A stretch of DNA of 64,000 bases from an uncultured delta proteobacterium (GTDB taxonomy: Bacteria > Desulfobacterota > Desulfomonilia > Desulfomonilales > Desulfomonilaceae): contig CAWBKB010000001.1 in the NCBI GenBank assembly GCA_963789265.1, forward strand, positions 576,001-640,000, given 5' to 3'. The translations under genes and the position numbers were made by a program. Of this stretch, positions 1 to 64,000 are shown one piece after another; position 1 is the stretch's first letter; each line of letters opens with the position of its first letter. Under the pieces are notes generated by a model, which worked only from the letters and a program-made list of their open reading frames with translations, did no database searches and had not been told where the DNA came from.

Positions 1-151
1 TAATGTTCCAATCTTTCGGCAGGAGGGCAGCCACAGTCAGGAGACCCAGCGGCGGGCTGTAAGCCTTTTTCGATGCCAATCGGATAACCCTATCTTCCTG
101 GCTTATGCTGAGATTTCGGGGACTTTTGGGGTACACTAATAGGATGTTCAT
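1..151 (-). CDS. B12-binding-domain radical SAM protein, N-terminal part (runs off window)
   Basis: Manual translation MNILLVYPKSPRN...YSPPLGLLTVAALLPKDWNI; the PPLGL(L)TVAALLP motif is typical of this family; G-rich RBS upstream. Confidence 0.75.
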   Translation of the reverse strand, partial: MNILLVYPKSPRNLSISQEDRVIRLASKKAYSPPLGLLTVAALLPKDWNI

Positions 152-228
152 AATATTTCCCCCCTGAAGGTATCCTGAGATCCCTATTCCTGTCAATCTG
201 CACGCCTTGGCCAATTGTCGGATGGTCA

Positions 229-291
229 AATCCCGGGACACCATACCTAATTGGGGCTACGATCCGCAAATCAAATAAAGTGTCCTCAGAT
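229..291. repeat. Short imperfect palindromic element, CCGGGACACCATACCTAATT class
   Basis: aatcccgggacaccatacctaatt...aaataaagtgtcctcagat; similar units at 9139-9201 and 9960-10024, and inverted at 2882-2904. Confidence 0.7.
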
Positions 292-470
292 CTCGCAGAT
301 ACAAGCTCTGGAGCTCTTTCTCACAACCATGTCCGAAAACGTCTTGCTTCAATAGCGAACTGCCATCAACATAGGACTAGAGCATTGAAATCAACGAGCC
401 GTAGTCTGAAACACGTGTGGGACAAGAATCGCGCGGGATTTCATGCATCCGCGTGCTGGAGGCTTTAGAC

Positions 471-1922
471 ATGATACTTGATAAACGAATCTGCGACAGG
501 GCGCGGTTGGCGAGAGACCCTCGGTTCGACGGCCTGTTTTTCGTAGGTGTTATGAGCACAGGTATTTATTGCCGGCCGATATGCCCGGCACGTTCGCCTA
601 AACCGGAGAACATTGTATACTTTGCTTCCGCGGCAGCAGCGGCTGAAGCCGGGTTGCGACCCTGTCTCCGATGCCGGCCCGAGGCGGCACCGGGCAGTCC
701 GGCCTGGAACGGCACGTCAGCCACGGTTTCCCGGGCCATGTTGCTGATACGTCAGGGTGCATTAAATGAAGGGAGCCTGGAGGACTTGGCCTCGAAACTT
801 GGTGTGGGCAGTCGTCACCTGCGTCGGTTGTTTCAAACCCATATCGGCGCTTCACCCAAAAGTCTGGCCACGACCCAAAAGATCCTTTTCGGAAAAAAGC
901 TGCTGAACGAAGCGGATCTGTCCGTCACCCAAATCGCTTTTGCATCAGGGTTCGGCAGCATTCGGCGATTCAATGCAGCGTTCGGCAAGATCTATGGCAC
1001 AACCCCGTCGGCAATTCGAAGGCGGAATATTAGCAACAAGACCTCCGGGGGAGGGCTTTTCCAATGCACGTTGACCTTATCTTACCGCCCGCCCTTTGCT
1101 TGGCAGCGCATGCTGGGATTTTTCGAGTTGCGGGCGATACCGGGTGTGGAATTCGTTGCAGAAGGTGCCTATCGTCGTACCATCAGAATCCACGAGACCA
1201 CCGGCATGATTTCTGTGGCCCACTCGGCAAAAGAAAACGCACTGCTGCTGACAGTGGCCCTGCCGGACAGCCGCGACCTGATGTCCACAGTTGAGAGGGT
1301 GCGGCGCATGTTTGACCTGGATGCTAATATCACAGCCATTCATGACGTCTTAGCCGCAGACCCCGTGCTTGAAAAGTTAGTGGCCAAACATCCCGGCCTC
1401 AGGTTGCCCGGCTCCTGGGATCCTTTTGAAACAGCCATACGGGGAGTTGTGGGCCAGCAGGTCTCAGTCAAGGGAGCCCGCACTATTCTCGGACGCATCG
1501 CTGCAAAAGCAGGGCCGAGCTTTGAATCCGCGGATAATCCGGAACTCACGCACTTGTTCCCAACCGCGCACGAGTTGAACACTTGCGATCTGCGAGGGAT
1601 CGGTATGCCCGGAACGCGGCTCCGGACCGTCAAAGCGCTGGCGGAAGAAGTGCATCGCGAAAGACTCTCTTTTGTGGTGAAAGGGTCCCTCTCGGAATTC
1701 ATTGAACAATTGACTCGGATTCCCGGTATAGGCGACTGGACGGCCCAATACATTGCCATGCGGGGAATGAGTGAACCCGACGCCTTTCCAGCCGGCGATC
1801 TGGGCATCGTCAAGGCGTTGCGGCAGGGCGACAAACGGATTACCCCGAAACAAATCTTGCAAAGAGCTGACAAATGGCGCCCGTGGCGTGCTTACGCGGC
1901 CATGTATCTGTGGCAGGGCTAA
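471..1922 (+). CDS. alkA: AdaA-AlkA fusion: Ada Zn-binding/AraC domain plus DNA-3-methyladenine glycosylase II
   Basis: GIYCRPIC...PCLRCRP Ada motif, AraC HTH (IAFASGFGSIRRFN), HhH motif PGIGDWTA and PWRAYA. Confidence 0.93.
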   Translation: MILDKRICDRARLARDPRFDGLFFVGVMSTGIYCRPICPARSPKPENIVYFASAAAAAEAGLRPCLRCRPEAAPGSPAWNGTSATVSRAMLLIRQGALNEGSLEDLASKLGVGSRHLRRLFQTHIGASPKSLATTQKILFGKKLLNEADLSVTQIAFASGFGSIRRFNAAFGKIYGTTPSAIRRRNISNKTSGGGLFQCTLTLSYRPPFAWQRMLGFFELRAIPGVEFVAEGAYRRTIRIHETTGMISVAHSAKENALLLTVALPDSRDLMSTVERVRRMFDLDANITAIHDVLAADPVLEKLVAKHPGLRLPGSWDPFETAIRGVVGQQVSVKGARTILGRIAAKAGPSFESADNPELTHLFPTAHELNTCDLRGIGMPGTRLRTVKALAEEVHRERLSFVVKGSLSEFIEQLTRIPGIGDWTAQYIAMRGMSEPDAFPAGDLGIVKALRQGDKRITPKQILQRADKWRPWRAYAAMYLWQG

Positions 1923-1941
1923 AAGGTAAACGTTCCGCGGG

Positions 1942-2128
1942 AAGAAGGATTCACCGCAGAGCACTCGGAGAACGCAGAGAGAATAGATGCTCATGATAAC
2001 AATGGTTGAGGTGCCTGGATGACTTTTTGGGGCGGAAATTGATTCTGAATGAAACAGGTTCATCCTGCCATGCATTTCTCGGCAGAATGAAGGAGAAGGA
2101 AATTTCTCTGCGATCTCTGCGGTGAATA
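1942..2128. repeat. Inverted repeat pair TTCACCGCAGAG...CTCTGCGGTGAA (dispersed REP-like family)
   Basis: Arms at ~1950 and ~2115; related arms at ~47328/47850 and ~38338/38475. Confidence 0.65.
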
Positions 2129-2151
2129 ACTATGCTAAAGGAGGCAGCATA

Positions 2152-2655
2152 ATGTTTTACGACTATTTTGAAACCGGTTTGATCGGGACTCTGACTCTTG
2201 TGGGAGACGAAGAGGGTCTGCGGCACATCCTTTTTCCAAAGGAGAAAAATCCCATCACGATCCGGGCCGATTGGAAAAAGAAGCACGGATTCTTTGCGCC
2301 GGTCAAAGCTCAATTGCGGGCCTATTTCAATGGTGAATTGAAACAATTCGATCTCGTGCTGGCTCCTGTGGGGACTCCGTTTCAGCTCAAAGTATGGCAG
2401 GCATTACGCACCATCCCCTACGGAGAGCTGGCCAGCTACAAATCCATTGCTGAAGCTATCGGCAACCCAAAAGCGGTCAGGGCCGTGGGCGCAGCCAACG
2501 GGCGAAACCCCATTCCCATCGTCGTGCCGTGCCACCGTTGTATCGGCAGCGACGGCTCTCTGGTTGGTTTCGGCGGCGGCCTGGACACCAAGAAGCGCCT
2601 CATTGATCTGGAACGGTCTAATGTTGGCGGGCCTTGTAGCCAGGTGGCGGAATAA
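2152..2655 (+). CDS. ogt: Methylated-DNA--protein-cysteine methyltransferase
   Basis: GTPFQLKVWQAL, RAVGAAN and active-site PCHR; RBS AAGGAGG before ATG 2152. Confidence 0.95.
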   Translation: MFYDYFETGLIGTLTLVGDEEGLRHILFPKEKNPITIRADWKKKHGFFAPVKAQLRAYFNGELKQFDLVLAPVGTPFQLKVWQALRTIPYGELASYKSIAEAIGNPKAVRAVGAANGRNPIPIVVPCHRCIGSDGSLVGFGGGLDTKKRLIDLERSNVGGPCSQVAE

Positions 2656-2699
2656 ACCACCGGGGGGCTGCGTGGATGTCAAATTTCAAGACCTGATCC

Positions 2700-2904
2700 G
2701 GCTACGTTTGACTCGGCGACGTTGAGCCATCAAATCAATATAGACGCCGTAGGTCTCATGACGAAAAAAGGCCGGTAGTCTGTGATTGCCGCGCTGTATA
2801 ACGTGATGAGGCATTCCCGGAGCGACCACTCGTGCTACTTGACCCATAACCGAATCTTGGAAAATCAGACCCGTTAGGCAACAATTAGGTATGGTGTACC
2901 CGGG
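2700..2904 (-). pseudogene. Truncated REP-associated tyrosine transposase (RAYT/Y1) 5' fragment with its terminus
   Basis: From ATG 2847: MGQVARVVAPGMPHHVIQRGNHRLPAFFRHETYGVYIDLM, matching the RAYT N-terminal HHVxQRGN pattern; terminus CCCGGGTACACCATACCTAATTG at 2904-2882. Confidence 0.8.
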
Positions 2905-3465
2905 ACTCTGCCTACCTGGAACTCAATGCTTTCAACCAAGGTTATAAGGGAGACATCGCTAATGAGGTTTAGAGAACAGACTCAACTCACCAATATCAAG
3001 CCTGGTATAAATCTTCAACATGCACAACTGTAAGTGTCGTCAGTGCACATACGTAGTTGACGTCGAGCAGCTACATCTGATAGACATTTGAGATGCACCC
3101 AAGGAAATGGGGTGGTAGGGCCATTTTTGCATAAGAGAAGTGACGGGCAACCGGAAACATTCCGATTGGCTGCTCTACGTTCAGTTAAGTATGCTCAGGC
3201 AGAGAATAAAATTGGCTTTTCGGCACCGTCGTGAGAATTTTGGATCTGACGACCAGGGGAGGAGATGGGCCCCCTTTTCGCGGTCAACGCGGCCACGTTT
3301 CGCCCAGTCTGCGGTTCAAGGAACATTGGATTCGCAAAACCGGCCTATAATTGTGAGTAATGATGAACCGCGATCTCCGGGGAGGGAAAATTCGGGGTAA
3401 TGCGACGGCCAATTAGACTCCAAAAACATAGGCGATAATTCACCTCGTTGAAGGAGGAGGCAAAA

Positions 3466-4035
3466 ATGAAGATTGCAAGCGTATTGGGCAGCCCCCGCCC
3501 GAAAAAGGGCAACACGGCAAAGGTTCTAGGGTGGGTCGAAGAACAACTAAGGGTGAATGGTCACTTCGTTGATCGTATCAACATAACAGACAAAAAGGTG
3601 AATGGCTGCAAAGAATGCTACACGTGTCAAGGTATTCCCGACGAGCCGGGCTGTCCCCAAGAGGATGACGCAAAGGAAATCTTTGAGCGACTAATCGCTT
3701 CCGACCTCATACTGTTGGCCTCGCCACTTTTTTGCTGGGGCTTCTCTTCGCAAATCAAGCCGTTAATAGACCGTTGTTTCTGTCTAGTTACAGGTTACGG
3801 AACTCCGAAATGGAAGTCGCTCCTTGAAGGAAAACGAGCTGGGCTTCTGGTAACGTGCGCGGGTCCTATCGAAGAAAACGCGGACCTCGTGGTGAAGATG
3901 TTCAACAGGCTGATGGAGTACACGAAATGCAGCGTCCCTGGAACCCTTGTAATACCGTTTGCGACCACACCTGATGCCATGGGCGAGGAAATCAAGGCGC
4001 AAGCCGTGAAATTTGCCCACAAGTTCAGGTCCTGA
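3466..4035 (+). CDS. Flavodoxin family / iron-sulfur flavoprotein (NADPH-dependent FMN reductase-like)
   Basis: LGSPRPKKGNT phosphate loop, CxxCxxC...C motif, ASPLF; strong RBS. Confidence 0.88.
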   Translation: MKIASVLGSPRPKKGNTAKVLGWVEEQLRVNGHFVDRINITDKKVNGCKECYTCQGIPDEPGCPQEDDAKEIFERLIASDLILLASPLFCWGFSSQIKPLIDRCFCLVTGYGTPKWKSLLEGKRAGLLVTCAGPIEENADLVVKMFNRLMEYTKCSVPGTLVIPFATTPDAMGEEIKAQAVKFAHKFRS

Positions 4036-4165
4036 AATGCCATTAAAGGTCGCACGGAAATTACAATATGCTTCAGTCAAATTCAGGTAACAACTGTCTG
4101 TGCGGATAAGCCATCATAGATTAGCGTCGATCTCAAATTTCAAGGCCTTTTAATGGGTGACCCCC
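4024..4165 (+). mobile_element. ~140-bp MITE, GGGGTCAG class, copy 1 (degenerate)
   Basis: Aligns along its length with 4984-5125; ends tcaggtcctgaaat / atttcaaggcc...tgacccc. Confidence 0.7.
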
Positions 4166-4184
4166 TGCTTTTTCTTTCTCATAA

Positions 4185-4853
4185 TTATTTCTTCTCTTTA
4201 AGTCGTTTGCGGCGAGCAAGTTCGGCATCAGTGGGAGTCTCAAGCGCGAACGATCCTGTCTTGACTTCGCCGGCGCGTGCGTACGAGGCAATGATCACTC
4301 CGGTAGGCGAAGTCTTGCTCTCAAGCAACTTGAATCCAACCGGAATTGTCCCTTCCGCGAATAAGCGCTTGCCCCTGCCCAGAGTAATGGGGAATATTTT
4401 CAGCCAAAGCTCATCGACCAGGTCATGCTTCAAAAGCGTTTGAATGAGATTGCCGCTGCCGTGAACTTGTATTTCGGGTCCGTCCTGCTCCTTAAGCTTT
4501 TTAACTTCCTTCGCGACATCTCCCTTGAGGAGTTCGGAATTTCTCCAGTCAAGCTTTTTCAGCGTCTTCGAAGCTACATATTTCTTTGCGTTATTAATTC
4601 CGGCTGCAAAGGGATCTTCATTGGTCTTCACATACGGCCAGTGGGCTGCGAATATCTCGTACGTCTCTCTTCCGAGCAATAAATGAAAAGGTTTACTCAT
4701 TTGCTCGACCATCACTTTGCCAATGAAGTCATCAAAGTAACCGGCAACCCAGCCGCCGTGCTTGAACCCCGCCGTGGGATCTTCTTCAGGCCCGCCCGGA
4801 GCCTGCATCACGCCGTCAAGGGTTATGAATGACAAAACAACAAGTTTTCTCAT
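4185..4853 (-). CDS. Dihydrofolate reductase family (RibD C-terminal-like) protein
   Basis: MRKLVVLSFITLDGVMQAPGG, LLGRETY, VHGSGNL, LVDEL, LGRGKRLF. Confidence 0.9.
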   Translation of the reverse strand: MRKLVVLSFITLDGVMQAPGGPEEDPTAGFKHGGWVAGYFDDFIGKVMVEQMSKPFHLLLGRETYEIFAAHWPYVKTNEDPFAAGINNAKKYVASKTLKKLDWRNSELLKGDVAKEVKKLKEQDGPEIQVHGSGNLIQTLLKHDLVDELWLKIFPITLGRGKRLFAEGTIPVGFKLLESKTSPTGVIIASYARAGEVKTGSFALETPTDAELARRKRLKEKK

Positions 4854-4983
4854 ATACTACCTCACTTTAAAACCCGACATCTGAGATGCGTCCTGCCCGC
4901 TGGAAGTTCCACCACTTTTATTCTTCCCACCTTAATTGATCTATTGCCTATATTTTCAAATGGCCGAAACCCCACATGATTTT

Positions 4984-5125
4984 GGGGTCAGATCTTGAAA
5001 TGCCAGTATAGGTCGCACAGAAATTTAAATATACTTCAGCCATATTCAAGTAACAACACTCTGTTCAGATAAGGCATCTGAGATTCGAATTAATGTCAAA
5101 TATTCAAGAATCAAGATCTGCCCCC
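4984..5125 (+). mobile_element. ~140-bp MITE, GGGGTCAG class, copy 2
   Basis: Terminal inverted repeats GGGGTCAGATCTTGA / TCAAGATCTGCCCC. Confidence 0.75.
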
Positions 5126-5370
5126 ATGCTTGTGCATTGGACTATAGACCTATCCGAAGACCGGCCCAAGAAATTGTGCTTGACTACAGGAACTATCGAG
5201 GGGTACTCTCGCAAAGGTCGAATAATAATCTCTTTTGACAATGTAAACCTCGTCGGGCTAGGTGGAGTGCGTCGCTTTCCGGGGGGCAAGGGAACCATTC
5301 TGTCTCCCTAAAGCAGTCCAAGAAACCCAAAATGCCAAGTCCATCGCATAATTAAGGGTCCAGTGTTGCA

Positions 5371-6327
5371 ATGGAAGTCCACGACATCCACGATTTTGTA
5401 GTATCATCCCAGCGGATGATAGAGGATGAATATGCACGAATCCAGAAACGAGCAACGGAAGACCCAGGAACTGCCGGGGACCAGGGGGAGGAGAACTGGG
5501 CCTCACTATTGAGGCTTTGGCTGCCTTCATATTTTCATATAGTGACAAAGGGACGGATATTGACTGAGTCGGGCTATGCTAGTCCCCAAGTCGATCTGAT
5601 AGTATTGATGCCATCGTACCCCAAAATTCTACAAGATAAAAAGCTGTATCTTGCCGGAGGTGTTGCGGCAGCATTTGAGTGCAAGACAACCCTGAAAGCA
5701 GATCACATCAGAGCGGCTTTGAAAACTAGCTCAGCACTTAGGCAAAATATTCCAAGACGCCAAGGAAGCCCATACAAGGAATTGAATTCAACCACCATTT
5801 ATGGGTTGCTCGCTCACTCGCACTCTTGGAAAGGTTCGAAATCCACACCAGTCGAGAACATAACTGGGACTCTTCTGGAATCTGATCTTGAATTCGTGCA
5901 CCATCCGGTCGAGTGTCTTGATTTCATCTGTGTGGCCGACCTTGCCACTTGGTCAGTAATGAAACACACCTATATTGGTCCAAGCATCGACCCCAGTTAT
6001 TCAGACGAGATGGTCACCAAGTACGGCAAAGAAGGGAGTGCCCAGTCCGTATATATGTGCGGTGCAATTCAAGGGGATAGGCAAGAGGCTTTCTTGTCGC
6101 CACTCGGTGCTTTGCTTTCCGGTCTATACACTAAACTGGCATGGACGTTCCCCGACATGCGAAATTTGGAGGAATACTTCCGAAAGGTGAACCTCCGAGG
6201 AAGCGGTGAAGGCAGGGCACGTATCTGGGACTTGTCAATTTATTCCGACAAGGTCAGACAGCGGGTCTGCAATGGGATGCTGGCCGGCGGAAATCTCTTC
6301 GATGAGTGGGCCATATTTTTTTTCTAG
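5371..6327 (+). CDS. NucC-like / DUF6602 PD-(D/E)xK nuclease-fold protein
   Basis: DPGTAGDQGEENW..LL..WLP...SPQVDLIV...AAFECKTT resembles the NucC motif series. Confidence 0.7.
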   Translation: MEVHDIHDFVVSSQRMIEDEYARIQKRATEDPGTAGDQGEENWASLLRLWLPSYFHIVTKGRILTESGYASPQVDLIVLMPSYPKILQDKKLYLAGGVAAAFECKTTLKADHIRAALKTSSALRQNIPRRQGSPYKELNSTTIYGLLAHSHSWKGSKSTPVENITGTLLESDLEFVHHPVECLDFICVADLATWSVMKHTYIGPSIDPSYSDEMVTKYGKEGSAQSVYMCGAIQGDRQEAFLSPLGALLSGLYTKLAWTFPDMRNLEEYFRKVNLRGSGEGRARIWDLSIYSDKVRQRVCNGMLAGGNLFDEWAIFFF

Positions 6328-6418
6328 AGCGCCTTACCATCCGTCACCCCGGATGGCGAAGCCATATTACGAATGCCCGAAAAGAGAAAGGGGAAAGGGT
6401 TGGAAAGGGGTCAGGAAA

Positions 6419-6503
6419 GGGGTCAGATCTATTCTTGACTCATTTTCGAACCGCTTCACAGCGAGCGACTCGCACAATATGAGTCAAGAGTAGACGTGAC
6501 CCC
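6419..6503. mobile_element. 85-bp palindromic MITE, GGGGTCAG class
   Basis: GGGGTCAGATCTATTCTTGACTCA ... TGAGTCAAGAGTAGACGTGACCCC, ~24-bp imperfect inverted repeat. Confidence 0.75.
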
Positions 6504-6513
6504 TTGCACAAAC

Positions 6514-6695
6514 TTTTGTGGTAACATGAGTTCATGTCAAGAACCGCACGAGCTTCTGTCGGTGAGGTCTACTACCACGTGTTGAACTGCGGCAATGCGC
6601 GCCAAGAGGTCTTTCATCAGGGATTCGCGCTTCGGCCTCGCGGACGGCCAAGAACGGACCCGAAAAAGTGGCATGTCCACTTTTCCCCCAGGTGA
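6514..6695 (+). pseudogene. Internally deleted mini-RAYT, copy 1
   Basis: ATG 6534 reads MSRTARASVGEVYYHVLNCGNARQEVFH joined to ALRPRGRPRT (RAYT N-terminus fused to RAYT-type C-terminus); followed by GCATGTCCACTTTT end. Confidence 0.8.
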
Positions 6696-6961
6696 AACCG
6701 GACGGCTCAAATAAGGCATCGGAGTTCGCGAGGATGTCAAATTCCGAGACCTGGCCACCTGCTTGCTGGGCTACGTCCCGTGATGGGGATAGCCCGGGAC
6801 CAAAATGCTCGATAGAGAAGCCATAGGGGGATGCTATTTAAGGGCAGCCCACAAGTCAACAACAAATCAGTGTTGTGTTCCGGGAATTCGCCCAGCTTTT
6901 CATATGACTTGTCTCTCATCAGTATCCCGCTAAAATCAGTGATGAGGAATGGAGGCGACAC

Positions 6962-8230
6962 GTGCTGCGATCAGACATTTCAGATTGGGTTGTGCATTTT
7001 GTTCATAGGAGAAATCCTGACAATTTGATTTACGATAATGGTGGTGAGATAATCTCATTGCCAATCGCGTATGCGAAGGGAAAAGCTATTTTCGCAGGAG
7101 ATTGGGATTATGACGATAAGGATTACGGAATTGAAGACGACGCGTATGCATTCGCAGTTCTCCTCAAAATTCTCGATGATGGACATATCCGAGCCAATTG
7201 GTCGTATCGGAATGGCAAACCTACCATTTATGGGCCACGAGCCGCTGTGTGTTTCACTGAAATGCCTCTCTATGCTCTTATGGATTATGCCCAGTGGAGA
7301 GATAATGAATACGCGGTTGATTTCTACGGGGTAGCGGTTCTTAGAGATGAACTCTTTAGGTTTGGAGGACGTCCAGCAATTTACGGGTTATCTTCATCTC
7401 ACAAAGAGGCAACAGAAGGAGATCCTTATTACCGTTACGGTGGCCGGACATTGGCATACGAGTGTGGCATTGCTCCACACGAACAGTACAGATATGTATC
7501 GACTCGTCTCGGATGTTCATCACGAATTGATTGGACTCACGAACGAGAATGGCGTTGGACAAAAGATTTCAAGAATGATTTGTTTGATATTCCTGGATTA
7601 CCATTATGGTTAGCAGATGGCGGAGTGCAATTTAGCTCGATACTGATAATCGTTTCCAATTCGGAAGAAGTATCGATGTTTCTGGATAAAATGAAGGAAT
7701 ACCACGACAGCGGATCCAATAACTATGACCTCCAATTCAACCGGGATATTTTGAGAAATACGCGGGTGATTTCATTAGAAGAGATTTCTGATGCGCGTAA
7801 GAAAAAGGCAGATCTTCGAGTAGACGATTTGCCTTTCCATTCTTTGCCAAGAATTTCTCCAAGAAAACCCTCAACTCAGATGCTTGATCGAGTAAGGACC
7901 GCAATGTCCGAGGCTCAGAAAAAAGCAGAGGAGGCAGCGAAAGACTTTATCGCAAAATTACCCAGAGACGAACAAGGTAGATTAATGCAGGTGTACTTCG
8001 GATTTGCCACGGTGGTTACTTACGAATCGCACACTGAATGTACAGAAGCATTACTCCAACTTGGTTATGCTAAACCGATCGGAGGACTTGGCTACCTCAT
8101 CTATGTGGCTACAGAAGGAGTTTCGAGTGAAGGACAATTGAATGTAGCCGAAGCGGGCGCTTATGAGGCCGCAAGAATTCTTACTGATCGTTTAGGACAG
8201 CCTTTTTTCGTGACGTCTCGACTAGACTGA
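6962..8230 (+). CDS. DUF4427 / AbiGi-like protein, putative ADP-ribosyltransferase-like fold
   Basis: DISDWVVHF, TIYGPRAAVCFTEMPL, GGRPAIYG, IDWTHEREWR; GGAGG RBS before GTG; visibly AT-richer than flanks. Confidence 0.65.
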   Translation: MLRSDISDWVVHFVHRRNPDNLIYDNGGEIISLPIAYAKGKAIFAGDWDYDDKDYGIEDDAYAFAVLLKILDDGHIRANWSYRNGKPTIYGPRAAVCFTEMPLYALMDYAQWRDNEYAVDFYGVAVLRDELFRFGGRPAIYGLSSSHKEATEGDPYYRYGGRTLAYECGIAPHEQYRYVSTRLGCSSRIDWTHEREWRWTKDFKNDLFDIPGLPLWLADGGVQFSSILIIVSNSEEVSMFLDKMKEYHDSGSNNYDLQFNRDILRNTRVISLEEISDARKKKADLRVDDLPFHSLPRISPRKPSTQMLDRVRTAMSEAQKKAEEAAKDFIAKLPRDEQGRLMQVYFGFATVVTYESHTECTEALLQLGYAKPIGGLGYLIYVATEGVSSEGQLNVAEAGAYEAARILTDRLGQPFFVTSRLD

Positions 8231-8256
8231 TTGATCCTCGCGTAACGCAACACAAG

Positions 8257-8423
8257 AAAAAGGGACATTCCTCTTTTCTGTTGCTCTGACAGGCTATTGT
8301 AGTAACACGAATTTACGCCGGGGACCGCACGAGCTTCAGTCAGTGAGGTCTATTACCACGTGTTGAACCGAGGCAATGCTCGCCGCGAGGTCTTTCATCA
8401 GGCATTCGCGCTTCGGCCTCTGA
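8257..8423 (+). pseudogene. Internally deleted mini-RAYT, copy 2
   Basis: AAAAGGGACATTCC terminus, then PGTARASVSEVYYHVLNRGNARREVFHQAFALRP; same deletion junction as copy 1. Confidence 0.8.
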
Positions 8424-8425
8424 AT

Positions 8426-8902
8426 TCATGACCTTTCTTCAAACTCGTAAAGCTTCTCCACAGCGAACTCAAGATATTTCGCGCATTTCTCCTTCCAAAT
8501 TCCGGAAACAAGAAATTTCTGGTACTGGCCGGGTTTGGAAAAATCCATTCCAATAAGGTCCAAGCAGTTGATGTGGCCAAAGGTGTCTCTGAAGTTCTTG
8601 ACCAACTTAGCGGCGTGAAGACGTATGATAGCTCGCGACTCTTTCGCCTTTTCCTTATCCGCAAGGGAACACCGATGCCTCAGCGCAAGGGACACGGAGG
8701 ACGCGGACACTGCACCACACGGCGCTTGCTGCTGTCCACTTATGCCGCCCATGAAGGGGATGCAGGTCCAGAGAAAATCTTCGTTTTCCAGGCCATAAGT
8801 CTCCCACATAACTTGCAGGACTGCCGGCCCTCAATGATAGCCCGTTGTCATGAGTTCCGTAACACGGGCCTTTGCTTGATCGAGAGATATCTTTGTCGGC
8901 AT
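8426..8902 (-). CDS. C-GCAxxG-C-C family protein, probable selenoprotein (UGA at codon 24)
   Basis: GGAGGT RBS and ATG 8902; MPTK...TTGYH-UGA-GPAVLQVM continues in frame into the MGGISG...PCGAV...INCLDL...KCAKY ORF; hairpin follows UGA. Confidence 0.85.
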
Positions 8903-9099
8903 AGTCTACCTCCCTGGGTATTCTGGGGACACAATACCATTCTTGACGCGGAGAATTTCCGCAGCCTTCCAGGCTTTTCCTGCGCCCGGAGACAGGTATA
9001 TATTCTTTGCCTCATTTATTGCACACTGCGTAAATGGCTTTCCGATTGCCACAACGTTTCCGCCTGTCAGGAGACCGGGTCAGTTTGAAAGCTGTTCAC

Positions 9100-9201
9100 C
9101 AGATTACTCTTTTGCCTCCTGCCGGGCAATGCCCTTTGAAATCCGGGGACAACATGTAATATCGGCCACGATCCGCGAGTTAAGTAAGGTGTACCCGGAT
9201 C
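9100..9201 (+). repeat. ~100-bp degenerate direct repeat ending in a CCGGGGACA-class palindrome
   Basis: gcaatgccctttgaaatccggggaca...atccgcgagttaagtaaggtgtacccggat aligns with 9920-10024. Confidence 0.7.
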
Positions 9202-9226
9202 TACATTCTTGACTGAATCCTATGTT

Positions 9227-9709
9227 TCATGTGGCATTGTGCTCCACTTGTGCTTTGAAAAGTCGCAGCGCTTTGTGCATATATCCGCGCCACAGTACAT
9301 TTGTGATGAACCAAAGAATCGGCACAGCAAAAGCAGACCTTGGATTAAACGCGTAACGCCATTTGATATGCGTTTTAGTCGATGAAGTACTGCTAAACCA
9401 CCATTCACCGTTTGCTGAGGTCACGAGAAACCGAAGCGCACCCGTAAACTCGCTGACAGTGTAGCTGAAGTAATCAGGATGCTCGTACTGTGTTAACATT
9501 TCTTGCGCGGAACTGCCATCGGACAAAAGAACGGTTCGTGTCTGACCTGATCCGTCCCACGCACCGGTTTGGTCTTTAGTTCCGGTGACAGCGGGTAGCG
9601 GCCCGTATCCCGTAAATATTGACGTAAGATCAATGGGTACATTACGCTCAAAAGCCGCGATTTGATTAACCGCCACATCTGTATTTACTGTTACTGCAAG
9701 TGATCTCAA
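9227..9709 (-). CDS. SRPBCC (polyketide cyclase-like) family protein
   Basis: GYGPLPAV, W...GQTRTV.LSDG, W.YAF.P; GGAGG RBS before TTG 9709. Confidence 0.78.
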   Translation of the reverse strand: MRSLAVTVNTDVAVNQIAAFERNVPIDLTSIFTGYGPLPAVTGTKDQTGAWDGSGQTRTVLLSDGSSAQEMLTQYEHPDYFSYTVSEFTGALRFLVTSANGEWWFSSTSSTKTHIKWRYAFNPRSAFAVPILWFITNVLWRGYMHKALRLFKAQVEHNAT

Positions 9710-9919
9710 GGTTATCCTCCTTTTTGACCTACTGAAAATAGTCCACCGTTTCGTCCCCGGCCGAATTGGAGGTTCGCTCCAGGTGCGAACATTGGATGCA
9801 GGGTTGCACGGGGTCAGGCCCATTTTCTTTGCTCGACCTTTTCCACTTTTCCTCAACGCCGGCCGGATCGCATACCTTGCGCGGTCGGAATGAGACCAGA
9901 TCAGCTTTAAGGCCATTCA

Positions 9920-10024
9920 CTGAATACCTTTTTTGCGCTCTGATGCGCAATGCTTTTTGAAATCCCGGGACACAACACGGAATTGGGGCTATAATCCGCG
10001 AATTAAGTAAAATGTCTCCAGATC
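9920..10024 (+). repeat. Second copy of the ~100-bp direct repeat
   Basis: gcaatgctttttgaaatcccgggaca...atccgcgaattaagtaaaatgtctccagat. Confidence 0.7.
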
Positions 10025-10220
10025 CTCAAATAAACCGCCGAAGTTCCGCGTGGATGTCAAATTTGAAGCCCTGACCTCTGATTTTGCTGAAATGAGGAAA
10101 TACCTAAAATCTTGACAAATTCATCCGATAACTCCTAATATGATTTTGCCCGAAAAATTCCCATCTGTTTTGACTCAACGGCGTGTCCAAGGGGGCGGAC
10201 ACAGCCTGTTAAAAGAGCAT

Positions 10221-11375
10221 ATGATGGAACTCATGTCGCTTCCCATATTCAAACATGTCCTGGAAGTTATTCACACTGCCAACCATTGTGCGGATTGCGG
10301 CCTGATCCGAAAACAAATCCTGGAAGCCTTTTTCAAAGGCTTTGAAAACAATGGGGCTATCTTTTTCTGGCCGGATACCGCAGGCATGTTTTCGAATACC
10401 ATCATCAGCGGCGACCTTGATGAAGCCTTCAATCAACTTTTTCATAAGTATTACCATGAATTTGATCCACTGCATCTGATGGAAAAGCCGCCAAGTCGAG
10501 CACTGGTGGGAACCATGCCGCAACGCATCAGCTATGACTTCATGCTTTCCACCGAGTATTACAATGATTTTTTAAAACCCCAAAAGATACACTACAAATT
10601 GGTGGTGTCCCTGGACTCCATGGAGGGTACGCTGGGGAAAATCGTCCTCACCCGACCTGTGAGTTCCATTCCCTTTTCAGCAACAGACATTCAGACGGCC
10701 TGGACCGTTTCCCCATATTTGGCCCATGCCCTTTCGCTCAATGACCTTCGCCAAAAAATCAGCTTGTATGCCAACATTCTCAATTTTATCGAGAAGGATT
10801 TGTCCACCGGTGTCATGCTGGTGGATAAGTGCATGCACGTTGTTTATATTAATCCGCAAGCCGCTGAGTTGTGCCGCAAATTCTCAGGGTTTGCCCGCGG
10901 CAGGAATGACCGGCCCATTCCTCGGCTTTTGCTGGAAACCGTTAAGAAAATAATCATGGAAATAGAACACGTCTCTACGGGAGCTGAGATCATACCCAAA
11001 CGAAACATAATTATCGGCCACAATGGGGTGAAATTCTCGATCCACGCAAAATTCGTGCGCAACGGGTCCATTCCCGGATATGGCGGCTATTACATGATTT
11101 ATCTCTCTGAATTGGAAAGCAGCCTATCCTTGGAAGGGGGTGACATCCGCCGGATGTTCCAATTGACTCCAAGGGAGATCGACGTCACGAGGCAAATCTT
11201 CAATGGGTCAAGGAATCTGGAAATTGCGGAAAAATTGTTCGTTTCCGAGATCACCGTGAAAAAGCATATTCAAAATATTTACCGCAAGGTCGGGGTGAAA
11301 AACCGAACATCCCTGATGAACAAGATCATGGCTGTCGGCAAAATGCCCCGTCAACACCTCAACCCCGCAGATTGA
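10221..11375 (+). CDS. LuxR-family HTH transcriptional regulator with PAS-like central domain
   Basis: LTPREIDV...GSRNLEIAEKLFVSEITVKKHIQNIYRKVGVKNRT; GVMLVD..VVYIN. Confidence 0.88.
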   Translation: MMELMSLPIFKHVLEVIHTANHCADCGLIRKQILEAFFKGFENNGAIFFWPDTAGMFSNTIISGDLDEAFNQLFHKYYHEFDPLHLMEKPPSRALVGTMPQRISYDFMLSTEYYNDFLKPQKIHYKLVVSLDSMEGTLGKIVLTRPVSSIPFSATDIQTAWTVSPYLAHALSLNDLRQKISLYANILNFIEKDLSTGVMLVDKCMHVVYINPQAAELCRKFSGFARGRNDRPIPRLLLETVKKIIMEIEHVSTGAEIIPKRNIIIGHNGVKFSIHAKFVRNGSIPGYGGYYMIYLSELESSLSLEGGDIRRMFQLTPREIDVTRQIFNGSRNLEIAEKLFVSEITVKKHIQNIYRKVGVKNRTSLMNKIMAVGKMPRQHLNPAD

Positions 11376-11747
11376 TTCGGCTTTCCCGAATCAGACGTTG
11401 TCTGCCGGCAGGTCGAGTCCCTATTCGGCGGCGCTTCGCACTGAACGGCATTCATCAAGGGGCATGAATCGGATGAGTTGGCGGCCAGTTACCGCACGAT
11501 TCATTGAGGCTTCGTGTTTATCACCGGCGGAGCGGTGCATTTCGCTCGTTCGGCGAAATCCGTGAAATGACGTAATCGGCTTCAAAATTCCTACTTTCGT
11601 ATAGTATACATTAGTAATCAGGTCAAATATGTTCATTTATCCGGCATACAATAACGGCTATCGTCGCGCGCCTTGAACTCGACGAAAATAGCCCATTTCC
11701 GAGTGGAAACCAACTGACTGCTCGTAGGCGACAGAAAGGAGAAGACC

Positions 11748-12953
11748 ATGAAAATCAAATGGTGGCTTGGAATTACTGTCATGCTGCTCGTGATCGCGAG
11801 CATTGCAGGCACGGCCATGGCTAAAGACAAAATCGTCATTGGGCAGGCGATTTCTCTGTCCGGTCCTATGGCAAGCGGCGTGGCCATAGCTGGAGGACCC
11901 GTCTATGAACTGTGGGTTGACCAGGTCAATAAAAACGGCGGCATCTTCGTCAAAAAATATGGGAAAAAGCTGCCGATTAAACTGATCCGTTATGATGACA
12001 AGAGCGATATCGGCACCATGACGCATTTGCTGGAAAAATTGATCGTTGAGGACAAGGTCGACTTCATCCTGCCCCCCTGGAGCACCGCCATGCTTTATGC
12101 CGCTGCGCCCATCGCCAATAAGTATCATTACATTCTAATCGGAGGGCCCGGTGGTGCCGCCAAACTCAAAGAGCTCGATCTCCCCTATTTTTTTCAAGTC
12201 CTAAACTTCGCTGAAACCCAGAACCCGACACTGGCAAAGATTTACAAAGAAGTTGGGGTTAAATCGGTGGCCATCCTCTACCGCGGCGACCTTCATGGCA
12301 TCGAGTACGGCAAGTCATTCCCGCCATTGCTGAAGAAGATGGGCATCGAAGTCAAAATGTGCAAGAGCTACCCGCCGGATATTAAAGACATGTCGAGCCT
12401 GCTCAGAGAGGCTCAATCGCTTAAGGTGGATGCCTTATATGCAGCGTCTTATCCGCCGGAAGCCATGTTGCTCACCAAGCAGGCGATGGAACTGGGCATC
12501 AATTTTAAATCCCTATTCATGACCGTACTGCCGTTTTCACCCAACCTTTTCCGCGATACCTTTGGTGTTAAAGCCGTTGAAGGTGTCATGGGCGGTGGTG
12601 CCTGGAATGCAAAAACTTCGCCCGGGGCAAAGGAACTGGTGAAGATATATAAGGCCAAATTTGGGGTCGAACCCGACTACTGGGGAGCCTTGTTTTACTA
12701 CTCTTCCCTGCAGGATCTCCAACAGGCCATCGAAAAAGCCGGTACGCTCGACCAGAAGAAAATTCGGGATATCATGGCCAAAGATAAGTTTCAAACCGCG
12801 CTGGGCACCTTCTCGTACGACAAGCACCGCTACTTCGTGAATCATCCCGGTGAAATCGGCCAGTGGCAGCACGGTGTCTTTGAAGTCATCGATCCGGGCG
12901 CCAAGCGCACGGCGCCGCCCGAATATCCCAAGCCGGATTGGCCCAAAAAATAA
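11748..12953 (+). CDS. Liv-type ABC transporter substrate-binding protein
   Basis: Signal peptide, IGQAISLSGP, VNKNGGI, YDDKSD, IGQWQ. Confidence 0.9.
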   Translation: MKIKWWLGITVMLLVIASIAGTAMAKDKIVIGQAISLSGPMASGVAIAGGPVYELWVDQVNKNGGIFVKKYGKKLPIKLIRYDDKSDIGTMTHLLEKLIVEDKVDFILPPWSTAMLYAAAPIANKYHYILIGGPGGAAKLKELDLPYFFQVLNFAETQNPTLAKIYKEVGVKSVAILYRGDLHGIEYGKSFPPLLKKMGIEVKMCKSYPPDIKDMSSLLREAQSLKVDALYAASYPPEAMLLTKQAMELGINFKSLFMTVLPFSPNLFRDTFGVKAVEGVMGGGAWNAKTSPGAKELVKIYKAKFGVEPDYWGALFYYSSLQDLQQAIEKAGTLDQKKIRDIMAKDKFQTALGTFSYDKHRYFVNHPGEIGQWQHGVFEVIDPGAKRTAPPEYPKPDWPKK

Positions 12954-13067
12954 GCTGCCGTGGGAAAGATATGGTGTGGATAACTCAAGATGCGTTCAAA
13001 GATGTACCTCCCGCGAGCGGACAAACGCCGACATCTCCAGGCTTAACGGACGGGAAACACAAACGTT

Positions 13068-13940
13068 ATGATCAAGACCCTCCTGGACATCGTGACGGAC
13101 GGTCTGCTTCTGGGCGGCATCTATGCGCTGATCGCCGTGGGCCTAAGCATACAATACGGTGTGGCCCGTGTGCTCAACATCGCCCACGGTGAATTTATCA
13201 TGCTCGGCGCCTTCATTACCTGGACGTTGTTCACCGTCCTTGGTATCAACCCGCTGCTTTCACTGGCCGTCAGCGGGCCGGCGCTGTTTATCATCGGTCT
13301 GCTCCTTTACCGGACATTGCTGGCGCCCCTTCGAAAGAAATCAGCTTCGCCGGAAGCCTTTGAAGGCAATTCCATGCTGGCGTGCTTCGGTTTAATCTTT
13401 ATTATCCAAAATACAGCCATACTGATATGGAATGCGGATATGAAAGGGTACTCCTTTTTGGCGTTTCCAATCAGTATCGGCGGCGTTGCCGTCGCCGCCA
13501 ATCGGCTGGTAACTCTGGGTTTCGCTTCACTGTTTTGTTTAATCTTCTACCTTTACCTCGCCCGTACGCGGATGGGCAAAGCCATACGGGCGGCCGCCCA
13601 GGACGCTGAGATCGCCGGTCTGATGGGAGTCGACATCGACCGCGTGCTGGGACTTTGTTTTGGTTTCGGCGCCCTGATGGCTGGTCTGGGCGGTTCGCTG
13701 ATCAGCATCTCCTACAATATTCAGCCTGCCATGGGTCTCGAATACACCATGATCGCATTGATCGTCATCGTTCTGGGCGGGCTGGGCAGCATTCTGGGAA
13801 GTTTTCTAGGCGGGCTGTTCCTGGGACTTGTGGGAAGCATCGTCAGCTATATTCAGCCGGGGCTCTCTATCGTGGCCTATTACGCCATCTTTATGCTTCT
13901 GCTGCTGATCAAACCCAAAGGTATCCTTGGTACTCACTGA
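13068..13940 (+). CDS. Liv-type ABC permease (LivH-like)
   Basis: GGIYALIAVGLS...NIAHGEF, GKAIRA, VLGGLGS. Confidence 0.9.
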   Translation: MIKTLLDIVTDGLLLGGIYALIAVGLSIQYGVARVLNIAHGEFIMLGAFITWTLFTVLGINPLLSLAVSGPALFIIGLLLYRTLLAPLRKKSASPEAFEGNSMLACFGLIFIIQNTAILIWNADMKGYSFLAFPISIGGVAVAANRLVTLGFASLFCLIFYLYLARTRMGKAIRAAAQDAEIAGLMGVDIDRVLGLCFGFGALMAGLGGSLISISYNIQPAMGLEYTMIALIVIVLGGLGSILGSFLGGLFLGLVGSIVSYIQPGLSIVAYYAIFMLLLLIKPKGILGTH

Positions 13941-13959
13941 TCCGGATGGTGTTGCCGAT

Positions 13960-14892
13960 ATGACCCCAAAAACGTATGGGACGATATTGCTGATCCTGCT
14001 GCTTGTGTCGTTGGCGGCGTTGCCTTTGTATGGTTCGGCTTACATGGTCATACTTGTTGTCAGGATATTTATGTATGTCATCCTGGCAGTGAGCTGGACT
14101 ATGTTCTCAGGCCCCACCGGTAATATTTCCCTGGCCACCGCGGCTTTCTTCGGAACCGGTGTTTATGCCACCGCGGTTTCGGGCAATAGCCTGCCGCTGG
14201 TTGCCGTAGTGGTCATCTCAGGGTTTGCCGGCTTTTGCCTCGCCCTTGCGGTGGGCGCTCTCACCCTGCGGTTAAAAGGCATCTATTTTGTCATGTTTAC
14301 CTTCGGGCTGGTGGAGCTGCTGCTCAATTTCATCTTGTGGTGGGAAGTCAACATCACCGGCACCACCGGCCGCGTCGTTGCCAGTGTCGGGAACTGGACC
14401 GTCTTTTACTTCCTGTTGTCCATTATCTTGGCCTTGTCCCTTGTGGTCTACCTGCTCAACCGCTCGCGCTACGGTTTGGCCCTGCGGAGTCTGGGCACGT
14501 CGGAGGAAGCCGCGGCTCATCTCGGCGTCAATGTAACCGCCCTGAAAGTGATGGTTTTTGCATTCAGCGCTTTCTTTATGGGAGCCACCGGGGCCGTCAT
14601 GGCTACGCGCTGGACGTACATCGACCCGAAGATCGCCTTTAATCCCAATCTTTCGTTTCTGCCGGTGTTGATGGCCATTTTCGGAGGTATTTCCAAACCT
14701 TATGGTCCTATCATCGGTGCCACGATCTTCACCTGCATGGAAGAGTTTTTGCTCACACGTCTTCCCTATCACTACATGCTCATCTTTGGGTTGATCATGG
14801 TCTTTTCAATTTTATATATGCCCGGTGGCTTGGTAGAGGTCGTAAAGAGGTTCCGAGGACAATTGCCGGAGAGAAAACATGCCCATTCTTGA
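13960..14892 (+). CDS. Liv-type ABC permease (LivM-like)
   Basis: AAFFGTGVY, LRLKGIYF, SRYGLALR, EEAAAHLGVN. Confidence 0.9.
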   Translation: MTPKTYGTILLILLLVSLAALPLYGSAYMVILVVRIFMYVILAVSWTMFSGPTGNISLATAAFFGTGVYATAVSGNSLPLVAVVVISGFAGFCLALAVGALTLRLKGIYFVMFTFGLVELLLNFILWWEVNITGTTGRVVASVGNWTVFYFLLSIILALSLVVYLLNRSRYGLALRSLGTSEEAAAHLGVNVTALKVMVFAFSAFFMGATGAVMATRWTYIDPKIAFNPNLSFLPVLMAIFGGISKPYGPIIGATIFTCMEEFLLTRLPYHYMLIFGLIMVFSILYMPGGLVEVVKRFRGQLPERKHAHS

Positions 14893-15616
14893 AGGCCGTT
14901 CGGTAAACAAGCGTTTCGGCGGATTGACGGCAGTTTGTGATGTTGATTTCCACTTGGACGAGGGAGAAATCCTCGGACTGATCGGACCCAACGGCGCCGG
15001 CAAATCCACCTTGTTTGATCTGATATCGGCAGCCTTGACTCCCAAGCCCGGGAAAATATTGTTCAAAGGCGTTGACATTACCGGCATCAAACCCAACCGC
15101 ATTTGCCGCATGGGGCTGGCTCGAACGTTTCAAAATGTTAAGATCTTCGGCAACCTTTCGGTGCTCGAGAATGTCTTGATAGGCTCTTTTTTCGGCTCAT
15201 CCGCGAAGATTTCCCCATCGCTGGCCAAGCACGACGCCGAAGCCGCTCTGAATTTCACCGGGCTTTCAGCCGCAAGAGAGAGCCCGGCCGCCGATCTGAC
15301 CCTGGCTAATCAGAAAAGACTGGAAGTGGCCCGGGCATTGGCCACCAAACCGCAAGTCATCATGCTGGATGAAATCATGGAGGGACTCAACCCGTCCGAA
15401 GTATCTCAGGCCATGGACCTGGTCATCCGCATTCGGGACAGCGGAGTTGCCGTGATTATGATCGAACATGTCATGAAAGCCATCATGCATATCTGCGAGC
15501 GCGTCATGGTGCTCCACCACGGCGTCAAAATCGCCGACGGAACTCCAGCGGAAATTGCAGCGGACCAAAACGTCATGAAAGTTTATCTGGGAGACCATGC
15601 CCGTGTTGTCGGTTAA
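14879..15616 (+). CDS. Liv-type ABC ATPase (LivG-like)
   Basis: KRFGGLTAV, GPNGAGKST, MLDE, IEH. Confidence 0.92.
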   Translation: MPILEGRSVNKRFGGLTAVCDVDFHLDEGEILGLIGPNGAGKSTLFDLISAALTPKPGKILFKGVDITGIKPNRICRMGLARTFQNVKIFGNLSVLENVLIGSFFGSSAKISPSLAKHDAEAALNFTGLSAARESPAADLTLANQKRLEVARALATKPQVIMLDEIMEGLNPSEVSQAMDLVIRIRDSGVAVIMIEHVMKAIMHICERVMVLHHGVKIADGTPAEIAADQNVMKVYLGDHARVVG

Positions 15617-16307
15617 GCATGTCAGTACATTTTACGGGAAGATGCAAGCCTTGTGGGATGTCTCCCTGGATATCGGGGAGGCGGAGATCGTCGCCTTGAT
15701 CGGAGCCAACGGCGCGGGCAAGACCACGCTGCTTAAAACCATAACCGGAGTCGTTGCTCCGCGCTACGGCGAGATCACATTTTTGGGTCGGCGCATCGAG
15801 AAATTCAAATCCCATGCCATCGTGAATCTGGGCATCTCCCATATACCGGAAGGCCGCAAGCTCTTCGGGCAGATGTCGGTATTGGAAAACCTCGAAATGG
15901 GAGCGTATAGCAAGCGGGTTCGGGATCAGCGCGGCGACACCCTGGAGGAGGTCTTTCAAATGCTTCCACTTCTAAGGAGCCGCCAGGCTCAAATCACCAG
16001 CACCATGAGCGGCGGCGAGCAACAAATGGTCGCCATGGGCCGGGGGCTAATGTCAAAACCCAAGTTGTGTTTGATCGATGAGCCATCTTCCGGCCTAGCT
16101 CCCATTGTTGTGGAGGATGTTTTTCAGATGATCAAGAAACTGCGAACCCAAGGGATTTCCATTTTTCTGATCGAACAGAATGTCCAGCAAACCCTGGAAA
16201 TCGCGGATCGGGGCTATGTAATCGAAAACGGGCGCATTCTTCTGGAAGGCCGAAGTGAAGAGCTAATACAGAATGAACAGATTCGCAAGGCCTATTTGGG
16301 CCTCTAG
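15597..16307 (+). CDS. Liv-type ABC ATPase (LivF-like)
   Basis: GANGAGKTT, PEGR, MSGGEQQM, DEPS, EQN, AYLG. Confidence 0.92.
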   Translation: MPVLSVKHVSTFYGKMQALWDVSLDIGEAEIVALIGANGAGKTTLLKTITGVVAPRYGEITFLGRRIEKFKSHAIVNLGISHIPEGRKLFGQMSVLENLEMGAYSKRVRDQRGDTLEEVFQMLPLLRSRQAQITSTMSGGEQQMVAMGRGLMSKPKLCLIDEPSSGLAPIVVEDVFQMIKKLRTQGISIFLIEQNVQQTLEIADRGYVIENGRILLEGRSEELIQNEQIRKAYLGL

Positions 16308-16472
16308 CCTCGCACACCGCTTTGGTCGCGGAAAATACAGGTGAATTATTTTTAAGCTTGCCCTTGTTCGGAGGTGAATGATTGCTACCACTGGGATTCG
16401 TAGAGTAATTCGCACGATTTGGGTGCAATTAAGATTCATTTTATGCCAACCGGAAACACGAAGGAGAATTAA

Positions 16473-17912
16473 ATGCAGACGCATCAAATGTTGATCGACG
16501 GTAAATGGGTCCATGCGGCATCCGGAGAGTTTTTCGATGACTGCAATCCTTATACGGGCGAAGTGTTCACCCGGGTTCCCAAGGCTGACAAGGTAGACGC
16601 CGGGCTGGCCATGGCCGCTGCCTTTGATGCCAGGAAGCCTTGGGCCTCGACGCCTCCCTTGGAACGCGCGCGGATTCTGTTCACCGCCGCCCGCTTGCTC
16701 GAAGAAGGCACGCAGGATTACGCGCAACTGCTTGTGACCGAAGGGGGAAGCACTTTCGGAAAGGCGATGTTCGAGATTTCTCAAACCGTCGATCTATTGC
16801 AGACAGCCGCCGGAGATTGCAAGCGCATCCTGGGTGAAACTTTTCAAACCGATCCCGGCAAACTCTCCATGACCATGCTGACCCCCAAAGGTACTGTGGT
16901 GGCCATTTCTCCTTGGAATTTTCCACTGATCCTGTCTATGTATAAAGTGGCTTACGCGCTGGGGACCGGTAATACCGTGGTTTTAAAGCCGGCCAGCGAA
17001 ACACCGGTGATCGGCCTCAAGATCGGAGAACTCTTTGAAAAGGCCGGTCTCATGCCCGGAGCGCTGAACGTGTTGACCGGTCCGGGAAGCATCCTGGGCG
17101 ATGCCCTCATCGCAGACGAACGCTGCTCGATGGTCTCTCTGACCGGAGAGACCGTGACAGGCAGACACGTCGCCCAAAAAGCTGCCGAGACTCTGAAAGA
17201 GTATACTCTTGAAATGGGGGGCAAGAACCCGCTCGTTATTTTGGCGGATTCGGATGTGGACTTTGCGGTAAATACGGCAGCATTCGGAGCCTTCTTGCAC
17301 CAGGGACAGATCTGCATGTCAGTGGGGCGCATTGTAGTGGAGGAACAGATCGCAGCCGAGTTTGCCGAGAAATTGGCGGCGAAAGCGGCCACGCTGCCCA
17401 AGGGCGATCCCAGCCAACCCCAGACCGTGGTCGGTCCCCTGATCAATGACCATCAGGTGAAAAAGGTGGACACCCTGGTTCAGGATGCCGTGGTAAATGG
17501 GGCCAAACTGCTTCACGGAGGCAGTTTCGAGGGACGGGTTTACGATCCAACCGTACTGATGAAGGTTCAACCCACGATGAAGATCTACCATGAAGAGACC
17601 TTCGGCCCGGTTGCGTCGATCATTCCTGTGAAGGATGCCGCGGAAGCTCTACGGGTTGCCAACGATACGCCCTACGGACTCTCCGCCGGCGTCATAACCA
17701 AGGATATCCACAAGGCTTTGTACCTGGCCGAAGGATTGGAAGCCGGCATGGTGCACGTCAACGACAGCTCCATTGATGCGGATGCTTGTTGCCCCTTCGG
17801 AGGCTGGAAAGACAGCGGCCGGGGTCGTGAAGGCGGTCGCTATTCCGTCGAACAGTACAGCGAAATGAAATGGGTGACCATTCAAAAAGCGGCGAAAGCT
17901 TTTCCGTTCTAA
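16473..17912 (+). CDS. NAD(P)-dependent aldehyde dehydrogenase, aromatic-aldehyde type
   Basis: SPWNFP, LEMGGKNP, FLHQGQICMS, EETFGP. Confidence 0.9.
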   Translation: MQTHQMLIDGKWVHAASGEFFDDCNPYTGEVFTRVPKADKVDAGLAMAAAFDARKPWASTPPLERARILFTAARLLEEGTQDYAQLLVTEGGSTFGKAMFEISQTVDLLQTAAGDCKRILGETFQTDPGKLSMTMLTPKGTVVAISPWNFPLILSMYKVAYALGTGNTVVLKPASETPVIGLKIGELFEKAGLMPGALNVLTGPGSILGDALIADERCSMVSLTGETVTGRHVAQKAAETLKEYTLEMGGKNPLVILADSDVDFAVNTAAFGAFLHQGQICMSVGRIVVEEQIAAEFAEKLAAKAATLPKGDPSQPQTVVGPLINDHQVKKVDTLVQDAVVNGAKLLHGGSFEGRVYDPTVLMKVQPTMKIYHEETFGPVASIIPVKDAAEALRVANDTPYGLSAGVITKDIHKALYLAEGLEAGMVHVNDSSIDADACCPFGGWKDSGRGREGGRYSVEQYSEMKWVTIQKAAKAFPF

Positions 17913-18008
17913 GTATCCTATGGCTTAAACACGGTGTCTTATTTCGGGCAATGTTGTGCATGCTTGCAATCCAATCCGACGCCTTCACCGAGATTCCGGA
18001 TCCGAATG

Positions 18009-18063
18009 GTAGGGGCATACCTTGTGTCTGCCCTCATGGGGCACCCACGAGAGGTGCCCCTAC
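18009..18063. repeat. REP doublet GTAGGGGC...GCCCCTAC
   Basis: Inverted homolog at ~40257-40517, interrupted by a MITE. Confidence 0.65.
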
Positions 18064-18151
18064 AACGGATTCCGGTTTATACCGGAGTGATCGCAATAGC
18101 GTCCGAACGCGAGATCGAAACTAGAGAATATTTCCCTTAAGGAGGGGAAAA

Positions 18152-19246
18152 ATGGATGTCAAAGCTGCCGTAGTTTTTGAGAAATCAGGAGATTTCAGGA
18201 TCGAACAACTGAAGATCAGCGAGCCGAACGACGATGAGGTCATGGTTCGGATAGTCGGTTGTGGAATATGCCACACTGATTTGGGTGCCCGCGATCAGTA
18301 TCTGCCAATCCCTCTGCCAAGTGTCTTCGGACACGAAGGCTCTGGCGTTGTTGAACGAGTGGGAGCGCGGGTGAACAAGGTGAAACCGGGTGACCATGTG
18401 GTTCTGAGCTGGGGCTCCTGTGGCAGATGCAGTTCGTGCAAGGCCGGAAAAGATCCCTATTGCCTGAATTTCTTCCCGCTCAATTTCAGTGGGGCTCGCC
18501 CGGACGGCACCACGACATTGAAAAAGGGCGATCAAGTCATTCATGGCTCTTTTTTCGGCCAGTCTTCTTTTGCCAGTCACGCTTTGGCCAACGAGCGGAA
18601 CGTTGTCAAGATCCGAAAAGACATTCCCCTTGAGATCCTCGGACCGTTGGGGTGCGGTGTTCAAACCGGAGCAGGGGCTGTCATGAACACACTTCAGCCC
18701 AAGCCGGGCGCGTCCATCGCGATCTTCGGCGCGGGCACGGTTGGTATGAGCGCTGTTCTCGGTGCACTGGTGTGTGGTTGTACCACGATTATCGCTGTAG
18801 ATGTCCAGCCGGAGCGCCTTAAGATGGCCAAAGAATTCGGAGCCACTCATGCCGTGAACTCCGGTGAGACCGATCCTGTCGAGGCGATCCGGGAGATTAC
18901 CGGCGGGGGTGCTGATTTCACCCTGGAGTGTGTCGGCAATCCAAAAGTGTTGCGTCAGGCCGTGGACGCTTTGCCACTCTGCGGGGTCTGCGGACTGTTG
19001 GGCGTAGTGTCACCGGGCACCGAGGTGGTCCTGGACATGGACAGGATCATGAACGGGCGAACAATTAAGGGGATCATTGAAGGCGATTCCATTCCTGATC
19101 TTTTTATTCCAAGGCTTGCAGAATTGTATAGCCAGGGACGGTTTCCGTTTGACCGATTGATTACCTTTTATCCGTTTGATGACATAAACAAGGCAGTGGA
19201 AGACATGGAAAAGGGACTGGTGGTCAAACCGATCTTACGACCCTAG
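18152..19246 (+). CDS. Zn-dependent aryl-alcohol (benzyl-alcohol-type) dehydrogenase
   Basis: GICHTD, GHEG, CxxCxxC...C, FFGQSSFA, PLGCGVQTGAG, IIEGDS. Confidence 0.9.
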   Translation: MDVKAAVVFEKSGDFRIEQLKISEPNDDEVMVRIVGCGICHTDLGARDQYLPIPLPSVFGHEGSGVVERVGARVNKVKPGDHVVLSWGSCGRCSSCKAGKDPYCLNFFPLNFSGARPDGTTTLKKGDQVIHGSFFGQSSFASHALANERNVVKIRKDIPLEILGPLGCGVQTGAGAVMNTLQPKPGASIAIFGAGTVGMSAVLGALVCGCTTIIAVDVQPERLKMAKEFGATHAVNSGETDPVEAIREITGGGADFTLECVGNPKVLRQAVDALPLCGVCGLLGVVSPGTEVVLDMDRIMNGRTIKGIIEGDSIPDLFIPRLAELYSQGRFPFDRLITFYPFDDINKAVEDMEKGLVVKPILRP

Positions 19247-19359
19247 CTTAACGGGATTTGCCGGTTTTTCTTGCGAAATTCCAGAGATTGAGGGGCAATC
19301 CACATAAACTCGCTTATGAGGTCTTGCAACCCGCTCTAATACAATAAAGGGGCAGAGAC

Positions 19360-20182
19360 ATGAGACTGGAAGGAAAAGTAGCTCTCATAACAGGTGGGGG
19401 GACGGGCATAGGAGCCGCCATCGTCAGGCGATTCGTCAACGATGGGGCGAAGGTCTGCATCACCGGGCGGCGTCAGGCGATGTTGGACAAGGTGGCTCAA
19501 TCCCTTCCGCAGGATAGAGTTTCGACATGTTCAGGAGATGTCTCCGACTACAAGGACATCGAAAGGATGGTGGACACGGCGCTGAAATTTGGCGGGAAAC
19601 TCGATGTGGTGGTGAACAATGCCGGAATCGATCCGGGCGGCACGGTCGTAGATCTTGACGAAGAGGTTCTGGAGAAAGGTGATCGACATCAATCTGACCG
19701 GCCCTTTCCTGATGATGAAGGCTTCCTTGCCGCACATGATCGAAAACGGCGGCGGCTCTATCATCAACATTTCTTCCCTGGGCGGATTACGGTGCCTACC
19801 GGGCATGCCGGCCTATTGCACATCAAAAGCCGCACTTATCATGCTGACCAAGCAGGCCGCATTGGATTACGGTCGTTTCAAGGTCCGATGCAATGCCGTT
19901 TGCCCGGGAGCGACCCGCACGGATATGCTGGAGGAAGCACTCACTCCGCTTGCGAAATCGCTCAAGACCGGTGTGGACGACATATTTGCCCGAATCTCTT
20001 CAAGTGTGCCCCTTCGCCGGGTCGCGGCGCCCGACGAAGTTACGGGTCTTTGCAGTTTCCTGGCAAGCGATGACTCACTGTTCATGACCGGGTCCGCGCT
20101 TCTCCTGGACGGCGGTGCCGCAATTGTAGATGTATCCGGAGCGGCGCTGAGCAGTGCGGGTGTCAATTGGGGAGTAGTTTAG
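19360..20182 (+). CDS. SDR family oxidoreductase (frameshift near 19665)
   Basis: TGGGTGIG and NNAG in first frame; YCTSK and NAVCPG in second frame. Confidence 0.85.
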
Positions 20183-20355
20183 TGGAGTCAGAGTCCACGG
20201 AATAACTGTGAACTTCGCGGCCTTTGCCGAAGTCCATCATCAGCGACGGGCTTGGAGGCAAAAAGCATCTTTGCGCGAACACCATATGCCCTAGCGCGAG
20301 TTCGCAGACGAACCTCGCAACAACAGAGACTCCGAGATCAAGAAAGGATTCCGTT

Positions 20356-21238
20356 ATGGCACTGAATTACAAGGTCTTTCAGCACAGCTATATCGGGTTT
20401 AACGGGACCTCCACTCTATTTTACGGAGAGCATGATGCGATTCTGATCGACGCGTGTTTCACCTTGAGTGATGCGCACAGGCTCGCAGCCGGGTTACTGG
20501 AAATGAGAAAGAACATCACACATATTTACATTTCCCATTTCCATCCGGACCACCATTTCGGGTTGGTCGTTCTGCAGTTCGCTTTCCCGACTGCAAAAAT
20601 CGTGGCACTCCCCAGTGTGGTCAAGGACATTATTTTCACTTCCGATGAGAAGATCCATCTCTGGGGGGATATGTACGGAAAGGATGTCCCCGATAAAGTC
20701 GTGTTCCCCTCTCCGCTCTGGAGTGACAAGCTCAATGTCGAAGGCTACGACATAGAGTTTTCGGATGATTGGGACGGGGACAGTGCGAACAACACCATGA
20801 TATGGTGCCCTTCGCTTCGAGTGGCGTGCGGCACGGATATCGTGTACAACGATGCCCACGTCTGGACGGCTGAGAGCGATCTTGCCCGTCGCAACAAATG
20901 GCGGGCGTGTCTCCGAAAGCTGAGAGAGATGAACCCCAGGGTTGTGATTCCGGGCCATTGCTCTACCGAGAAACTCCACCTTGAAGACGCTTCCGGCATT
21001 GACTTCACGCTCAAGTACTTGGATGTGTACCGATGAAGTGTCGTCGAAAGCAAAAACCGGGGACGAACTGGTAGACATGATGGAGAAGCACTTTCCAGGG
21101 ATGAAGGCCATCGATTTCGGCCTCCATTGGCAGGCTCGGTTGCTGTTTCCCAACAGTTGCTCCGACAGGCTTACCAAGCTTCCGGGGATCTTCCACGCGC
21201 CCGGTGGCGAGTACCAGGGAGAAGCTGCCCGATCATAG
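20356..21238 (+). CDS. MBL-fold metallo-hydrolase (frameshift near 21030)
   Basis: HFHPDHH, IPGH; reading continues in another frame as DEVSSKAKTGDELV. Confidence 0.82.
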
Positions 21239-21560
21239 CAAGGATCTCGTCGGTGCCCGTCAATATTTAGGGCGGGTTCGGCGAGGAGAATCCGAGAATA
21301 TGCGATCGCTCTGTCAGCGTCCCTTGCACAAGTCGAGATTACCCATTGCGTGTCGCTCGAAGGCGGGGAATTGGACCGCGTGCAAACTCGATGTTTGGCG
21401 GTGGTTTGACATACCGGCTGATACCAAATCGCGGTCAAAGTTAAAATGAAATCCCCTCTAACCCCCTTTAATAAAGGAGGGCAGGGGGGCACAGGCGTTA
21501 AAATAAGCTTCAAGTCCTCTTCGTCCCGAAGGGACGTCCTGATAATAGCCCGGCGATTTA

Positions 21561-23236
21561 GAGAGTGTCTCAAAACGGTTGTAGTGGCACGATGACGACT
21601 CTCGGGGTGGTAGGGTGCGGTTAATCTCGCACCTTGGCCTCCCTTGTCTCCGACGAGCCGGGGCCGGCTATGAGTATGCCTCAGGCAGCCATGAGTCACT
21701 CTCCGTCCTGATGTCTTAGGCCGCGGTTAGCACCAGACGCCCCGTCAGCCAATGGCTGTAGAGCTTCTTGAGATTCAAGGTGGCGCACATCAAAGACCAT
21801 TGAGCCCTCGCATTGGATAATCCGGACACGGTCCACCGTCTAAAGTCCAAGTGGCTCTTTATCCATGCAAAGACCGGCTCAATGATCACCTTGCGGGCTC
21901 GGAGTAGCGTCTTGCTTTCCGGGACCTCCCGTTTCTTGCGGTGGCGCTCAACTGCGTCACGATAGATGTTAATGTCTATGAGACGGCCATTCTTGCTCTT
22001 GCTGCACTTCCACCGTTCAGGACACGTCAAGTAGTCCCGGCATCGATACCGCCGGATCTCGTTTCCGTTTTTTCCTGTGACTTTCTTCTGAAGAAAGTTC
22101 AGCGATGCGCCTTGCGGACAAATACAGACGTCTCGCTCTTGGTCGTAGACGAACTGGGAAGCGTGATAAGGGTCCCATTGAGCGCCTTTTTCCGCAGCGG
22201 ACTCTCCCGACGACTTGGCGACCAAGACCTCGTACTCCTTCTCTTCGGCCAACGCGATTTGAGCCGATGCGAAGTATCCTGCGTCCGCCACGGTTTCCTC
22301 TGCGGTTGCGCCCAAATTTTCCTGAACTCGATCCAGCATGGGAACAAGCTGCCCATTGTCATTGCCTTCGTCGACCACTTCCTCAGCCACAATCATGCCG
22401 CTTTGTTGGTCTGCCACCGCTTGAGCATTGTAAGAGGGCTCAGTAGACCGCCGGTTCTTCATGTACCGGGCATCCGGCTCGCAGGGATGGACGACCTTCT
22501 TGTCAGTCTTATCCAATTCCTGCAAGGCCTTCTGTATCCGCTCCTTGCGTTTCAACTCGTCCTGCAGGGCTTCGGGAAGACGCCATTCGCCACCCTCCTC
22601 TTGCTCGCACCTCTCTGTCTCCGTCATGACGTCGGCAACGCACTTGTCCAAATTCTCAAGCATCCGCTCCAACTGATCTTGGTTCTTGAACTTCTCCCGA
22701 GATGATCCGACAGGGATCTTGGTTCCATCCAATGCATGAACCGCCATACCTATCAACTCGGCTTTGACTGCCACTTGAACCGATTGTTTGAATATTCCCT
22801 TGAAAACCTTCTTGTTGTCCCTCCAGAATCGCCACAGGGTATTATGATCCGCTGCATTCATACCCGTCAGCCAAATCAATCCCATGTTCTCCATGCATGC
22901 CTTCTCAAGCTTGCGCGATGACCTGATTCTGCTGAAATAGCCGTAGAGCCATGCCTTCAACAAAAGATCGGTACTATAGGGAGGACGGCCCGTTTCGCCA
23001 TTCGGAACTCGAAAACCCAGCACCTCCAAATCCAAGGAATCCACAAAGTCTCCTATGAAGCGCGCTGGATGATCAGGCCCTATCCAGTCATCTATAGCGG
23101 GCGGAAGCAGAAACACCTGCTTGTAGTCGGCTCTGATTTGCGGCATAATCCTTTCCCTCTCCGATTCTCTTTTCACATCTCATTAGTAGAATCGGTTGAG
23201 AATCGCGAGCCCAAAATCGACTTTTGAGACAGTTTC
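21561..23236 (-). mobile_element. IS1182-family insertion sequence, apparently intact
   Basis: TIRs GAGAGTGTCTCAAAA / TTTTGAGACAGTTTC (13/15), TTTA duplication at 21557-21560 and 23237-23240. Confidence 0.93.
21716..23146 (-). CDS. IS1182-family DDE transposase
   Basis: GRPPY, SSRKLE, DHNTLWRF, LDGTKI, YNAQ, ADAGY, EPVFAWIK. Confidence 0.93.
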   Translation of the reverse strand: MPQIRADYKQVFLLPPAIDDWIGPDHPARFIGDFVDSLDLEVLGFRVPNGETGRPPYSTDLLLKAWLYGYFSRIRSSRKLEKACMENMGLIWLTGMNAADHNTLWRFWRDNKKVFKGIFKQSVQVAVKAELIGMAVHALDGTKIPVGSSREKFKNQDQLERMLENLDKCVADVMTETERCEQEEGGEWRLPEALQDELKRKERIQKALQELDKTDKKVVHPCEPDARYMKNRRSTEPSYNAQAVADQQSGMIVAEEVVDEGNDNGQLVPMLDRVQENLGATAEETVADAGYFASAQIALAEEKEYEVLVAKSSGESAAEKGAQWDPYHASQFVYDQERDVCICPQGASLNFLQKKVTGKNGNEIRRYRCRDYLTCPERWKCSKSKNGRLIDINIYRDAVERHRKKREVPESKTLLRARKVIIEPVFAWIKSHLDFRRWTVSGLSNARAQWSLMCATLNLKKLYSHWLTGRLVLTAA

Positions 23237-23365
23237 TTTAGTGCCGGGCTACAATCTCGCCCCCCTGTGGGGCTCATAAAGTTGCATGGGTTGCCTCATC
23301 TCGTCTGAACCATTCTGAAACCGGGGCAGCTCAACTGATAATCTGATTTAGTATTAATCATTCGG

Positions 23366-23564
23366 CCAATCATTCACTTACGAGCGGCAAAGGATTGTTA
23401 TTGCGAGCGAAGCGAAGCAATCTCTTCCTTAAAACGCCACTTAGATTGCCAGTGGGACGGGCATCCTGCCCGTCGTCCATAATAGACAGGCAGGATGCCT
23501 GTCCCACTATTTGCTCCTCGCAATGACGAGGTGCAGAAGATCCCCCGCATAAGTGAATGGTTTC
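23366..23564. mobile_element. MITE, GTAACCATTCAC class
   Basis: Degenerate TIRs, flanking duplication TCATTCGG, internal REP arms. Confidence 0.8.
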
Positions 23565-23673
23565 TCATTCGGCCAAATTATCCTTGACACGGTCGCGAAG
23601 GTCGATGAATAATCACAGGCAGGAAGCGACAGGACTTGAAATAATAAGTTCGAGAATATCGCAGTGTTAGGCA

Positions 23674-24426
23674 ATGCCATCTATTTATGACATTTACGAA
23701 AGAAAGAATTACCGCAACAGGATACCTTTGGCCCAGTCCGTGAGTTTTGAGGTGGAGGTGCGTGAAACAAACCTTCACATCCAGACCCACAGCGATTTGA
23801 ATGCAAAGGCAAAAGACTCGGTTTTCCGTTACAGGTATCAGATTGAGGAATACTTACGCCAGCATCCGGCCTTTCGCGAGACCCCTGCGCCGATTCAGAT
23901 TTACGCATCGGCTCCCGAAATAGTTCGTTACAGCGATCTTTCGAGCCGACAGACCGGAATTGCCCCCATGTCCTGCATGGGCGGCGCAATAGCAGACTTT
24001 GTGGGTCGGGACCTTGCGGAAGATTCCGCTAATTTTGTTGTTGCCAGCGGTGGCGATGCATTTATCAGAAGTTCCATCCCGCTCGATGTGTACCTTTACG
24101 CCCAGGGTTCCCCTTTGCACGAAAGACTTGTTCTGTCTTTACCCATGTTCAAAAAATGCTTCGGCGTTTCCACCTTCGTGCCGGGCAAGGGGGTCCAATC
24201 GGTGACGGTGGTCTCAAGGTCCGCATGCTGGGCCTGCGCGTTTGCCACAGACATAGGGACGCGAATTGCCAGGGGGGAGAGGCTGTCTTCAGTACTGGAC
24301 AGAGCCGAAAGCTATATCGATGTTGGTGGCATTGTGCTGATTGCCGGAGCTACGATCGTAGTGGGCGGAGACATGGTTTTAAGATCGGCCGATGGGGGCT
24401 GTTCCGGCGCTGCCGATAGAGAATAG
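23674..24426 (+). CDS. UPF0280 / ApbE-like protein, divergent
   Basis: FEVEVRETNL, PM..MGGAIADFVG, SGGD, SVTVVS. Confidence 0.7.
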   Translation: MPSIYDIYERKNYRNRIPLAQSVSFEVEVRETNLHIQTHSDLNAKAKDSVFRYRYQIEEYLRQHPAFRETPAPIQIYASAPEIVRYSDLSSRQTGIAPMSCMGGAIADFVGRDLAEDSANFVVASGGDAFIRSSIPLDVYLYAQGSPLHERLVLSLPMFKKCFGVSTFVPGKGVQSVTVVSRSACWACAFATDIGTRIARGERLSSVLDRAESYIDVGGIVLIAGATIVVGGDMVLRSADGGCSGAADRE

Positions 24427-24427
24427 T

Positions 24428-24934
24428 ATGAAAATCGGAGTGTTATCTGATACCCATCTGAGGTCTCCGAATCCCGGTTTGGAATACATACTTCAAGAGC
24501 TGCTGGCGGATGTGGAAATCATGCTCCACGCAGGGGACATCGTTGGCCGCCAAGTGCTGGACCGGCTCGAGATGAACGGAGTCTTGGCTGTCTGCGGTAA
24601 CATGGACGATCATGAAGTCGCTCGAGCCATTCCACAGGTTAGGACTATTCCAGCAGCAAGAAAACGAATTGCGTTGATCCACGGATGGGGTTCAAGGGAT
24701 GGCCTCGAGCAAAGGATACTAGGGCAGTTTCGGCACGACAAGCCGGATCTGATCGTTTATGGTCACTCTCACGTTCCCTTCTGGGGAGAGGTGGACGGGA
24801 TTCTCATGTTCAACCCCGGCTCGGCGCGCCAAGGTCGGTATATGGAGAGCGGAACAGTCGGGCTGATCGAAATAATAGACGGAAACATTTCTGGAAGAAT
24901 CTTGTCGGTGGATCAGGACAAAGGCTCTCATTGA
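24428..24934 (+). CDS. Metallophosphoesterase (YfcE/MJ0936 family)
   Basis: SDTH, HAGD, GNMD, HG, GHSH, FNPGS. Confidence 0.92.
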   Translation: MKIGVLSDTHLRSPNPGLEYILQELLADVEIMLHAGDIVGRQVLDRLEMNGVLAVCGNMDDHEVARAIPQVRTIPAARKRIALIHGWGSRDGLEQRILGQFRHDKPDLIVYGHSHVPFWGEVDGILMFNPGSARQGRYMESGTVGLIEIIDGNISGRILSVDQDKGSH

Positions 24935-25101
24935 ACGCTTCGCCTCAGCGCGGTGCGTATGATGCAGACGGAGTTAAAGATATCCGGAGACCCAATGTGG
25001 TCTAAAGGCTGATTTTCTGGGCGCGCGGCGGAACGAGCCGCACTTCAGGCTGAAGCACGGTGGAATGATTTCAAGTTATAGCGGATGACATACTGAAAAA
25101 A

Positions 25102-25596
25102 ATGGAGAGAATCTGGGCCCCTTGGCGCATAGACTATGTCGCTGGAGGAAAGAAGGAACCGGGGTGCATCTTCTGCGATAAGCCGGCGTCCCGCGAAGAT
25201 GACACCAATTTGATCGTTCATCGCGCCCGTGGAGTCTTCACCATGATGAACAAATTTCCGTACACCAATGGCCATCTCCTCGTTTCGCCTTACAAGCATG
25301 TCGAAGACATTTGCTTGCTGGAGCCCGAGGAAAACGGTCTGATCGCCCAGGAATTGTGTCGTGCCGTCCAAGTACTAAGGGCGATCATGCGTCCGGAAGG
25401 ATTCAATATTGGAATCAATCTCGGAGTTGTCGCCGGCGCGGGTATTCACGAACACTTGCACTATCATGTGGTTCCCCGCTGGAGCGGTGACACAAATATT
25501 ATGCCTGTACTGGCCGATATCAGGGTCATTCCGGAACACCTCCTGAGCACCTGCTTGAAGCTCAGAGACGGTTTCCATAGCTTGTTCGCCGAATAG
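25102..25596 (+). CDS. HIT family hydrolase (Ap4A phosphorylase-like)
   Basis: WAPWR, CIFC, NKFPYTNGH, HLHYHVVPRW. Confidence 0.92.
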   Translation: MERIWAPWRIDYVAGGKKEPGCIFCDKPASREDDTNLIVHRARGVFTMMNKFPYTNGHLLVSPYKHVEDICLLEPEENGLIAQELCRAVQVLRAIMRPEGFNIGINLGVVAGAGIHEHLHYHVVPRWSGDTNIMPVLADIRVIPEHLLSTCLKLRDGFHSLFAE

Positions 25597-25607
25597 GTGC
25601 GAGAGGT

Positions 25608-26036
25608 GTGCAAATGAAGTTGATCAAGAGGCTCATCGAACTGGCCTTTGTCATATTGATTCTCTCTTTGTTCATGAAGAACAAGGACGTTGAATTACAG
25701 ATCACTTATTTTGGTTTGTCCGCCCCAATCAAGGTGGCTTTTTGGGAGTTGGTAACTATTTGCGTCTCAGTCGGCGTAATAATCGCAGCAGTCGGCGAGT
25801 TTATCACTCAGCGGAAATGGCTGGGGGAACGACGCAGGATGATAAAAACCGACCAAGAGCATCAAGCTGAGGTCGGTCGTCTGAACGCTCGCATACAAGG
25901 CTTGGAATCCGAGAATAAGCGCCTTAAAGGGGAATTGGGAGAAAAGTCCGAACAACTTGCCGCTTCTCAGAAGCAGGAACCAGCCCCAATCGGCGTAGAC
26001 GAGCCGTCTACCGGAGGGGCGGCGCTTGACGCCTAG
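25608..26036 (+). CDS. LapA-domain membrane protein
   Basis: Two TM segments around N-x3-V-x4-YFG, C-terminal coiled coil. Confidence 0.6.
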   Translation: MQMKLIKRLIELAFVILILSLFMKNKDVELQITYFGLSAPIKVAFWELVTICVSVGVIIAAVGEFITQRKWLGERRRMIKTDQEHQAEVGRLNARIQGLESENKRLKGELGEKSEQLAASQKQEPAPIGVDEPSTGGAALDA

Positions 26037-26045
26037 ATACAACGT

Positions 26046-26985
26046 ATGGAAATCATTCGTGTTCGCGAGAAGATCTATCAGAATTTCAATGCCCCGTCAG
26101 TTGCTCTGGGAAACTTCGATGGAGTGCATCTTGGGCATCAGGAGATCATTAGGCGAACTGTTGAAGCGGCACACCGGAAGGGCCTGGAGAGCATAGTATA
26201 CACGTTTGATCCTCACCCGCGTTTAGTCTTGAATACTGCCCCTGAAGTTCCCAGAATAACTACCCCGAGTGAAAGAGCCGACATTCTGGAACACCTGGGA
26301 ATTGACGTCCTAATCCTCGCTGAATTCACAAAAGAATTTGCAGCTCAGTCGGCTGAAGAGTTCGTGGAAAACGTCCTCGTGGAGGAACTCGGGACACGCA
26401 ACTTGTTTATTGGGGAGAACTATCGTTTCGGCAAGGGGCGGACAGGCAATCCTCAGACTCTCAAGAAAATGGCCCCTGAGCTGGGATTCGTCGTTCATGT
26501 CGTACCGCCGGTGAAAGTCGAAGGGGCGGTTGTATCTTCAAGTAGAATTCGAGAGTACCCTGATGCGAGGGGACATACGCCAAGCCAACAGGCTCCTGGG
26601 CCGGGAATTCACCATTGAAGGGCGGGTAATTCACGGTCACCACCGCGGCAAAGCGCTGGGATTTCCAACCGCAAACATAAGACCGGAAGTGAAGCTTCAC
26701 CCTCCCGAAGGAGTGTACGCCGTCTATTGTCGAGTTGGAGAAACCAAGCACCTCGGCGTGATGAATATTGGCTATAATCCCACATTCAGAGACCGACGTG
26801 TGTCGTATGAGGTTCACATCCTTGATTTTGATCGGGACCTTTATGGAGACATCATACGGGTCTATCTGGTGGACCGGTTACGAGCCGAAATGACTTTCAG
26901 CAGAGTAGAAGACTTGAAGGCCCAGATTCATGAAGACGTTATCCGCGGCAGGGAAATACTGACCAACGGACCGCGGATGCCTTAG
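26046..26985 (+). CDS. ribF: Bifunctional riboflavin kinase / FAD synthetase (frameshift near 26558)
   Basis: GNFDGVHLGH, SSSRIR; then GFPTAN, NIGYNPTF, EVHILDF in the next frame. Confidence 0.92.
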
Positions 26986-27036
26986 GTCGTCACAGCAAGT
27001 CTTCAGGGCATTTTCCGCTATTCTATTCAGGAAAAC

Positions 27037-27252
27037 GTGCCAAGCCGGGTCAATGACATGATCCAATCGCCAAAAGAAAATACAGTATTTGGGCTCCCTG
27101 ACGATCTGATAGAGCAGGTGACCGAACTGGCCGACCGACTCGGAGAATCCCCGCGAGACATAGTGATCGCCGCGGTGGAACACTTCACCCGTATCCCCGA
27201 AGAGCGCCGTAAGGCGGTTCTAAAGGCTACTTCACTGAGACGCCGCTCTTAA
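27037..27252 (+). CDS. Small hypothetical protein, possibly ribbon-helix-helix
   Basis: 71-aa ORF, LPDDL...LA..LGES...IV..AV pattern. Confidence 0.45.
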   Translation: MPSRVNDMIQSPKENTVFGLPDDLIEQVTELADRLGESPRDIVIAAVEHFTRIPEERRKAVLKATSLRRRS

Positions 27253-27286
27253 TACGGCACCTGAAAGTTTCGATGGGGTGTTGGTG

Positions 27287-27431
27287 GTAACCATTCACTT
27301 ACGAGGGGGAATTGTCGAACCCCTGTCATTGCGAGGAGTGAAACGACGAAGCAATCTAAGTCCTTAGGGGAAGAGATTGCTTCGCTTCGCTCGCAATGAC
27401 AATCTTTCGACGCACGTAAGTGAATGGATAC
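27287..27431. mobile_element. MITE, GTAACCATTCAC class
   Basis: GTAACCATTCAC / GTGAATGGATAC; flanks TGTTGGTG / TGCTGGTG. Confidence 0.82.
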
Positions 27432-27461
27432 TGCTGGTGGACGGCCACCGCATCAATTATG

Positions 27462-28268
27462 TCAATGCCGCCCTTTCACACTTGGTAAACACCACACTTC
27501 TTTGATTTTGCACAATCTTTCCAGCATCCCTTTGTATTCTTTATTAATAGCCGCTCTTTCCGTCAGGCCGAGAGGCTGGATGATATATCCAAAGGTCCCG
27601 GGAAGTATGACTTGAGGATACATGCTACTGGGACCGGGTTTCCCGCCTATGTCTTTATTTGAAACATTGGGGGCGGTGTACATGACGTGCGGCATGTTGA
27701 AGGTGCCGACTTTGTCGCCTTTATCCGGGTTTTGGTACGTTCTCAGGATCGGGGACAACATGTATGAGATGGAGGTTCGTTCCGGCCCTTTATAGTATCC
27801 TGTTTTGAGACGGTCCTTCATGATTTTCCTCAGCTTGCCGGGAGGCGTACCCTTCGCCTGCATCTCGGCTATGTCGAAGTCGACTCGCATTTCTGCCCTG
27901 GAGCCTGCTTCATCAAAGGAAATAGGGACGAGAACATCATCTCTATATTCTGTGAAAGGCCAGGATCCTCTAAGCGCATCGTCGGCAGTTCGAGCAACCA
28001 GGGTGTGAAATCCATTAGTACCCTTGCGTGCAACTTCAAAGCCTTTGTGAAGGTTTAAAACGTATACTGTTGCATTGTCTCTGAGGTGCGGCGGCAATGC
28101 ACTAAGCGCGAGCTGAATTTCTAAATCGCGCGGTAACGGCTCGACTTTATTCTTCCCATTGAGAGTTTGTTTGTCTTCCGCTCTCCCTGTAAGCGAGAAC
28201 AACACAACGAGAGTGATGACGAGCAATCCTAAGAAAACTTTCACGTGCTTCGCGCTCGAAGGGGCCAT
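27462..28268 (-). CDS. Hypothetical exported protein
   Basis: 268-aa ORF with N-terminal hydrophobic signal; the best RBS lies before an out-of-frame ATG at 28293, so the start may be frameshifted. Confidence 0.7.
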   Translation of the reverse strand: MAPSSAKHVKVFLGLLVITLVVLFSLTGRAEDKQTLNGKNKVEPLPRDLEIQLALSALPPHLRDNATVYVLNLHKGFEVARKGTNGFHTLVARTADDALRGSWPFTEYRDDVLVPISFDEAGSRAEMRVDFDIAEMQAKGTPPGKLRKIMKDRLKTGYYKGPERTSISYMLSPILRTYQNPDKGDKVGTFNMPHVMYTAPNVSNKDIGGKPGPSSMYPQVILPGTFGYIIQPLGLTERAAINKEYKGMLERLCKIKEVWCLPSVKGRH

Positions 28269-28435
28269 TATTAGTTACAGTCCAATTTTCCATGATTAAT
28301 TCCTCCATTCGTGACGAGGGTTGGTGGATCATTCCACCCATCAATTTCTCGTCCATTTTGGGTCAATTCTCCCAATTCGAGGGTCTTCGTCTTCAGGAAC
28401 CATGCTGCAAAATTCCACCGGGTCAATCGCTGGGA

Positions 28436-28813
28436 TTATTCTTCTTCAAGCACGGACAAAATATTACCGGCCGGGTCTTTAAACCAAGCTATCTTCGGCC
28501 CTCCGCTGCGGTGTATGCCTTTTTCGTCCGTCTTGATGCTAGGCCCGTCGTAGATTTCGAACCGCACCCCTCGCTTGACTAGCCCCTGCACGGCTTCGTC
28601 GATATTGTCCACTGGAAAATTCAGAATGGTAAAGGTTGCCGGCGCGTGATTGGGTTTGGGATATATGAGCACGGATGTGCCGCCTGCAAGATGTAGTTTC
28701 AACAGGCCGTGAGATTCCGATATCTCCAGGCCGAGCGTTCCGCCGTAGAAATCCTCCGCCTTTTTTATGTCGTCAACTGAAAAACCGCTGAATGCCTTAC
28801 TCTCTTTTAACAT
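28436..28813 (-). CDS. VOC / glyoxalase family protein
   Basis: [11 protein letters not shown]...[15 protein letters not shown]. Confidence 0.9.
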
Positions 28814-29122
28814 TGAACTACTCCTTCTCTTAATTATGGACCGTCAAGCATCATGCACGCCTAAGACGCTTGCCGTCAGGAATCCATCAAATGGTGCCGG
28901 CATTGCTACAATTTATTTTCCCTCGTCAATTCTTCTTTCAAATGCAGTTCTGGTTGCCGCCGGACCGGAGGGCAAGTCTTCTCTTGGCGCATCTGCGGCT
29001 TCATGACACCCGAATGTAGCCCAAAATGAACCAGAATCGAGCTTGACTCCAAGCCCTCCTGAACCACCACAACTCTGCGCTGATTTAGCTCGGTTGTGCT
29101 GGGCAAAGACCGACGTGCATCA

Positions 29123-29665
29123 TCATCGCTTCCTGGTCACGGTCATTTCACTCATTTTCTCTTCCTTGCCTCCTTTGGAGGTGAGGTACATTTCATAGTT
29201 CAGAGTGTCGTCATCCACGATCCTGGTCACGCTGCGCCATACCGTGGGACCTCTGACCGGATCGTTATAGCTGCATACCTGCGTAATGGTTTTGCCATCC
29301 TCGCCGGCAGTTCCCTCAAAATAATAGATAGCGGTACTCATCGAATCGATCCAGGTCGATACGTACTTATGAGCGTGGTTGTCGTATCCGATAAGGTTGA
29401 TGCCGGTGAACGAACTCCCCATCATCTCACCAATGTACTTCTGCTGCAGGTAACGTCCGTCAAAGAGCACTTTTTGCTCACACGTGCCTGTTCCTTCCAT
29501 TGGCGGCTTGTCGGGCTCCATCCATACCCTGGTCCTGGTGGTCCAAGTTCCAACCAGTTTCGCAAGCATCTTGTGGGGTGCGCCGGGGATTCCCAGTTTC
29601 TGGTACACTTCCATCATCGCCTGCATGTCCATCTTGCCTTCTTGCTTCTCTTCTTCGGGCATCAT
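29123..29665 (-). CDS. DUF1579 family protein
   Basis: PGAPHKMLAKLVGTW, GRYL, GYDN...YVSTWIDSMST; AAGGAGG RBS. Confidence 0.82.
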   Translation of the reverse strand: MMPEEEKQEGKMDMQAMMEVYQKLGIPGAPHKMLAKLVGTWTTRTRVWMEPDKPPMEGTGTCEQKVLFDGRYLQQKYIGEMMGSSFTGINLIGYDNHAHKYVSTWIDSMSTAIYYFEGTAGEDGKTITQVCSYNDPVRGPTVWRSVTRIVDDDTLNYEMYLTSKGGKEEKMSEMTVTRKR

Positions 29666-30049
29666 AGACCTCCTTGTCGATCCGTTCACCAGCCCCGCCG
29701 CGGGCTGGGTTATAGTGAACGTGATCCCTCTCACACCGGCCTCTATTTCAGTTTGCCGATGCGGTCGGACCCTGCAAAATTTCTCGACTGCGCTCCATCT
29801 GGAATTAAACGTTGCGCAAAAAAATTATGTGAGAGCTACCAGATCAGAAATTCCTTTCAATAGATAAGTCCACCACTCAAAGTCGGGCACTTATTAGGAG
29901 TGTATACACCTATTTCTCTTTGGCAACAGGACAACGGAATTATCCCAAAATTTCACTGGCTCAGCGTTGCCGACAGATCGGAGATCGAGCAATTGCTGCC
30001 AGGAAGGGGAGCTCGGATGAGGGGATGGACACGCTACGTACTTTTTAGC

Positions 30050-30078
30050 TTGACATTGCAAGACGACCGGTCTACTAT
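30050..30078 (+). promoter_or_regulatory. Sigma70 promoter with overlapping TetR operator
   Basis: TTGACA-17 nt-TACTAT; GACCGGTCTA lies in the spacer and -10 box. Confidence 0.75.
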
Positions 30079-30088
30079 TTAATCTCCG

Positions 30089-30692
30089 ATGCGAGATCAC
30101 AAGACCATGACCAAAGAATCGACCAAAGACAGAATACTCGCCCACGCGGCTCAGTTAATCCGAAAGAAAGGATTCAACAATACCGGCATTCAGGAGATTC
30201 TTCAAAGTGCCGGTGTGCCCAAGGGATCATTCTATTTCTACTTCAAAAGTAAAGGCGACCTGGGTTCTGGCTTTGATCGATTATCATGCCAAGGCTCTGG
30301 CCGAGAGGAACGCATCGATTTTCCAGAGCATGGAGACCCCGCCGCTGGGAAGGCTTGAAAAATTCTTTGAGGCAGGTCGCGCTCTGTGTGATCGGGAAGA
30401 GGGAAGGGCTGGGTGTCCCATCGGGAACTTGACACAGGAAATGGGCATTCTAAGCGATGCGTTTCAGACAAGGCTCAAGAGGGTGTTTAGCGGCATGAAG
30501 GGAGTGATCAGGCAATGCCTGGAGGAAGCACAGACCCGAAATGAGATCGACTCAGGGCTCGACGCGGATGAAACCGCGGATTTCATCCTGAATAGCTGGC
30601 AGGGCGCCCTGCTCCGAATGAAGGCCGAAGGGAACACCCAGCCGCTTCTTCTTTTTGAGAAGATGGTGTTCGGATGTGTTCTGAAGCGGTAA
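30089..30692 (+). CDS. TetR/AcrR (NemR-like) regulator (frameshift near 30265)
   Basis: KGFNNTGIQEIL..AGVPKGSFYFYFKSK; GCPIGNL..E and WQGALLRMK in the next frame. Confidence 0.88.
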
Positions 30693-30712
30693 TTTTTTTT
30701 ACCGGAATAAAA

Positions 30713-30724
30713 TAGACCGGTCTA
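30713..30724. promoter_or_regulatory. Palindromic operator TAGACCGGTCTA
   Basis: Perfect 12-bp palindrome just after tetR, matching the site in the tetR promoter. Confidence 0.7.
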
Positions 30725-30995
30725 CTAACCTAACCGTCCCAAATAAGTTCAGGTTTTCGTAAATACGGTCGCGGATCTTCACAGTGGAGATTGCTTTCCC
30801 GCCGGGCGCGGGATTTCACTCCTCGCAACGACATTTCCACTACCTGTCATTGCGAGCGTAGCGAAGCAATCTTCTTCCGTATCGGGTCTTAACGTCACCG
30901 TACTTGTGAAACTGTGAACTAAGTCTTTCTCCGCAGGGTCCCTGCGGACCGAAGCCGCGCTGGCGCGGCAACCATAACAATCTGGAGGCATCATT

Positions 30996-31523
30996 ATGGC
31001 ACTCATTCAGACAACCCCACCGGAAAAGGCTGAAGGACAGCTCGCGGAACTCTATGCAGAAGTGGAACAAATGTTCGGGATGGTTCCCAATAATGTACGG
31101 CTGCTCGGAGTCAGCCCCGCTCTCCTGGAGAATCAACTCCAGCTCATTGGACACTATGTAGGACATCCCACGTTAACCCCTCCATTTCTGCCCCTGGTCC
31201 GCATGTTGGTTTCCAAGGCGTGCCATTCCCCATATTGCCAGAATCTGAACACAGGTCTCCTGCTTAAGGCGGGTTTGACCAAAGAACAGATTGCGGCTAT
31301 ACAGGCAGATCCCACGCAAGCTCCGCTGGACGAAAAACAAATGGCTCTCCTGCTGTTAGTTTTGAAGGCTTGCGACAATCCTCATTCCGTGACTGCTCAG
31401 GATGTGGACCACCTTCGGTCTCTGGGGTGGAGCGATGCGGACATCGTAGACGCTGTGGCCCATGGTGCGAGAATGGTGGGGACCAATATCATTTTCGACA
31501 CCTTCAAGATCGACAAAGACTAA
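30996..31523 (+). CDS. AhpD / carboxymuconolactone decarboxylase-like protein
   Basis: PPEKAEG, FGMVPN, SPYC, LRSLGWSDADI. Confidence 0.78.
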   Translation: MALIQTTPPEKAEGQLAELYAEVEQMFGMVPNNVRLLGVSPALLENQLQLIGHYVGHPTLTPPFLPLVRMLVSKACHSPYCQNLNTGLLLKAGLTKEQIAAIQADPTQAPLDEKQMALLLLVLKACDNPHSVTAQDVDHLRSLGWSDADIVDAVAHGARMVGTNIIFDTFKIDKD

Positions 31524-31599
31524 TTGTGGCAGAGGGAACGTGCGGCAGCGCTTCCGCGGAAACTGCTCAATGTGTTTGCTTTACGAAAGGAATGCTTCC

Positions 31600-32680
31600 A
31601 TGACGGATGTTTACAAGAGATTGGCGAAAAAGCTGGATGAGTTGCCCAACGGTTTTCCTCCCACCGACAGTAGTGTGGAACTCAAAATCCTTCAGAAGAT
31701 ATTCACCCCGGAAGACGCGGAAATGGCTCTGAAAATTAGGCCCATCCCGGAAACCGCGGCTCAAATCGGGGAACGCTTGGGCAAACCCGCGGCCGAAATG
31801 GATACCATTCTGGACCACATGGTGAAGAAAGGGCAGATTGGGTCCACCAGAATGAACGATCAACAGGTTTACCTTTTCTTTCCTTTTGTTTTCGGGATTT
31901 GGGAGTTTCAGCAACGCAGATTGGACAAAGAACTGGCCGAGTTGATGGAAGAGGTACGCTGCCCTCACTTATGAGTACCCTCGGACATTACGCGCCGGCT
32001 ATAATGAGAGTTGTTCCGATTAATATCGAGATCGACGCGGATCACCAGGTGCGGCCGTACGAAGACCTCCGGCGCACTCTCGAGGCGGCCAAGTCGTTTC
32101 AACTGATGGACTGTATTTGCAAGAAGGAGAGGGGGCTTATAGGCGAGCCGTGCAAGCATCCGATGGAGGTATGCATGGCCTTTTCCAATTCCGATGGCGC
32201 GTTCGACAAATATCCGTTGGGCAGAGCCATATCCAGAGAAGAAGCCCTGCAAGTAGTAAAGAAATGCGACGAAGATGGGCTCGTCCACATGACGTACAAT
32301 GTGCAGAACAACCAGATGTTTGTCTGCAACTGCTGCTCTTGCTGCTGCGGCGTGATCAGAGGAATGATGCATTATAACGCGCCGAACATTATGGCAAAGA
32401 GCAACTATCACGCCGAGATAAACCAGGAAACGTGTGCCTCATGCGGAGTATGCGCGGATGAAAGATGTCCTGTAAAGGCGATTGCCGAAAAAGACGGCGG
32501 ATATGAGGTCCAGCAGGATCGTTGCATAGGGTGCGGGGTTTGTGTCCCAACCTGCGCCACGGACTCAATCACTTTGGTGCGCAAGCCGGACGCTGCCCAT
32601 GAGACCCCTCCCGATCACATCATGGATTGGTACTTCAAGCGCGGTGCGAGAGCAGGGGAACAAAGATTGTCGTGGATTAG
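31600..32680 (+). CDS. Winged-helix plus 4Fe-4S dicluster protein (frameshifts near 31955 and probably 32650)
   Basis: YKRLAKKLDELPNGFP, CICK, VCNCCSCCC, two CxxCxxC..CP-like motifs; end coordinate uncertain (32680 or 32789). Confidence 0.78.
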
Positions 32681-32777
32681 GACGATTCTCGTGCCGATTC
32701 GCAACCGAACGGGAGATAGTCAACTGGATCCAGGACGGATCTGTCAAAGCGCAGAACCGTGGCACCCAGCGCATGCG

Positions 32778-32943
32778 CATAGGCGCTAACTTAAGGCAAT
32801 CTTGTTACTTTTGAATAGCCATCTGCCATCAAAGTCCCCCTTTTCTAAAGGGGGATTTAGGGGGATTTTCAAAGAGTTAGACTAAAATCCCCCCTAACCC
32901 CCCTTTACGAAAGGGGGGGGAAATCGTTAAGTTAGCGCCTATG
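32778..32943. mobile_element. MITE, CATAGGCG(C/T)TAA class
   Basis: 17-bp TIR CATAGGCGCTAACTTAA; flanks AGCGCATGCG / AGCACATGCG. Confidence 0.82.
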
Positions 32944-32961
32944 AGCACATGCGGGAATCGG

Positions 32962-33020
32962 GTAGGGCGGCCCGTGGCCGCCGTCCCGCGCCTCGCGGGA
33001 TCGGGCACGGCCCGACCTAC
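32962..33020. repeat. GTAG-type REP unit
   Basis: gtagggcggcccgtggccgcc...ggcccgacctac; near-identical copy at 45752-45810. Confidence 0.75.
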
Positions 33021-33067
33021 TCCCGGGCCAAATCGGGGTGACGGCTCGTGAGTAAGGCGTCAAACAA

Positions 33068-34580
33068 TCAGCCCCTTTCTGACAAACGCAAGCCTTTTGG
33101 AACAAACAACCGTTCCGAAAATTCGAAAACCCCTTGCACCAGAAGTGCGAGCAGCGCGGCCGGAACGGCTCCCTGCATGATCAGACCGATATCATCAAGT
33201 CTGATGCCGGTAAGAATAGGCTGGCCGTAACCGCCGGCACCGATCAGAGCGCCCAGAGTTGCAGTTCCGACATTGATTACCGCGGATGTCTTGATCCCGG
33301 CCAGAATCGCTCTAGATGCCATCGGCAGCTCGACCAGCCACAACCTTGCCATCGGAGGAAGGCCAATCGCCTCGGCGCTTTCTCTAATACCCGAGGGAAT
33401 ATCGTGGATTCCGATATAAGTGTTACGTATGATCGGCAAAAGGCTGTACAGAAAAAGCGCGGCCAACGCGGGGGGACCGCCGATCCCCAGCAGGGGAATC
33501 ATGAAAACGAGAAGAGCCAGAGAGGGAATGGTTTGGATAAGTCCCGCCAGGCTCAGAATAATCTGTCCTATTCTGGGCCGTTTCGCCGCGACAATACCCA
33601 GAGGCACTGAGATAATGATCGCAGCAATCAACGATATTCCCACTAGATAGAGATGCTCCCGTGTGTTTCGCCAAAGTCTGTTAACCGCGCTATGGTTTCG
33701 AACCTTAGCGTTTATGGAGAGTTTCTTTGCCAGGAAGTCAGCCGCAATCGTGTCCTCGGGTACTTTGTCGATCTTGGCTCGAGCGTTCATCTCGATCATT
33801 GCGGTCTCTGTAATTTGTCCTTCAAGTTTGGCAAGCTCGTCCACCACCCGCGGAGCACGCTTGGTCAAATCTTTTCCGTAAAGTATTACCGCGTTATAAA
33901 GCGGAAAGTAGTGGAGGTCGTCTCTCAACACGCAGAGATTGTAATATCCGATTTCAGCATCGGTGGAGTAGAGGTCTGTGGCCTGAATCGAACCGCTCTC
34001 CAGCCCGCGGTAAGCAAGATCATGGTCCATCCCGTAAACATGTTTCTGGGGTAGCCCATAGCGTTTCGAGGCCCGGCCAGCCGTCGGACCGATCCATGAA
34101 CTCATTGCTGAAGCCAAACCTGATTTCGGGGTGGTTGCGCAGGTCTGAAATCTTGGTGATGTGCTGTTTTTTGCACGTTCCTTGCTCCATGCCGATGGCA
34201 TAGTTGTCGCTGAATCCCAGCGAACGTGTCATCATAATTCCGTGTTCGCCCAAAGCCTTTCTTAATGCATCTTCGTCGTTTATGCTTTTATCAGCCAGTA
34301 TTTCCTGGATAATCGTGCCGGTATACTCTGGATAAATATCTATTTCACCTTTCAGCAGAGCATCCCACAGCACTCTCGTTCCACCCAGTTCCAGCCTCTC
34401 CACAGACTGCGCACCAGCGTGGCGGACGAGGATCGACACCATGTCGCCCAAGATCACGGACTCGGTGAACTTCTTGGAGCCTACCGTCACCTCGGGTGTT
34501 GTTCCGTCAACCGGCAAGGCGTTAGATAGAAATATAGCGATCGACAGCGCCGACAGGAAAATAATGCCTGATGTTTTCAC
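33068..34580 (-). CDS. Glycine betaine / osmoprotectant ABC binding protein-permease fusion (frameshift near 34068)
   Basis: VGSKKFTES, YPEYTGT, YSTD, QTIPSLAL, IGAGGYG; GTG start overlaps the upstream TGA. Confidence 0.88.
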
Positions 34581-35329
34581 TGGGTGATCTGATCCAGCGC
34601 ACCATGCGAATTGCGCTGTGCGTTGACGAAACGAGTTACAAACGGATCGCAAGGCGAACTGATAAGGTCGTCGAGCGCACCTCTCTGCACGATCCCGCCG
34701 TCCTTCATAAGGACTATAATGTCCCCAAAATAAGCAGCTTCTGCCATGTCGTGGGTAACCAAAACCACGGTTTTCTTTAATGCCTGAAAAACTTTCTTCA
34801 AGTGGATCTGCAAGTCTGCACGTATCATCGGGTCGAGCGCGCCAAGAGGTTCGTCCATTAGCAGCACGTCGGGATCGAACATCAGTGCCCGCATGAGGCT
34901 GACTCTTTGTCGTTGTCCACCAGAAAGTTGCACGGGAAAGCGGTCAAGTCCGTCATGAGGGAATTGTGCCAGATCGGAGAGTTCATCGATCTTTTTCCCG
35001 ATTCTGTCTTTGCTCCAGCCGACATAACGGGCCATGAGAGTTACGTTATCGCGTGCCGTAAGGTGAGGAAAGAGTCCGCCTTCTTGGATGACGTATCCCA
35101 TTTCTCTACGAAGGGAGAGGACAGCCTCCGGTAAAACCTGAGTTTCCTTAAAATACACCGAGCCGGAATCCGGATATGTGAGGCCGATGATCAATCGAAG
35201 CAATGTTGATTTTCCGCAACCGCTCGGGCCAATTAGAGATGTTGTAATACCTTGCTGGAACGTCAGATTGATTGCCCTGAGAGCACTTACATGGCCATAA
35301 GTCTTGGTGACGTTTTTCAGATGAATCAT
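34577..35329 (-). CDS. Osmoprotectant ABC ATPase
   Basis: GPSGCGKST, GYVIQEGGLFPH, LSGGQRQRV, DEPLGALDP. Confidence 0.92.
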   Translation of the reverse strand: MIHLKNVTKTYGHVSALRAINLTFQQGITTSLIGPSGCGKSTLLRLIIGLTYPDSGSVYFKETQVLPEAVLSLRREMGYVIQEGGLFPHLTARDNVTLMARYVGWSKDRIGKKIDELSDLAQFPHDGLDRFPVQLSGGQRQRVSLMRALMFDPDVLLMDEPLGALDPMIRADLQIHLKKVFQALKKTVVLVTHDMAEAAYFGDIIVLMKDGGIVQRGALDDLISSPCDPFVTRFVNAQRNSHGALDQITQ

Positions 35330-35674
35330 GAGCTAAGGACCAATACCGATTCGCTTTCAAGCAAGTGATACTGTGTTTCTGGTGGGACAGTCACGCCCGG
35401 GCGTGATTGCCTGTCGTCGTGCCCGCGTACGCGGCTGTAGGGGCGAATGGCATTCGCCCTGGGCGACCGCCGGTCGCCCCTACCATCCCGGGATCGGAGT
35501 CCGGGGTGATCCCGCGGAACGTGGGATGCCCACTATATCCTGTCTAGGATTGTCACCTCTTTGACAGCGCAACAGTATAAAAGAAGATGCAATTGATGTG
35601 CTCTCAATCTCACTCTCCTCGGCGACGACGTGTTTGCACCGATTCGGAGATGCCGCGAAATTCGTGTTTCTGTC

Positions 35675-36628
35675 TTATCGCAAAGGTCCTAGCGGCCGCT
35701 CCAGGGAAGCCCGATCCCATTTTCCCAGGTTTGCCGCGGCTTCATACGTGCTCTGGAGGAAAGCCAGGAGCATTTCATCCGGCTGCTCGGATCCACGCAC
35801 CACCTCATACGGGAGAATGAATTCGCTCATCTCGGTGCTGTAATACGCCTCTTTCGTACGGATAGGCGCTTCTTTGAAGCCCATCGGCTCTGGGTACGCA
35901 TAAGCATAAAAGGCAGGTTCGGGAATTGCCCCGCCTCCCGGCCAGAACCCACAACTGCTTACTTCATGCGAATAGGCTTCTCGCACCACGAAGTCTGCAA
36001 TAGCGGGCACGCCGCCAGGATGCTCGGGCGCACGCCTCCCGGAAAAACGGGTGACGGCCATATCGAATGCCCCCCAAAAGAAGTGCACAGGACTGCACTT
36101 CCCGACGAAGCCCGACCGAAAGTGTTTCAGAATCCGATCGGTCTGCGCCATGATCCGCCAGCACCGCGCGGCGTATTCGGCATCGTAGGAAGCATGCTGA
36201 TCGTCTTCCTCGAAAGGAATACGTTCCGGCACTTCAACCGGCGTGGTCCAAATATTCACATCAATATCGAGAGAGTGCAGGACGGCCATCAGCTCCCGAT
36301 AAAAATCAGCCACCGATCGCCCGCCCAGAGGCAATGTCCGGACGGCACCATCACTTGTTTGTACAACCAATTGATGGTCGATGAAATCGAAGTCGATCTC
36401 GAAAGTGCGTTGTTGGTAAGGAATGGCTGACGTGGTGAGTCCGCGAGCAGTCACATATAGAGTCACCTGCCACCAGTGATTGATGTGCGGGCTCAGCATG
36501 AGTCGGATCTTCCCGACGATCTGAGTCAACATGTGGAGCGTAGTGCAGGTGTCCTTCCAATCATTTAACGGCAGGCTCGGCCAGGCATCGTAATGCAACA
36601 CACCATAATTCGTTTCGCTGTTCGTCAT
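35675..36628 (-). CDS. DUF5996 family protein
   Basis: TQIVGKIR, NHWW, SPVHFFWG.FD, EAYSHE, GFWPG. Confidence 0.85.
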   Translation of the reverse strand: MTNSETNYGVLHYDAWPSLPLNDWKDTCTTLHMLTQIVGKIRLMLSPHINHWWQVTLYVTARGLTTSAIPYQQRTFEIDFDFIDHQLVVQTSDGAVRTLPLGGRSVADFYRELMAVLHSLDIDVNIWTTPVEVPERIPFEEDDQHASYDAEYAARCWRIMAQTDRILKHFRSGFVGKCSPVHFFWGAFDMAVTRFSGRRAPEHPGGVPAIADFVVREAYSHEVSSCGFWPGGGAIPEPAFYAYAYPEPMGFKEAPIRTKEAYYSTEMSEFILPYEVVRGSEQPDEMLLAFLQSTYEAAANLGKWDRASLERPLGPLR

Positions 36629-36747
36629 TTAAGTCCCCCTGGTGCTGTGCCCCAAAAGGGCAGTTCAATTTTACCGAATACGTTGCCAGTTTCTATTTAT
36701 GAGTACACAAATTTTAGGATTCACGCCAGGGGAAAAAAAGAATTCGA

Positions 36748-36947
36748 GTAATCATTCAATTGCGAGCGGTGAAGGACTGTCATTGCGAGCGAAGCGAAGC
36801 AATCTCTTCCTTTAAACCCCACTCAGATTGCCAGTGGGACGGGCATCCTGCCCGTCGTCCACAATAGACGGGCAGGATGCCCGTCCCACTATTCACTCCT
36901 CGCAATGACAAGGGGGAGACAATTCCCCCGCGTAAGTGAACCATTAC
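36748..36947. mobile_element. MITE, GTAACCATTCAC class
   Basis: Perfect 8-bp duplication GAATTCGA; interior closely similar to 23366-23564. Confidence 0.85.
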
Positions 36948-37067
36948 GAATTCGATGTTTCATTACCGGCAAAAATACCGGAATGCTTGCAGTGACTCTT
37001 GAAAGTAGTTACCGAAATGGAAGATGATTTGGTGGTGGCGGGCATCTTGCAGTGGAGATGGGCATCC

Positions 37068-37279
37068 AAAACTATCTCAAAACCCCCTGAACAGGACGAA
37101 ATCGTAACACGGAATCCCCTCACCCTGACCCTCTCCCAAAGGGCGAGGGGACTCCAATAGCCTCCTTGGTGCCGCTCCCTCTCCTTCTGGGAGAGGGAGC
37201 GGGGTGAGGGCAACAACTATACGAATGAGACCTAATCGTGGCACGATGTTGGGCATCAAGATAGTTTTGAGACAGTTTC
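37068..37279. mobile_element. MITE with IS1182-type ends
   Basis: Right end TTTTGAGACAGTTTC identical to the IS end at 23222-23236; ATCC duplication. Confidence 0.85.
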
Positions 37280-37379
37280 ATCCTGCCCGTCCACCGGTGA
37301 CAACCTGTCCCACCGCACTGTGACATTGTGGTGAGCTTCTAGTGGGGACCGCGATTGCGATCCCCTGCGCCCTGAAGCT

Positions 37380-38261
37380 TTACTTCATAGTCTCTTTGGC
37401 CGCGGTCAAGGTGTTTTTCATCAGCATGGCAATAGTCATGGGGCCAACACCGCCGGGGACCGGCGTAATGGCAGCGGCTTTTTCCTTCACCTCGTCAAAA
37501 GCCACGTCGCCGACCAGCTTCCAGCCTCTTTCAGTTCCGGGAGCTTCCACGCGGTTGATTCCAACATCTATTACCACCGCTCCCTCTTTCACCATATCGC
37601 CTTTGCAGAACTCGGGTACTCCGATGGCCGCTATGACGATGTCCGCAGCCCTGCAGCGCTCTTTGAGGTTTTTCGTCCTGGTGTGGCACATGGTTACCGT
37701 GGCGTTCCTATCGCGCTGATCGAGCATGTTGGACAGCGGTCGGCCTACGATGTTACTACGACCCAGGATGACTACGTCTGCGCCCTCGGTTTTGAAACCG
37801 CCCCGGTCGATAAGCTCGAGCACGCCGGCAGGTGTGCACGGCAGAAAACGCACCTCGCCGATGCTGATCAAGCCGACATTGTAGGGGTGGAAGCAATCCA
37901 CATCCTTTTCCGGCAGGATAGAACGCAGAATTTTTGTTTCCTCGAACCCTCTGCCCTTGGGAAGGGGCAGTTGACAGAGTATCCCGTGTACGGATTTGTC
38001 TTTGTTGTACCCATCAACTACGTCCAGAAGTTGCTCCATAGTAGCTTCCGCAGGGAGTCTGGATTCAAGGGATATAATCCCGATATACTCACAGGCTTTC
38101 TTCTTGTTGGCGACGTACACCTTAGAGGCCGGGTCCTCGCCCACGAGAATAACCGCCAGACACGGTTGCAGCCCCTGGGCCTTCAGTTTGACGACCTCTT
38201 CTTTCATCTCGTCTTTGAGTTGTTGTGACACTTCGTTTCCGCTGATAATTTTGGCCGACAT
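37380..38261 (-). CDS. folD: Methylene-THF dehydrogenase / cyclohydrolase
   Basis: QLPLP, KDVD, PCTP, GRSNIVG, DVGIN, TPVPGGVGPMT. Confidence 0.96.
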   Translation of the reverse strand: MSAKIISGNEVSQQLKDEMKEEVVKLKAQGLQPCLAVILVGEDPASKVYVANKKKACEYIGIISLESRLPAEATMEQLLDVVDGYNKDKSVHGILCQLPLPKGRGFEETKILRSILPEKDVDCFHPYNVGLISIGEVRFLPCTPAGVLELIDRGGFKTEGADVVILGRSNIVGRPLSNMLDQRDRNATVTMCHTRTKNLKERCRAADIVIAAIGVPEFCKGDMVKEGAVVIDVGINRVEAPGTERGWKLVGDVAFDEVKEKAAAITPVPGGVGPMTIAMLMKNTLTAAKETMK

Positions 38262-38328
38262 GCAGTCCTCCTCCTTTATACTCACGACTTAAATCAGTCC
38301 GCTCGCTTTTGGCCTGATTAGGTATACA

Positions 38329-38531
38329 ATAATAGTTAACCGCGGAGAACACAGAAACCGCCGAGAATTCTGTTTCGCTACGGGTCTATCCGCTGGAGCA
38401 CTGCAAGTCTTGGCCTGCGTCAGCGACAATTTCGGCCTGACTGTAAGCATGGGTGACTCAAGCGACGTTCTCTGCGAACTCTGCGGGGATCCCGCGCGGA
38501 ACGCGGGATTGATTGCCGGGTGAACGGTTAC
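38329..38531. mobile_element. MITE, GTAACC(A/G)TTCAC class, different interior
   Basis: Right end GTGAACGGTTAC, degenerate left end, perfect GGTATACA duplication. Confidence 0.7.
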
Positions 38532-38632
38532 GGTATACACGATACTACAAAGCGGGTGCCCCGTCTCGCTCATCTCAAGCCGCAGCAGCCAATCTACTTC
38601 AAGCATTCTACCTGAGATCTCGCAAAATGGCT

Positions 38633-39400
38633 TTATTTAGTCTCAGGTTCCAGTGCCGCGGCAATTTTTTCAACGGCCTGCAAGATTTCAGGAGCGTCCA
38701 GGGAAGGGGGGCGGCTCTCCAGGTCCGCTGTGGCTATTTCCTCCGAGAAGGGAAGAATTCCTATCAGCGGGATGCCATCCAAATTGCTGTGCAGAAATTC
38801 TTCCTGCTGAGCATTTCGAACTTTGCTCCCCACCGCTGCCACGTTGTAAAGGCCGATGTCCTGTGTCAGCTCCCGCACCTTGGCTGCAGTTTCGATGCTT
38901 CTGCGACCTGGCTCGACGACTATCACGAGTCTGTCCACCCCTTGGGCTGTGCCTCGACCAAGGTGCTCGATCCCCGCTTCCATGTCCATTATCACTCGAT
39001 CCTTCCGGTACAGAACCAGGTGGTTTACCAGGGCCTTGAGAAGGACGCTTTCCGGGCAGATGCAGCCGCCTCCGCCTTTCTTGACGGTACCCATGACCAA
39101 CAGACGAACCCCGTCTTTTTCCCGGCCCAGTGATTCGGGGAGATCCTCGACGTGAGGGTTCATCTTGAAGAAGCCACCCACCGTTCCCGGCTGGACTCCT
39201 GTTCGCTCGTGGATAAGCTTTTCCATTTTGGCCACAGGAACCAGGTCTGTGGTGTCTATGCCAAGAGCCGAGCCCAGGTTAGCGTCCGGGTCTGCATCGA
39301 CGGCCAACACTCTGTAGCCCTCGCGAGCCCAGTACCGAGCCAACAGACTGCTCAGCGTTGTCTTGCCTACCCCTCCTTTTCCGGATATCGCTATTTTCAT
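38633..39400 (-). CDS. cooC: CO dehydrogenase / acetyl-CoA synthase nickel-insertion ATPase
   Basis: GKGGVGKT, DADPDANL, GGGCICP, DMEAGIEHLGRG. Confidence 0.9.
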   Translation of the reverse strand: MKIAISGKGGVGKTTLSSLLARYWAREGYRVLAVDADPDANLGSALGIDTTDLVPVAKMEKLIHERTGVQPGTVGGFFKMNPHVEDLPESLGREKDGVRLLVMGTVKKGGGGCICPESVLLKALVNHLVLYRKDRVIMDMEAGIEHLGRGTAQGVDRLVIVVEPGRRSIETAAKVRELTQDIGLYNVAAVGSKVRNAQQEEFLHSNLDGIPLIGILPFSEEIATADLESRPPSLDAPEILQAVEKIAAALEPETK

Positions 39401-39474
39401 GATAATCCTCTTACCGCGCTAAATTAGGCAAATCGCCACTTTTAACATGCGCACTGCTAAGTCATGAAGGAAGC

Positions 39475-40119
39475 TCACCCGCGAGCAGCTTTCAACAATT
39501 CCAAGACGGCCATTTGTCCTGCAACGGCCATGTCTTCCGCACTAAAGAATTGGTCCGCTGTCTCGTCGAACAATACAGTGGCCTCGGGAGGAAATTCCTC
39601 ATCCCCTTTCCAGACAATGCAACTGACCGGAAGACATGGGAAATAAGGCAGTTCTACCGCTGCGTCTCCGGTCTGAACGATCTTTCCGTTCAGTTTTTCG
39701 GCCGCAGCGATCATGGGAGCAGGGTCCTTTCCGAACACCTGGATAAGAATTTCTTTCGTCCTGCGGTTGAAAGCAGGCTCGTAAAAGTGACCGTCCCTGA
39801 ACTCTCGGAAATGTTTGAGCCGTGCTGTTGGCTGTCGGCCGTCGGCATTGTTCAGATAATGAAGGGTTAGGATGGCCAGCCATATCGGGGCATCTTCATC
39901 GGTCTCTTTGATTGAAAATCGGTGCGTATCCACATTCAAGAGGATCTTTCTATCCAAGTGCGGAACAATCACAGTTCGATCTTCGAAAAGGGCTCCGGCT
40001 TTTTGTGCGATTCTGCCGGGGTCCTTCCGGCTGAAAATCTCTAGGCCGATTTTTAGGGCTTGCTCGTAATTGTCCTGTTTAGGAAGCTCAGGATGGGACA
40101 AATCTTTTATGTTCAACAT
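39475..40119 (-). CDS. DUF3786 family protein
   Basis: ILTLHYL, FREF.DG.FY..AF, GDAA, W.GDEEFP....LFD. Confidence 0.82.
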   Translation of the reverse strand: MLNIKDLSHPELPKQDNYEQALKIGLEIFSRKDPGRIAQKAGALFEDRTVIVPHLDRKILLNVDTHRFSIKETDEDAPIWLAILTLHYLNNADGRQPTARLKHFREFRDGHFYEPAFNRRTKEILIQVFGKDPAPMIAAAEKLNGKIVQTGDAAVELPYFPCLPVSCIVWKGDEEFPPEATVLFDETADQFFSAEDMAVAGQMAVLELLKAARG

Positions 40120-40313
40120 GAACTGATATCCAGACTGGAAGGGCTTAAAGCCACAGCGGTTGCCAAAAAAAATGTCCGCTCGTCCGACGCTTAGAATGCT
40201 GAACATGCTTCGCTGTGGACGTTTAGCCGTCATTCTCGCGTACGCGGGAATCCACTGTAGGGGCACCCCTCGTGGGTGCCCACAAGAGGGCAGACACAAT
40301 CCCGCGTCACGCG

Positions 40314-40493
40314 CATTCACGTTAAGTTAAGTGCGCCGCGTAATAAAAACTGCTGTTCAACATGTAGGATGTGCTGAACCCTGCCAAAGCAGGGGAAGCG
40401 CATCGGCCGCTTCAGCGCTCCGTCTTACACAATCGATGCGCTTCGCTTCGCTCAGCACATCCTACAAAATTGCTGCTTAACTTAACGCCTATG
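40314..40493. mobile_element. MITE, CATAGGCGTTAA class
   Basis: Ends cattcacgttaagttaag / cttaacttaacgcctatg; 11-bp duplication CGCGTCACGCG; carries a GTAGGATGTGCTGA REP pair. Confidence 0.82.
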
Positions 40494-40567
40494 CGCGTCA
40501 CGCGGGACTGCCCCTACATATCCTGTCTAGGATTATCACTCGCTTGACGGTCCACCAGTATAAGCCC

Positions 40568-42148
40568 CTATATGGTCAAGCGCCGCACCGACACCACGTT
40601 CTCAATAGTCTTTAGGGCATCCAAGGACTCGTCGTTCGCTTTGGAATCGGTGTTGAGGAACAACAGGGCCTGCCCGCCTTGTTTCCGGCGAGCAAATTGA
40701 AAATGAGAAATGTTGATTCCTTTGTCACCGAGGGTGGCGCCCACTCTTCCAATGACTCCTGGCTTGTCCACGCCGTCAATAAGGATGAGATGACCCGACA
40801 AGTCAAATTCACCGCGGAAGTCGCCGTAACACACCATTCTGGGCTCGGACCTCCCAAACAGAGTCCCCTCCACTAAGTGCTCCCTTCGTTCGGTCGAAAC
40901 TTTATAGCGGAGCAGGGAGAGGAAGCTTTCTGCTTTGCTGACTCTCGTCTCAGAAACGACAATCCCTCTCTCCGCGGCCACCATCGGAGCATTTACCTGG
41001 TTCACGTCATCCTGCATGATCGGCGTGAGAAGTCCGGTAAGAAACGAAGTGGTAATGGGCTTGATCGCCATATTCGTCACATCGCCTGAATACTGGGCTT
41101 CAACGCTTTTGATCCCGGTCTGAATTATCTGGCCAAGGAACGAGCCCAGTCTATTGGAAAGATCGAGATACGGCTGCAAAGTCACCAGAGCTTCACCGGA
41201 AAGAGCCGGCGCATTCACCGCGTTCCGAATCGTTCCATTCTGGAGATAATCCCTTATCTGGTCGGCCACAGCAATAGCTACGTTGTCCTGTGCTTCTTTG
41301 GTTGATGCTCCAAGATGAGGGGTGCAGACAACCTGATCCAGCTCGATCAATCGCGTTTTGCCGGGGGGTTCCACCGAATACACATCAATTGCAGCACCCG
41401 CGACCTTGCCTGATTCTATAGCATCGGCCAAGTCTTCCTCATTTACCACGGGCCCGCGGGAACAGTTCACAATGCGGACTCCGGGGCGCATTTTCGCTAT
41501 ATTCTTGGAACAGATGAGCCCTCTGGTCTCATCTGTAAGTGGCACGTGCAGGGTAATGATGTCAGCCTCCTTGAAAACGTCGTCGAGGGAGCCCAACCTG
41601 ATTCCCATCTGCTTCGCCTGCTCTTCGGACAGAAATGGGTCATAGGCTATAACATTCATTCCAAGGCCCATTGCTCGGTCTGAAACGACAGACCCGATCT
41701 TGCCCAGTCCAATCACGCCAAGGGTCTTGTTGTAAATTTCCATCCCCGAAAACTTCTTCTTTTCCCATTTTGCCTGTTTCATGGACATATTGGCTTGGGG
41801 TATGTTCCTGGCGAGAGCCATCATCATGGAAAGGGTGTGCTCGGCAGTGGTAACGGTATTCCCTCCCGGCGTGTTCATCACCACTATGCCTCTCTTGGAC
41901 GCAGCAGGTATGTCAACATTATCAAGGCCCGTGCCGGCTCGTCCGACAACTTTGAGGTTGTGGGCGGCCGCGATCACATCCGCGGTCACTTTGGTCGCAC
42001 CCCGTACGGCCAGGCCGTGGTATTCGCCGATGATTTGTTTAAGTTCATCGGGGCTGAGGCCGACTTTGACGTCCACTTCGATGCCTTCGGCGTCGCGAAG
42101 GATCTTCACACCCAATTCAGACAAATTGTCCGATACAAGGACCTTCAC
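40568..42148 (-). CDS. serA: D-3-phosphoglycerate dehydrogenase
   Basis: RAGTGLDNVD, NTPGGN, GLGKIG, PHLGAST.EAQ, C-terminal ACT domain. Confidence 0.96.
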   Translation of the reverse strand: MKVLVSDNLSELGVKILRDAEGIEVDVKVGLSPDELKQIIGEYHGLAVRGATKVTADVIAAAHNLKVVGRAGTGLDNVDIPAASKRGIVVMNTPGGNTVTTAEHTLSMMMALARNIPQANMSMKQAKWEKKKFSGMEIYNKTLGVIGLGKIGSVVSDRAMGLGMNVIAYDPFLSEEQAKQMGIRLGSLDDVFKEADIITLHVPLTDETRGLICSKNIAKMRPGVRIVNCSRGPVVNEEDLADAIESGKVAGAAIDVYSVEPPGKTRLIELDQVVCTPHLGASTKEAQDNVAIAVADQIRDYLQNGTIRNAVNAPALSGEALVTLQPYLDLSNRLGSFLGQIIQTGIKSVEAQYSGDVTNMAIKPITTSFLTGLLTPIMQDDVNQVNAPMVAAERGIVVSETRVSKAESFLSLLRYKVSTERREHLVEGTLFGRSEPRMVCYGDFRGEFDLSGHLILIDGVDKPGVIGRVGATLGDKGINISHFQFARRKQGGQALLFLNTDSKANDESLDALKTIENVVSVRRLTI

Positions 42149-42515
42149 CGTTCGTTCCTCCTTTATTTTAGGCTAAATCACGCACACTCGGCTTGAGTTC
42201 AGGGTCCGAACATGTGAAGCTTGGTTTTGATGCCTCGCAATGTTCCCGTCGCCCAATGATGACGGCAAACCAATCGCCTGCGCCGGGACGATAGTTTGCT
42301 TCTCGTGATTGAACGCTACCCAACCCGCCCGGCAAAAACCTCCTCCCGAGGAGTCTGAGGAGAATATTCGGCCAAAAGAATGTCACAAATTATGGAGTGA
42401 TATTTGTTTATCAGGAACTGTCCGGCATGTCAAGAAACGTTCCATTTTTGTAAAGTCGGTCAACTTTATAATGTAATACTTGACGCTTTGCACGTTAGAC
42501 TTTAAGATTGGCTCA

Positions 42516-44660
42516 ATGATTTCTTATCTCAAAATCTGTGCATCCGCGGATTCCACATCATCGGCGGCTGCATCCAGGCGCGTCGCTTCAAGCCTGACAA
42601 TCCTGAGCCTCTCTGTCTTCTTGGCGGCGGCGGTCATGGTGGGCCAGGGTATTTGTCTTACCGTGGCAACAGGGCCCATGCAGGAATACCTCTTCGTTGA
42701 AGGGAAAAAGCTTTATGATGCGGGCAAACTCGGTCGTGCCTCGGACGTGTGGGCCAAAATATTTCCTGACACAGTATACGGCCCGGTAGCATATCTTCTT
42801 TTGGCTCGAGGCAAACAGCGGGCCGGAAATGACAAGGGTGCCGAGGCCCTGCTCGAGGATTGCCTAAAGACTCACCCGGACAGTGTTTATAGCGATATGG
42901 CCCGCCGCGCTCTTGCCGAGGTTCTGTTCCGCCAAGGGAAAAGGGAAGCAAAGCCTTTGCTAATATCACTCCTCGCTACGGCGCAGGACAAAGATAAGCC
43001 GGCGCTTACCTTGAAACTCGCTGAGATGGAGCGACGCTTTGGCGACTATTCTTCGGCCGCTGCTCAGTATCGCATGCTGTTCATCAATTATCCGGCATCG
43101 GTGGAAGGACTCAAAGCGTCTGATGCCCTCACGGCCATGGTTTTCAACGAGAAGATCCCCAGGCTGATTTTTTCCGACTGCGAGCAAATGACCCGCGCGG
43201 ATCGCCTTTTCAACAAAGGGCGCTTCGATCTTGCAGCCGATTCTTATAAGGCTCTGCTTAAAACAAAACCGGCAGACAAGAGCGTAATGCTGAAGCTGGC
43301 TCGCTGTCGTTTCAAGGATCGCCAAAACCAAAAGGCGATAAACATCGTAAAGGACATGCTGAAAGGAGAACTCTCGGAGCATGAACGTATGGAGGCATTT
43401 TACCTCCTGAGCGCAATTTACTGGAGGTTGGGTAGCGAGAAAGATTTCGAATTCTGCTGCAACAGGGTGCTTGAGAAAGGATCTATAAAGCTCAAACGGA
43501 AAATTCTTTATAATATCGCTGCTCACTATATTGAGAAACGGAAATTCGGCACTGCCGAAATTTACTTCAAGAAGCTTCTCAACACACGACCCGATCGGTC
43601 GGTAAAGGCGAATGTAAAGTGGAAGATCGCTTGGATTAAATATTGGAACCATAAATACGGTGAGGCTGCCGAAGACTTTCGTGAAAGCCGGACCGCGGCC
43701 CCCGGGGGGTCAATAGATAACGCTTCAAAATATTGGCAGGCGCGATCTTTGCTTAATGCCAACCGTCGACATGCCGCGGAACCTCTCTTGAAAGTTATCG
43801 TCACAAATTCTCCTCTTGATTACTATGGAACAGAGGCGGCTCGTCTCCTCAAGAAGATGGGGGAACCTAAATACATAAACCCTAGATCCCTGCAACCCCT
43901 TCCCCAGATCGCCCTAACCTCTGAACAGATTTCCAACCCGTTGGTATCAGCCGCCAACAAACTTATGGAGAAAGGTCTCGGAGAATTCGCCCTCGTCAAC
44001 CTGGAAGCCCTTCCCAAGACCATGAAATCTTCCCCTCCCATAGCATTTTTGACGGCAAAGGCGGCTTACGCATCGGGACGTTACCGTGAGGCCCAGGATA
44101 TACTCACCGCGGCGTTCGGTTCGCTCGCGAAGAATCCGCCCCAGGGCGCACCGCCGGCCTTCATTGAAATCGCCTTTCCCCGGATCTATTTTTCTGAAAC
44201 TACACGCACGGCAGAGAAGAACTCCGTTGATCCTCATCTAGTGTGGGCGGTAATCCGTCAGGAGAGCCGGTACGATGCCTCGGCAATATCACCTGCCGGA
44301 GCGCTCGGACTGATGCAGGTCATGCCCGCAACAGCGGGAATTAAGAGAAAGAGAGGCAAATTGCCGGCCAAAGCGGTGGAGGCGGTTCTGGATCCGAAAC
44401 AGAACTTGAGACTGGGTATCAAGATCCTGGCCAAGAATCTGAGCCTCTTCCGGGGAAAACTCGTTCCCGCGATTGCGTCTTACAACGCTGACATCAAGAA
44501 AGTGCGAGAGTGGGTCCATAAGGGAGAAAGGATGAAGCAAGATGAATTCATTGAAAGCATCCCTTATATGGAGACACGTCTTTATGTGAAGAAGGTTTTA
44601 GCCGGATACTGGGCCTATAGTCTTCTGCATGCGAAGAAAGATTTGGCGGGTTATAGATAA
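42516..44660 (+). CDS. TPR-containing soluble lytic murein transglycosylase
   Basis: IRQESRY, GALGLMQVMP, ASYNA, ESIPYMETRLYVKKV; start uncertain. Confidence 0.88.
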   Translation: MISYLKICASADSTSSAAASRRVASSLTILSLSVFLAAAVMVGQGICLTVATGPMQEYLFVEGKKLYDAGKLGRASDVWAKIFPDTVYGPVAYLLLARGKQRAGNDKGAEALLEDCLKTHPDSVYSDMARRALAEVLFRQGKREAKPLLISLLATAQDKDKPALTLKLAEMERRFGDYSSAAAQYRMLFINYPASVEGLKASDALTAMVFNEKIPRLIFSDCEQMTRADRLFNKGRFDLAADSYKALLKTKPADKSVMLKLARCRFKDRQNQKAINIVKDMLKGELSEHERMEAFYLLSAIYWRLGSEKDFEFCCNRVLEKGSIKLKRKILYNIAAHYIEKRKFGTAEIYFKKLLNTRPDRSVKANVKWKIAWIKYWNHKYGEAAEDFRESRTAAPGGSIDNASKYWQARSLLNANRRHAAEPLLKVIVTNSPLDYYGTEAARLLKKMGEPKYINPRSLQPLPQIALTSEQISNPLVSAANKLMEKGLGEFALVNLEALPKTMKSSPPIAFLTAKAAYASGRYREAQDILTAAFGSLAKNPPQGAPPAFIEIAFPRIYFSETTRTAEKNSVDPHLVWAVIRQESRYDASAISPAGALGLMQVMPATAGIKRKRGKLPAKAVEAVLDPKQNLRLGIKILAKNLSLFRGKLVPAIASYNADIKKVREWVHKGERMKQDEFIESIPYMETRLYVKKVLAGYWAYSLLHAKKDLAGYR

Positions 44661-44722
44661 GATCCGGTGTAACCGTTCACCGGGAAAGTGGTTTACCCGA
44701 CTTTAAGCTTAGCCGACAGGGC

Positions 44723-44877
44723 GAAAATGTCTCAAAACTAAAATGATGTCCCGAATCGTGACACGACTAGGCTTGGTGCGCATTTCGTTGCCCGCACCCT
44801 CACCCTCTCCCAAAGGGAGAGGGTGCGGGGCGTTCGTGTTACGATTTCGTCCGGTTCAAGGGTTTGGAGACACTTTA
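44723..44877. mobile_element. MITE with IS1182-type ends
   Basis: GAAAATGTCTCAAAA / TTTGGAGACACTTT; inverted homolog of 37068-37279. Confidence 0.78.
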
Positions 44878-44959
44878 AGCACGCCGGCTCTGTGATCCCG
44901 GTAGGACCGGTCCCGCGAGACGCGGGATGCCGGTTATAAAGTCTTACAAAGGAACTTGT

Positions 44960-45457
44960 ATGGACGGGTGCTCTACTGACGGTAACGGAGAGATCTTCGA
45001 TGTCTCCCCGTATTTGAAGCTCGTGATTGACAAGGATGGCAGATGGTTCCAGAACGGAGCGGAAATTGTTCACCCTGAAATTTACCGATTCTTTTGCCGC
45101 ACGCTTGAGAAGACGGCTGACGGCGTATACATAGTCAGATTCGGTCGCGAAGTATGCCGTGTCGAAGTCGAGGACGCCCCGTTTGTGATTCAAAGTATAG
45201 ATGAAGAGAGCGACGGCCGTATAGTCATCCAATTGAACGATGGAACACGGGAGGCTTTCGACCCGGTATATTTCTGGATCGGTCACAAGAACATTCCATA
45301 TTGCCGCGTTAAAGATGGCGCGTTTCACGCGCGCTTCTCTCGGCCTGCATATTACCAATTGGCGTCTCACATAGTTTCAGACAATGATGAGAAAGACTTC
45401 TTTCTGCTCGTAAACGGCAAGAGGATACCAATTGAGTGCCACGAGCAGCCGGCGTAG
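44960..45457 (+). CDS. DUF1285 family protein
   Basis: IDKDGRWF..G.EI, VEVEDAPF, PYCRV...ARFSRPAYYQL. Confidence 0.8.
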   Translation: MDGCSTDGNGEIFDVSPYLKLVIDKDGRWFQNGAEIVHPEIYRFFCRTLEKTADGVYIVRFGREVCRVEVEDAPFVIQSIDEESDGRIVIQLNDGTREAFDPVYFWIGHKNIPYCRVKDGAFHARFSRPAYYQLASHIVSDNDEKDFFLLVNGKRIPIECHEQPA

Positions 45458-45897
45458 GAAATATCTTTTACAACAATTCCTAAAATAGTCACCGATATGG
45501 CCAATGACTTGTGGGGACAGGCATCCCGCCCCCATTACAGTAGGGTGTCCCGCGAAAACGCGAGGGAGCCGCATCATTCGAATCTCGGCAGGCAAGTGGC
45601 TGAACAAGGAATAGTGGGGCAGGCATCTTGCCTGCCTTGGTGACAGGCAAGATGCCTGTCCCACTGGCCTGAGCCATATCCTGCGGGCTGTAGAGGCACG
45701 GCATGCCGTGCGCCTACGGGACGTCGTCATTTCCGCGCACGCGGGAATCGAGTAGGGCGGCCCGTGGCCGCCGTCCCGCGCCTCGCGGGATCGGGCATGG
45801 CCCAACCTACCTCCGGATCGGAGTCCTAGATGACGAATTTTAGGCAGGATGCGTGCCGACCAGCGGCAGGGCCATGTCTGTTCAATTTGAAGTCCGT

Positions 45898-46338
45898 CTA
45901 CGGTGAATCTACAATCAGCGTCACAGGTCCGTCATTTTCCAGGTGGACCTGCATCATTGCCCCGAACACGCCTTCCTCAACAGGGACTTTCAGTTTCTTC
46001 ACCGCGTCGATAAAGCTTCTGTACACCGCGGCCGCGTCCTCAGGGGGTGCTGAATCGGTGTACGACGGCCGTTTGCCCTTGCGGCAATCGCCGTACAAAG
46101 TGAACTGTGAAACCACGAGCATGGTGCCGCCGACCTGTTCCAGGCTGAGGTTCATCTTCCCCGCATCGTCCGAGAAAATCCTCAGGCCGGTCAGTTTCTC
46201 GGACATCCATCGGACCTCTTCGGGCCCGTCACCTCGAGCAGCCGCGAGGAGCACAAGCATGCCATGACCTATTTCCGCTACAGTTCTATCGTCGATGGAG
46301 ACGCTAGCCCCGGTAACCCTTTGAACCACCGCTCTCAT
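45898..46338 (-). CDS. dtd: D-aminoacyl-tRNA deacylase
   Basis: MRAVVQRV, GKMN, SQFTLYG, NDGPVT. Confidence 0.96.
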   Translation of the reverse strand: MRAVVQRVTGASVSIDDRTVAEIGHGMLVLLAAARGDGPEEVRWMSEKLTGLRIFSDDAGKMNLSLEQVGGTMLVVSQFTLYGDCRKGKRPSYTDSAPPEDAAAVYRSFIDAVKKLKVPVEEGVFGAMMQVHLENDGPVTLIVDSP

Positions 46339-46356
46339 TCAGGATTCTCCCCATTT

Positions 46357-46479
46357 GTAACAGTTCACCGGGGACTTTGTGACCGGCGCGGAGGCCGGTC
46401 CTACCAGTATCATAGTAGGGCCGGCGTCCCTGCCGGCTAAGCCTGAAACCGGTAAACCGTCTTCCCAGCGAACGGTTAC
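46357..46479. mobile_element. MITE-like element, GTAAC class, with REP doublet
   Basis: GTAACAGTTCAC / GCGAACGGTTAC; no clean duplication. Confidence 0.6.
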
Positions 46480-46988
46480 TATCTGCACTGTAATGGAGCC
46501 TTTCGCCAGAGTAGAATGAATGCCGGAACGACGTCATCGGAGGTGTCCTCAATCAACTCGGTCACTTGGTCACAATTCATGAATGCGCCCCATTGGATTT
46601 CTTCGGGGTCAGGAACCGGCTCCAATTCCGTCACCGCTTTGAACAAAACCACATGCTCATTGTCAGTCTGCTCCGAAGCGGGGACTCTAAGAACTTCTTT
46701 GACTTCGGCTCGAATACCAAGCTCCTCTTGAAGTTCACGAATCGCGGCCTGCTCGTAAGTTTCTCCCGGATCGACATGCCCCGCGGCAGACGAATCGAGC
46801 TTCTCCGCATGCCTGTCCTTTGAAATCGAGCGTCGCTGGATGTAGATTTGGCCTGCCTGATTGAAAACGAAAATATGTACGGCCCTGTGAAGGAGCCCAA
46901 GCTTGTGGATTTCTTTGCGGGTAGCCGTACCGATCACTTTATCTTGAGAATCCACTACTTCGAGAATCTCGTTGTCTGTAGAATACAT
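46479..46988 (-). CDS. NUDIX hydrolase (Idi/YfcD-like)
   Basis: HRAVHIFVFN, QRRS..KD, GHVDPGETYEQAAIRELQEELG. Confidence 0.9.
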   Translation of the reverse strand: MYSTDNEILEVVDSQDKVIGTATRKEIHKLGLLHRAVHIFVFNQAGQIYIQRRSISKDRHAEKLDSSAAGHVDPGETYEQAAIRELQEELGIRAEVKEVLRVPASEQTDNEHVVLFKAVTELEPVPDPEEIQWGAFMNCDQVTELIEDTSDDVVPAFILLWRKAPLQCR

Positions 46989-47026
46989 GGTGCACTTATA
47001 CGGCAAGTTATCAAGGAATACCATCC

Positions 47027-47287
47027 ATGAATTCTGATCCACCCAGCCGGCAATTAGATGAACTGAAAACATTGTTGTTCCCTTACATACTGATCGGACC
47101 ATTGTTGTCAGCTCTATTCGCACAGGAAATCAACGACATATTCGTAGCATGTTTATTGTTTGTCGGCATGGTGGGATCTGCTTTTTACTGGTTTTACAAG
47201 CGCTTCGAGATGATCGAAAGATCTGTCCGAGAACAAGAGGAAAAGCTCGTTGAACTGGGGGGCGGGCCGAACGAGGACATGAATTGA
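47027..47287 (+). CDS. Small hypothetical membrane protein
   Basis: 86 aa, two hydrophobic segments, AAGGA RBS. Confidence 0.5.
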   Translation: MNSDPPSRQLDELKTLLFPYILIGPLLSALFAQEINDIFVACLLFVGMVGSAFYWFYKRFEMIERSVREQEEKLVELGGGPNEDMN

Positions 47288-47389
47288 CGCACGCGATCGT
47301 TCGTTTGTAACCATCAGGAAAGAAGGATTCACCGCGGAGTGCGCCGAGATCGCATGCTTGTACGGAATTGGTGGGACAGGCATCTTGCC

Positions 47390-47710
47390 CATAGGCGTTA
47401 TAGCCGTTGCGAAAAGTAATGACTTGTTCACCACACGTCACCCCGGCGAAGGCCGGGGTCCAGAACATATTGAAAAGACTGGATTCCGGCCTCCGCCGGA
47501 ATGACGGTGTCAGGCTACCTCTAATCGGACAAAACTTTTGGCAATGGGTATAAAATAAGGGCGGAGGATTTGCTCAAAATTCCCCCTCACCCTGCCCTCT
47601 CCCGCCAGGGGCGAGGGTTTTCTTGATCCCCTGCCTCGATGGGAGGGGGAAGGGGGAGGGTGACAAGCGGCTGAAATTGCAGACGACGCTCTTTTATTTT
47701 AACGCCTATA
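47390..47710. mobile_element. CATAGGCGTTAA-class MITE containing a nested TA-duplicating (IS630-like) MITE at 47401-47550
   Basis: 11-bp duplication GGCATCTTGCC; inner TIR TAGCCGTTGCGAAAAGT / ACTTTTGGCAATGGGTA. Confidence 0.8.
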
Positions 47711-48069
47711 GGCATCTTGCCTGTCTCTTTGGCAGGCAGGATCCCTGCCCCACTATTCCTAACGCGACAGATGTGGTTCACCCCCTGCTGGGGGTTCACC
47801 ACATCCTATGCTCCTGAATAAGTTATCTCTTTCACTGCGATCTCCGCGCACTCTGCGGTCAATTATCGCTTGTTATTTCCGATTTCGAAATGTTCGTGCG
47901 CTGTCTTGACCTTCTCCGCTCTTACCGTTAACCTTAGATCCTATATGGAATTTTCCGCGGCGAAAACGCCGCGTGCCAACTTGCGCCGCTCGATGAGGCC
48001 GCGTCCGGGCAATTGCTTGCGTAAGTATACTGATAATTGCGGCTCGGTGGTCGCTCCGAAGGAGCTCTA

Positions 48070-50064
48070 ATGATCAGAATTCCTGAGGGAAAGGCACGAA
48101 TTGTTATTGAACGTGTCAGCCCCGTAGTCGATTCCGGCAGATTCCCCGTCAAGAAAGCAGTTGGTGAAAACGTGGTGGTGGAAGCAGATATTCTGGTGGA
48201 CGGCCACGACGTTATCTCTGCTGAAGTCCTCTACCGGCACGAATCCGAATCGGATTGGAACACAAACGAAATGGTTTTGGTGCTAAACGATCGGTGGCGT
48301 GCCGACTTCCGCGTCCAAGAGGTGGGAACAGCTTATTATTCCGTGCAGGCCTGGATCGATCATTTTCAGTCGTGGCGGCGCGATCTCATCAAGAAAGCTG
48401 ATGCAGGACAGGATGTGGGCGTCGATCTCCTTGTGGGCGAAGAGCTCCTCGAAGCCGCGATCCCGCGTGCCAAAGAGTCAGACTCAGATCTGCTTCGCGA
48501 ACGACTCAAACTATTAAGATCATCTGTGCCATCGACGAAGAAGATGGATATTGCATCGGACAGAGACCTTATCGCGGTGATGAAAAGATGCGCGGACCGC
48601 CGTTCGGTAGTCCGATTCTCACTGGAAGTGCCTATAGTCGTCGATAGAGAGAAGGCCCGATTCAGCGCATGGTACGAAATATTTCCTCGCTCTTGTGCAC
48701 GGGAGCCTGGAAAGCACGGCACATTCAAGGATTGCGAGGAACGCTTGTCTTATGTCTCGTCCATGGGATTTGACGTCCTCTATTTTCCGCCTATTCATCC
48801 TATCGGACGCGCGAATCGGAAGGGGAAGAATAACTCTGCCGTCTCAGGCCCGGAGGATCCTGGCAGTCCTTGGGCTATCGGGTCTGAGGAAGGCGGGCAC
48901 ACGGCAATCCATCCGAAGTTAGGAACGCTGGATGACTTCAAGCGGCTGATGAGGAAGGCAGAGCAGCTTCACATCGAAATTGCGCTGGATTTGGCGTTTC
49001 AGTGCGCCGCGGACCATCCGTGGGTTCGGGAACACCCAAGTTGGTTCCGGTGGCGACCGGACCGCAGCATTCAGTACGCGGAGAATCCGCCCAAGAAATA
49101 TGAAGATATTTATCCGTTAAATTTCGAGACCGACGATTGGTGGGAATTATGGCAAGCGTTGAGAGATGTGGTCTTATTCTGGCTGGATCAAGGGGTCCGC
49201 ATCTTTCGAGTCGATAATCCTCACACCAAGCCGTTCCGATTTTGGGAATGGCTGATCAATGAAATTAGGAACAGGCAACCAGACGTCATATTTTTGTCAG
49301 AAGCCTTCACACGTCCCAAGGTGATGCAAAATCTCGCAAAGCTTGGATTTACTCAGTCCTATACATATTTTCCCTGGCGAAACACGAAGTGGGAGTTGAC
49401 TCAGTACTTCACGGAATTGTGCCAGACGGAACTCAAAGACTATTTCAGGCCGAGCTTATGGCCCAACACTCCTGATATCCTGACGGAGTATCTCCAGCTT
49501 GGGGGTCGTCCGGCATTCATCACCAGGTTGGTTCTCGCGGCGACGCTGGGGGCAAACTACGGGATTTACGGCCCAGCTTTTGAATTATGCGAGAACGAGC
49601 CGCGAGAATTCGTGAGCGAGGAATACAACAACTCGGAGAAGTATGAAATCAGGCACTGGGATTTGGAAAGCCCTTACACTCTCAGGGACTTCATTGGTAG
49701 AGTCAATCGAATCCGGAAGGATAATCCTGCGCTCCAGAGCGATCGGAACCTACGCTTTCATCCCACCGACAACGAACAGATAATTTTCTACAGCAAGCAC
49801 ACCGACGATCTTGCAAATGTCATCCTGTGCGCAGTGAATCTCGATCCTCATCATACTCAGACCGGATGGGTGGAACTTCCGCTTCAGGAACTGGGGATCG
49901 ATTATCGCCGAGCTTTTCAAGTTCACGATTTACTAAGCGGGGCAAGGTACCTATGGGAAGGGCCGCGGAATTACATAGAATTGAACCCGCGTGTCGTAAG
50001 TGCTCAGATTTTTCGCGTTCGGTTTAAACTGCGCACTGAACGCGACTTTGACTATTTTATGTAG
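48070..50064 (+). CDS. glgE: Alpha-1,4-glucan:maltose-1-phosphate maltosyltransferase
   Basis: WYEIFPRS, PPIHPIG, YAENPPKKYEDIYP, RVDNPHTKP, NTPDIL. Confidence 0.95.
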   Translation: MIRIPEGKARIVIERVSPVVDSGRFPVKKAVGENVVVEADILVDGHDVISAEVLYRHESESDWNTNEMVLVLNDRWRADFRVQEVGTAYYSVQAWIDHFQSWRRDLIKKADAGQDVGVDLLVGEELLEAAIPRAKESDSDLLRERLKLLRSSVPSTKKMDIASDRDLIAVMKRCADRRSVVRFSLEVPIVVDREKARFSAWYEIFPRSCAREPGKHGTFKDCEERLSYVSSMGFDVLYFPPIHPIGRANRKGKNNSAVSGPEDPGSPWAIGSEEGGHTAIHPKLGTLDDFKRLMRKAEQLHIEIALDLAFQCAADHPWVREHPSWFRWRPDRSIQYAENPPKKYEDIYPLNFETDDWWELWQALRDVVLFWLDQGVRIFRVDNPHTKPFRFWEWLINEIRNRQPDVIFLSEAFTRPKVMQNLAKLGFTQSYTYFPWRNTKWELTQYFTELCQTELKDYFRPSLWPNTPDILTEYLQLGGRPAFITRLVLAATLGANYGIYGPAFELCENEPREFVSEEYNNSEKYEIRHWDLESPYTLRDFIGRVNRIRKDNPALQSDRNLRFHPTDNEQIIFYSKHTDDLANVILCAVNLDPHHTQTGWVELPLQELGIDYRRAFQVHDLLSGARYLWEGPRNYIELNPRVVSAQIFRVRFKLRTERDFDYFM

Positions 50065-50086
50065 GTCCGCCGAGGAGATCTATTGT

Positions 50087-53000
50087 ATGCGAGCCAGGAG
50101 AGCGACGAGCGTGGGCCTTGTCGATGAACCGTACTGGTACAAGGACGCGATCATTTACGAGCTACACGTTAGGTCTTTCTATGACAGCGACGGAGACGGT
50201 GTCGGAGATTTTCGAGGTTTAACCGAGAAGCTTGATTACCTCCAGGACCTCGGGATCACCACTATATGGCTCCTGCCTTTCTTTCCTTCTCCTTTACGGG
50301 ACGACGGATACGACATCGCGGACTACCGGAATGTTCATTCGCAATACGGAACGCTCAGAGATTTCAAGCTCTTCATGAGAGAAGCCCACCGCAGGGGGCT
50401 CCACGTAATCACGGAACTTGTAATTAATCATACTTCCGATCAGCATCCCTGGTTTCAGCGGGCCAGACATTCCCCGAGTGGGAGCAAATGGCGTGATTTT
50501 TATGTGTGGAGCGACAGCCCCGAGCGGTACCCTGAGGCTCGTATCATTTTTCAGGAATTCGAGTCGGCTAACTGGTCCTGGGATCCTGCTGCGAGACAAT
50601 ATTTCTGGCACCGATTCTATTCTCATCAGCCCGACCTGAATTATGAAAATCCGCTGGTCCGTCGAGAAGTTCTGCGCCTTCTGGATTTCTGGCTCGAAAT
50701 GGGGGTCGATGGGCTTCGGCTTGATGCAGTCCCCTACCTGTTTGAGCGAGATGGAACAAACTGTGAGAACCTCCCGGAGACGCACGCTTTTTTGAAAGAG
50801 CTCAGGCGGCATGTAGACAAGAATTTCAAGAACCGGATGCTCCTCGGAGAGGCCAATCAGTGGCCCGAGGATGCAGCAGCCTATTTCGGGGATGGGGACG
50901 AGTGTCACATGGCGTTTCATTTTCCCATTATGCCCCGACTATTCATTGCATTGCGCATGGAGGACAGCTTTCCCATTATCGAATCTCTGGAACAGACCCC
51001 TGAGATTCCGGACAACTGCCAGTGGGCTATTTTTCTTAGAAATCACGATGAATTGACCCTGGAGATGGTCACGGACGAAGAGCGGGACTACATGTACCGT
51101 GTGTACGCCCAGGACCGGCAGGCCAGGATCAACCTGGGAATACGCCGGCGTCTTGCACCGCTTATGGATAATGACCGACGCAAGATAGAACTCATGAACA
51201 GTCTGCTCTTTTCACTTCCGGGAACTCCGGTGATTTACTATGGCGATGAAATCGGCATGGGCGACAATGTGTACCTTGGAGACCGAAATGGAGTGCGCAC
51301 CCCCATGCAATGGAGTCCGGACCGAAATGCCGGTTTTTCACCGGCCAATCCGCAAAGTTTGTATCTTCCGCCAATCATCGACCAGGAGTATCACTACGAA
51401 ACCGTAAACGTTGAAATTCAACAAAATAACCCAAGCTCACTGCTCTGGTGGACCAAGCGCGGCATTGCATTGAGGCGGAACTTCAAGGCCTTCAGCAGGG
51501 GTACAATGGAGTTGCTTTACCCGGAAAACCGCAAGATCGTGGCATTCATTCGTCGCCACAAGAACGAGTGCATCCTTGTTGTAGCGAATTTTTCGCGCCT
51601 GTTCCAGTTTGTGGAACTTGATCTGTCTGAATTTCAAGGCATGGTTCCGGCCACTCTTTACGGCCGCATGGAGCTGCCCGTAATAGAGGATTCGCCATAC
51701 TCCTTGACTCTGGGTTCTTACGGATTCGTTTGGTTGTCGCTCGAAAGCCGGACGGGAGGACAGATGCCTGCGCAAGTGACGAAAAAAGACGAATTGCCTG
51801 CTCTCGAGGTTCCCGGGAAGTGGAGCGCGCTATTCGATAAAGAAGCCCGGCCGCAGTTGGAGAAGGCCCTCGGGCGCTTTCTTGCCGGACAGCGCTGGTT
51901 CCGTGCAAAAGCGAGGCGAATACGAACGGCGAAGATCGGCGAAACGATCTGGATGAATAGGCCCCAATTGGGCGCCTGTTTGGCCATCGTTCACGTAGAC
52001 TACATGGAGGGCGAGCCGGAGACCTATCTGGTACCGATGTCCTTTGCCGCAGGAGAACGAGCCGGGAGCCTTCTTGAAAACACCGCCCACGCAGCAATTT
52101 GCCGCGTGGTCATTAAGAATCCGGACCGGAACGGCATTCTTTATGACGCTACCTTTGACCCGGATTTCGCATCGCGGCTATTGCGCTTGATCGCTAATCA
52201 GCGACTCCTGAAGGGCACATCCGGCGAACTGGCCGCTAAGCGGACCAAGGCATTCAAGACTTTGTCCGACATGCCCGTGAAAACTTTGGAAGCGTCCGTC
52301 ATGGGAGCGGAACAAACAAACACATCCATCCGATTCGAGGATCGGCTTATTCTGAAGCTATACCGAAGGCTTGACGAAGGGATCAATTCTGAAGTGGAAA
52401 TTGGCCGATTCTTGACCGACCGGGGATTTCCTTTCGTCGCCCAACTTGCCGGGGAAGTCGAATACCGCCCTTCGCGCGGCAGACAGCGAGACCCCACGAC
52501 GATCGCCATTCTGCATGGGTGGGTCCCCAACCAGGGGGACGCGTGGAAGTACACTCTGGATGTGTTATCTCAGTATATAGAGGAGAGGCTCGCCCGCCAT
52601 CCAAATCTCGGCGATCTGTCTCTACCCGAAACGAACTTGCTCGATCTCGCGGCAGAGGAGCCTCCGCCTATATGCTACGATCTTGTAGGCTCGTATCTTG
52701 AGTCCGCACGACTGCTGGGAGAACGGACCGCTCAATTGCATTCCGCTCTCGCTTCCGAGCAAGATGCCCCCAATTTTTCGCCGGAGAAGTTCACCTCTCT
52801 GTATCAGCGCTCCTTATATCAGTCAATGTTGAACCTGAGCGAACAAGTGCTGGAGCTACTCAAACAAAGGCTCAGAAACTCTACCGGAAGCAATGAAGGA
52901 AGAAGCCAAAGCCCTTATTGCACGAAAGGACGAGGTACGCACCCGTTTCAAATCTATGCTGGACAAGAAGATTAATGCGGCTCGTATCCGGTGCCACGGA

Positions 53001-53441
53001 GACTACCATCTCGGGCAGGTCTTGTTCACAGGAAATGATTTTGTAATCATGGATTTCGAAGGAGAACCCGCCCGGTCCCTAAGTGAGCGCCGCATAAAAC
53101 GCTCTCCTTTGCTGGATGTCGCGGGCATGCTAAGGTCTTTCCATTACGCGGCGTATTCGGCCCTATTTGCTTTGCAGGATTCAGGCCTTGTCAGGACTGA
53201 TGACGCCGAGTATGCAGAGTCCCTGGCGCTATTCTGGGACAAATGGGTGCGCGTGAAATTTCTCAGAGCCTATCTGGGGTCAGCGGCCCCGGACTTGTTG
53301 CCTAAAAACCGAGATGAACTTCGAAGGCTATTGGATGCATACTTGCTGGATAAGGCCATTTACGAATTAGGCTACGAACTCAACAATCGTCCAAACTGGG
53401 TGAAAATACCGCTTCAGGGCATCCGGAGGATTCTGGAATGA
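50087..53441 (+). CDS. treS: Trehalose synthase / maltokinase fusion (frameshift near 52880)
   Basis: WYKDAIIYE, RLDAVPY, FLRNHDELTLE; kinase part EQTNTS, HGDYHLGQ, DFEGEP. Confidence 0.93.
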
Positions 53442-53528
53442 CATGGGCGCCAGCGTAGTCCCACGTCTTCGGATGATTCGAGAACGAAGAGGCAAATCAC
53501 TGGCCTATGTACACAGGAAGGCCGCACA

Positions 53529-55448
53529 ATGCCCGTAAATTTCGATATTTCACTGTTGACCGAAGACGACATTTTCCTGTTTAACGAAGGGAATCACTTT
53601 CGTCTGTATGAAAAGCTGGGCAGCCATGTCATCTCCGAGGAAGGGATAGACGGCGCATATTTCGCAGTGTGGGCCCCGAATGCAAATCGCGTGGGAGTAA
53701 TCGGAGATTTCAATGGGTGGAGTAAAGATGGTCACCTGCTCCGGCCCCGCGGAAGCTCGGGCATTTGGGAAGGCTTCATCTCCGGCATTGGACAGGGCGC
53801 TCGCTACAAATATTGGATTGCGTCCCAGTACAACGGGTACCAAGTGGAAAAAGCCGATCCCTTTGCCAGATACAGTGAAGTGTCACCGAAGTCTGCTTCA
53901 GTTGTATGGGCGACCGATCACAGGTGGCGGGATCAGGATTGGCTCAGGGACAGGAATCGCTATAACGGCGCGAATTCCCCCATTGCCGCGTATGAAGTGC
54001 ATCTCGGTTCGTGGATACGGGTACCTAAAGAGGATAACCGATTCTTTACCTATCGTGAGTTGGCATCGAATCTCGCGGATTACGTTCAGAACATGGGCTT
54101 CACGCATGTGCAGTTTTTGCCGGTAATGGAGCATCCTTTCTACGGTTCATGGGGCTACGAGTCGCTGGGCTACTTTTGTCCGACGAGCCGGTACGGGCCT
54201 CCCGAGGATTTCATGTACCTTATTGACGTGCTCCATCAACGAGGCATTGGTGTCATCTTGGACTGGGTCCCCTCACACTTTCCTACCGATGGTCATGGAT
54301 TGGCTTATTTTGACGGGACTCATCTTTTCGAGCATCAGGACTTCAGGAAGGGATTTCACCCGGATTGGAAAAGCTTCATCTTCAATTATGGGCGAAACGA
54401 GGTTAGAAGTTTCCTGATTAGTAGCGCATTGTTTTGGCTTGATCGGTTCCATGTGGATGGACTGCGAGTCGATGCTGTGGCGTCAATGCTCTATCTGGAC
54501 TACTCGCGCAAAGCGGGCGAATGGATCCCGAACGAGTACGGGGGCCGGGAAAATCTCGAAGCAATCTCTTTCCTGAGACTTCTCAATGAAGAAGTGTACA
54601 AGAATTTTCCTTCCGTTCAAACTGTAGCTGAGGAATCTACGGCTTGGCCCATGGTTTCCCGGCCTACCTACGTAGGTGGGTTGGGGTTTGGCATGAAATG
54701 GGATATGGGATGGATGCACGACACTTTGAAGTATATGTCCACGGATCCGCTGTTCAGGAGATATCACCATAATGAATTGACCTTCCGCATGATGTATGCC
54801 TTCAGTGAAAATTTCGTGCTACCTCTGTCTCATGACGAGGTAGTATACGGAAAGGGATCTCTCCTGGGCAAAATGCCCGGCGATGAATGGCAGAAATTCG
54901 CCAACTTGCGCTTGCTTTTTGGCTATATGTATTCGCAGCCCGGCAAGAAGCTGCTTTTCATGGGCGGTGAGTTCGGCCAGTGGGGTGAGTGGAATCATGA
55001 CGAGAGCCTCCATTGGCATCTTTTAGAGCACCCGCTCCATCAGGGACTTCAGCGCTGGGTTCAGGATTTGAACCGAGTTTACAGGGATGAACGAGGACTC
55101 CATGAGCTTGATTTCGACCAGCGGGGCTTCGAATGGATAGATTGCAATGATTCCGACAGCAGTGTTCTGAGCTTTATCCGAAAAGGGTCGGGGCCGGAAG
55201 ACACACTCGTTGTGGCGTGCAATTTTACACCGGTGCCCAGGCACAACTACATGATCGGAGTCGACTCCGGGGGTTACTGGAAGGAAGTGCTGAACAGCGA
55301 CGCCACACCGTACGGAGGCAGCGGCCAAGGCAACATAGGTGGAGTAGAAGCAGCCCCCATCTCCTGTCATGGGCGAAGCCATTGCCTCAATCTGGTACTG
55401 CCGCCTCTGGCCATGGTCCTGTTCAAGTCCGCGGACCGGGAAACGTGA
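53529..55448 (+). CDS. glgB: 1,4-alpha-glucan branching enzyme
   Basis: YEVHLGSW, DWVPSHF, RVDAVASM, AEESTAWP, SHDEVV. Confidence 0.96.
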   Translation: MPVNFDISLLTEDDIFLFNEGNHFRLYEKLGSHVISEEGIDGAYFAVWAPNANRVGVIGDFNGWSKDGHLLRPRGSSGIWEGFISGIGQGARYKYWIASQYNGYQVEKADPFARYSEVSPKSASVVWATDHRWRDQDWLRDRNRYNGANSPIAAYEVHLGSWIRVPKEDNRFFTYRELASNLADYVQNMGFTHVQFLPVMEHPFYGSWGYESLGYFCPTSRYGPPEDFMYLIDVLHQRGIGVILDWVPSHFPTDGHGLAYFDGTHLFEHQDFRKGFHPDWKSFIFNYGRNEVRSFLISSALFWLDRFHVDGLRVDAVASMLYLDYSRKAGEWIPNEYGGRENLEAISFLRLLNEEVYKNFPSVQTVAEESTAWPMVSRPTYVGGLGFGMKWDMGWMHDTLKYMSTDPLFRRYHHNELTFRMMYAFSENFVLPLSHDEVVYGKGSLLGKMPGDEWQKFANLRLLFGYMYSQPGKKLLFMGGEFGQWGEWNHDESLHWHLLEHPLHQGLQRWVQDLNRVYRDERGLHELDFDQRGFEWIDCNDSDSSVLSFIRKGSGPEDTLVVACNFTPVPRHNYMIGVDSGGYWKEVLNSDATPYGGSGQGNIGGVEAAPISCHGRSHCLNLVLPPLAMVLFKSADRET

Positions 55449-55713
55449 CACTTATCTGTTTCACCGCGATGAAGCATGAGAGATCCGTGTGAAAGGGTGA
55501 TGGCAGTTCGCCCTCAAACAGGTGAGAATCGGTCGTTAGCAAATGGCACTGACCAGGCGCCCAGAATGGGGCTTCCCGCGTCCCGCGGGAAGCTTTGTTA
55601 GATCCGTGCCGCATTTACTTGAACTTCGGAATTGTTTGATCGCGAACTCGATTGATGGACGCGTCCAGCGGCCATGCGTGTTTTTGGCCGGAATTATCAT
55701 TTCAAGGAGCATC

Positions 55714-57210
55714 ATGAACATTCGCGCAAGTGGCATCCTCTTGCACATCAGCTCTCTGCCGTCGCGTTTGGGGATCGGCGACATGGGCCCTTGGGCTTAT
55801 AGGTTTGCCGACTTCTTGGAAGAGACAAAACAGAGTTATTGGCAAATAATTCCATTGACTCCGCCCAATCCTTATCACTATTCGCCGTACCACAGCCCGT
55901 CGGCCTTTGCGGGCAATCCATTGCTGATCAGTCCCGAAATCCTTGTCCAGGAAGGCTTGCTCGATGATTCGGACGTGGAATCCGCCCCATCTTTCCCAGT
56001 GGATCGCGTGGACTTCCCCGCTGTAATGAAATTCAAGGATCAGCTTCTTGAGAAGGCTTTCGAGCGATTTTCAGCCCGCTCCGATCAAACCACGGATTTG
56101 GTTCACTTTTGCTTGGCAAATCAAAGGTGGCTTGACGATTACGCGCTTTTCAACGCGCTTTCAAAGCGATTTCAGGGAAAATTGTGGAGTGAGTGGCCTG
56201 AAGAATTGCGGGACCGGCGCGCCGATACTTTGGAAAGATGGTCGGAAGACCTTAGCGAGGCCATCAAGAAAGAACGGTTTATACAGTATCTCTTTTTCAA
56301 GCAGTGGTACGCGCTCAAAGCCTACTGCAATCGGAAACGAATTCAAATCATCGGTGATCTTCCCGTTTACGTCGATTACAGCAGTGCAGACGTATGGACT
56401 CATCCCGAGTTCTTCAAGCTGGACCCCATGAAAAAGCCGTACGTCGTGGCCGGAGTGCCGCCTGACTATTTCAGTCCGACAGGCCAGTTGTGGGGCCATC
56501 CCATCTACGACTGGGACGCTCTAGAGAAAGCCGGATACTCCTGGTGGGTGGACCGAATCGAGCATAACGTGGCCCAGTGCGATCTACTGCGGATCGACCA
56601 TTTTCGGGGCTTCATGGGATATTGGGAAGTTCCTGCAAGCGAGAAAACCGCTCTCAACGGCAAATGGGTTGAGGGTCCGGGAAGAGACTTCTTCGAGACC
56701 GTCTCACGACGATTTCCGCGACTGCCGATCATCGCTGAAGATCTCGGGGTCATCACTCCGGATGTGCGAGAAGTAATATGTGAATTCGGGTTTCCCGGCA
56801 TGAAGCTGTTGCTGTTCGCTTTCGGCAAGGATTGTCCCACCAACCCTTATGCACCGCACAACATTCCCCGAAATTGCATCGTTTTCACCGGGACTCACGA
56901 CAACAACACAGTCAAAGGGTGGTTCAGACACGAGGCTACGCCTGGCGACAAAAAAAGATTCTTTGGATACATGGGACGGGAAATCGGGGAAGACGATATC
57001 CATTGGGAGATGTGCCGGCTGGCCATGATGACCAGGGCCGACACAGTGATTTTGCCCATGCAGGATATTCTTGGCCTGGGTCAGGAAGCTCGCATGAATC
57101 TCCCTTCGCAAAAGGAAGGTAACTGGATGTGGAGACTCTTGCCCGATCTCCTCACGCCCGAAATTGCCCGGGAGCTTCGACTACTCACAGAGATTTACGG
57201 CAGAGCGTGA
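55714..57210 (+). CDS. malQ: 4-alpha-glucanotransferase
   Basis: SGILLHISSLP, GVPPDYFS.TGQLWG, RIDHFRG, AEDLG, GTHDN. Confidence 0.95.
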   Translation: MNIRASGILLHISSLPSRLGIGDMGPWAYRFADFLEETKQSYWQIIPLTPPNPYHYSPYHSPSAFAGNPLLISPEILVQEGLLDDSDVESAPSFPVDRVDFPAVMKFKDQLLEKAFERFSARSDQTTDLVHFCLANQRWLDDYALFNALSKRFQGKLWSEWPEELRDRRADTLERWSEDLSEAIKKERFIQYLFFKQWYALKAYCNRKRIQIIGDLPVYVDYSSADVWTHPEFFKLDPMKKPYVVAGVPPDYFSPTGQLWGHPIYDWDALEKAGYSWWVDRIEHNVAQCDLLRIDHFRGFMGYWEVPASEKTALNGKWVEGPGRDFFETVSRRFPRLPIIAEDLGVITPDVREVICEFGFPGMKLLLFAFGKDCPTNPYAPHNIPRNCIVFTGTHDNNTVKGWFRHEATPGDKKRFFGYMGREIGEDDIHWEMCRLAMMTRADTVILPMQDILGLGQEARMNLPSQKEGNWMWRLLPDLLTPEIARELRLLTEIYGRA

Positions 57211-57288
57211 TTGGGACCGCAACAGCGTCATCCTCTGCCTGCACTGCAAAGGTTGCCAGGCGCTGGGCGTACGTCATTTAGTTTCCTT

Positions 57289-57487
57289 GTAACCATTTAC
57301 TTATGCTGGGGAACTTCTTCATCATGTCATTGCGAGGAGCAGATAGTAGGACAGGCATCCTGCCTGTCTATTATGGACGACGGGCAGGATGCCCGTCCCA
57401 CTGGCAATCTAAGCGGCGTTTAAAAGAAAAGATTGCTTCGCTGCGCTCGCAATGACAATCTCTTCCCGCGCGAAAGTGAATGCGTAC
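57289..57487. mobile_element. MITE, GTAACCATTCAC class
   Basis: Perfect 8-bp duplication GTTTCCTT; inverted homolog of 23366-23564. Confidence 0.85.
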
Positions 57488-57631
57488 GTTTCCTTGACCT
57501 GACGCCTGCCGGTATTTAAAGTAACTCCCTGCAATGTACTTCCGCGCCCCCTTGGCAGGTTGAGGTACACCATATCTCAATGCCCCGCTTTGAGGTCGAC
57601 AAATAGGTCGAGCCTTTTCCGGAACAAACGT

Positions 57632-58864
57632 ATGAGCGACGTCAGTTCTAATCAGCGGCTTTTAGACAGAATCAACGAACTGGAACGCCGAAACGCGGAC
57701 TTGGAAGCATTGGAGGTGCAGCGCAAGTCCGTCGAAGAAGCACTCCGAGATTCGGAAACCAAGTTTCGATCGGTTGCTGAATCGGCCATAGACGCCATAG
57801 TCCTGACCAACAGTCAAGACAAAGTGATCTTCTGGAACAAAGGTGCCGAAAAGATATTCGGGTACAATGAGAAAGAAGTAATTGGCCGCCCGGTAACCAT
57901 GCTCATCCCTGAATCATTGCGAGAAGCGCATAGCATGGGAGTACGCCGATATTTGGCCACCGGCGAACGCAACATCATCGGCAAGACGAGGGAATTGCAA
58001 GGTCTGACCAAAGGTGAACGAGAGTTCCCGCTCGAACTGTCCCTTTCGACTTGGAGAACGAGAGAAGAAATATTTTTCACGGGAATGATACGCGATATCA
58101 CCCTCCGGAAGAAGGCTGAAAAGGCGCTCGAACACCGAACCATCGAAGCTCGGCAACGAAGCGAGGAACTGGAATCGTTGATCCAGATGGTTGCCCACGA
58201 TTTGAAATCGCCTGTGATAACCATTGGAGGACTGATTCGCCTTCTGCAGAAGAACCTTGCCAACATGCCCGCTGACGCCAGGAGAGACCAAATCCTGAAT
58301 CAGCTTGCCCTGACCAGTGAAACCATGGAAAGATTCCTGCGGGATCTGCTGGATGGACTGGTGTTTGAGCACACTGAGCCTGAGCGGGAAGAGGTTCGGC
58401 TCGGCGAGGTCGTAAGAGAAGTAGTACGACAACATAAGCAAATTATCGACGAGAAGAGAATCGACATAGAAGTAGAGACTGCTGAGGCAGCACCGGTTCT
58501 CGCCGACAGACACCGCATCGCGCAAGTATTGGATAATCTCGTGGTAAATGCTGTAAAGCACATGGAACCGAAAAATGACCCCAAGATTCGGATTGAGGTT
58601 CGCAGCAGTGGAGGCTTGGTTATCACGAGGGTATCCGACAATGGCATCGGAATAGCGGCCGAATACATCGACAGAATATTCGAGCGGTTCTTTCGTGGGG
58701 CAAAATCCGGAGTTCAGGGTGGCACAGGACTTGGACTCCCCATTGCAAAAAAGATTGTAGAAAGTCACGGCGGCCGAATATGGGCTGAGTCCGAGGAAGG
58801 GGAGGGCGCAACTTTTGTTTTCACGCTTCCTAAGTACACGCCCAAGGATTCAGACTCGTCATGA
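57632..58864 (+). CDS. PAS-domain sensor histidine kinase (cytoplasmic)
   Basis: PAS (WNKGAEKIFGY), AHDLKSP, NAVK, DNGIG, GTGLGL. Confidence 0.92.
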   Translation: MSDVSSNQRLLDRINELERRNADLEALEVQRKSVEEALRDSETKFRSVAESAIDAIVLTNSQDKVIFWNKGAEKIFGYNEKEVIGRPVTMLIPESLREAHSMGVRRYLATGERNIIGKTRELQGLTKGEREFPLELSLSTWRTREEIFFTGMIRDITLRKKAEKALEHRTIEARQRSEELESLIQMVAHDLKSPVITIGGLIRLLQKNLANMPADARRDQILNQLALTSETMERFLRDLLDGLVFEHTEPEREEVRLGEVVREVVRQHKQIIDEKRIDIEVETAEAAPVLADRHRIAQVLDNLVVNAVKHMEPKNDPKIRIEVRSSGGLVITRVSDNGIGIAAEYIDRIFERFFRGAKSGVQGGTGLGLPIAKKIVESHGGRIWAESEEGEGATFVFTLPKYTPKDSDSS

Positions 58865-58926
58865 GACTATCGACCTGACCTATGAACAGCCAATTCGATT
58901 GTTAGTGGAGTGTGCCAAAAATTTGA

Positions 58927-59850
58927 ATGACATTAATACTCAACAGCGTCATTCCCATATTTGCGATTATCGCGCTGGGAACCTTTCTGAGGCGTTTCCA
59001 ACTAATTGACGACACCTTCACCAGGGTGTCCGACAAGCTAATTTATTACATATTTTTCCCTGCGCTCCTTTTTTGGAAGATAGGAAAGCCGGCAGCAGGT
59101 GCAACAATAGAGACGCGCCTGATACTTGCAGTGCTTTGTGCCGTCTTCTGTGTGTTCCTGTTGAGTCTTGTGTTCGTCAAGTTATTCAGAGTGCCGGATC
59201 ATGCTGTCGGCTCGTTTTCGCAAGGCTGCTTTCGGTTCAGCACGTACATAGGTATGGCTGTCATGTTGGCCGCGCTGGGTGAAGAGGGTGTCAGGCAGTT
59301 AGGGGTGCTCATAGGCTTTGTTATCCCTTTCATAAACGTTCTGGCCGTCTCCACCTTGATTTGGTTCTCCGGCGAAAGTTATGCCTGGCCTCGCAAGGCG
59401 ATCTTGCTCGTCAAAGCCACGCTGCTGAATCCTCTGATTATAGCCTGCATGCTGGGCATCCTGTATTCAGAGCTGAACACCCCGTTTCCCGTCTTTGTGG
59501 ACAACACTTTGGGCTTGACATCTCTTCTCACATTGCCCCTCGCCCTGATTTCCATAGGGGGATCCCTTACTCTGGAGAAGCTCAGGGGTCACCTAAAGTA
59601 CGCCTCTGTTGCCGCTTTGTTCAAATTGATTATCATACCGGTTGTTGGCTATTCTTGTTTACGACTTTTTCATGTTTCCGGCCTGCCGTTTACGGTTGCG
59701 ATGATATATTTTTCCTTGCCCACATCGCCCAACAATTACATTCTGTCCGCGCAGCTCAACAGCGACGTGGATTTGGCCACTGCGACCGTTGTTTTCTCGA
59801 CTCTCTTGTCGATCGGTTCCCTGTCTGCGATCCTCATAATTTTCGGCTAA
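58927..59850 (+). CDS. AEC family transporter
   Basis: Multi-TM, YYIFFPALLF, NPLIIA, LALISIGGSL, KLII.P. Confidence 0.88.
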   Translation: MTLILNSVIPIFAIIALGTFLRRFQLIDDTFTRVSDKLIYYIFFPALLFWKIGKPAAGATIETRLILAVLCAVFCVFLLSLVFVKLFRVPDHAVGSFSQGCFRFSTYIGMAVMLAALGEEGVRQLGVLIGFVIPFINVLAVSTLIWFSGESYAWPRKAILLVKATLLNPLIIACMLGILYSELNTPFPVFVDNTLGLTSLLTLPLALISIGGSLTLEKLRGHLKYASVAALFKLIIIPVVGYSCLRLFHVSGLPFTVAMIYFSLPTSPNNYILSAQLNSDVDLATATVVFSTLLSIGSLSAILIIFG

Positions 59851-60103
59851 CAGACATGGTTTGATAGGGATTCTGTTTTCTCGTTCCCAGGCTCTGCCTC
59901 GCCCCCGATTGTGTAACAAAGGCGGTTTGCGGGCAGAGCCCGCCAGGTATGGATTCAAATCGAGGCAGGGGTGCAATTCGTGGCACGATCGACTTTTGCC
60001 CCGGTAATCCCGCGTTCCGCGGGACCGGGCTATTATCGGCAGTCCCTACGGGACGCTTGCATTTGAGTCCCATTGGGGCGACAGAAAGTGGACCGGTGCT
60101 TCA

Positions 60104-60312
60104 GAAACTGTCTCAAAAACAATGAAGCGGTCGGAATCGTAGCACGAATCCCTCACCCTGTGCCCCTCTCCCAGAGGGCGAGGGAAGAGCAAAACTGCCC
60201 TGGATCTGCTCCCTCTCCCTCTGGGAGAGGGTTGGGGTGAGGGCGACGACTATACGAATGAGCCTGAATCGTGCCACGATTCCAGGCATCAAATTAGTTT
60301 TGGGACAGTTTG
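60104..60312. mobile_element. MITE with IS1182-type ends
   Basis: GAAACTGTCTCAAAA (exact reverse complement of the IS right end) / TTTTGGGACAGTTTG. Confidence 0.85.
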
Positions 60313-60390
60313 GGAAATCGTCCCACACGCCACCGAGAACTTTTTGCTTGACAGACTCAGTTCATAACGATAGTAAACACCGATGCAGAA

Positions 60391-60407
60391 CATCGTAATT
60401 TACGATG
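60391..60407. promoter_or_regulatory. Palindrome CATCGTA-ATT-TACGATG, candidate operator
   Basis: Perfect 7-3-7 inverted repeat downstream of a TTGACA at ~60348 and upstream of ATG 60452. Confidence 0.55.
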
Positions 60408-60451
60408 ACGGCACGAGATAGAATACAGATCACCGTAGGGAGAACGATCTC

Positions 60452-61730
60452 ATGAGCACCACTTATGAACCAATGTGGCGGGAGCTTGGACTGGATCTTG
60501 AAGCCCACGACGCGCTTCTACAAATCCTGGGAAAACGGTATCAGGATATCTTTCTTAGCCAGAAGGACCGCCCGGCAGGCATGGATTACTTCAACTTTGT
60601 CATGAGCGAGGTCCACGGCCTGAGGATCAAAGAGCTTCTTGACGGAAAGAAACAAGGTCACAAGGTCGTCGGTTGCTATTGTGTTTTCGTTCCTGAAGAA
60701 ATCGTTCGAGCTGCGGATGCCACCGCTGTGGGCTTGTCGCGCGGGAGCGGAATTCGCAACTGAGGAAGTTGAAAAGATACTTCCGCGTAACACTTGCGCT
60801 TTGATCAAGTCCGCGTTCGGATTCAAGCTCGGTAAGGTGTGTCCGTACGTCGAAGCCTCGGACATGATCGTCGGGGAAAACACCTGCGACGGCAAGAAAA
60901 AATCCTACGAAGTTCTGGACACCCTGGTCTCGAACCTCTACGTGATGGATCTCCCGCAGATGAAATCAGATGACGGTCGGGCCCTATTGAGAGCTGAATA
61001 CTACAAGTTTAAGACTGCTATGGAAGAATTAACCGGAGTTACCATGGACGCCTCTCGCCTTAAGAAGGGAATCGAAATCGTCAACAACAAGCGTAAAGCG
61101 ATCCATAGGCTATCCGAGCTGAGGAAGGCCGACCCTGCCTCCATTTCCGGTTTGGATGCGCTTCTGATAAATCAGGTGTTCTTCTACGACGATCCTGTTA
61201 GGTTCACCGAATCCGTCAACAAGATTTGTGACGAGCTGGAGGTGCGAGTCCGCGACAAGAAAGGCGTGTACCCGCAAGGTACGCCTCGTATCCTCCTGTC
61301 CGGGTGTCCTATGGCGGTACCCAACTGGAAGCTGCCATGGGTTATCGAAACATCGGGAGCTGTTATCGTGGGAGAAGAATCCTGTGTGGGTGAGAGAGGC
61401 ACTCGCAACCAAACCGACGATTCCGGCGCCACAACGGATGAACTGATGGAAGCTATTGTGGATCGGCATTTCAAGATCGACTGTGCCGTCTTCACACCAA
61501 ACCCGGACCGTCGCGAGCACGTCAAGCAGATGTACGCTGATTACGGGGCGAACGGAGTCATTCATTACGGGTTGCAGTTCTGCCAGCCCTATCAGATAGA
61601 GTCTTTGCCGGTGGAAAATGCTCTGGAAGAATCAGGTATCCCGACATTAAGAGTGGATACTGACTACAGCGTGGAGGATGTTGAACAGGTTAAGACAAGA
61701 GTGGAGGCATTCATCGAGCGAATCAAATAG
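60452..61730 (+). CDS. Double-cubane cluster protein / 2-hydroxyacyl-CoA dehydratase-like reductase (frameshift near 60738)
   Basis: W..LGLDL..HD, EVHG.RIKEL, CVFVPEE, RNTCALIK, TCDGKKK, EESCVG, CAVFTPN, LQFC, DTDY. Confidence 0.85.
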
Positions 61731-61823
61731 CAAGAATCTCTGCTACGGGATGAAGCGGGAACGAATTCGCGTTTAAAATTATGAGAAAATCCCCTCTGCC
61801 CCCTTCTGTAAAGGGAGTAGGGG

Positions 61824-62010
61824 TATGGGCGTTAAAATAGCCCAGTGGGACTCAGCGTTCCCCCCTTTTTAAAAGGGGGGCCAGGGGGATTTTGCTTTAA
61901 CTCCTTGGAAATCCCCCTAAATCCCCCTTTAAGAAAGGGGGACTTTGATGGCCTGTCAGCGACGTGAAGTGCTCTAAACTATCAGAATTAGCTCTAATTT
62001 AACGCCCATG
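61824..62010. mobile_element. MITE, CAT(A/G)GGCGTTAA class
   Basis: TATGGGCGTTAAA / TTTAACGCCCATG; interior is an inverted homolog of 32778-32943. Confidence 0.75.
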
Positions 62011-62056
62011 AGGGAAAGGGGATTATGAATGCGAATTCTTATGACAGGAGGAAGAA

Positions 62057-62809
62057 TTGGTCGTCACAGGAATTGATATAGGCTCAAGGACAATTAAGCT
62101 GATAGTCTTGGACTCCGAACGCGGCTGCGTCCTGTCGTCCCGCAAGGCCGAAACCACTTTCAGACCTCTGGAGCAGAGCAAGTCGATTCTTGCCCAGACC
62201 CGATGGGACCGGTTGATAGCCACGGGTTACGGCAGGAAGCTGGCTCAAGATCATTTTAGCGCAGAAACAATTACGGAAATCCAGGCACACGCCCTGGGGG
62301 CTCGGAGTCTGTTCCCCGACACCAGCTCTATCCTTGATATCGGAGGACAGGACACCAAGGCCATCGCGTTGGACGATCGGGGCCGAGTTCGAAAATTCGA
62401 AATGAATGACAGGTGCGCCGCGGGTACGGGCAAATTCCTGGAATTGATGGCCACGAGTTTTCAGCTTTCGGTCGAAGATTTTGGAGAGTTTGCCTTGCAA
62501 GGCAAACCGGGCCTGGTCATTAATAGTATGTGCACGGTTTTTGCCGAGACAGAGGCCACTTCCCTTATGGCGCGGGGACACAAACCTCAGGATATCGCCC
62601 TGGCACTCCACCTTTCTGTGGTGAAGCGCTCGTTGTCAATGCTCAAAAGGATGTCAACGAACGGGGTCCTGGTCTTTTCCGGTGGGGTGGCACGCAACCG
62701 ATGTGTGGTGAAGCTAATCGAGAGGGAAACAAAGTCGAAACTGTTGATTCCGGAAGATCCGGATATGGTCGGCGCACTGGGGGCCGCATTGCACGGCGCC
62801 CGAAACTGA
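62057..62809 (+). CDS. Acyl-CoA dehydratase activase (ASKHA 4Fe-4S ATPase)
   Basis: GIDIGS, ATGYGR, DIGGQDTK, MNDRCAAGTG, CTVFAE, GALGAAL. Confidence 0.92.
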   Translation: MVVTGIDIGSRTIKLIVLDSERGCVLSSRKAETTFRPLEQSKSILAQTRWDRLIATGYGRKLAQDHFSAETITEIQAHALGARSLFPDTSSILDIGGQDTKAIALDDRGRVRKFEMNDRCAAGTGKFLELMATSFQLSVEDFGEFALQGKPGLVINSMCTVFAETEATSLMARGHKPQDIALALHLSVVKRSLSMLKRMSTNGVLVFSGGVARNRCVVKLIERETKSKLLIPEDPDMVGALGAALHGARN

Positions 62810-62875
62810 CTTCTCCAAGCCGGAAATCTGTGGGCCGCGGGGCGATCACCCGCAATACATCTCTTCCCCCGAAAA

Positions 62876-63934
62876 TCATGTATATATGCTGGAGTATGGG
62901 ATCGGTCGCACGTCTCCGCTTAAAGGGGGGGGGACAATGAGCTGCAAGTCGACGTTGAGCCACTGATAATCGGGGTTCAGTTCTCTCAACTTGCCGTCGT
63001 CCGGGGGAGAGGAGTGCTCGTTGTGAGTGTAGGTCACGAGAAAAATGCCAACTCCGTATTTAGTGGTTTTGTCGATCAGATAGGAGTTGATGAACTCCTT
63101 TTCCGTGATGTTGACCTTACGAGCAAGCTCCCTGAAGTCATCAATCGGGATTCGAATGAGCACGTACTTTGCGATTCCCTGCTCCGAGGTACGAATCAAC
63201 GTGCGGGCCTCTGAAGAAGAGATATACACAGTTGATATGAAGTCGAATCTGGCCATATAACGCGCGGCCACCAGTGCGGCAGTCCGCCTTCCGCCGACCG
63301 TGTGATGGAATCCATAATACTCATATAGCTTCTGCTGCAGATTTTCGGCCGGTCTCTCCCCCTTTTCATACAATTCCTTAGATATATACCTCAGCCAACG
63401 CCCCAAATCCTCAGCCGCGTCAGCTACGGGCCAGTCTATGCGCACATGAAAATGGGTGAGTCCGAACCTGTACCTGGCCTTTATGGTGGGGTCTCTCTGG
63501 ATTAGCACCGCGAAGTCTTCTTTGAGGAGCTTCTTCAGAAGGTTTACGAATTCGGTATTCTCAAAATAGCGCATTCGTTGGTGGAAAACATCTTGAAGAT
63601 CAAAAACGCCCAGCCCGCCCAGGTTCTCCTTTGTGACTTTGTTGGAATCGAAAAATCGGATGTTGGTCTTCGCGTTGGCCGGAAGAGTGTCCTCATTGAA
63701 TATCACGATGAAATGACGTTGTTCCGGATATTCAGGCCCGACTATCTTTGCCCTGGGTTTTAGCTGGCGCATCTCGACAAAAGGATAGCTCTCATCGCGA
63801 TTCCTGAAAGCCATATAGGATTCGATCAGAGATTCAGTGACTAAAACGCTGTCCAGCTCATCTCTAAGAAAAAAGTACAAACAACGGCGAAACCTCTCAT
63901 TCCAAGATATTTCGTTGCGTCGCAAGAAGGGCAT
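62876..63934 (-). CDS. Hypothetical protein
   Basis: 352-aa uninterrupted ORF with protein-like composition; family not recognised. Confidence 0.75.
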   Translation of the reverse strand: MPFLRRNEISWNERFRRCLYFFLRDELDSVLVTESLIESYMAFRNRDESYPFVEMRQLKPRAKIVGPEYPEQRHFIVIFNEDTLPANAKTNIRFFDSNKVTKENLGGLGVFDLQDVFHQRMRYFENTEFVNLLKKLLKEDFAVLIQRDPTIKARYRFGLTHFHVRIDWPVADAAEDLGRWLRYISKELYEKGERPAENLQQKLYEYYGFHHTVGGRRTAALVAARYMARFDFISTVYISSSEARTLIRTSEQGIAKYVLIRIPIDDFRELARKVNITEKEFINSYLIDKTTKYGVGIFLVTYTHNEHSSPPDDGKLRELNPDYQWLNVDLQLIVPPPLSGDVRPIPYSSIYT

Positions 63935-64000
63935 GGATTTCCCGCCTATGTCGAGTCCGATACATTGTCCGGGCAGGTATTGGACGTGAAGCTTACACGA

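Follow-up and report, generated by a model that had tools for sequence, protein, structure and literature searches.

A repeat-laden plasticity zone, probably not a cassette system, among eroded Y1 (HUH) transposase elements of an uncultured delta proteobacterium

The first 10 kb of the window (the whole 64,000-nt stretch analysed here) raise the question of whether single genes separated by recurring transposon termini form a gene-capture system. A sequence-only reading had proposed that these termini delimit gene units on which HUH enzymes act in trans, with an integron-like function. Our analysis indicates that the patch is a repeat-laden plasticity zone and speaks against a cassette system. 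In the explanation that we favour and consider reasonably probable, the region from ~2.6 to 10.1 kb, located between ada-alkA/ogt and a LuxR-type regulator, is a strain-specific accessory patch in which the repeats derive from Y1 elements that landed and decayed, the genes came piecemeal, and the repeats act as passive joints.

The repeat search of the window revealed five + strand copies of a ~50-bp motif, at 2651, 4105, 5068, 6709 and 10029, thus bearing out all the positions and the single orientation read earlier, with no chance matches expected. Four copies make up repeat family D2 (2651–2696, 4105–4150, 6709–6754 and 10029–10074), and the one at ~5068 is contained in a pair of 114-nt repeats (4025–4138 / 4988–5101, family D4). 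The core GATGTCAAATTTCAAGACCTG matched four times with up to 3 mismatches, always on the + strand, with 0.00 matches expected (100 shuffles). The motif corresponds to the right end of element A, a MITE of ~135 bp with inverted termini (GGGGTCAGGTCTTGAAAT) of 18–25 nt, which fit the GGGGWSAS given for TIR-flanked tyrosine transposases (TIRtrons) in the excerpted text of PMC3733652. The patch contains two complete copies of A, 4023..4167 (+; nhmmer E 4.9e-36), whose left terminus lacks the first GGGG, and 4981..5129 (+; E 4.4e-38; inverted pair I16), with termini TGGGGTCAGATCTTGA and TCAAGATCTGCCCCCA. The other three of the five sites are one-ended stubs, all of them right ends on the + strand: 2651..2699 (repeat and pattern searches), 6689..6761 (nhmmer), joined to element R as in two other genomic copies, and 10026..10078, beyond which homology to the closest congener, G001, restarts at 10087. 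No hairpin folding was detected in the solo ends (DNA fold z +0.2 to +0.8).

A search of 40 relatives yielded no copy of element A. A 25-nt A terminus, almost identical, was present in MAGs carrying the labels of 10 or more different phyla, and in another MAG (L035) a Y1_Tnp+Bac_DnaA_C gene has an A-like terminus 35 nt upstream. The patch copies are mutually diverged, those flanking the RibD_C gene showing 74% identity to each other versus 81–83% to a copy 235 kb away. Since A is absent from these relatives and yet its patch copies are diverged, they seem to have come with foreign DNA rather than by transposition inside this genome.

The gaps between 245 and 10,139 carry non-autonomous, mostly eroded Y1 (HUH) transposase elements of three lineages: the TIRtron-type MITEs A and H, with termini beginning GGGGTCAG/A; R, two copies of a ~220-aa transposase gene that has an internal deletion and a small hairpin on either side; and R2 with B, which combine the 47-codon stub of another ~220-aa transposase and its REP-like repeat with REP dimers. 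The H copy (6411..6507; nhmmer E 1.5e-30) is a near-perfect 97-nt hairpin (DNA fold z -7.4) with termini that match the flanks of two intact Y1_Tnp+Bac_DnaA_C genes of the same genome (C4:127.7-128.9k and C1:91.6-92.7k, ~99% identical). The two nearly identical H-type transposase genes may be active, and cross-action of their products on the related A termini is possible.

Element B, a REP dimer, has three full copies here, all on the + strand. That at 162..294 (nhmmer E 3.6e-28; family D3), with a dimer core at 228–292 that contains CCCGGGACACCATACCTAATTG, is kept in G001; those at 9071..9203 (families D3 and D5; E 2.4e-25), a direct 133-nt repeat upstream of the SRPBCC gene, and 9892..10026 (E 7.1e-28) flank that gene. 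The latter two are 70% identical and have in common 66 nt that the other B copies lack, which gives the impression of a duplication that accompanied the arrival of the gene. A B-type REP fragment lies at 6863..6889 (-; inverted pair I2), and B showed no conserved GTAG tag. The earlier reading had listed two further terminus classes. The first, CCGGGACACCATACCTAATT, was confirmed by two matches with up to 3 mismatches (233 + and 2883 -; 0.01 expected), with more diverged copies at 9137, 9960 and 6863. For the second, AAAAGGGACATTCC, the single occurrence in the window (8258) is alone not significant against a chance expectation of 0.66; it nevertheless belongs to a small hairpin just upstream of R in five of the six genomic R copies.

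The three RAYT remnants that had been read at 2686–2847 (-), 6534–6695 (+) and ~8315–8420 (+) proved to be real, as stubs of ~220-aa Y1 transposase genes (R and R2) that align with the ends of ~220-aa PF01797 proteins. R2 (2716..2911, -; nhmmer E 5e-66) comprises the N-terminal 47-codon stub (ORF 2686–2847), preceded by a B-type REP (2882–2903); 16 of its 17 longer relatives carry PF01797, and the alignment supports the assignment. The R element at 6509..6741 (+; nhmmer and alignment), with its left hairpin replaced by H, retains in ORF 6534–6695 the N-terminal 29 aa and the C-terminal LRPRGRPR tail, its closest longer relatives being ~220-aa PF01797 proteins (15 matches). The second R copy (8256..8420, +) consists of the left hairpin AAAAAGGGACATTCCTCTTTT (8256–8278) and an R body (8290–8420) that ends at model position 131. 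R has small hairpins at both ends (DNA fold z about -2) and is a deletion derivative without the catalytic core. In addition, a MITE with 24-nt inverted arms of the TTCACCGCAGAG type (1949..2127; inverted pair I4), from a multi-copy family (many matches to 1926–1989), occurs in G003 and G006 but not in G004 or G005, and a joint of sequencing run X2 (1980>2102) lies at it.

These flanks and PF01797 relatives substantiate the claim that the motifs come from Y1 (HUH) tyrosine-transposase elements, as their ends or remnants. The expectation of intact transposases with the same ends held for the H lineage only: for A, B, R and R2, blastn and nhmmer searches of the genome returned fragments and no intact gene. 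PF01797 has seven matches genome-wide, none in this region, and the repeat copies are 62–87% identical to one another.

Regarding distribution, five of the ~11 copies of A in the 6.06-Mb genome fall in these 10 kb, together with three of the seven full B copies and two of the six R copies, showing strong clustering instead of an even spread. Beyond 10,078, nhmmer gave no match in the window for any of these five families (A, B, R, R2 and H), in agreement with the earlier statement that nothing is seen past 10.1 kb. All nine ORF-free gaps between 245 and 10,139 contain multi-copy DNA, compared with 1148 of 3675 (31%) genome-wide; ten-gap windows with at least nine repeat-bearing gaps number 12 of 3601 and fall in four loci, the patch thus being one of four repeat hotspots of this genome. 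Other repeat clusters in the genome carry genes such as those for FMN_red, C_GCAxxG_C_C, SnoaL, SMR and a CDI toxin/immunity pair. Single genes between two directly oriented copies were found as A-RibD_C-A, B-SRPBCC-B and B-MerR-like-B (C6:170.6-171.7k), four of the seven full B copies making two such pairs.

The genes were as described earlier (Ada-AlkA, Ogt, FMN_red, RibD_C, DUF6602, C_GCAxxG_C_C, SRPBCC and a 422-aa protein of unknown family), three of the eight lying on the - strand. The ada-alkA fusion (417..1922, +; Pfam Ada_Zn_binding, HTH_18, AlkA_N) and ogt (2122..2655, +; Pfam) form a 2.3-kb module (308–2618) that occupies at least three genomic contexts within the genus. Compared with four congeners, the native last three codons of ogt are replaced by a 12-codon tail running into an A end, which contains the stop codon (2653–2655). 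The stop of the FMN_red flavoprotein gene (3448..4035, +; Pfam), at 4033–4035, also falls inside an element end, as had been read, in this case the left terminus of a complete A; there, the native end ...TTCATGTGA has become ...TTCAGGTCCTGA, with 1–2 codons lost, and the terminus is without its GGGG. The FMN_red module (3075/3231–4030) is 92–93% identical to motif-free copies located elsewhere in G004, G005 and G006. The RibD_C reductase gene (4185..4853, -; Pfam) lies between two directly oriented A MITEs; in 80 metagenomic loci, homology is confined to 4175–4867, and the conserved upstream neighbour that the gene has elsewhere is missing here. The DUF6602 protein (5371..6327, +; Pfam) is a defence-like, NucC-like PD-(D/E)xK nuclease (PADLOC PD_DExK 1.7e-19, NucC effector 1.3e-15). 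The 422-aa protein (6962..8230, +) had no Pfam, PADLOC or NCBIfam match, its sole leads being DUF4427-type clusters of the Atlas and AbiGi-type clusters below the 0.9 reliability line. Finally, the C_GCAxxG_C_C redox gene (8426..8902, -; Pfam) contains an in-frame TGA at codon 24, within the first three family-profile positions, presumably the expected place of the family's first conserved Cys, and is followed in the patch by the SRPBCC (Polyketide_cyc2-like) gene (9227..9709, -; Pfam).

Apart from the repeats, 4030–10087 had no match in six congeners, in which ada-ogt and FMN_red occupy other contexts. A 2572-nt contig from a related organism (run X3) showed the joints 2642>6516, 6883>8422 and 8932>9967, the last one also present in a second study (run X2); it lacks three separate blocks and keeps the skeleton. 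The 422-aa ORF and one R copy are missing as one block, the 6883>8422 joint having a 6-bp GAATTC overlap (the GAATTC of the REP fragment at 6863), and the contigs of both studies lack B and SRPBCC as a block, with the joint inside a GGGACAC REP core. The genes thus differ block-wise between relatives, and homology breaks and indel ends lie at the motifs or within about 30 nt of them, as predicted for gain and loss; since the repeats hug the ORF ends, such coincidence is close to automatic. The junctions fall at varied positions of the elements, with both gene and element truncated. No motif was detected beside the relatives of the genes elsewhere (RibD_C, 0/80 metagenomic loci; SRPBCC, 0/2; FMN_red, 0/4), no target-site duplication was visible around A-RibD_C-A or B-SRPBCC-B, and neither unit was found anywhere else.

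To account for this organization, we infer a preference of insertion and a passive recombination role of the repeats. The elements would land beside ORF 3' ends and within one another, a known behaviour of REP and TIR repeats, persist in dispensable, insertion-tolerant DNA, and then decay, and the intervening genes would be acquired or rearranged piecemeal. The repeats would mark the joints and would probably favour them in a passive way, by recombination between copies or by microhomology near hairpin-forming DNA, with no dedicated enzyme. Several observations go against this explanation: flanking of single genes by direct copies is commoner than scattered insertion would suggest, the B copies around SRPBCC have their own 66-nt stretch in common, RibD_C is a bare ORF cut from a two-gene context conserved in metagenomic loci, the A copies seem to be of foreign arrival, and the H-type transposases may be active.

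Such flanking, in the three cases above, is what would be expected if the repeats were portable homology, a circle or imported fragment with a gene and a repeat recombining, through RecA or microhomology, with a copy already in place, for which IS26 translocatable units offer an analogue. Single genes would then stack between direct repeats and could loop out, as in an integrase-free cassette array. The block-wise absence of B plus SRPBCC, with its joint in the REP core, and of the 422-aa ORF plus R, as well as the similar small accessory genes in other repeat clusters, point the same way. However, the A copies around RibD_C are neither hybrids nor sisters, the 8932>9967 joint does not connect the two full B copies, the gene relatives elsewhere lack such a repeat, and the assembled contigs showed no circular form, so we regard this alternative as rather unlikely. 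The import of the whole patch as one fragment from a repeat-rich donor, the repeats being donor background with no local role, appears doubtful at best, even though it would fit the absence of A in the 40 relatives, its terminus in so many phyla, the GC content over 4–8.5 kb (42–52% versus 52.5% in the genome) and the patchy SRPBCC gene, found in two of a sample of 400 further genomes of the phylum. Against it, FMN_red is closer to congeners than the neighbouring ada-ogt (83–87%), which points to a within-genus origin, the separate absence of three blocks with the skeleton kept argues for piecemeal assembly, and B and H occur in congeners too.

The proposal that Y1/HUH transposases recognise the termini in trans and capture or shuffle single-gene units, as an integron-like platform, is in our view very improbable. 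It draws on the clustered termini of Y1-transposase origin, the two intact, nearly identical Y1_Tnp+DnaA_C genes with termini related to A, the common direction of all five A copies, and the indel ends near motifs. However, the genome has no intact enzyme of the A, B, R or R2 lineage, the junctions are heterogeneous and truncating, and the one-ended A sites do not fold; gene orientation is mixed, which also speaks against cassette-like units, and the genes occur motif-free elsewhere, against units mobile with their termini. Moreover, copies of A and R at a distance of 235 kb within this replichore have the same + orientation, so that the orientation does not distinguish this array, and the literature search, over titles and abstracts, found no report of such a role. 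The repeat-laden plasticity zone thus remains our preferred reading, and it can be set against several known systems.

The IS200/IS605 elements have a Y1 HUH transposase and subterminal hairpins, without true terminal inverted repeats; R resembles them in its small hairpins at both ends, although it lacks the catalytic core, and A and H do have true terminal inverted repeats. Integron cassette arrays and CALINs (integrase-less attC clusters) are likewise variable loci of unrelated, mostly promoter-poor single genes with a repeat close behind each. Here, in contrast, the repeats are transposon termini of conserved sequence and not attC, several families are mixed, three of eight genes are on the opposite strand, and the genes are not accompanied by the repeats elsewhere; no integron integrase was found, the best TIGR02249 match reaching 82 bits versus a cut-off of 265. 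An integron-like capture platform was set aside, no dedicated capture machinery being evident in the patch.

A parallel to A-RibD_C-A and B-SRPBCC-B, each bracketed by two copies of a small non-autonomous element, is found in MITE composites and IS26 units, such as the Acinetobacter Tn402-like integron between two copies of a 439-bp MITE (PMC3934969, abstract), although here there is no visible target-site duplication, the copies are 70–74% identical, and no second instance was found. REPIN-RAYT systems are reportedly the subject of Bertels and Rainey (2011, PMC3116915). According to the excerpted text of Bertels et al. (2017, PMC5581495), a genome has tens to hundreds of classical REPINs, chromosome-wide and vertically inherited, with one intact RAYT; the elements here share with them non-autonomous palindromic doublets derived from Y1 gene flanks, intergenic and by 3' ends, but have 6–30 copies, clustered in accessory DNA, with broken cognate genes. 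Finally, TIRtrons (TIRYT), in the excerpted text of Di Nocera et al. (2013, PMC3733652), have a Y1/HUH transposase gene between long inverted termini sharing GGGGWSAS, which also occur as moderately abundant stand-alone repeats, dimers or clusters; the same source describes REP-type repeats within 20 bp of ORF 3' ends, to which they donate stop codons, a published behaviour that also counts against a cassette system here. The termini GGGGTCAG (A) and GGGGTCAA/G (H) and the two intact H-type copies resemble these elements, from which the patch differs in that this genome lacks an autonomous A, the intact genes encode a C-terminal Bac_DnaA_C helix-turn-helix domain, of which that excerpted text makes no mention, and the A terminus is nearly identical over many phyla.

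The ~50-bp motif that the sequence-only reading had placed at five sites in one orientation was recovered in all five, all on the plus strand and far above chance expectation: its 21-mer core gave four matches with up to three mismatches in the window, where 0.00 were expected, and the fifth copy lies inside a 114-nt repeat pair. The motif forms the right-hand end of a MITE of ~135 nt, here called A, with the inverted termini GGGGTCAGGTCTTGAAAT...ATTTCAAGACCTGACCCC. Two copies are complete (4023-4167 and 4981-5129), and at 2651-2699, 6689-6761, and 10026-10078 the right end only is present. A second MITE with terminal inverted repeats, H, lies at 6411-6507 as a 97-nt near-perfect hairpin (DNA fold z -7.4). 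Two other terminus classes had also been proposed; CCGGGACACCATACCTAATT has two close matches in the window and further, diverged copies, and the single occurrence of AAAAGGGACATTCC in the window is at chance level when taken alone. The stop codons of ogt and of the flavoprotein gene do fall inside element ends, as had been claimed, and nhmmer searches with the families A and H and with those described below (R, R2, and B) found no match in the window beyond 10,078, in agreement with the reported absence past 10.1 kb.

At least three transposase (RAYT) remnants had been announced, and three were found, at 2686-2847 (minus strand), 6534-6695 (plus), and ~8315-8420 (plus). Two kinds of Y1 transposase gene stub, R and R2, were distinguished. 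R is a ~235-nt remnant of a gene for a ~220-aa PF01797 protein, of which the initial 29 codons and the LRPRGRPR tail at the C-terminus are left; small hairpins flank it on both sides, the left one being the third "terminus" of the sequence-only reading. This genome carries six copies of R, two of them within the locus; inspected by eye, its 53-codon ORF lacks a start codon in one of the six and has an early stop in another. R2, a stub from a second lineage of ~220-aa PF01797 proteins, keeps 47 N-terminal codons and is preceded by the REP-like sequence CCCGGGACACCATACCTAATTG, and element B is a dimer of this same REP-like sequence plus flanking sequence. The stubs are too short to match Pfam or NCBIfam and were identified through longer relatives; sequence search against the PDB gave a chance match (E 1.7) for one and none for the other. 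Rfam gave no match over window positions 1-12000 at E ≤ 0.1.

The termini of H (GGGGTCAG/A..TCT...CTTGACTCAT) are identical to the ends flanking two intact genes of the genome (C4:127.7-128.9k, the gene itself at 127,895-128,857, and C1:91.6-92.7k), which differ from each other by ~2 residues and both encode the domains Y1_Tnp (7.5e-13) and Bac_DnaA_C. The search for intact RAYT genes with the same ends succeeded for H and failed for the other families: in blastn and nhmmer searches of the genome, the A, B, R, and R2 lineages were represented by no intact gene, and its seven PF01797 matches all lie away from the R, R2, and B sites. A search of 40 relatives turned up no copy of A. Beside a transposase gene, A was seen only in another MAG, labelled Thermodesulfobacteriota, where a gene of the Y1_Tnp+Bac_DnaA_C type has an A-like terminus 35 nt upstream, on its 5' side only. 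The 25-nt A terminus ATGTCAAATTTCAAGACCTGACCCC (2675-2699) also recurs with 0-5 mismatches at loci L021-L053 of other MAGs, labelled Elusimicrobia, Nitrospirae, Spirochaetes, Vicinamibacteria, Ignavibacteria, Nitrospinae, Omnitrophica, and others. At 19 of 33 loci in other MAGs, A termini form an inverted pair spanning ~50-210 nt. This cross-phylum conservation is unusually strong for a transposon end.

By nhmmer and blastn, A occupies ~11 places in the genome and H ~30, with 20 matches for B (7 of full length), 6 for R, and 12 for R2. The families co-localise in about six loci, which bears out the clustering that a genome scan had been expected to reveal. A de novo survey shows that the genome is generally repeat-rich, with DNA present in at least two other places in 1148 of 3675 ORF-free gaps (31%). 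In the locus, all nine consecutive ORF-free gaps carry such multi-copy DNA, and windows of ten gaps that reach nine repeat-bearing ones number 12 of 3601, in four loci, so the locus is an outlier, though not unique; the other three are C8:1-15k, C7:100-121k, and C1:743-768k. As for a replication effect on orientation, C1:0-1.98 Mb is one replichore according to GC skew; every A and R copy on C1 is on the plus strand, but so are two B copies past the GC-skew switch. No tRNA gene that could anchor an island was found at window positions 1-30000. At one other repeat locus (C7:229.7-231.1k; L018:2700-4063), an ORF pair carrying a domain of the CDI-toxin restriction-endonuclease-like kind and a CdiI immunity domain directly adjoins an A MITE, an R2 stub, and a B fragment. 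An insertion sequence of 1.6 kb at C1:346.4-348.1k (L010:8448-10058), with a gene for a 506-aa UPF0236-like protein, is evidently active, judging from its seven copies of 100% identity.

Two ORFs of the locus deserve separate mention. The C_GCAxxG_C_C gene (8426-8902, minus strand) has an in-frame TGA at codon 24 and is unbroken if this TGA encodes selenocysteine. Read through it, the Pfam match reaches from profile position 1 to 117 (of 118), and codon 24 falls within the first three positions, the region in which the family is expected to have its first conserved Cys. The genome encodes selB (386 bits against a cut-off of 242), and the hairpin directly after the TGA, a SECIS candidate, is not significant (z only -0.8). 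The 422-aa protein encoded at 6962-8230 belongs to no Pfam, PADLOC, or NCBIfam family; its language-model look-alikes are clusters of hypothetical proteins of ~430-450 aa with DUF4427 in 13-15% of members, and a weaker lead to AbiGi-type clusters scored 0.89, under the tool's reliability line of 0.9.

Comparison with congeners showed that the closest one, G001, matches on the left as far as 1999 and on the right from 10087 onward, where homology resumes 9 nt past the last A end, the two flanks being on different contigs with unrelated neighbourhoods. G003/G006, G005, and G004 place the ada-ogt module (308-2618) in three or more other contexts; ada-alkA plus ogt behaves as a discrete unit of 2.3 kb whose ends are the same in four neighbourhoods of one genus. 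Its neighbours in G003 and G006 are genes that our genome has on C7 (123.5-124.1k), where the pair is absent. Between ada-alkA and ogt (1949-2127) there is a member of a further MITE family, with arms TTCACCGCAGAG..., which numbers dozens of copies in the genus as a whole; G003 and G006 have it at this point, and G004 and G005 do not. G004, G005, and G006 carry the FMN_red module (3075/3231-4030) at 92-93% identity, at another location and without motifs, whereas the neighbouring ada-ogt is only 83-87% identical in these genomes, a disparity that suggests recent exchange within the genus. A diverged FMN_red paralogue (84%) is encoded at C1:1,131,877-1,132,754. From 4030 to 10087, nothing besides the repeats matched the congeners searched. 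The junctions are not clean insertions: ogt has lost three native terminal codons, FMN_red ends in ...TTCAGGTCCTGA in place of ...TTCATGTGA, and the A terminus at the FMN_red junction lacks GGGG.

The genes do not travel with the motifs. Relatives of RibD_C were found at 80 metagenomic loci (62-94% amino acid identity over the best segment, five matches being partial), with DNA homology to the window limited to 4175-4867; these loci have in common an upstream neighbour of ~470 bp that RibD_C lacks here, and A, B, R, R2, and H are missing from all 80, as are A-type termini. Likewise, motifs were absent from the only two SRPBCC loci found in 400 genomes of the phylum and from all four FMN_red loci. 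Local hopping as the source of flanking pairs was ruled out for A, since neither flanking copy has the other as its closest relative; for B it may still be the source.

Assembled contigs from two metagenomic runs, X2 and X3, come from another organism and were aligned at 90% likeness; a missing block may be a gain here or a loss there, and such contigs cannot show circles or rare variants, and uncovered bins carry no meaning. A 2572-nt contig of X3, 90-95% alike, joins several points of the window: 2642, then 46 nt, to 6516; 6684 to 6844; 6883 to 8422, sharing 6 bp; and 8932, then 14 nt, to 9967. X2, from a second study, has this fourth joint too. The X3 organism thus has a shorter array, ogt-R-REP-C_GCAxxG-B, without three blocks: from the A end through H (three genes), the 422-aa ORF with an R copy, and B with SRPBCC. 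A related RibD_C contig of X3 departs from the window sequence at 4969, before the MITE as seen from the gene. Blocks are absent from relatives, as the idea of gain and loss at the motifs had foreseen, but no single fixed junction position emerged. Two joints (2695 to 6479 and 4164 to 6473) were set aside, having only 21 letters on one side and possibly deriving from other repeat loci.

The locus is best read as a plasticity zone laden with repeats, which are Y1-transposon debris of kinds already known. The proposal that the termini delimit gene units moved by a dedicated HUH capture platform is very improbable: the cognate enzyme is absent and so is an integron integrase, junction positions are heterogeneous, the genes are in mixed orientation, and the solo A ends show no hairpin folding (z +0.2 to +0.8). 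In PMC3733652, REP-type repeats are described within 20 bp of 3' ends and as donors of stop codons, which makes the coincidence of breakpoints with motifs nearly automatic.

Some features do point beyond debris: direct copies of a rare element bracket single genes (A-RibD_C-A, B-SRPBCC-B, and B-MerR-like-B on contig C6), an extra 66 nt is common to the two B copies that enclose SRPBCC, and other repeat clusters of the genome hold similar small accessory genes. That the repeats act as passive recombination joints is plausible, if unlikely. A bolder version, which we regard as somewhat more doubtful still, is that worn Y1-transposon termini provide portable homology that builds integrase-free cassette arrays, in which single ORFs, trimmed to ~30 nt or less from their stop codons, would be stacked between repeats and lost by recombination there. 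The genome would have several arrays of this sort, all supplied from one pool of small genes for redox, detoxification, and defence functions, and the products of the two nearly identical intact Y1_Tnp+DnaA_C genes might contribute by nicking GGGGTCA-type ends. If true, this turnover gene by gene would be an integrase-free route to cassette-like stacking in environmental bacteria. If the debris reading holds, the locus is a clear example of tyrosine-transposase remains piling up in dispensable DNA, and a useful caution for annotation, as such debris can mimic a cassette array.

Among known systems, integrons and CALINs differ in that their site travels with the gene, seen here at 0 of 80 RibD_C, 0 of 2 SRPBCC, and 0 of 4 FMN_red loci, and in their IntI-type integrase, for which the best TIGR02249 score in the whole genome was 82.4 bits against a cut-off of 265; none of the scanned ORFs between -12 kb and +23 kb belonged to a recombinase family. 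Integron arrays also have attC sites, imperfect palindromes with R''/L''-L'/R' cores, behind each cassette; the repeats of this locus are accounted for as transposon termini. A MITE-flanked composite transposon would have a second context and a target-site duplication; neither was found, no duplication being visible at the outer ends of the bracketed units. REPIN-RAYT systems have an intact RAYT flanked by the genome's REPs and high copy numbers dispersed over the chromosome, whereas here R and R2 are stubs only, and the modest numbers of B, R, and R2 gather in about six loci. There is a likeness to TIR-flanked tyrosine transposases (TIRtrons), for which PMC3733652 gives the terminus consensus GGGGWSAS and describes termini that also form repeat families, as dimers and clusters: A (GGGGTCAG...) and H (GGGGTCAG/GGGGTCAA...) have inverted termini of this kind, both exist as stand-alone repeat families, and termini of the H type enclose the two intact Y1 (HUH) genes.
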